NCBI GenBank assembly: GCA_018303825.1
Contig: JAGVXK010000001.1
Location: 1 to 18,556, forward strand
Direction: 5' to 3'
Length of the DNA stretch: 18,556 nucleotides
Source: Candidatus Pacearchaeota archaeon
GTDB lineage: Archaea; Nanobdellota; Nanobdellia; Pacearchaeales; GW2011-AR1
Numbering within the stretch: position 1 is the stretch's first letter; each line of letters begins with the position of its first letter. Positions 1 through 18,556 of the stretch are shown piece by piece. The position numbers and the translations under genes are program-made. Under the pieces are notes generated by a model, which saw only the letters and a program-made list of their open reading frames with translations, did no database searches and was not told where the DNA came from.

Positions 1-81
1 GAAATGGCAGAAATATCAAATATGTTTGGCACGATTATCATACGTGATAAAAAATCAGACAATCTGGAAGCACAAGAGTGA
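1..81 (+). CDS. 3' end of an unidentified CDS (partial, runs off window)
   Basis: Frame 1 is open from base 1 (EMAEISNMFGTIIIRDKKSDNLEAQE) to TGA at 79-81. The stop overlaps the end of a mini-IS200 element. Confidence 0.5.
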   Translation, partial: EMAEISNMFGTIIIRDKKSDNLEAQE

Positions 82-240
82 GTTCCCATAACAAGCTATG
101 AGACATCAAACAAAATCATTATTTCTAATTGATTACCTTTATTGAACATTAGATGATTATTTTTGTTAAACTATTTCACTTTTATATTGTATTCTGCTGT
201 ATTATCTATGAAGCAAGCTGTGGTAGCATTAGAAAGAATA
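78..240 (-). mobile_element. Non-autonomous mini IS200/IS605-like element (PATE/MITE-like), decayed copy 1
   Basis: Minus strand reads GATGTCTCATAGCTTGTTATGGGAACTCAC at one end, aligning with the right end of the tnpA IS200 (GATGCCACGAGGTCTTGCCTCGTGGAGCTTCAC). A second degenerate GCAAGC hairpin lies at about 202-230. It shares internal blocks (AAACAAAA, GAACATTAG, TATTGTA, GAAAGAATA) with the copy at 18264-18441. Confidence 0.7.
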
Positions 241-287
241 AATCTCTTCCTATAAAAATTTAAATACCTAACTTCTTACTCTCATTC

Positions 288-2009
288 ATGAGAATAATAA
301 CATTGCATTGCGATTATATTAAGTTCAAGCCTATAAAAAAAGCCATCAAATCTGCCGAAGAGCTTGATGAAAAAGGGAAAAAAGAGAAGGAAATAAAAGA
401 CCCCCTTGTTGTTCTTACAGCAGTTGAGCAGGGAGACAACGACCAAATTGTAAAACAATACATTGAAAGCATAAAAAAGACTGCGGAAGAAGTAAAGGCA
501 AAGAAGATTGTTCTTTACCCATATGCGCATCTTTCTTCAAATCTTGCTGACCCCACAACCGCAAGGGAATATATGGTTGAGGCGGAAGAAGTGCTGGCGA
601 AAGAGGGTTTTGAAGTTACAAGGGCTCCTTTTGGATATTACAAAGAATTTGAATTGAAATGCAAGGGACATCCTTTAAGTGAATTGAGCAAAGAATTCAG
701 AGTTCAGGGAGCTGCGACAGTTAACAAGAAAGGGGAAGTTAAACAACATAAAGAAGGAGGAAAGATAATACTTGACAGGAGAAACCTTCCTGCTAATGAC
801 CATAGAATATTAGGGGAAGACTTGCAAATATTTCATTTAAGTGATGATGTCGGTCCAGGGTTGCCTTTGTGGCTGCCAAATGGGGAGGCAATAAGAAATC
901 AACTGATGTTATTCATGAGAGCAGAAGAAGAAAAGTTTGGGTATAAGTATGTCTCAACTCCGCATATAACAAAAGGAAGATTGTATGAAAAAACAGGGCA
1001 TTTACCATATTATGCGGACACAATGTTTCCTCCATTAAACATAGATGGAGTTGATTATTATCTTAAGCCCATGAACTGTCCGCACCACCATATGATATTT
1101 AATAAGATTGTAAAATCATACAGGGATTTACCATTAAGATTAGCAGAAGAAGGTGCAGTATATAGAAATGAATTATCTGGAGTTACATATGGATTGATAA
1201 GAGTTAGAAGCATGACAATGAATGATGCGCATATATACGTAACACCAGAACAGTTAAAGGGTGAATTCATAAAGGTACTTGAGCTTTTCGAGGAAGTATA
1301 CAAAGTGTTAGGCATAAAAGATTACTGGTTCAGGCTTTCTCTTCCTAATTTCAAGAGAAATCCTGAAAAGTATACTGGCAATCCAAAAGAATGGGAATAC
1401 GCAAGCAATGAGATAAAGAAAGCAATGAAAGAGTGGGGAAAGAAGTTCGTGGAAGGGGAAGGAGAGGCAGCTTTCTATGGGCCAAAGATAGATATTCAGA
1501 TAAAAAACACACAAGGCAAAGAAGAGACGATAGCAACAAGCCAAGTGGATATTGTAATTCCTAAAAGACTAGGTATGACCTATGTGGATGATAAGGGAGA
1601 AAAGAAAACTCCTATTGTTATTCATAGGGCAATAGTTGGTACAATGGAAAGATTCACGGCTTTCTTATTAGAGCAAACTTCTGGAAATCTTCCACTCTGG
1701 CTTTCTCCCGTGCAAGTAAGAGTAATCAACTTCACAGATAGAAATACAAAGGCTGCTGAGAAAATAATTGAAAAATTAAGAAAAGAAATCCCAAATATCA
1801 GGATAGATTCTGATTTCAGGAATACAACTGTAAATGATAAAGTCAGAGACAGCGAAATGATGAAAATACCTTACCTGGTTACAATTGGAGATAAAGAAGA
1901 AGAAAAATCTACATTAGCTATAAAGAAAAGGGGAGAAAAACCAGAGTTTGGAGTTAAAATAGATAAGTTTATTAAAGAAGCTTCAGATAAAATCTTGAAA
2001 ATGGAATAA
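288..2009 (+). CDS. thrS: Threonyl-tRNA synthetase (archaeal DTD-like editing domain plus class II catalytic and anticodon-binding domains)
   Basis: N-terminus MRIITLHCDYIKF...YPYAHLS...RAPFGYYKEFELKCKGHPLSELSK is the archaeal Thr editing domain. Core motifs: LKPMNCPHH (Zn), YRNELSG...GLIRVRSMTMNDAHI, GEAAFYGPKIDI, VIHRAIVGTMERF, WLSPVQV. TATA-like TTTAAATA at about 259-266. Confidence 0.97.
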   Translation: MRIITLHCDYIKFKPIKKAIKSAEELDEKGKKEKEIKDPLVVLTAVEQGDNDQIVKQYIESIKKTAEEVKAKKIVLYPYAHLSSNLADPTTAREYMVEAEEVLAKEGFEVTRAPFGYYKEFELKCKGHPLSELSKEFRVQGAATVNKKGEVKQHKEGGKIILDRRNLPANDHRILGEDLQIFHLSDDVGPGLPLWLPNGEAIRNQLMLFMRAEEEKFGYKYVSTPHITKGRLYEKTGHLPYYADTMFPPLNIDGVDYYLKPMNCPHHHMIFNKIVKSYRDLPLRLAEEGAVYRNELSGVTYGLIRVRSMTMNDAHIYVTPEQLKGEFIKVLELFEEVYKVLGIKDYWFRLSLPNFKRNPEKYTGNPKEWEYASNEIKKAMKEWGKKFVEGEGEAAFYGPKIDIQIKNTQGKEETIATSQVDIVIPKRLGMTYVDDKGEKKTPIVIHRAIVGTMERFTAFLLEQTSGNLPLWLSPVQVRVINFTDRNTKAAEKIIEKLRKEIPNIRIDSDFRNTTVNDKVRDSEMMKIPYLVTIGDKEEEKSTLAIKKRGEKPEFGVKIDKFIKEASDKILKME

Positions 2010-2025
2010 AAAGGAGAAATAAAAG

Positions 2026-2718
2026 ATGAAAATAGCGCCATACGTTGAAAGACTTGAAAAATCCAAAGAGTATAAGGATTTTCGTAAAAAGTATAAAAAC
2101 TCCTTTATGGCAGTTGGTTTCTTTGTCCTTGACCTAGAATTAGGAAAAAACATTCATCAGCTTGACTTTTATGTTCCAAGCGAGAAAAAGATAGCCGCAT
2201 TTACACTTGACAGCGGGGTAAAAGTGCAGTTGCTTGAAACTATGAATAACAAGGTTCCTGAGAAGCTGGATATGAATACAAATGTTGACCTTGACGCGCT
2301 TCATGGCATCCTTGAAGATGAAATGAAAAACAGGAACATTACAGATGAAATAAAGAAAATAGTTGCTATTTTGCAGAATATTGATGGAAAAAAGCTTTGG
2401 AACTTAAACTGTGTTCTTTCCGGAATGCAGATACTTAGAGCCCATGTTGATGATGCTTCTAAATCTGTTTTGAAAATGGAAAGGCTCTCTATGATGGACC
2501 TGATGCAAAAAGTTCCAGGAAACATGCTAAAAGAAGCAGTAAAGGGAAAGATGAGCAAAGATGATGTAAAATCCGAGCTAGGAAAGTTGGACAAAATGGA
2601 AGAAGAGATAGAAAAAGAAAAGAAAGAACTCGCCTTTGAGTTGGAAAAAAAGGAAAGCATTGCCAAAGAAGAAAAAGAAGCCAAGAAACAAGCAAAGCCA
2701 AAAATGAACAAGAAATAG
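2026..2718 (+). CDS. Hypothetical protein with charged coiled-coil C-terminus
   Basis: 230-aa ORF directly after thrS, with AAGGAG SD-like site upstream and a Lys/Glu-rich tail. No recognisable catalytic motif. Confidence 0.8.
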   Translation: MKIAPYVERLEKSKEYKDFRKKYKNSFMAVGFFVLDLELGKNIHQLDFYVPSEKKIAAFTLDSGVKVQLLETMNNKVPEKLDMNTNVDLDALHGILEDEMKNRNITDEIKKIVAILQNIDGKKLWNLNCVLSGMQILRAHVDDASKSVLKMERLSMMDLMQKVPGNMLKEAVKGKMSKDDVKSELGKLDKMEEEIEKEKKELAFELEKKESIAKEEKEAKKQAKPKMNKK

Positions 2719-2747
2719 TTTAAATAAGACAATTCTTCTATAGATTA

Positions 2748-3371
2748 ATGGCTGAGCAAAAAAAGGAAAGGTACGAATTTATCAAGGAAACATCAAATAA
2801 ACAAAGATTGATAGTGTTCTTTATTTCATTGTTTGTAATACTGCTTCTTTTGAGTTCAATCATAACACTTTATATTATTTTTAAGGATTCAATAAATCAA
2901 TCTCAGTCGTTGCATGCTTTCAAATCATTTCTAGGCAATGAAGTCAAAAATGCCAGCCCCTTAGGAGTATTTTATGCCTCATTTACCGGAGCATTCTTCT
3001 TTATGTTTACTCCAATAGAACTTTTTTTCACTATTAGTTTAAGGAATGGAAATCCTCCTTTGCTTGTCCTGTTTTTTACTCTTGCGGGGATTATCCCTGC
3101 TTATTTAATTAATTATTTTATAGGTGCTAAGGCAGGAAGATTTATCCTCAATTTCATTTCAAAGAAAAAAATTTACGCTGCGAGAAGAAAAGTAAATAAA
3201 TATGGGGTTTATGCAATTCTTTTGTTCAGCATTCTTCCCTTGCCAGCAGACCTATTAACTCTCGGTTTGGGAATGACAAAATACAATATTCTTAGGCTGT
3301 TTAGCTTTATTATTATCGGAAGTCTCATTAAATATGGCTTTCTGATACTTATTTTTAAAGGGATATTCTAA
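2748..3371 (+). CDS. DedA/VTT (SNARE-associated, YqaA-like) membrane protein
   Basis: Several hydrophobic segments. Family-like motifs PIELFF, NYFIG, KYGVYAILLFSILPLPADLLTLGLGMTKY, IGSLIKY. Confidence 0.85.
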   Translation: MAEQKKERYEFIKETSNKQRLIVFFISLFVILLLLSSIITLYIIFKDSINQSQSLHAFKSFLGNEVKNASPLGVFYASFTGAFFFMFTPIELFFTISLRNGNPPLLVLFFTLAGIIPAYLINYFIGAKAGRFILNFISKKKIYAARRKVNKYGVYAILLFSILPLPADLLTLGLGMTKYNILRLFSFIIIGSLIKYGFLILIFKGIF

Positions 3372-3531
3372 GTTTAACAGAGCGTCTTAATTTAATCTTG
3401 CCAATATTAATTACATGTATGAATTGTAAGATTCTTTGCTCAAATTGCCTAAAGTTATCTTGGTTATGCTATATTTGGTTCTAGATAAAGGTGTAAAATA
3501 AATTTATAAACACGTAAAATCATAGAAAGAT

Positions 3532-3975
3532 ATGAAAATAGAAGTATTATCTGAATCTTTGTATTCCCCGGAAAGGACATTTGATGTGATGAAATTGAGG
3601 GGAAAGAAGGTGATAACATCGAAGGGGCTTGTTATGGGAAAAGTGAAAAAAGTAATAGTTGGCCGAAAGTCATTTAACATTGAGGGAATAATAATGGGAA
3701 GAAAGTTTTCTTTCAAAAAGATATATATTGGAGAAAGCTATTTCCAAAGCATGTCAGAAAAGGCCTTGATTTTGTCAATTGAACCTTCTTTTCTGCTTAT
3801 TGGAAAAAAAGTATTGAACAATGAAGGGAAAGTAATTGGAAAAGTAAAAGAAGTTATGAGAAAGGGAGATTCAAATGACTTTGAGAGCTTGATTGTGAAA
3901 TCATTCTGGAAGAAAAGCTTTACTGTCAAATCTGGAGAGATTAAATTCCTGGGGAAGTCAATTGTATTAAAATAA
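3532..3975 (+). CDS. Tandem PRC-barrel domain protein (CdpB-like)
   Basis: Two repeats of the PRC pattern (LRGKKVITSKGLVMGKVKKV; LIGKKVLNNEGKVIGKVKEV). TTTATAAA about 25 nt upstream. Confidence 0.85.
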   Translation: MKIEVLSESLYSPERTFDVMKLRGKKVITSKGLVMGKVKKVIVGRKSFNIEGIIMGRKFSFKKIYIGESYFQSMSEKALILSIEPSFLLIGKKVLNNEGKVIGKVKEVMRKGDSNDFESLIVKSFWKKSFTVKSGEIKFLGKSIVLK

Positions 3976-3976
3976 A

Positions 3977-4450
3977 ATGGTGAGAGAAAAAATATCTGTA
4001 GAAAATGCTGGAGAATTGATTACTTCGGATGATATTCTTGGAAAAGAGGTTATAGATGCGGAAGGGGATTTCATAGGCATCGCCGAGTCTGTTTTTATCA
4101 ACCCAAAAAACCTTGATTTTGTTGGAATTTCAATTGATAAGGGATTCCTGAAGAAAGGCCTCATGATTGGAAAAGAATATGTAAAAAATATAACCCCTTA
4201 CGCTGTTTTTCTTAATGTCAGACCCGCATATTTGCTTAAGGGAATGGATATATTTGATATTGAGGGAGAAAAGGTTGGAAGTGTGAAGGAATTGATATTG
4301 AGAGATAATAAGAATCAGATAAAAAAAATAATCACTTCTCTTGGAATGCTGAAGAAAAGAATAGAAATTGATGCGCAATTTATAAAATCAATAGGAGAGA
4401 ATGTTTTCCTTAATGTAAAGAAGAGAGAGATAATCCAATTGATGCGATAG
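3977..4450 (+). CDS. Tandem PRC-barrel domain protein (CdpB-like), second paralogue
   Basis: Two PRC repeats (ILGKEVIDAEGDFIGIAESV; LKGMDIFDIEGEKVGSVKEL). Starts 1 nt after the previous stop. Confidence 0.85.
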   Translation: MVREKISVENAGELITSDDILGKEVIDAEGDFIGIAESVFINPKNLDFVGISIDKGFLKKGLMIGKEYVKNITPYAVFLNVRPAYLLKGMDIFDIEGEKVGSVKELILRDNKNQIKKIITSLGMLKKRIEIDAQFIKSIGENVFLNVKKREIIQLMR

Positions 4451-4454
4451 ATAA

Positions 4455-4994
4455 TTATTTTACAAGACCCTTGTTCCAAAGCATCTTGGTATACCCTTCT
4501 TTTACCGGCTTTTTCTTTGCTAAGCCCAGGGATTTTATTGCTAAAAGAACTCTTTTTCTGGCAACTTCAATCTCGTTTGGCTTTGCCAGGTATTCTACTT
4601 CAACAAACCAGCCTAAACCATGAACATTGTTTATTTCTATGTGCAAATTTTTTGCTATTTCATATAATTCAGTTATTTTTTCCTTTCTTGCCCATTTTTT
4701 ATATCCAAAATCTTTTATTAAAGCAAGAAAACCATTTATATCTGAAACATTGAATTCAACTTCTTTTTTCGCATGAACCCCTTTTTCATACTTCCATTCG
4801 TGCTTGAAGTTTATTTGATGTGCTCTATTGAGCTTTCTTACTCTTAGGCTTTTCTTTGGATATCTGTCCAATGATTCAAGAGTGTAATAATCATCTACTT
4901 TTCTTTGCTTTCCTTTATACTTCCCCAGAAGGCTTGCCCTTCTCCTTATTTCATTTACATTAGAAATTGCTATTTTTAACTCCACCTCTATCAT
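4455..4994 (-). CDS. CYTH domain protein (class IV adenylate cyclase / triphosphate tunnel metalloenzyme family)
   Basis: N-terminal ExExK motif (MIEVELK), DDYY, LRVR, KKEVEF, V.GLGWFVEVE, and a GY near the C-terminus. Confidence 0.9.
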   Translation of the reverse strand: MIEVELKIAISNVNEIRRRASLLGKYKGKQRKVDDYYTLESLDRYPKKSLRVRKLNRAHQINFKHEWKYEKGVHAKKEVEFNVSDINGFLALIKDFGYKKWARKEKITELYEIAKNLHIEINNVHGLGWFVEVEYLAKPNEIEVARKRVLLAIKSLGLAKKKPVKEGYTKMLWNKGLVK

Positions 4995-5036
4995 GATTTA
5001 TTTAGGATGATATAGTTTAAAAATTATCTCCTAACA

Positions 5037-5161
5037 GGTTTTGTTAAGCTAACGGGTGATGACCAATTTTATCATCGGTACTTTATGATATTAATTTAAG
5101 CGAACTTTCATAGTTTATAGTCGGTATTTTGGGTTTTATCACCTTTTAATTTAACAGAACC
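5037..5161. mobile_element. 125-bp IS6-like MITE with 8-bp target-site duplication
   Basis: Terminal IRs GGTTTTGTTAAGCTAACGGGTGAT and GGTTCTGTTAAATTAAAAGGTGAT (19/24 match). Identical flanking TCCTAACA at 5029-5036 and 5162-5169. GGTTCTGT termini and an 8-bp TSD are typical of IS6. Confidence 0.85.
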
Positions 5162-5301
5162 TCCTAACATTAATTCATTATCTTAGACAACAAGACATTA
5201 TTAAATATTGACATTGACAGAGGTATCAGTTCGTATGATTCCACTAAGGCAATGTACTAATTATAAAGACTACTAAGCTAAAGAATAAAAATAAAAAATA
5301 A

Positions 5302-5787
5302 TTAAGGAGCAACATAAGCTACATATGTGCAACCAAGCTTGTCCTGCGACTCAGCGCAGGTTCCAATAACACCTGTCTTAGTCTTAATAACTCCTGCAGC
5401 AGTCAAAGTGTAAGGAGCAACTCCCAATCCTCTTGTCACACCGTTAGTAATATTTGTTGTTGCAAGCTTTGGAGGGGCAGTTGCATTAAACACATTATTT
5501 GTCCCCGCAGAGTCAGTTATTATGACCTTGATTTGCTGTAGGTCAACATCGCCATCAGCCCATTGAACTGTAGCATTAACGAGACTCCCGCCTAAGGTGT
5601 CTGTGCCTCTAACAACGCAAGCGGTTGGCTTTAATGACAATGCAAGACAGTCTGCGGATTTCTCAATTGATTGCCCGCCCTGCTCAACTGGTCTTTTGAT
5701 GAAGCCCCAAATCAAAACAATGGCTGCAAGGGCTAAAAGAATTATAAGAATTGTGGTAATGATATCGCTCAACCCTTTTTTATTCAT
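5302..5787 (-). CDS. Archaeal type IV pilin-like protein (class III signal peptide)
   Basis: Start reassigned to ATG 5787: MNKKG|LSDIITTILIILLALAAIVLIWGF, i.e. a PibD-type cleavage site then a hydrophobic helix. Cys pairs in the globular domain. TATA about 25 nt upstream. Confidence 0.9.
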   Translation of the reverse strand: MNKKGLSDIITTILIILLALAAIVLIWGFIKRPVEQGGQSIEKSADCLALSLKPTACVVRGTDTLGGSLVNATVQWADGDVDLQQIKVIITDSAGTNNVFNATAPPKLATTNITNGVTRGLGVAPYTLTAAGVIKTKTGVIGTCAESQDKLGCTYVAYVAP

Positions 5788-5839
5788 CCAGTTTATAGCA
5801 AAATGGTATTTATAAATCTTTTGGAAAAGCACAATTAAG

Positions 5840-5943
5840 GGCGTGATTAGTTTTACGTCGATACTTTATGATATTATACTGAAAAGGCATTGCCATTTTA
5901 CAGCAGATAATTCTAATTTTATCATCTTTTAAGTTGACACCCC
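5840..5943. mobile_element. Decayed second copy of the IS6-like MITE
   Basis: Shares TACTTTATGATATTA (5862-5876 = 5079-5093) and a 20/23 match to the right IR (5917-5939 vs 5134-5156). The left IR is eroded and no TSD was found. Confidence 0.65.
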
Positions 5944-5955
5944 TAGAAAAATAGA

Positions 5956-7626
5956 CTATTTATGAGAGAACCAAAATTCACAAATGCCTTTCTTGTTCTT
6001 GTCACATCTGCAGAATCCAAATCTTTCAAACTGAATTATATTTCCTTCTTTTAGATTTAAAATACCTGAATCGGATTTGCCTTTTATCCAGTTTCCATCA
6101 GGCATTAGAACTTTTGTGTTCGTGCCAAGAGAAACCCAGGTTATTTTTGGTATATCTTTGTTTTCCAGAGAAGTGAACTGTGCTTTCTTTCCTTTAATTG
6201 GAAGTTTTACATTATATAAACGCAGAAGCCTTATCTCCTTTCCTTTAAATGTTTCATAATCCTGTTTTGAAATAGAAATGTCTGCAGCAGAAACAGGCAG
6301 GACTCTTTTCACCTCTGGTTTGTTCGGGTGAATTGGTATTTCTGTTTCTTCTGTATCTGGATGATTTATTATTTTCAAACTGATTGAATTTGGAACAAAG
6401 AAATACCTATTTGATGTCTTATCAATTATTTTTCTGTTTATCGCTGCAATTATGTCAAAATCTAAATTCACCTGATTCTTCGACAAACCTACTTGATTTG
6501 TGAGTTCATAGATTGCTTCTTTTGTTATGCCTCTTCTTTTTAATGCTCTTAAAGTTATTAGTCTCGGGTCATCCCATCCTATAAGCTCCCCTGATTCAAC
6601 TAACTCTCTGATTTCTCTTCCCTTTGTTGTGAAATCTATGACATTGAATCTGCCATATTGAACAATCATCTGTTTGTCCAACTTAAGAAGGTCTTTTATG
6701 TAATCCTGCAGTTCAACTCTTAAATCAAATTCATTGCTTCTAAGGATTAATGTTATTCCCATAAAACTGTCTTCTATTGGATTATAGAAATCATACATCG
6801 GCCAAACCTTGTATTTTGTTCCATGGCGGTAATGTTTGGCGTTTATCTGCCTAAACAAGACAGAATCCCTCATTACGTGATTCTGGCTTTTCATGTCTCC
6901 CTTTACTCTTAAAACGGCCTCTCCTTCTTTGAATTTTCCTTTAAGAAAGAGCTTCCATTCTTCCATGTTGTGGCTTTCTGCTTTCATCCTGCATTCACAT
7001 TCTATTCCCTTATGCCTAAGGTCCTGCATTTTTTCTCTATTGCAAAAGCACATGAATGCCTTTTCCATTTTTATCAGTTTTTCAGCATATTCGTAAAGCA
7101 GAGGCATATCATCAGAGACGAACCTTATTGCATCGGGCTTTATTTCCAAATAATCCAAAACATCAGACTTCATCGCATCAACATATTCCTGACTCACTTT
7201 TTCAGGATTAGTGTCTTCAAATCTTAAAAGACATTTTCCATTGTATTTTTTCGCATAAAGATAGTTCAATAAGAAAGTCATTGCATGACCGAGATGGTTG
7301 TATTTGCTCGGCTCGGGAGCCATCCTTGTAACAACTTTCATTCCCTTTTTTATATCTATTTCTGGAATGCCTTTTTCTTTTTCCTCTCTTTTTACAACAT
7401 ATTTTTCATATTTGGGATATTCTTTTTCGGCAGCATCTTTCTTTAATTTATTTATTTCAGAAACAATCTTTGTAATTTGCGGCATAATTGTTTTTATGTC
7501 CTCTTTTTTCAAGCCATGCTGGAACAGCTTTGGGAGCACATTTCCGGGGGTTGTTTTTCCATATTCAATCACTCCTCTAAGAGCATATGCTTTGATTTCA
7601 TTGTCTAAATCTATGCTTGAACTCAT
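5956..7626 (-). CDS. gltX: Glutamyl-tRNA synthetase, archaeal type
   Basis: TRMAPEPSKYNHLGH (HIGH motif), LRFEDTNP, WPMYDF, ILRSNEF, GWDDPRLITLRALKRRGI, and C-terminal QFERFGFCRCD. Likely start is the ATG at 7626 (ORF track extends to 7647). Confidence 0.96.
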   Translation of the reverse strand: MSSSIDLDNEIKAYALRGVIEYGKTTPGNVLPKLFQHGLKKEDIKTIMPQITKIVSEINKLKKDAAEKEYPKYEKYVVKREEKEKGIPEIDIKKGMKVVTRMAPEPSKYNHLGHAMTFLLNYLYAKKYNGKCLLRFEDTNPEKVSQEYVDAMKSDVLDYLEIKPDAIRFVSDDMPLLYEYAEKLIKMEKAFMCFCNREKMQDLRHKGIECECRMKAESHNMEEWKLFLKGKFKEGEAVLRVKGDMKSQNHVMRDSVLFRQINAKHYRHGTKYKVWPMYDFYNPIEDSFMGITLILRSNEFDLRVELQDYIKDLLKLDKQMIVQYGRFNVIDFTTKGREIRELVESGELIGWDDPRLITLRALKRRGITKEAIYELTNQVGLSKNQVNLDFDIIAAINRKIIDKTSNRYFFVPNSISLKIINHPDTEETEIPIHPNKPEVKRVLPVSAADISISKQDYETFKGKEIRLLRLYNVKLPIKGKKAQFTSLENKDIPKITWVSLGTNTKVLMPDGNWIKGKSDSGILNLKEGNIIQFERFGFCRCDKNKKGICEFWFSHK

Positions 7627-7650
7627 GACTAAACAAGAATAGAGCAATTT

Positions 7651-7989
7651 TTAAATTATGCCCTTTCTTTGAATTTCCACTCTTTCACCTATCATATCTA
7701 AGCGCTCACCTACTCTTCCTCTCCTAATTAATTCTGCGTAGGCTTCTTTAGACAAAACAACCCCAAAATTGCTTGCAAGTTTTCTTTCTCTATCATCTGG
7801 AATTTGATTTAACCCTATGTAAACTCCTGTATTTTGGACGCATAACAACAGCGGAACCTGTTTTGTTTTATTTCCCTCTTTATCCATAAAGTCAATAAAG
7901 CCATTAATGCCACGACTTCCCAGATTTAGCAATTCAGTTTCTTCCAGGAATATGTCCAATTCGTGACTAAAATAATAAATTGCTTCCAT
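7651..7989 (-). CDS. Hypothetical protein
   Basis: ORF 7651-7998. ATG 7989 preferred because TTATATAAA lies about 20-28 nt upstream. No known motif. Confidence 0.7.
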   Translation of the reverse strand: MEAIYYFSHELDIFLEETELLNLGSRGINGFIDFMDKEGNKTKQVPLLLCVQNTGVYIGLNQIPDDRERKLASNFGVVLSKEAYAELIRRGRVGERLDMIGERVEIQRKGII

Positions 7990-8032
7990 GTTTTTCACAA
8001 CATTGTTGTTTATATAAGATTAACTAGATTGT

Positions 8033-8109
8033 GGACCGCAAATAAACGGCACCTATTCTAATTGTTATTACTCAAATTTTACCTTATCCCAAACTGCATC
8101 AACTATCTC
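8033..8109. repeat. Solo decayed copy of the left end of the 12091-14842 element, including the 3' end of an unknown gene
   Basis: 8043-8102 matches 12102-12161 at 49/60 nt. The minus strand encodes EIVDAVWDKVKFE* versus KIIDAIWDKIKFE*. GGACCGCAAA at 8033 is a transition-decayed GAGCTGTAAA terminus. Confidence 0.8.
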
Positions 8110-8218
8110 CATTTAATAATGTGATTTTCCCATACAGGGGTTTAGATACCAAAACAGCTATTTCTTTGTCATCCAGGAAGATATTGATTCTTCCATTATA
8201 ATCATAAGTTATGGTCAT
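8099..8218 (-). pseudogene. Truncated paralogue (39 aa) of the 7651-7989 hypothetical gene
   Basis: MTITYDYNGRINIFLDDKEIAVLVSKPLYGKITLLNGDS aligns without gaps to the N-terminus of 7651-7989 (10/39 identical, many conservative). It ends where the element-end remnant begins. Not in the ORF track. Confidence 0.55.
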
Positions 8219-8228
8219 TTCTTTTTAT

Positions 8229-8750
8229 TTATGTTACCTTGCTTTCAAATCCGAGAAGCTTAGAGCTTATCAGCTCAAGCTTTTCTGTCAATCTAGAGAG
8301 TTTGTATTCCATGTCTTCTAGTTTAAGCTTCAATTCGTTCAAACTATTAGATGAAAGATTATTATCCGAAACACCGGTAGGCTGATTGTAATATGAACTT
8401 GTTGCGCTATTGTTGTTATAATAACTTGTCTCATTATTTGTAGATGTTGCTGATACTGATTGTGTGGTGTTTGCTGTCTGTGATGGGGATTGTCCAGGAA
8501 GGTCATTCCAGAAACTATTGAAGCTTGGAGTCTGTTGTGACGAAGAACCAGATGCAGTATTAGAAGAACCATAACCACCATATGAACTGACACCAGACGA
8601 TGCATTGGATAATTCAGGATTTCCAGCATTCATTGCACCAATATCCAGATAACCATCTTTAGTAATATTGGCTTTGCCGAGGTCTTTTGTTTTTATCAAT
8701 CCTCTTTTTTTCAGAGCAGTATAATCAATTAAATCAGGAGCATCACCCAT
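8229..8750 (-). CDS. Hypothetical protein with Ser/Thr/Asn-rich disordered middle and C-terminal coiled coil
   Basis: 173-aa ORF. Low-complexity centre, heptad pattern LKLKLEDMEYKLSRLTEKLELISSKL, TATA-like TTTAAATA upstream. Confidence 0.8.
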   Translation of the reverse strand: MGDAPDLIDYTALKKRGLIKTKDLGKANITKDGYLDIGAMNAGNPELSNASSGVSSYGGYGSSNTASGSSSQQTPSFNSFWNDLPGQSPSQTANTTQSVSATSTNNETSYYNNNSATSSYYNQPTGVSDNNLSSNSLNELKLKLEDMEYKLSRLTEKLELISSKLLGFESKVT

Positions 8751-8789
8751 TGCATATTTAATGAAGGGTTTTATTTAAATTGTTTGTTT

Positions 8790-9233
8790 TTATCTGCGCC
8801 CTTTTATCAACTCCTTATAAGTTCTGTCAAGGAACTCCAAAACTTTCTCACAATATTCCTTATCGAGAATCTTGCCGTAATAAATAACTCCGTTTCTTAA
8901 ATATCTCAGCTCATTCATAAAACCAATATCGTTTTCAGAAAAATTAAGTTCTATGAGAAAAGATAATTCTGCTTCGTGGGCAAAAGAACCAGAAGAATAA
9001 TATCCTTTGTTTAACAATTTCGCTCTTATCAAGGACATAAGTATATCATAACATTCTTTTACAATAGAATTTGCATTCAAATCGTCAACATTTTCCCTCT
9101 TAAGTCTGTTATCTAATGCCTTCTTTGCTCTTGCAGATTCCTCTTCTAAAAATTTAGCTCTTTCGGTATCAGGCGTTATTTTCCTGATTATCCTGCTTTT
9201 AAGGTAATAATCGAAATCCTTAGGCAGTTTCAT
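8790..9233 (-). CDS. HEPN-like domain protein (putative toxin partner)
   Basis: All-helical pattern, CYDILMSLIRAKL...GY, and LRYLRNGVIYYG at the HEPN motif position. Overlaps the MNT gene by 4 nt. Confidence 0.7.
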   Translation of the reverse strand: MKLPKDFDYYLKSRIIRKITPDTERAKFLEEESARAKKALDNRLKRENVDDLNANSIVKECYDILMSLIRAKLLNKGYYSSGSFAHEAELSFLIELNFSENDIGFMNELRYLRNGVIYYGKILDKEYCEKVLEFLDRTYKELIKGRR

Positions 9234-9772
9234 ATGCTTACGCTCCCCGAGAGAATTATCCCATTGAGCATATTATTTCTTAGATGTTTATTTATTTCTC
9301 TGAAAGAGACATAGAAATTAACAATTATGTTCTTCCCGAGCATCTTCTCATATTCTTTTAAATTAATCTCTTTATCCTTTGTTCCTACTATTGCGATGTC
9401 TATATCAGAACTATGAATATCTTCTCCCCTAGAATAACTTCCAAATAAGATTGCTGTACATCCGGGAAATTTATCTCTTAAAAAATGTGCAAGGCCCGAT
9501 TCATAAAGCATCTTTAAATTTTCAACTCTTTTTAGACTGATAACCGCTTCATTATCCAAATCCAACTCAATTGAAAATGCGTTCTCCTTATCTCTATTCA
9601 CGCTGATTATCTCTTCTTTTTCCAAATCTTTCAAAGATTTTGAGACAGCAGTCGGTGATTTCTTGAGTTTTTTAGCTATTTCTCTGCCAGTCGCGCTCTT
9701 TCCGGCGATAATACAGAGAAATCTAAATATCTCAACCTGGAGTCTTGTCCATTTTAGTTTATATATATCCAT
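9230..9772 (-). CDS. HTH - minimal nucleotidyltransferase (MNT) fusion, putative antitoxin/regulator
   Basis: N-terminal wHTH (ATGREIAKKLKKSPTAVSKSLKDLEKEEII) and MNT motif LFGSYSRGEDIHSSDIDIAIV. Confidence 0.88.
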   Translation of the reverse strand: MDIYKLKWTRLQVEIFRFLCIIAGKSATGREIAKKLKKSPTAVSKSLKDLEKEEIISVNRDKENAFSIELDLDNEAVISLKRVENLKMLYESGLAHFLRDKFPGCTAILFGSYSRGEDIHSSDIDIAIVGTKDKEINLKEYEKMLGKNIIVNFYVSFREINKHLRNNMLNGIILSGSVSI

Positions 9773-9803
9773 CCTAGTTTATACGTGTAAACTTTAGTTT
9801 ATA
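9755..9803. promoter_or_regulatory. Putative promoter/operator array of the HTH-MNT/HEPN operon
   Basis: TAGTTTATA occurs three times at exact 20-bp spacing (9755, 9775, 9795). An 18-bp near-perfect palindrome AGTTTATAC-GTGTAAACT lies at 9776-9793. Confidence 0.65.
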
Positions 9804-9879
9804 TAACTTTCGCTTTGACGTATAGAGAAGTTTTAAATAAAGCATTTTCTATTGAATATAAACTACAGAGATAAAAAAG

Positions 9880-11475
9880 ATGGCAGTAAACATACATAAG
9901 CTGATAGCAGCGATAAACCCTGACCTGTACTGTGATAATGAGGTTGACGAAATGGGAGTGAGCGCAAAGGAAAAAGTGGAAAAGATGCTTGAAGAGGAAA
10001 GGAAAGCTGGAAACAAGCATCCTTATCTTGCCGCGGCCAAGGAAGCAAAATTGAGAGTAGGAGAGTGGATGGACATAAAGGAGATTGACATTGACCGAAA
10101 CACCATGGATTATAAAAAGATATTTGCAAATGGGGTTGAGAAACACCTTCTTGTCTATGATGCCTTCGGAGAGTCCCTTGAGCCGATATATTTCTGGCTC
10201 CTTGATTTGATGAACTCGTTCTTTAAAGGAAGCACTGAAAAGATTGTGGATAACTTTTCTTCCTCTGTTTCGTCTAGTTTCTTCGCTGAAATGGGGCAGA
10301 GGGCAACAAGAATGCAGGAAGAATCCATGAAAATTCTTGGAACATTAAATACAGTAATTAAATCTGTACTGAATATATTATATGACTTAAAAGAGTTCAG
10401 GATAAGGCTTGAAACATATGTTGAATCTCACTCTCAAGATAATGCAAAAAGGAATGCCGCTTTTCTTGCACTAAAGCAGATATGGCTTGACCAGGTTGAT
10501 ATGAAAAAGGGAACAACTGCCATAAAGGCGATGGCGCAGCAATTTGATTATGTAACACTTATAGATGCATTTATGGCTACTTCATCTTTGAATGATATCA
10601 CAAAACCAGTCGAGCAGGGGGGTTTGGATTTAAATGAAAGAGTTAAGAGATTGCTACAGCAGAGATATGGAGAATTTGAGAGATGGCTTTCCGAAAGCGA
10701 AAAAGAACTGACAAAAAGATTTGAGATTGAGAAAAATTATCTAAAGGGGCAAATGGCTTCTCTTAGAATGTATTCAAAGTGGATAAAACCATACCTGAAG
10801 GCTGCTGCTCAATTGGAAAATAATGAGATGAGCAGCTCTGCCCTTGTAAGCGCATTCAATACTTTAATTTTAGAGCTCGCAGTTTTGGGAAAGGGAGAGT
10901 ATAAGCCAATTGATGATGTAAAAACAGGAGATCTGCCGACAATTTATAAAAAATTAGTTGAAAATGGAAGGATAAGAAAATATTCTCCTGTAATGATAAC
11001 TGAATTCAGATTCAGAAGCGCTCCTGAAAGAATGCAGCAGGGAGGATATGGATTCAGAGGGAGAGCTGAAGTTGAGTTTACCAGTTATGCATTGACAGAT
11101 GATGAGATGAAAATTATTAAAGCAGAGCTGGAGGAAGATGAACTTGGAGACACTCTTAAATTAATACAGGAATCAACTCAGGAAAGCATAGAAGCCATTG
11201 AAAAAGACATCAAAGAGTTTCTTGAAGACAAAAAATCTGAAATTAAGAAGGATGAAGAGAAAATAGATGAGGAAGATTCAAATCCATTCTCATCATTATT
11301 CTCTTTCCTAAAAAGCGACAAGAGCAAGAAATCAGCTGTTTCAGTAGAAAAGAAAGAAACTGACTTTGAGATGGTAGTTAGAGCAAATGCACTTATCTCA
11401 GCAAGAAAGATATGCAGGAAGATATATGATATCTACAAGAAGGCGCACAGCATGCCTACCTTCCCGGGAAGCTAA
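9880..11475 (+). CDS. Large hypothetical protein, predicted helical/coiled-coil
   Basis: 531-aa ORF with host-like composition and an acidic stretch near the C-terminus. No Walker or other motif recognised. Confidence 0.85.
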   Translation: MAVNIHKLIAAINPDLYCDNEVDEMGVSAKEKVEKMLEEERKAGNKHPYLAAAKEAKLRVGEWMDIKEIDIDRNTMDYKKIFANGVEKHLLVYDAFGESLEPIYFWLLDLMNSFFKGSTEKIVDNFSSSVSSSFFAEMGQRATRMQEESMKILGTLNTVIKSVLNILYDLKEFRIRLETYVESHSQDNAKRNAAFLALKQIWLDQVDMKKGTTAIKAMAQQFDYVTLIDAFMATSSLNDITKPVEQGGLDLNERVKRLLQQRYGEFERWLSESEKELTKRFEIEKNYLKGQMASLRMYSKWIKPYLKAAAQLENNEMSSSALVSAFNTLILELAVLGKGEYKPIDDVKTGDLPTIYKKLVENGRIRKYSPVMITEFRFRSAPERMQQGGYGFRGRAEVEFTSYALTDDEMKIIKAELEEDELGDTLKLIQESTQESIEAIEKDIKEFLEDKKSEIKKDEEKIDEEDSNPFSSLFSFLKSDKSKKSAVSVEKKETDFEMVVRANALISARKICRKIYDIYKKAHSMPTFPGS

Positions 11476-11539
11476 TTCTATTCCTACCGGTAGAACTGAA
11501 AATCATATCATTTATATATTTGAACTGCTAATGACAAAT

Positions 11540-12082
11540 ATGGCTAGACCTAAGAAGCAAAAGATAAAGATTGTTGAATCAAAGATAAAAAGTATTGAGC
11601 AAACTGGGAAACCTGTTGGGCAAACATTGGAAAAAGAGCTGGAGCAGGAATCAAAGGAGCAATTTCATGAATTTATCTCAACAGGGAAGATGAAAGCTCC
11701 TGTTCTGGAGACTGGACAAAACGTTCAAAACATTGAAACACCAACAGAACAAAAACAAACAGCAAATACAACTGAAACTGGAAGGGGGGCGCAGATAAAC
11801 CCTGAATTCTCTGTTTATGAAATGGCAAGGACTGTCGGGAGAACAGAAACAAGAGCATCAAGGGCGAAATATGAAGCAATGACACATGGGGGAGACCCTG
11901 TTATGATGAAAACCATTAACGCACAAAGACCAAATGAAACAGCAACCATTATGAATGACAGGAGAGCAGGGTTTGTCAATCCAGAATTAGAGAGGTTAAA
12001 TGCTGGAAGGGAAGACTATTATGGAGTTAAGATAGAGAAAGAAGAGAAGAAGAAAGACACCAGAATGCCCTGGGAAACATGA
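11540..12082 (+). CDS. Hypothetical hydrophilic protein
   Basis: ORF track gives 11387-12082, but that overlaps the upstream gene. TTTATATA at about 11511-11518 supports a start at ATG 11540 (or 11531). The stop codon overlaps the left TSD. Confidence 0.7.
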   Translation: MARPKKQKIKIVESKIKSIEQTGKPVGQTLEKELEQESKEQFHEFISTGKMKAPVLETGQNVQNIETPTEQKQTANTTETGRGAQINPEFSVYEMARTVGRTETRASRAKYEAMTHGGDPVMMKTINAQRPNETATIMNDRRAGFVNPELERLNAGREDYYGVKIEKEEKKKDTRMPWET

Positions 12083-12126
12083 TAAAAGGTGAGCTGTAAA
12101 GTAAACGGCACCTATTCTAACCAAAG

Positions 12127-12183
12127 TTACTCAAATTTTATCTTGTCCCAGATCGCATCAATAATCTTTCTTTTGATTAATCG
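12127..12183 (-). pseudogene. 3' remnant of an unidentified gene (RLIKRKIIDAIWDKIKFE*)
   Basis: Conserved at protein level with the copy at 8068-8109 (mostly synonymous or conservative changes). The 5' part is missing at the IS200 junction. Confidence 0.6.
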
Positions 12184-12725
12184 TTATACCCTATGGTCTT
12201 GCCATAGGGTGAGAGCCAATAACTATTAAACCTAAAAATATGTTGGCTTATCTATGGATGAACTTGAAAAATCAGCACATAAGATTTTCAAATTGAAATA
12301 TCACTTTGTCTTTTGTGTAAAATATAGAAAAGATATGTTTCTCGATAAAGATTACTGTGAAACCTTTACATATACTTGTAAACAAATGGAAGAAAGATAT
12401 TCGATGAAATTCGAAACGATTGGTTTTGATGAAAATCATGTTCACTTTATGCTAAAATCTTTGGCAAAATATTCTCCATCTCAACTTTTTAGAATCGTGA
12501 AAAGTGTTACAGCATTAAGAATGTTCAAAACTTATCCCAAGATAAAAGATGAATTATGGGGTGGAGAATTTTGGAGTGATGGCGGATATGTTGGTACGGT
12601 TGGTGAAGGAGTTAATGCGGACATCATTAGAGATTACATTAAAAAACAAGGTAGAAAAGGAGAACAGCTTAAGCTGTTCGAATTCATCTAAAGATGCCAC
12701 GAGGTCTTGCCTCGTGGAGCTTCAC
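12184..12725 (+). mobile_element. IS200-type insertion sequence (tnpA only), nested in the larger element
   Basis: Left hairpin ACCCTATGG-TCTTG-CCATAGGGT (12188-12210) and right hairpin CCACGAGG-TCTTG-CCTCGTGG (12697-12717), ending in TCAC (12722-12725). The left boundary is approximate. Confidence 0.9.
12254..12691 (+). CDS. tnpA: IS200/IS605 family Y1 (HUH) transposase
   Basis: YHFVFCVKYRK, HUH motif ENHVHF, FWSDGGYVGTVG, and catalytic Tyr in DYIKKQ. Confidence 0.96.
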   Translation: MDELEKSAHKIFKLKYHFVFCVKYRKDMFLDKDYCETFTYTCKQMEERYSMKFETIGFDENHVHFMLKSLAKYSPSQLFRIVKSVTALRMFKTYPKIKDELWGGEFWSDGGYVGTVGEGVNADIIRDYIKKQGRKGEQLKLFEFI

Positions 12726-12772
12726 TTATTTCGTTTTGAAAGTTCGCTTTTTAAAAATGAGAGGATTTCTAA

Positions 12773-13603
12773 TTATTTTTGCACGGTGCCTTCGGCACTT
12801 TTAACAACTACCCGACCAACCTCGTCGGAGCCCAGAGGATCCCCAATGTGGCCAGCACCGAGGAGCCCGTAGACACCCAGCCTCGAAAATCTTTTACTTC
12901 CAGAAACTCCGTAAAAATGTTTACCTTGTCCTCTAACTGGAAAAGCAGTAGTTGGATCTAATTTTGAGAAGTCATATCCTTCTTGTGCTTCCTTTGCTGT
13001 AATCTCAATAGGCCTAACAGCATCTTTAACGGTTGGATTTAGTCTGAATGAATAACTGCTAACTTTTCCGAATGGAGAATTATCTCCTTCAAGTCTAACA
13101 GGAACTATTGCTCTATAAGGAACTGAAACAATTGCTTTAGAACCATGCATAGCATCAATCTCTCTGTTCAGCTCCTCTTCCCAAGGCATTAACTTGTCCT
13201 GAGTTGCATATGGATTTCTTATAAAAGAGACATCAAACCAGAACCTTCCATTGAAAAATCCTTTCTTTCCTTCAGCTAATCTTCTAACTTCATCATTATA
13301 AATTCTAGCATGATCTCTTTCGTCGCATAACTGAATTCCCAAATCTTCCAGATCAACTAAGTTTAAACCAGCTAGGACAGGCAAATTTGATTCAACAAGT
13401 TCCTTCCCTTTATCAGTGTTTGCTATTCTAAGAGTGCCTTCTAATCCAGGAAAACCCTGAAACTGTTCTCTAAATTTTCTTGTTGCTCTTTCTAGGACTT
13501 CGTCTGCTAAATCGCCAGAAATAACATTATAGTCCATCCTCATTTCTCTAACTGGAATAGTTTCAACAAATCCTTCAAATTGCAGTTGTTTTTCATTAAA
13601 CAT
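12773..13603 (-). CDS. Putative DGR variable (target) protein, DPANN-type with C-terminal CLec-like variable region
   Basis: C-terminus SRL...S...GRVVV.SAEG matches the architecture I recognise in Pacearchaeota DGR targets. The last ~25 variable codons are strongly A-depleted and GC-rich. TATTTAAA (minus-strand TTTAAATA) at 13625-13632. Confidence 0.75.
   Translation of the reverse strand: MFNEKQLQFEGFVETIPVREMRMDYNVISGDLADEVLERATRKFREQFQGFPGLEGTLRIANTDKGKELVESNLPVLAGLNLVDLEDLGIQLCDERDHARIYNDEVRRLAEGKKGFFNGRFWFDVSFIRNPYATQDKLMPWEEELNREIDAMHGSKAIVSVPYRAIVPVRLEGDNSPFGKVSSYSFRLNPTVKDAVRPIEITAKEAQEGYDFSKLDPTTAFPVRGQGKHFYGVSGSKRFSRLGVYGLLGAGHIGDPLGSDEVGRVVVKSAEGTVQK
12786..12798 (-). other. GC-rich hairpin 3' of the VR (candidate DGR homing stem-loop)
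   Basis: Coding strand GTGCC-GAA-GGCAC: 5-bp stem with GAA loop, 13 nt after the VR core. Confidence 0.6.
12812..12886 (-). other. Putative DGR variable region (VR)
   Basis: 75 nt on the coding strand with only 7 adenines and 50 G+C (67%) in an otherwise AT-rich gene. Codons such as GGT, TAC, CTC, GGC, CAC, ATT, CCT, GAC and GTT are all derivable from AAY by changes at A only. Confidence 0.72.
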
Positions 13604-13685
13604 ACTTTTTCTAAAAATAAAGGATATTTAAAGCTTTCTATTTGTTACTATAGGATAGTTACTACAACGGAGAGATAGTTATTCT

Positions 13686-13720
13686 TTCATGTACCGAAAG
13701 ATATATAAGTGTCATGTACC
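13686..13720 (+). promoter_or_regulatory. Transposase promoter with CATGTACC boxes flanking the TATA box
   Basis: CATGTACC at 13688-13695 and 13713-13720 around ATATATAAG (13701-13709). Bases 13686-13710 match the reverse complement of 14777-14801 at 22/25. Confidence 0.65.
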
Positions 13721-13730
13721 TGAATACAGT

Positions 13731-14597
13731 ATGGTGAGCGTTATTATTTGTAAGCATTGTAAGTCAAACAATAATTACAAAAAAGGGTTTAGGAGAACAG
13801 AATTCAGAGGGAAGATACAGAAATATTATTGTAAAACTTGCCATAAATTCTTTACAAATGATGATGGATTTTATAGAATGAGAAACAATCCCGGCATTAT
13901 AACTATGTCGATTGATATGTATGTGTCTAATTTATCTTCTAGGAAAATGAGAAATCAATTAAAAAGACATCTTAATTATAAGATAAGTCATATTTCTATA
14001 TTGGATTGGGTAAGGAGATATGCTTTAAGAGTTAGCAGATTTGTTGAAAGATTAGGTTATAACTTGGGAGAAAGTTTTTATGCAGATGAAACAGTTATAT
14101 TCAGAGAAGGAAAACAAGATAAGTTTTGGTGTTGTTTAGATTGGGATACAAGATTAATAACTGGATTTCACTATTCTTTATCGGCTAACCCAACACAAGC
14201 ACAAGAGTTTTTGAAAAAAGCAATAAGCAAAGGAAAACCAAAATATATTCAAACAGACGCAGGAGTATTTTATCCGAGAGCTTTCAAAAAGCTCTTTTAT
14301 TCTAATAAACTAAGCGGTCTGACAATAGAACATAAGATACAAAACTACCAAACAACACATATTCACAATTATAGAATTGAAACTGTCTTTATGAAAATCA
14401 AAGACAGAGTTCTTGATTTTAGAGGACTAAAAGCTTTATGGTCTGCCCCTATTTTGATGACTGCAATAGTTATCCAGCATAACTTTATAGAAAATCATTC
14501 AACAACAGATGAAGTTCCTTGTGATAGCGCAAATGCAGACTTAAATTTAAGCGAGAATAGATGGCTAGATTTAATTCATTTATCAGCCAACAAATGA
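13731..14597 (+). CDS. IS6-like DDE transposase with N-terminal zinc ribbon
   Basis: CKHC...CKTC zinc ribbon, HTH (SSRKMRNQLKRHLNYKISHISILDWVRRY), and DDE triad in YADET, IQTDA and RIETVF. Start moved from 13689 to ATG 13731 because the upstream ATG lies before the TATA box. Confidence 0.88.
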   Translation: MVSVIICKHCKSNNNYKKGFRRTEFRGKIQKYYCKTCHKFFTNDDGFYRMRNNPGIITMSIDMYVSNLSSRKMRNQLKRHLNYKISHISILDWVRRYALRVSRFVERLGYNLGESFYADETVIFREGKQDKFWCCLDWDTRLITGFHYSLSANPTQAQEFLKKAISKGKPKYIQTDAGVFYPRAFKKLFYSNKLSGLTIEHKIQNYQTTHIHNYRIETVFMKIKDRVLDFRGLKALWSAPILMTAIVIQHNFIENHSTTDEVPCDSANADLNLSENRWLDLIHLSANK

Positions 14598-14756
14598 TTA
14601 TTCTTTTTCGATAATTATCTTATCTTTTTCTAACTTTGCTTTGAGATCCTTTCCTAAAAGCTTTGATTCCTGGACAATATTTTTAGGTAGAATGACGATG
14701 TATCTTGTGTACTTCTTATCTCCAATCTTTTTATCTAACACCTCTCTTATTTTCAT
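14598..14756 (-). CDS. AbrB/MazE/SpoVT-like small DNA-binding protein
   Basis: 52 aa, MKIREV...KYTRYIVILPKNIVQESKL.GKDL...EKDKIIIEKE, fitting the swapped-hairpin pattern. Its stop directly abuts the transposase stop (TGA|TTA). Confidence 0.75.
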   Translation of the reverse strand: MKIREVLDKKIGDKKYTRYIVILPKNIVQESKLLGKDLKAKLEKDKIIIEKE

Positions 14757-14776
14757 AACTTGAATAAGAAAGTTAA

Positions 14777-14801
14777 ACTTATAAATATGTCGGTACATGA
14801 A
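14777..14801 (-). promoter_or_regulatory. Promoter of the AbrB-like gene, mirror copy of the transposase promoter
   Basis: Minus strand TTCATGTACCGACATATTTATAAGT: CATGTACC box then TTTATAA, about 22-30 nt before ATG 14756. Confidence 0.65.
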
Positions 14802-14928
14802 GCAAAAATCTTGAAAAATAGGTAACGCTAACTTAACAGCTCATAAAAGGTTAGTTTTAAATAAAGTCTTTGATTAGATAAGATAGGCAAGTTGATAAGG
14901 ATAAAAAAGAGGGGTAAACAAGATAAAA

Positions 14929-16782
14929 ATGAGCGATGAAAATTTTTATAACGGGGCAAGGAGCTCGAGCTATGGAAGCAGCGAGAAGTATGGAGAATCT
15001 TTTTTCGGACCAGAATACAGGGCATCAGCAGGAAGTTTTGCCGTGACAACAGACCCAAGAACAGCAAACAAGCTGAAAGATGTTTCTAATAAACTTAATA
15101 CAGGAATAAAAGCCATAGAAATAACAGCATTACAGCCAAATCTTTTCGAGACAATTCCCGACCAGCACTTGGAAGAACTAAATAGATTGAGAAAATTATC
15201 CAAAGTGGATTTAAGTTTGCATGGACCATTAATAGAAGCTTCTGGAATATCAAAAGAAGGAGTTGATGAACCAAGAAGGCAGCAGGCGGAAAGACAGATG
15301 GCATCTGTTGTGGAAAGAGCCAATAAACTAAATCCTAATGGAAATATTGTTATAACATTCCACACCACTTCGGGGCTTCCTGAAATGAAAAACAGAGTTC
15401 TCACAGAAGAAAAAGAAGAGAAGAAGGAGAAAGTTACAGAGATGTATGTAATCAACGAAAGAGATGGCGTAATAAATGTAATTAAATCCAAAATAAACTA
15501 TCTTGAAGGCGAGAAAGAGTCAGACCCATTGAAAGAATTGAAAAGAGTAAATGAAGAATCCTGGGATAAACAGCTCGGAAATATAGTTTTCCATGCTAGG
15601 CAAGGAAGAGAAGGAATTTCTGAAGCATTTAAAGGTGAAATGGGAGCTGAAAAAATAGAAAATGGAGAATCTATAGTTGCAGAAGCTTATAAAAAATATA
15701 ATACTCCTGAAGGACAGAAATTTATTGATAGTTTGACTTCTGCAGAAAGAAAATATGTTGAAAGAAATATAAGTGCTTTGAATTATGCTGACATTTATGT
15801 AAGAGATGCATACAATGGATTACAAGAGATGTTTAACAAAGCGTGGGAAGTTGTTCAAAAAGACGGAAATGAAGCTGATAAGAAGAGATTGGAAGAATAC
15901 AGGGAAAGGATGATGAAAAGAATTAAGGAGATTAAAGACCCTACAAAACTTCCTGAACTTGCAGATGATGTTGTCAAGGGCGTTGCAATACTCAGCACAC
16001 TGTCAAAAACTCCTGAAACATTGAAACCATTGCAGGATTTTGTCATGGAAAGATCTTCAGAGACATATTCTAATGTTGCTTTGAATGCTTATAAAAAATT
16101 CAAGGACAAGGCGCCGATTATCAGCTTGGAAAATCCTCCTGTCGGAATGGGAATTGGAAGAGCAGAAGACATGAGGACTTTGATTGATGCTTCAAGAAAA
16201 AAACTTGCCACTAAGCTGGTTGAAAATCAGGGATTGAGCGAAAGCGAAGCCAAACAGCAGGCTGATAAACTTATCGGAGCAACATGGGATGTTGGACACA
16301 TAAACATGCTTCGTCAATACGGATATTCTGAAAAAGATATTCTTGAAGAGACAAAAAAGATTGCTCCTTATGTAAATAAAATGCATTTATCTGACAATTT
16401 TGGTTTTGAGCACGGAGAACTTCCTATGGGAATGGGAAATGTTCCTATGAAAGGGCATCTTAAGGAATTACAAGCAGCACATGGTGATAAAATCAAAGAC
16501 ATAAAAAAAATTATCGAAGCCGGAGACTGGTACCAGCACTTCCAGACAAGCCCATTCAAGAAAACGATGGAGGCTTTTGGCTCCCCCATTTATGGAATGG
16601 ATATGGCTCCTTATTGGAATCAATCCCCTGTTTTATCAGGACCGGGATATTTCTCCGGATATGGGATGATGCTTCCAGAACAGCACTTCTCAATGTATGG
16701 TGCGGGATTCTCAAATCTCCCAACAGAGCTTGGTGGGCAGATGGCTGGAAGGTCAAGACTTTCCGGAAATCAGATGGAATAA
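14929..16782 (+). CDS. Xylose isomerase-like / AP endonuclease family 2 TIM-barrel protein with large helical insertion
   Basis: Metal-ligand motifs LSLHGP, ITFH, ISLENPP, TWDVGHINM, KMHLSDNFG, IIEAG. An insertion of roughly 240 aa lies between the FH and EN motifs. Confidence 0.82.
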   Translation: MSDENFYNGARSSSYGSSEKYGESFFGPEYRASAGSFAVTTDPRTANKLKDVSNKLNTGIKAIEITALQPNLFETIPDQHLEELNRLRKLSKVDLSLHGPLIEASGISKEGVDEPRRQQAERQMASVVERANKLNPNGNIVITFHTTSGLPEMKNRVLTEEKEEKKEKVTEMYVINERDGVINVIKSKINYLEGEKESDPLKELKRVNEESWDKQLGNIVFHARQGREGISEAFKGEMGAEKIENGESIVAEAYKKYNTPEGQKFIDSLTSAERKYVERNISALNYADIYVRDAYNGLQEMFNKAWEVVQKDGNEADKKRLEEYRERMMKRIKEIKDPTKLPELADDVVKGVAILSTLSKTPETLKPLQDFVMERSSETYSNVALNAYKKFKDKAPIISLENPPVGMGIGRAEDMRTLIDASRKKLATKLVENQGLSESEAKQQADKLIGATWDVGHINMLRQYGYSEKDILEETKKIAPYVNKMHLSDNFGFEHGELPMGMGNVPMKGHLKELQAAHGDKIKDIKKIIEAGDWYQHFQTSPFKKTMEAFGSPIYGMDMAPYWNQSPVLSGPGYFSGYGMMLPEQHFSMYGAGFSNLPTELGGQMAGRSRLSGNQME

Positions 16783-16867
16783 ACTGCAAACAATTTATTA
16801 TCTAATACATTTAATCATTATCTTATGACGACTTAAGAATAAATTTATTTATTACTTAATGACTAAT

Positions 16868-17182
16868 TTATTTAATTGAAAAGTTATCGGTTACTGATCT
16901 TTCTGCGAAGCTATCAAGAGATTTTCTTTCATTTACGTTTATTGCACGTAATGCAAACATAGCTATGGGAATGCAAAACTGATGGAATGCAAAGCATAAT
17001 CCTGCCCCGACAGGAAAGTCGGCGATAACAGCACCCACTCCCCCTGCAACAATTGAAGCTGGAAGGTCGGCTATGTTAAGAGCAAAGAATTTTGATTTTC
17101 CAAGATATCTTCTTGAGAATTTATACAAAGGTCTGCCTACATGTTCTGTGTATATTCGTGGATATAATGAATTTTCATGCAT
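16868..17182 (-). CDS. Small hypothetical membrane protein
   Basis: 104 aa with a central hydrophobic hairpin (IVAGGVGAVIA...AGLCFAF...IPIAMFAL). TTTAAATA promoter-like site upstream. Confidence 0.65.
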   Translation of the reverse strand: MHENSLYPRIYTEHVGRPLYKFSRRYLGKSKFFALNIADLPASIVAGGVGAVIADFPVGAGLCFAFHQFCIPIAMFALRAINVNERKSLDSFAERSVTDNFSIK

Positions 17183-17376
17183 GAATAGAGTGAAAATAAA
17201 CCCTATTTAAACCTTTACAAGAAATTTAATATAATACTAAATGGACAATAATTATCTGTAACTTAAAGATTTTTTATTTTATGAGATAAAGGTTCTATTT
17301 TAATATATAAGATATAGCTGTGGGAGTAGTAAAGGTTTATAAACAATTTAATCTATTGATAGAAAGAGGTAAAAAA

Positions 17377-18267
17377 GTGGCAGATAAGAAAAATTCTCTT
17401 GATAAAATAGCTCATTTAAAGAAAGTTAAAGTCAAAAAAGAGAAGCCAAAAATAACAAAACTTAAACTAGAACAGACAAGATTTGAGCCGAAAACAGAAA
17501 GGGATGTCGCAATGGACTTTGCAATGAAGGCCCATGAAAGATTTGACAGAATCATAAAGGCCTCGATATTATTTGGAAGCCAGGCAAAAAACAATGCAAG
17601 CGCGAGTTCAGACATTGATGTTATCCTTGTTATAGATGATTCTGCGATTAAGTGGGATATGGAACTGATAGCCTGGTATAGGGAAGAGCTTGGAAAATTA
17701 GTTGCATCATTGGATTATGGCAGAGAACTGCATATTAACACATTAAAGTTAACTACATGGTGGCAGGATTTATTGAATGGTGACCCGGTTATTGTGAATA
17801 TATTGAGATATGGAGAAGCATTGATAGACAGCGGAGGATTCTTCAATCCATTAAAAGCATTGCTAATAGATGGGAAGATAAAGTCAACTCCAGAGGCAGT
17901 TTACAATTCTCTTGAGAGAGCTCCTATTCATCTTGCAAGAAGCAAGGCAGCAACTATGGGTGCGATAGAAGGAATTTATTGGGCAATGGTTGACTCTGCC
18001 CAGGCCGCTTTAATGATGGCGGGGAAGACACCTCCTAGTCCGGAGCACATCCCAGAAATGCTTACAGAAACTTTTATCGATTCGGGAATGATAAAAATGG
18101 ACTCTGTTCGGGCAATAAGAGACCTTTATGTCTTGCATAAATCAATCTCCCATGGAGAAGTCAATCATATTAAAGGAATGGAAATAGATTCATGGCATTC
18201 AACTGCGGAAAAATTCATAAGCGAGATGACAAGAATAATCAATATTCTGATTGATGCGAAGAAATAA
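17377..18267 (+). CDS. Nucleotidyltransferase (MNT) - HEPN-like fusion protein
   Basis: ILFGSQAK...SSDIDVILVIDD MNT motif, then a helical C-terminal domain (IYWAMVDSAQAALMMAGK.PPSPEH) resembling HEPN. GTG 17377 preferred (GAGGT SD 6 nt upstream, TTTATAAA upstream). ORF track start is 17320. Confidence 0.8.
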   Translation: MADKKNSLDKIAHLKKVKVKKEKPKITKLKLEQTRFEPKTERDVAMDFAMKAHERFDRIIKASILFGSQAKNNASASSDIDVILVIDDSAIKWDMELIAWYREELGKLVASLDYGRELHINTLKLTTWWQDLLNGDPVIVNILRYGEALIDSGGFFNPLKALLIDGKIKSTPEAVYNSLERAPIHLARSKAATMGAIEGIYWAMVDSAQAALMMAGKTPPSPEHIPEMLTETFIDSGMIKMDSVRAIRDLYVLHKSISHGEVNHIKGMEIDSWHSTAEKFISEMTRIINILIDAKK

Positions 18268-18441
18268 ACTACCCCACGGCAAGCTATGTGGCATCAGATA
18301 ACAAACAAAACTAACATTCTCTCCTGCAACCACCAAACTCCATCGAACATTAGCTAATTCTTTTATCATTTTTTGACTGCTATTGTAATCCCGCCTAACG
18401 TTTTATCCCTACAGCAAGTCGCAGGGTATTAAGAAAGAATA
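18264..18441 (-). mobile_element. Non-autonomous mini IS200/IS605-like element, copy 2
   Basis: Minus strand right end GATGCCACATAGCTTGCCGTGGGGTAGTTTAT and left end AATACCCTGCGACTTGCTGTAGGGAT resemble the two ends of the IS200 at 12184-12725. No ORF between them. Internal similarity to 78-240. Confidence 0.75.
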
Positions 18442-18459
18442 AAAATTAAATAAAATATT

Positions 18460-18556
18460 GTGACATCCTCCTAGCCCTAAAGGGCTAGGCGTCCAGTTAG
18501 TCTTATTGCGTCGCGTGGTGCAACGATTGATTTTCTATATATGTAAATACTTGTTC
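18460..18556 (-). mobile_element. Right end of a second IS200/IS605 element (runs off window)
   Basis: Perfect hairpin CCTAGCCCT-AA-AGGGCTAGG (18470-18489). The minus strand ends ...GGAGGATGTCAC, a typical right-end signature. Confidence 0.8.
18503..18556 (-). CDS. tnpA: 3' end of a Y1 transposase TnpA (partial)
   Basis: Minus frame reads EQVFTYIENQSLHHATQ*. YIENQ is the catalytic-Tyr helix of IS200 TnpA, and it is followed by the right-end hairpin. Confidence 0.75.
   Translation of the reverse strand, partial: EQVFTYIENQSLHHATQ

Follow-up and report, generated by a model that had tools for sequence, protein, structure and literature searches.

Organization of the locus

The window, that is the whole stretch of 18,556 nucleotides from a Candidatus Pacearchaeota archaeon analyzed here, carries an element of 2754 bp (12090-14843) between two host genes. 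Its ends were set by alignment to the family to which it belongs. Its genes encode an IS6-like DDE transposase with a zinc ribbon, a small AbrB/MazE-like protein and a protein of 276 aa; the gene for the latter, called passenger gene below, has a DGR variable region (VR) at its 3' end. A preliminary description of the locus had overlooked a further component, a complete IS200/IS605 unit nested within the element (12131-12725). The features are as follows (a dot stands for no strand):

12083..12089 (.): left target-site duplication, TAAAAGG, 7 bp
12090..12116 (+): cargo-side terminal inverted repeat, counterpart of the canonical right end of the family; agrees with this end in 39 metagenomic elements
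12117..12130 (.): linker of 14 nt whose last letters, TTAC, are probably the IS200/IS605 target tetranucleotide; the arrangement recurs at 8040-8108
12131..12725 (+): nested IS200/IS605-family element, boundaries deduced from flank homology
12726..12772 (-): 3' flank of the passenger gene, homologous to the spacer preceding the template (TR) in intact cassettes
12773..13603 (-): passenger gene, encoding a DGR variable protein of 276 aa (P0001) whose fold is C-type-lectin-like, from homologues and an AlphaFold model
12786..12798 (-): hairpin of 13 nt just downstream of the VR, loop GAAG, resembling the DGR target-recognition hairpin
12806..12889 (-): VR, 84 nt, A-poor, with adenine-specific differences from homologous templates
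13604..13668 (-): passenger promoter, BRE/TATA at 13624-13637 and an upstream TAGTAAC-type motif
13679..13730 (+): transposase promoter, TATA box between two CATGTACC boxes (13688 and 13713)
13731..14597 (+): IS6-like DDE transposase, 288 aa, N-terminal zinc ribbon, intact, from profile matches
14598..14756 (-): 52-aa AbrB/MazE-like gene, convergent with the transposase, homology at family level
14757..14808 (-): promoter of the small gene, one CATGTACC box at 14792-14799
14817..14843 (-): regulator-side terminal inverted repeat, counterpart of the canonical left end of the family
14844..14850 (.): right target-site duplication, 7-bp reading
14856..14863 (+): TATA box of the host gene that follows (617 aa), 5 nt from the duplication

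Following the gene calls in other assemblies, the most likely start of the transposase is 13731 rather than 13689, and that of the small gene (52 aa) is 14756.

Element ends and insertion site

The preliminary description had delimited the unit by 26-bp inverted repeats, which are indeed present (12091-12116 and 14817-14842, 21 of 26 positions identical). The family alignment adds one base on each side and gives the corrected termini TGAGCTGT...ACAGCTCA. The same 27-bp ends bound 39 complete metagenomic relatives and two more copies in the genome, indicating that the inverted repeats are not due to chance. As for the 9-bp duplication reported at the same time, the repeat itself stands, since ATAAAAGGT is found at 12082-12090 and at 14843-14851. 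Its length does not, as the family alignment reads 7 bp: the nine letters of the window copy are the 7 bp TAAAAGG plus the terminal T and A. Both readings lead to an identical empty site, and the empty allele expected from the duplication is ...CATGATAAAAGGTTAG...

The insertion point, previously placed at the stop codon of a host gene, lies 5 nt upstream of the TATA box of the next gene. A TATA-like heptamer is located exactly 5 nt from the duplication in 23 of 41 elements and within 3-8 nt in 31 of them. The two flanking host genes keep their order in four other genera, where they are separated by a gap of 700-1100 bp in which neither transposase nor passenger gene was found. The corresponding gap in the window is 3454 bp, i.e. 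700 bp plus the element. The empty site was sought in metagenomes, a check proposed in the preliminary description, and none was recovered. Of the 15 public contigs with the 276-aa gene, each either is too short to reveal its surroundings or has the element at this very site, so that any recent mobility would be putative.

A solo end and a separate insertion sequence might also have come together by chance, with ordinary host DNA between them. Solo or decayed family ends do exist elsewhere in the genome (contig 13 at 68936; window 8040-8060). However, the duplication directly adjoins the two outer edges, subtracting the element from the window gap leaves the syntenic gap of the four other genera, and neither the 276-aa gene nor IS200 was found at this locus in those relatives. 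Moreover, ends enclosing cargo are the norm in the family (see below), so that such a pairing appears extremely improbable. Very probably, the interval 12090-14843 is one cargo transposon of a large IS6-related DPANN family, whose passenger is an orphan and probably frozen DGR target. Several features count against this assignment: the 7-bp (or 9-bp) duplication of the window copy departs from the 8 bp of the family, its transposase module is inverted and its transposase scores below the curated IS6 cut-off (see below).

Relationship to IS6

The transposase had been described as an IS6-like DDE enzyme, which profile searches corroborate. The match to the NCBIfam IS6 model covers its whole length (positions 1-201 of 202, E 1.4e-23) with a score of 83.7 bits, under the NCBI curated cut-off of 125, and the runner-up is the IS1 model with 42 bits. 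PF13610 is matched with an E of 3.6e-13, and the Pfam DDE_Tnp_IS240 match reaches 50.3 bits, over the cut-off of 27. The N-terminal zinc ribbon shows a weak match to NF050000.

IS6-type ends read GGnnCTGT...AAAGT, as in the IS26/IS257 consensus. The CTGT and AAAGT cores of the family ends align with the ends of a plain 1114-bp IS6-like element of the same genome (GGTTCTGT...AAAGT, 8-bp duplication), and the outer bases are TGAG rather than GG. The 9-bp duplication and the GAGCTGT terminus had been taken to suggest a distinct subgroup. This view is not sustained, since the family duplicates 8 bp as IS6 does and its ends align with those of the IS6 type.

The long zinc-finger members of IS6 correspond to clade h of Varani et al. 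2021 (PMC7986276). IS6 elements measure 0.7-0.9 kb, up to 1.76 kb, and ISDsp3 is the one member for which the review mentions a passenger gene (PMC7986276). The DPANN family resembles the long zinc-finger IS6/IS26 members in the 8-bp duplication and the N-terminal zinc ribbon, and probably also in the ends, with their CTGT...AAAGT core, and in the transposase, with its whole-length match to the IS6 model. Unlike compact single-gene IS6 elements, for which 0.7-1.5 kb was taken in this comparison, the window copy is 2754 bp long and its relatives 1.7-6.3 kb, and each member of the family has, inside its own ends, passenger genes and an additional gene of the AbrB type. Further differences are the ends, which start with TG and not GG, the insertion, which keeps a constant spacing to a TATA box, and, compared with curated IS6 members, the transposase score below the cut-off.

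A family with variable cargo

Metagenomic relatives were found at 80 loci, with a transposase identity of 75-87%. Among them are 39 complete elements, all with the same layout: an end, the AbrB-like gene, the transposase, a variable cargo and the second end. A perfect 8-bp duplication flanks 32 of 41 elements and two more match at 7 of 8 positions (T...A termini). The 102 cargo ORFs fall into 77 clusters and include DNA methylases, an NgoPII restriction enzyme, a serpin, CAP and TrmB proteins and regulators. On the cargo side, conservation is limited to the terminal 27 bp, and no internal end was found after the transposase. The earlier interpretation as a cargo transposon is thus strengthened by 39 complete relatives with varied cargo within matching ends. 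A second cargo copy lies on contig 20 of the genome (11460-15614, 4.15 kb, 8-bp duplication); its cargo encodes a signal-peptide protein of 755 aa and a membrane protein of 149 aa.

The transposase module of the window copy is inverted with respect to all 80 relatives: the AbrB-like gene is upstream of the transposase there, whereas here it is downstream and convergent. This layout was found in one other copy only, a defective element of the same genome, and transposition by the window layout therefore remains putative.

Transporter insertion sequences (tIS), as defined by ISfinder, are insertion sequences with passenger genes inside their ends. The DPANN family shares with them a single transposase, two ends and unrelated passenger genes in between. 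Unlike in tIS, cargo is the rule in this family, and almost every copy has a different one. IS26 pseudo-compound transposons and translocatable units consist either of two complete, directly repeated IS copies or of a circle made of one IS and adjacent DNA. These too are IS6-type elements moving adjacent accessory genes, but the family described here has one transposase gene and its cargo lies inside a single pair of inverted ends.

The AbrB/MazE-like gene and the element promoters

An AbrB-like gene is present in every family element examined. Its identification, already made in the preliminary description, is supported at the family level, PF04014 being matched by the small proteins of 21 of 29 family members (best E 2.4e-7). 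With the 52-aa protein of the window itself, the Pfam search returned no match and a profile search of solved structures gave a weak match to MazE (E 0.05). The promoters of the small gene and of the transposase form an inverted repeat (32 nt, 81%). The CATGTACC box occurs three times in the window vs 0.1 expected by chance, and all three boxes are found at these two promoters. Most likely, the 52-aa protein would repress both its own promoter and that of the transposase via these putative boxes around the TATA boxes.

The passenger gene

Three homologues of the passenger gene occur in canonical target-TR-RT cassettes (L020, L144 and L154). The 3' end of the 276-aa gene is G+C-rich, with 12 A in the last 90 nt vs about 30 per 90 nt elsewhere. 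Templates of homologous cassettes were used as a proxy for the cognate TR. Compared with the L020 template, the VR differs at 17 of 24 A sites vs 16 of 68 non-A sites (p 6e-5); with the L154 template, the differences affect 19 of 26 A sites vs 11 of 58 non-A sites (p 3.5e-6). The AlphaFold model of the protein (pLDDT 89) was ranked in an all-against-all structural search, in which Z values are modest. The top matches are the DGR variable proteins TaqVP (5vf4; Z 6.0, rmsd 4.0, 179 aligned) and Nanoarchaeota AvpA (5ioo; Z 4.6). C-type lectins and FGE-like proteins come next, and the variable protein TvpA (2y3c) reaches Z 3.2. A Foldseek search with the model returned nothing significant, and no sequence similarity to solved variable proteins was found. 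The adenine-specific differences and the C-type-lectin-like structural matches agree with the DGR-type hypervariable gene of the preliminary description, and the BRE/TATA element with the promoter of its own which it had been given.

A hairpin following the VR acts in DGR target recognition, as known from Bordetella phage. GAAG-loop hairpins with differing stems are found in L020, L139, L142, L144 and the contig-20 target. The loop is identical in six cassettes and the stem changes are compensating, as inspected by eye. A GCGAACTTT-type motif located 35-50 nt past the stop codon is common to L020, L142, L143, L144 and L154. The passenger promoter is 78-80% identical to those of two other DGR targets (contig 20, 57776-57844; contig 19, 38380-38445). 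The passenger therefore shares with DGR targets the C-terminal VR, the adenine-specific differences from related templates and the GAAG-loop hairpin after the VR. It differs from known DGR variable proteins and from remote or orphan targets in sitting inside a DNA transposon, and its cognate template and reverse transcriptase (RT) were not found.

Separation from template and reverse transcriptase

The gene might also be a working remote target, which would be diversified in trans by a TR and an RT located in the unassembled 14% of the genome, in a virus or in a host. The VR, its conserved 3' end and the GAAG-loop hairpin have all been preserved intact, the promoter is still the one common to the genome's other DGR targets, and the cognate template could lie in the unassembled part. 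Several results speak against this. An adenine-tolerant scan of all 23 contigs (genome 86% complete) found no cognate TR, and a degenerate template pattern had no match in GTDB species representatives. The single RVT_1 match of the genome is on contig 20, in its one complete DGR, whose template matches only its own VR. Furthermore, 15 contigs from at least 8 samples encode the 276-aa protein without a single difference. This protein is also alone in its 90% cluster, a weak test as the contig-20 control target is likewise alone. A working remote target is thus unlikely.

The preliminary description had also read the transposon family as a vehicle spreading DGR target cassettes, or formerly whole DGRs, which would explain the remote targets of DPANN. 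The window copy does carry a true variable-protein gene, which has its VR and hairpin and is detached from TR and RT, and a distant homologue (P0006, in L139) directly precedes an rve-type transposase gene instead of TR-RT. However, neither relatives of the passenger or of the contig-20 target, nor other DGR targets, nor a DGR RT were found in the 39 other complete elements or in the second cargo copy; DGR parts are not a recurrent cargo. The three homologues mentioned above keep the canonical cassette, and neither the L020-L025 copies nor L154 showed family ends. In addition, a second orphan target on contig 19 arose by decay in place, without a transposon, so that transposition is not needed to explain orphan targets. 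It is very unlikely that the family serves as such a vehicle: the DGR passenger is an unusual one-off and not the purpose of these transposons.

There is a slight chance that IS6-like cargo transposons can sever a DGR gene, with promoter, VR and hairpin, from its TR and RT and relocate it within the genome. If this were true, severed copies would become remote targets wherever the cell or a co-resident virus expresses a template that matches them, providing a DNA-transposon route for the dispersal of DGR targets alongside decay in place.

Possible course of events

By homology to IS6/IS26, the transposase of this cargo transposon would most likely bind both ends and move the whole unit by replicative, cointegrate-type transposition. 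Such transposition would produce a 7-8-bp target duplication, with preferred sites 5 nt from a TATA box, and everything between the transposase and the far end would move with the element. The DGR gene may have been captured with its own promoter, VR and hairpin by a cut about 50-60 nt past the stop codon, which would have left TR and RT behind and produced an orphan, probably frozen target. The IS200/IS605 element would have inserted later, after TTAC, between the passenger gene and the transposon end.

The nested IS200/IS605 element

The nested element carries a tnpA gene (12254-12691, 145 aa) encoding a Y1 (HUH) transposase which matches PF01797 (E 3.4e-29) and NF033573 (115 bits, curated cut-off 55). 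Hairpins with an identical TCTTG loop are present at both ends (approximately 12190-12212 and 12697-12720). The putative right boundary coincides with the point where the homology between the 3' flank of the passenger gene and the cassette spacer ends. It resembles IS608-like members of IS200/IS605 in its Y1 transposase above the cut-off, the hairpins near both ends, the insertion after TTAC and the lack of inverted ends and of a duplication. Compared with these members, it is devoid of tnpB and is present in a single copy, its tnpA being the only one in the genome. The tetranucleotide TTAC lies directly 5' of the IS200 left end both here and at window 8064-8067, and the succession of half a transposon end, 14 nt and an IS200 left end is repeated at window 8040-8108. 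Fragments of the IS200 left end also occur at window 8068-8108 and on contig 22 (85803-85854).

A single insertion in a conserved gene neighborhood

The window is contig 17 of a genome of 0.8 Mb (35% G+C, 86% complete), whose public homologues carry the label Nanoarchaeota, that is, DPANN. The inverted repeats (12091-12116 and 14817-14842, 21 of 26 positions identical) and the flanking ATAAAAGGT are as reported in the preliminary description. The element that they bound, 12090-14843, includes the following features:

12254-12691: tnpA of a complete IS200/IS605 element (PF01797, E 3e-29; NF033573, 115 bits) with TCTTG-loop hairpins at both ends
12773-13603, minus strand: passenger gene P0001, 276 aa, no Pfam or NCBIfam match
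13731-14597: DDE transposase, 288 aa
14598-14756, minus strand: small gene, 52 aa

The IS200/IS605 element had been missed in the preliminary description. Its left end corresponds to 12127-12178, a stretch considered as a gene 3' end and rejected as such. The starts of the 288-aa and 52-aa genes are those chosen by gene callers in other assemblies. No Rfam family reached threshold across the whole window.

Upstream, the host flank consists of a 531-aa gene and a small gene; downstream, a conserved 617-aa gene is followed by a 315-aa gene. The order of these genes is kept in genomes of four other genera, where 700-1100 bp separate the 531-aa from the 617-aa gene and the interval contains neither a transposase nor a P0001 relative. 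The gap in the window is 3454 bp, equal to 700 bp plus the element. The ends, the duplication and the conserved flanking gene order in the four genera together bear out the initial reading of a unit transposon that arrived in one insertion. The element occupies the same site on every public P0001 contig of sufficient length. A search of metagenome contigs for the exact 34-nt junction of the empty site found none, a result that is uninformative since all public contigs long enough to give the context carry the insertion.

Termini, duplication and target site

The base beyond GAGCTGT is, throughout the family, nearly always T at the left end and A at the right end. The true termini are therefore TGAGCTGT...ACAGCTCA. 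With the termini read as T...A, the 8-bp duplication is perfect in 32 of 41 elements and matches at 7 of 8 positions in a further 2. The window copy is atypical, with a duplication of 7 bp (TAAAAGG). The bases of the 9-bp duplication proposed initially are present, but they consist of these 7 bp plus the terminal T and A, and the family norm is 8 bp. Both the 7-bp and the 9-bp readings predict an identical empty site, ...GATAAAAGGTTAG... (12089 joined to 14851).

A TATA-like heptamer starts exactly 5 nt past the duplication in 23 of the 41 elements, and at 3-8 nt in 31. In the window this position is taken by the TATA box of the 617-aa gene (14856-14863), and the insertion, originally placed at the stop codon of a host gene, is better described as lying 5 nt upstream of the next promoter.

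A cargo-carrying family related to IS6

A metagenome scan with the window transposase identified 80 loci whose identity to it is 75-87%. In 39 of these both ends were located, and the elements measure 1.7-6.3 kb. The layout of these relatives is constant: a 27-bp end, the small gene, the transposase, 0.57-5.1 kb of cargo and a second 27-bp end, which alone is conserved on the cargo side. The small gene may be in either orientation and is always upstream of the transposase. The cargo is highly varied (102 ORFs falling into 77 clusters) and includes N6/N4 and C5 DNA methylases, an NgoPII restriction enzyme, a serpin, CAP-domain proteins, TrmB and ArsR regulators, ABC permeases and HNH proteins. 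A search of the 80 loci, allowing up to 4 mismatches in 17 nt, detected no internal right end just 3' of the transposase, a feature that would have turned the structure into an IS with a solo end. In four relatives (L060, L075, L084 and L104) the TATA box of the first cargo gene lies 5-8 nt inside the cargo-side end and is directed inward, an arrangement which may bear on cargo acquisition or expression. In the genome relative with the closest transposase (L027, G042 contig 17; 79% aa identity), the regulator-side end, small gene and transposase are directly followed by a convergent Xer-like recombinase gene; no second end was found in the fetched locus.

The nearest NCBIfam model of the window transposase is IS6 (E 1.4e-23 over the full model length, under the curated cut-off), with IS1 second. 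Membership of IS1, raised by the 9-bp duplication and the zinc ribbon, was rejected: IS1 scores 42 bits against 84 for IS6, and IS6 also agrees with the ends and with the family's 8-bp duplication. The source genome also carries a plain 1114-bp IS6-like element (contig 13; L055, 1420-2533) with an 8-bp duplication, TGAATTAC, and a transposase 26% identical to that of the window. Its ends start with GGTTCTGT, continue into an AAAGT core and can be aligned with those of the window element, making it a useful cargo-free comparator. Because of the 8-bp family duplication, these similar ends and the NCBIfam IS6 match, the marks by which the window element had been assigned to a distinct subgroup (the 9-bp duplication and the GAGCTGT terminus) disappear. 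What sets the family apart from IS6 is its regulator gene, obligatory cargo and target choice. A review of IS6 names a single member with a passenger gene (PMC7986276), and our literature searches found no account of such a cargo-carrying family in DPANN archaea.

Little is known about how DPANN archaea, which are host-dependent and have very small genomes, acquire and rearrange their accessory genes. The elements described here form an abundant IS6-related family which carries a repressor-like gene and ever-changing passengers and inserts at a set distance from promoters; the family appears to serve these archaea as a general gene shuttle. The preliminary description had proposed more specifically a family that disperses DGR targets. 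This is not supported: neither the 39 other complete elements nor the second cargo copy of the source genome yielded a DGR part, and family ends were not found in the DGR cassettes of loci L020-L025 and L154. The features that are new in the window copy are its DGR passenger, the nested IS200 element and an inverted transposase module.

Other copies and the inverted module

Two further family copies are found in the source genome. That of contig 20 (11460-15614; L056, 961-5115) is 4.15 kb long, with family ends and an 8-bp duplication, CGATATTG. Its transposase gene contains one in-frame stop (TGA), its AbrB-like gene (PF04014, E 3e-5) is divergent from the transposase, and its cargo encodes a 755-aa signal-peptide protein and a 149-aa membrane protein. 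The third copy is defective, with its halves at contig 5 (1-420) and contig 16 (1-306) and an 8-bp duplication, CTGAAACA. One of its ends is fused straight to the middle of the transposase gene, and its layout is convergent as in the window. A solo family end is located on contig 13, at 68936. The window itself includes, at 8040-8108, the inner half of a decayed cargo-side end. It precedes IS200 left-end sequence, with the 14-nt linker of the element, ending TTAC, in between. This could be either an older copy of the same composite or the result of an IS200 preference for the TTAC just inside the transposon end.

Sequence comparison identifies the end at 14843 as the regulator-side end of the family and that at 12090 as the cargo-side end. 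The promoter-plus-transposase module (13679-14808) is inverted relative to all 80 relatives, and only the defective contig 5/16 copy is alike. As a consequence the small gene is convergent with the transposase, their stop codons abutting directly (14597/14598), and the cargo adjoins the transposase 5' end. The internal sequence similarity noticed initially is real and reflects a 32-nt inverted repeat formed by the transposase and small-gene promoters. Against a chance expectation of 0.1, the window contains three occurrences of CATGTACC: two flank the transposase TATA box and the third lies upstream of the TATA box of the small gene. The small protein matches PF04014 (MazE/AbrB fold) in 21 of 29 family members (best E 2.4e-7), while the window copy taken alone gives no match. 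We infer from these sequence features that it would regulate its own gene and repress the transposase.

The passenger gene encodes a DGR variable protein

Among 5.8 billion proteins, no more than two are close homologues of P0001; an exhaustive profile search gave 10 representatives. Three relatives belong to canonical cassettes. In L020 the target is accompanied by a template repeat and a reverse transcriptase. In L144 the template, which shows no non-adenine and 9-10 adenine mismatches, is followed by a reverse transcriptase, and in L154 the template differs from its own variable region (VR) at 16 of 26 A sites versus 2 of 58 non-A sites. The window VR (12806-12889) shows the same bias when compared with the L020 template (17 of 24 A sites versus 16 of 68 non-A sites, p 6e-5) and with that of L154 (19 of 26 versus 11 of 58, p 3.5e-6). 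The last 90 nt of P0001 contain 12 A, compared with about 30 in stretches of this length elsewhere. In both the window and the contig 20 target the VR is followed by a hairpin with a GAAG loop, and hairpins that keep this loop but have compensating changes in the stem are observed in L020, L139, L142 and L144. P0001 is thus a DGR variable protein.

AlphaFold modeling reached a pLDDT of 89 with 11 sequences (33 with 3 sequences). With this model, the best two matches in a structure search independent of Foldseek are DGR variable proteins, TaqVP (Z 6.0) and the Nanoarchaeota AvpA (Z 4.6), followed by C-type lectins and FGE-like proteins; TvpA scores Z 3.2. These predicted similarities are modest in score and make a coherent list. 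Foldseek returned no significant match for the model in the PDB, and a search of the PDB with the sequence profile gave chance matches only, to haemagglutinin.

A distant homologue, P0006 (L139, 303-2047), combines a VR that is markedly poor in A with the GAAG hairpin; a convergent rve-type transposase gene lies 80 nt downstream in place of the template repeat and reverse transcriptase. This is a hint, nothing more, of repeated encounters between such genes and mobile elements.

An orphan target and its possible source

Downstream of P0001, homology to the cassette spacer covers about 45 nt beyond the stop codon and breaks off at the right end of the IS200 element. The left end of that element lies just 14 nt, ending TTAC, from the transposon end, which leaves no space for a template repeat. 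No cognate template was found by an adenine-tolerant scan of the genome or by a degenerate pattern search of GTDB representatives. The window copy provides a single documented example of a DGR variable-protein gene that was mobilised apart from its mutagenic machinery. It shows one origin of orphan variable regions, an origin which the data do not make common.

The only RVT_1 match in the genome belongs to a textbook DGR on contig 20 (55612-57778; L058), which looks complete, with a 275-aa target, a template repeat (about 56700-56790) and a reverse transcriptase. Its template and VR differ over 80 nt by 11 adenine and no non-adenine mismatches, and the template has no other target in the genome. 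The P0001 protein does not vary among 15 contigs from at least 8 samples and is alone in its own 90% cluster. This invariance says little, because the contig 20 target, beside an intact template, is equally invariant (a one-member cluster). The contig 20 reverse transcriptase gene is broken in two by a frameshift at a tract of 10 G, and that of L020 is likewise broken at 12 G; these splits could be homopolymer assembly errors or a recurrent slippery tract.

A third target-like gene, on contig 19 (37236-38445), encodes 259 aa with a C-terminal VR-like stretch and has a hairpin. It is followed only by a C-terminal reverse transcriptase remnant, without a template repeat, and is a DGR decaying in place. 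Orphans in this genome therefore also arise by decay in place. The promoters of the three target genes (window, 13604-13668; contig 20, 57776-57844; contig 19, 38380-38445) are 78-80% identical, and this common promoter suggests that the passenger derives from a resident DGR locus of the lineage. Just upstream of BRE/TATA, the three genes and an unrelated 97-aa gene (promoter at contig 18, 14125-14152) share a TAGTAACAA-type motif, which may be a common operator.

Follow-up and report, generated by a model that had tools for sequence, protein, structure and literature searches.

Does the adenine-poor, GC-rich end of the gene P0001 derive from a DGR, and if so, is it still being diversified or has it been left behind by a dead element? 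The question was raised by a first-pass annotation of the window, that is, the whole stretch of 18,556 nucleotides analysed here, which makes up the whole of contig C17 in an assembly of 806 kb (23 contigs, ~35% GC, 85.7% complete). In DGRs the RT copies the RNA of a template (TR) into cDNA, misincorporating opposite template adenines, and the cDNA then replaces the variable region (VR) of a target gene. The coordinates of the features discussed below are collected in the table.

Features of the P0001 locus and of the C20 RT (coordinates are those of the window unless another contig is named)
Feature	Position	Strand	Details and evidence
Left inverted repeat, 26 bp	12091..12116	+	9-bp target duplication ATAAAAGGT at 12082-12090
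Putative 3' stub of DGR RT gene	12127..12183	-	Last 18 codons ...KRKIIDAIWDKIKFE plus stop; tblastn
IS200-type insertion sequence, ends approximate	12184..12726	+	tnpA at 12254-12691
Retained VR-to-TR spacer, first ~47 nt	12727..12772	-	AAAGCGAACT at 12741-12750; conserved with L007 and L008 spacers
DGR target (variable protein) gene P0001, 276 aa	12773..13603	-	ORF, orthologues, predicted C-type-lectin-like fold
Hairpin GTGCC-GAA-GGCAC	12786..12798	-	12 nt downstream of the IMH-like motif, within the ORF
Variable region (VR)	about 12808..12889	-	Ungapped, in-register alignment to L008 and L007 VR/TR pairs; unique composition
IMH-like motif GGTCGGGT, 3' end of VR	12810..12817	-	Orthologous TRs have GGTCGAAT there
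IS6-like (IS240-type) DDE transposase, 302 aa	13689..14597	+	Pfam DDE_Tnp_IS240, E = 3.6e-13
Right inverted repeat, 26 bp	14817..14842	-	21/26 positions match the left repeat; second ATAAAAGGT copy at 14843-14851
Only other RT of the assembly	C20:55612-56674		Split (frameshifted) at a G10 run

On the coding (minus) strand, positions 12812-12886 hold 7 A, 20 C, 30 G and 18 T in 75 nt (66.7% GC), against 34% A and 36% GC in the remainder of the gene, which bears out the adenine-depleted, GC-rich C-terminus in an A-rich gene that was first seen in the letters alone. The composition is a genome-wide outlier, far beyond chance: on both strands of the 806-kb assembly, 4 of 1.6 million 75-nt stretches have at most 7 A and at least 50 G or C, and all four overlap this segment. 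Could such a patch nevertheless have arisen without a DGR, by chance, by horizontal acquisition of a fragment or as an embedded gene for a structured RNA? GC-rich islands in AT-rich archaeal genomes are frequently RNA genes. Yet scans of the whole window with Rfam (gathering thresholds) and for tRNAs found no match, so that known RNA families were dropped as a source; the composition recurs nowhere else in the genome; and the segment lies in frame and corresponds, codon by codon, to homologous VRs with A-specific TRs. Judged from this VR alignment and from the A-biased VR/TR pairs of relatives, a non-DGR origin is already contradicted, and we consider it extremely improbable.

The relatives in question are, in the first place, the P0001 orthologues L007 to L011 (57-62% identity), found in two further MAGs of Nanoarchaeota and on the metagenome contigs that correspond to them; the nearest named homologue of P0001 is likewise a Nanoarchaeota MAG protein. 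On each of these contigs the target gene is followed by a same-strand non-coding gap of ~280-310 nt (spacer plus TR) and then by a DGR-type RT, and the C-terminal segment of the target gene is duplicated just upstream of the RT, giving the order target, ~200-nt spacer, TR, RT. In L008, whose DGR-type RT lies 310 nt past the target stop, all 16 internal differences between VR and TR (16/16) fall at TR adenines, the pattern by which a DGR template and its variable repeat are defined. The L007 pair has 4 internal mismatches besides 10 that are adenine-specific, and its RT carries a frameshift; this cassette seems to be decaying.

The end of P0001 aligns to both VR/TR pairs without a gap from TTTTCG (12889) to GGTCGGGTAG (12808), with mutable positions at about 12811-12883. 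Its mismatches to the L008 TR are concentrated at TR adenines, 19 of 26 such positions (73%) against 11 of 58 others (19%; Fisher p = 3.5e-6), and the same holds for the L007 TR (15 of 21 against 12 of 63, p = 2e-5). The alignments thus identify 12808-12889 as a genuine DGR variable region at the C-terminus of P0001. Nine AAY codons of the L008 TR face TAC, CTC, GGT, GGC, ATT, GAT, GGC, GAC and GTT in the window, in keeping with the proposal that the NNY codons of the segment can be derived from AAY, and the template peptide that had been deduced from the VR alone comes near to the one that the L008 TR encodes. Conservation of the segment among homologues, which would have spoken against a VR, is not what is seen: the variation falls exactly at the AAY-codon positions of the orthologous templates.

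The wider family tells a similar story. Relatives of the C-terminal part occur in 29 of 301 genomes of the same order (profile search, G000 counted). The VR/TR check of relatives covered 20 loci, 19 of them from other genomes, and seven of these 19 have VR/TR pairs that are 76-100% adenine-biased, with an RT within the short flanks in six of the seven; these counts are to be read with the facts that TR detection by self-BLAST overlooked the L007 and L008 pairs, which are plain by eye, that the flanks elsewhere were 1.5 kb, and that blanks are not evidence of absence. A-specific templates beside DGR-type RTs are present in L008, L014, L017, L019, L020 and L024. The first-pass annotation's reading of the segment as a DGR variable region is thus supported from three sides, namely the variation among homologues, the predicted fold (see below) and the A-specific templates of the orthologues, which all agree.

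Two further sequence elements lie at the end of the VR. The motif GGTCGGGT and its counterpart GGTCGAAT in the orthologous TRs correspond to the TGGGGT (IMH) and TGGAAT (IMH*) pair reported for nanoarchaeal DGRs, in which hairpins with GRA trinucleotide loops occur inside the target gene (PMC4372165). The GTGCC-GAA-GGCAC hairpin that the first-pass annotation had described is present, but it is still part of the ORF, ending 10 nt short of the stop codon, and does not follow the gene; its codons read S-A-E-G-T. Related loci have hairpins at the same site with other stems (GTCGC/GCGAC, GCACC/GGTGC, CCGGC/GCCGG and CAGCGCC/GGCGCTG) and always a GAA loop, and on comparison of these stems the changes are compensatory (covarying). 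The 13-mer of the window occurs twice in the assembly, the second time after the VR of a DGR on contig C20, and in both its hairpin and its 12-nt spacing the window VR matches the C20 DGR exactly, and not the P0001 orthologues. This sharing with a resident DGR is compatible with service by the same machinery, which is a point against a frozen VR.

What kind of protein carries the VR? P0001 is full length by comparison with its orthologues (276 aa against 273-276 aa), and a Pfam scan of it gave no family. An AlphaFold2 model built from a 12-sequence family alignment (pLDDT 88.6, pTM 0.87) was compared with known structures. In a VIA-align wide search with exhaustive comparison, the top match was TaqVP (Z 6.7, rmsd 3.6 Å, 177 residues), followed in the wide search by AvpA (Z 4.7, 141 residues); nearly all the rest of the 50 rows are CLec or FGE-type folds, TvpA included, so that the Z-scores are middling and the list of matches is coherent. 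Foldseek of the model against the PDB gave nothing at E<=0.001, with TaqVP and lectins among the weak rows. The fold that carries the VR is thus predicted to be CLec-like, and the CLec-fold check suggested at the outset came out in favour of the DGR reading, the two best structural matches both being DGR variable proteins. Searches of PDB sequences gave no AvpA match at E<=10 and no meaningful match with the family profile, and no AvpA match with P0004, the target of the C20 DGR; BLASTP found no similarity between P0001 and P0004. By these searches and by the model, the P0001 family is distinct in sequence from AvpA and of the same predicted fold class. The target gene is intact and probably still expressed, the indications of expression being the full-length ORF and a TTTAAATA box ~25-30 nt upstream of the ATG.

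The established mechanism of DGRs suggests a history for the VR. A DGR RT would once have copied TR RNA into cDNA with misincorporation opposite template adenines, and the cDNA would then have replaced the VR, with the GGTCGGGT IMH-like motif and the hairpin with its GAA loop directing the homing. In this way some 13 codons (~13), mostly AAY in the template, would have been randomised on the ligand-binding face of a C-type-lectin-fold protein, and past mutagenic homing would account for the scarcity of A and the abundance of G and C in the VR.

Where, then, is the template? When the VR was compared with its own assembly by BLAST, the only matches were to itself and, over a short length, to the C20 DGR hairpin. 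Both strands of all 23 contigs were also scanned without gaps, a template adenine being allowed to stand opposite any base; this A-tolerant scan found no TR either, its best matches having at least 11 non-adenine mismatches in 80 positions; the scan was rescored because A-rich DNA swamped the unrescored version. The motif GAAGCAGTGGTGRCATGAAGA, which precedes the TR in L007, L008 and C20, has a single copy in the assembly, which lies at the C20 TR, and a motif search of the assembly with this pre-TR element and both hairpin types led only to the C20 DGR. Finally, BLAST of the L007 and L008 spacer and TR against the assembly matched only the C20 pre-TR motif and the VR of the window. The search for a near-copy that the first-pass annotation had proposed therefore ended without a cognate TR in the 806-kb, ~86% complete assembly, and its label of an orphan is right, because BLAST, A-tolerant scan and motif search all failed to find a cognate template there. 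As the assembly is ~86% complete, a cognate TR could be in unassembled DNA, an observation that tells against a frozen VR.

The only other RT of the assembly belongs to the C20 DGR and shares 59-62% identity with those of L007 and L008. This DGR is canonical, with its own TR and a different target, the 275-aa P0004; its VR and TR show 13 adenine-specific differences and no others up to the 3' boundary. The C20 TR was considered as a template for the VR of the window and was rejected, since even the best register leaves 16 non-adenine mismatches in 44 positions.

The first-pass annotation had also stated that neither RT nor TR lay nearby. This stands for the TR but not for the RT, of which a putative 3' stub is found on the far side of an insertion sequence. 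From the target gene outward, the spacer remains homologous to those of the orthologues as far as 'gaaataa' and ends at the right end of an IS200 element, whose ends are given as approximate because there is a single copy in the assembly. Its tnpA matches Pfam Y1_Tnp (E = 3.4e-29, profile positions 2-121 of 121), which rules out an AbrB-like regulator at 12254-12691; the ORF is the Y1 transposase of the IS200. The element resembles IS200/IS605 elements in its 145-aa Y1 transposase, its length of ~540 bp and its subterminal hairpins at both ends (CCCTATGG-TCTTG-CCATAGGG at 12189-12209 on the left, CCACGAGG-TCTTG-CCTCGTGG at 12697-12717 on the right), and differs in having no tnpB, being of the tnpA-only IS200 type.

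Beyond the left end of the IS200, codons at 12130-12183 with a stop at 12127-12129, co-oriented with the target gene, find their best tblastn match at the very end of the L007 RT, in its final 12 residues. On C22 a paralogous stub of greater length (C22:85729-85854) is matched by the C-terminal ends of the L007, C19, C20 and L014 RTs. We infer with moderate confidence that 12127-12183 is what is left of the cassette's own RT, an identification based on 12-23 aligned residues. The same DNA had been tried as orthologous spacer, for which the alignment is suggestive at most; an RT tail followed by an inverted repeat fits better. Given the break in the spacer, the IS200 and this reading of the stub, the TR and ~95% of the RT, about 1.3 kb in all, would have been deleted, with the IS200 at the junction, and homing would have stopped with their loss. 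An intact DGR-clade RT is in any case absent beside the target, with the 18-codon stub there and the C20 RT split at its G10 run, and since the assembly offers the locus no TR and no intact RT, it does not qualify as a functional DGR cassette.

The VR of the window is therefore probably a frozen variant, the relic of a nanoarchaeal (DPANN) DGR, because there is no cognate TR in the assembly and the only other RT is frameshifted and paired with an unrelated TR. The first-pass annotation had left two options, a frozen variant and diversification in trans; the apparent deletion of the TR and most of the RT, the frameshift in the C20 RT and its non-cognate TR favour the former. An actively diversifying VR is expected to yield sequence variants. 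An identical 276-aa protein is found on nine contigs from several repositories, the longest of 86 kb, and its 90% cluster contains no variant; this invariance lends weak support to a frozen VR, since the nine contigs may be re-depositions of a few assemblies.

Diversification in trans would require a cognate TR in the unassembled ~14% or on another replicon, used by an RT of the C20 type whose G10 frameshift is overcome by slippage in a fraction of the population. Remote targets are documented for cellular DGRs (PMC5758913), RT-less nanoarchaeal VRs have been discussed as possibly 'diversified remotely' (PMC4372165), the exact hairpin and its 12-nt spacing are common to the window and C20 VRs, the C20 RT is close to those that stand beside P0001 orthologues (59-62% identity, as noted above), and the genome is 85.7% complete. 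We nonetheless think it unlikely: no TR came to light by BLAST, A-tolerant scan or motif search, the sole GAAGCAGTGGTGRCATGAAGA of the assembly sits at the C20 TR, the only RT is out of frame and the protein sequence is the same on all nine contigs; moreover the cassette's own RT survives as a stub only, so that the adjacent TR would have been deleted rather than relocated. Could the deletion itself be an artefact, the contig having been mis-joined across mobile-element repeats while the real target is still followed by its TR and RT? Contigs of MAGs are frequently broken or mis-joined by IS elements, and copies of the IS6-like element do lie at the ends of contigs C5 and C16. The IS200 is single-copy in the assembly, however, and so offers no repeat for a mis-join; the order of spacer, IS200 with matching hairpins, RT tail and inverted repeat, with a perfect 9-bp duplication on both sides, is coherent; and the flanks agree with the conserved synteny of relatives. 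A mis-join is accordingly very unlikely, and the frozen variant remains the reading that we prefer.

How does this locus compare with known systems? The P0001 locus is most likely a DGR relic, its target being of the kind described for nanoarchaeal and other DPANN DGRs by Paul et al. 2015 (PMC4372165) and Handa et al. 2016 (PMC5006420). It shares with these a small target with a (here predicted) CLec fold and no Pfam domain, a C-terminal VR of ~25 codons, an IMH-type motif that reads xGGGT in the VR and xGAAT in the TR, a GRA-loop hairpin in the target ORF and the order target, TR, RT; as in those systems, the spacers of the orthologous cassettes showed no Avd-sized ORF. Paul et al. described VRs that have a history of adenine mutagenesis and no RT nearby as fossils or remote targets (PMC4372165). 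The present locus differs from such published RT-less VRs in that the apparent cause of orphaning is visible, namely deletion of TR and RT with an IS200 at the junction; since RT-less nanoarchaeal VRs have been in the literature since 2015, it adds an example and not a principle. Remote targets such as those of Treponema denticola (PMC5758913) are like it in that a VR gene lies far from any RT, but they match a TR of the same genome apart from A-to-N changes, whereas the VR of the window is unlike the sole TR present.

Among variable proteins of known structure, AvpA (PDB 5IOO) has no detectable sequence similarity to P0001, and the structural match is modest (see above); AvpA has a 46-residue tail after the VR and hairpin, whereas in P0001 these stand at the very C-terminus. 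Membership of the AvpA sequence family, for which detectable homology with the motifs GxxVVVYAH, HPxxxPFxG and RFxGV would be expected, is not supported, the family profile having given no AvpA match; the fold alone is alike. TaqVP of Thermus aquaticus (PDB 5VF4, PMC6328139) is the best structural match and has a CLec fold with a C-terminal VR, but it is bacterial, 381 aa long and 8% identical, and common descent beyond the fold is without support. The case shows that composition alone (a stretch poor in A and rich in GC, with NNY codons and a GAA hairpin) can be enough to call a DGR VR correctly without its template. It also documents what appears to be the death of a DGR in a reduced DPANN genome, with template and RT deleted at the site of an IS200 and a target of predicted CLec fold left intact.

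The relic lies within a larger mobile unit. The VR is inside 2752 bp (12091-14842) that are bounded by inverted repeats and a perfect 9-bp direct repeat and include the DDE transposase listed in the table. IS6 family elements usually make an 8-bp target duplication, and with its 9 bp the unit is assigned as 'IS6-like' only. In four relatives, a homologue of the ORF at 9880-11475 lies close upstream of a homologue of the ORF at 14929-16782; in the loci that include both ends, about 700-880 nt separate these core genes, against 3454 nt in the window. Subtraction of the unit and of one copy of the duplication leaves 693 nt, and because this matches the empty-site-like synteny of the relatives, the unit is an insertion between conserved core genes. 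Paralogues of the transposase are found on C20, C5 and C16. On C20 a second unit (C20:11461-15613) shares these inverted repeats and has a 9-bp duplication that is specific to it, CGATATTGT; its cargo, which encodes proteins of 755 aa and 149 aa, is unlike that of the window unit.

These observations raise the possibility that the DGR itself was cargo of an IS6-like DDE transposon that moved as a whole, making its 9-bp duplication in the core-gene neighbourhood; the order would then have been left inverted repeat, RT, TR, target, transposase, right inverted repeat. We put this forward tentatively and with some doubt. A truncated copy of the junction between RT tail and left inverted repeat is present at 8033-8109 (80% identical over the 69 nt of 8040-8108), so that the junction is older than at least one duplication, and this second copy suggests a family of DGR-carrying transposons in DPANN archaea. 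If such transposons exist, they would offer a route by which hypervariable genes could spread and then become stranded as frozen variants. Besides one DGR that is near-intact but frameshifted, the genome in which this relic lies contains at least two relic targets along with several RT stubs, and should be useful for studying the turnover of these elements.

The diversity-generating retroelement (DGR) target gene of the window lies within a transposon unit that also contains an IS6-like DDE transposase gene, an IS200 element and a reverse transcriptase (RT) stub. The core genes on either side of this unit are adjacent in relatives and the unit is therefore an insertion; the target duplication at its ends is a perfect 9 bp, ATAAAAGGT. 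The transposase gene is further bracketed, inside the outer repeats, by an inner inverted repeat pair whose left arm overlaps the start codon of that gene. This inner pair could represent the ends of the IS core itself, or else a regulatory palindrome.

Locations of the transposon, DGR and RT features
Feature	Location	Details
Transposon unit with flanking target duplication	window 12082-14851	2752 bp; 26-bp inverted repeats, 21/26 matching
Inner inverted repeat pair	window 13679-13710 and 14777-14808	32 nt; arms 81% complementary
Truncated second copy of the RT tail/left inverted repeat junction	window 8033-8109	80% identity, 69 nt
Second unit with terminal inverted repeats as in the window unit	G000 C20:11461-15613	separate 9-bp duplication, CGATATTGT
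Canonical DGR (L002, L005, L006)	G000 C20:55612-57778	target, template repeat, RT
Relic DGR	G000 C19:37236-38382	259-aa target, then directly a 77-aa RT C-terminal stub
Isolated RT C-terminal stub	G000 C22:85729-85854	41 codons; ends ...WANTHKLREKIKKDIIDAIWDKIRFE and stop
Run of twelve G in RT gene	L007:1947-1958; L010:1927-1938; L021:2033-2044	~50 nt past the YVDD motif
RT ORF end and opposite-strand ORF	L008:3111-4244	RT ORF stops at 274 aa, abutting a 377-aa ORF

The same element family recurs in G000, the assembly to which the window belongs. The truncated junction copy, in which the RT tail reads ...EIVDAVWDKVKFE before the stop, has no partner inverted repeat nearby and looks like the relic of another insertion. 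The second unit, on contig C20, encodes an IS6-like transposase and two further proteins: one of 755 aa whose N-terminus is hydrophobic, and a hydrophobic one of 149 aa. The cargo of this transposon family is therefore varied.

DGR remnants occur on other contigs as well. The target of the C19 relic has a C-terminus resembling a variable region (VR), ...CNCDNDGYAFGGLNSGEASAQKN, and no template repeat (TR) was seen at this locus; the RT stub on C22 has no inverted repeat beside it. In the canonical DGR on C20 the target is 275 aa long and extends ~55 residues beyond the VR. The VR and TR of this DGR show adenine-specific differences (n = 13), the hairpin 3' of the VR (GTGCC-GAA-GGCAC) is identical to that of the window VR, and the RT is split at a run of ten G.

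Longer G-runs are present in the RT genes of L007 and L010 (loci with orthologues of the window target, which represent one cassette found in more than one assembly) and of L021, a related locus in a different genome. The RT is out of frame through the twelve-G run, and the shift is equal in the L007/L010 and L021 cassettes. No G-run occurs at this RT site in L008, another locus with an orthologue of the window target, or in the related loci L014, L019 and L024. The twelve-G runs and the ten-G run of C20 together suggest that homopolymer switches recur in the RT genes of nanoarchaeal DGRs, or that slippage in these genes is programmed. In the L008 cassette the ORF that abuts the RT, on the opposite strand, has a CxxC motif; this ORF may encode a transposase that disrupted the RT gene.
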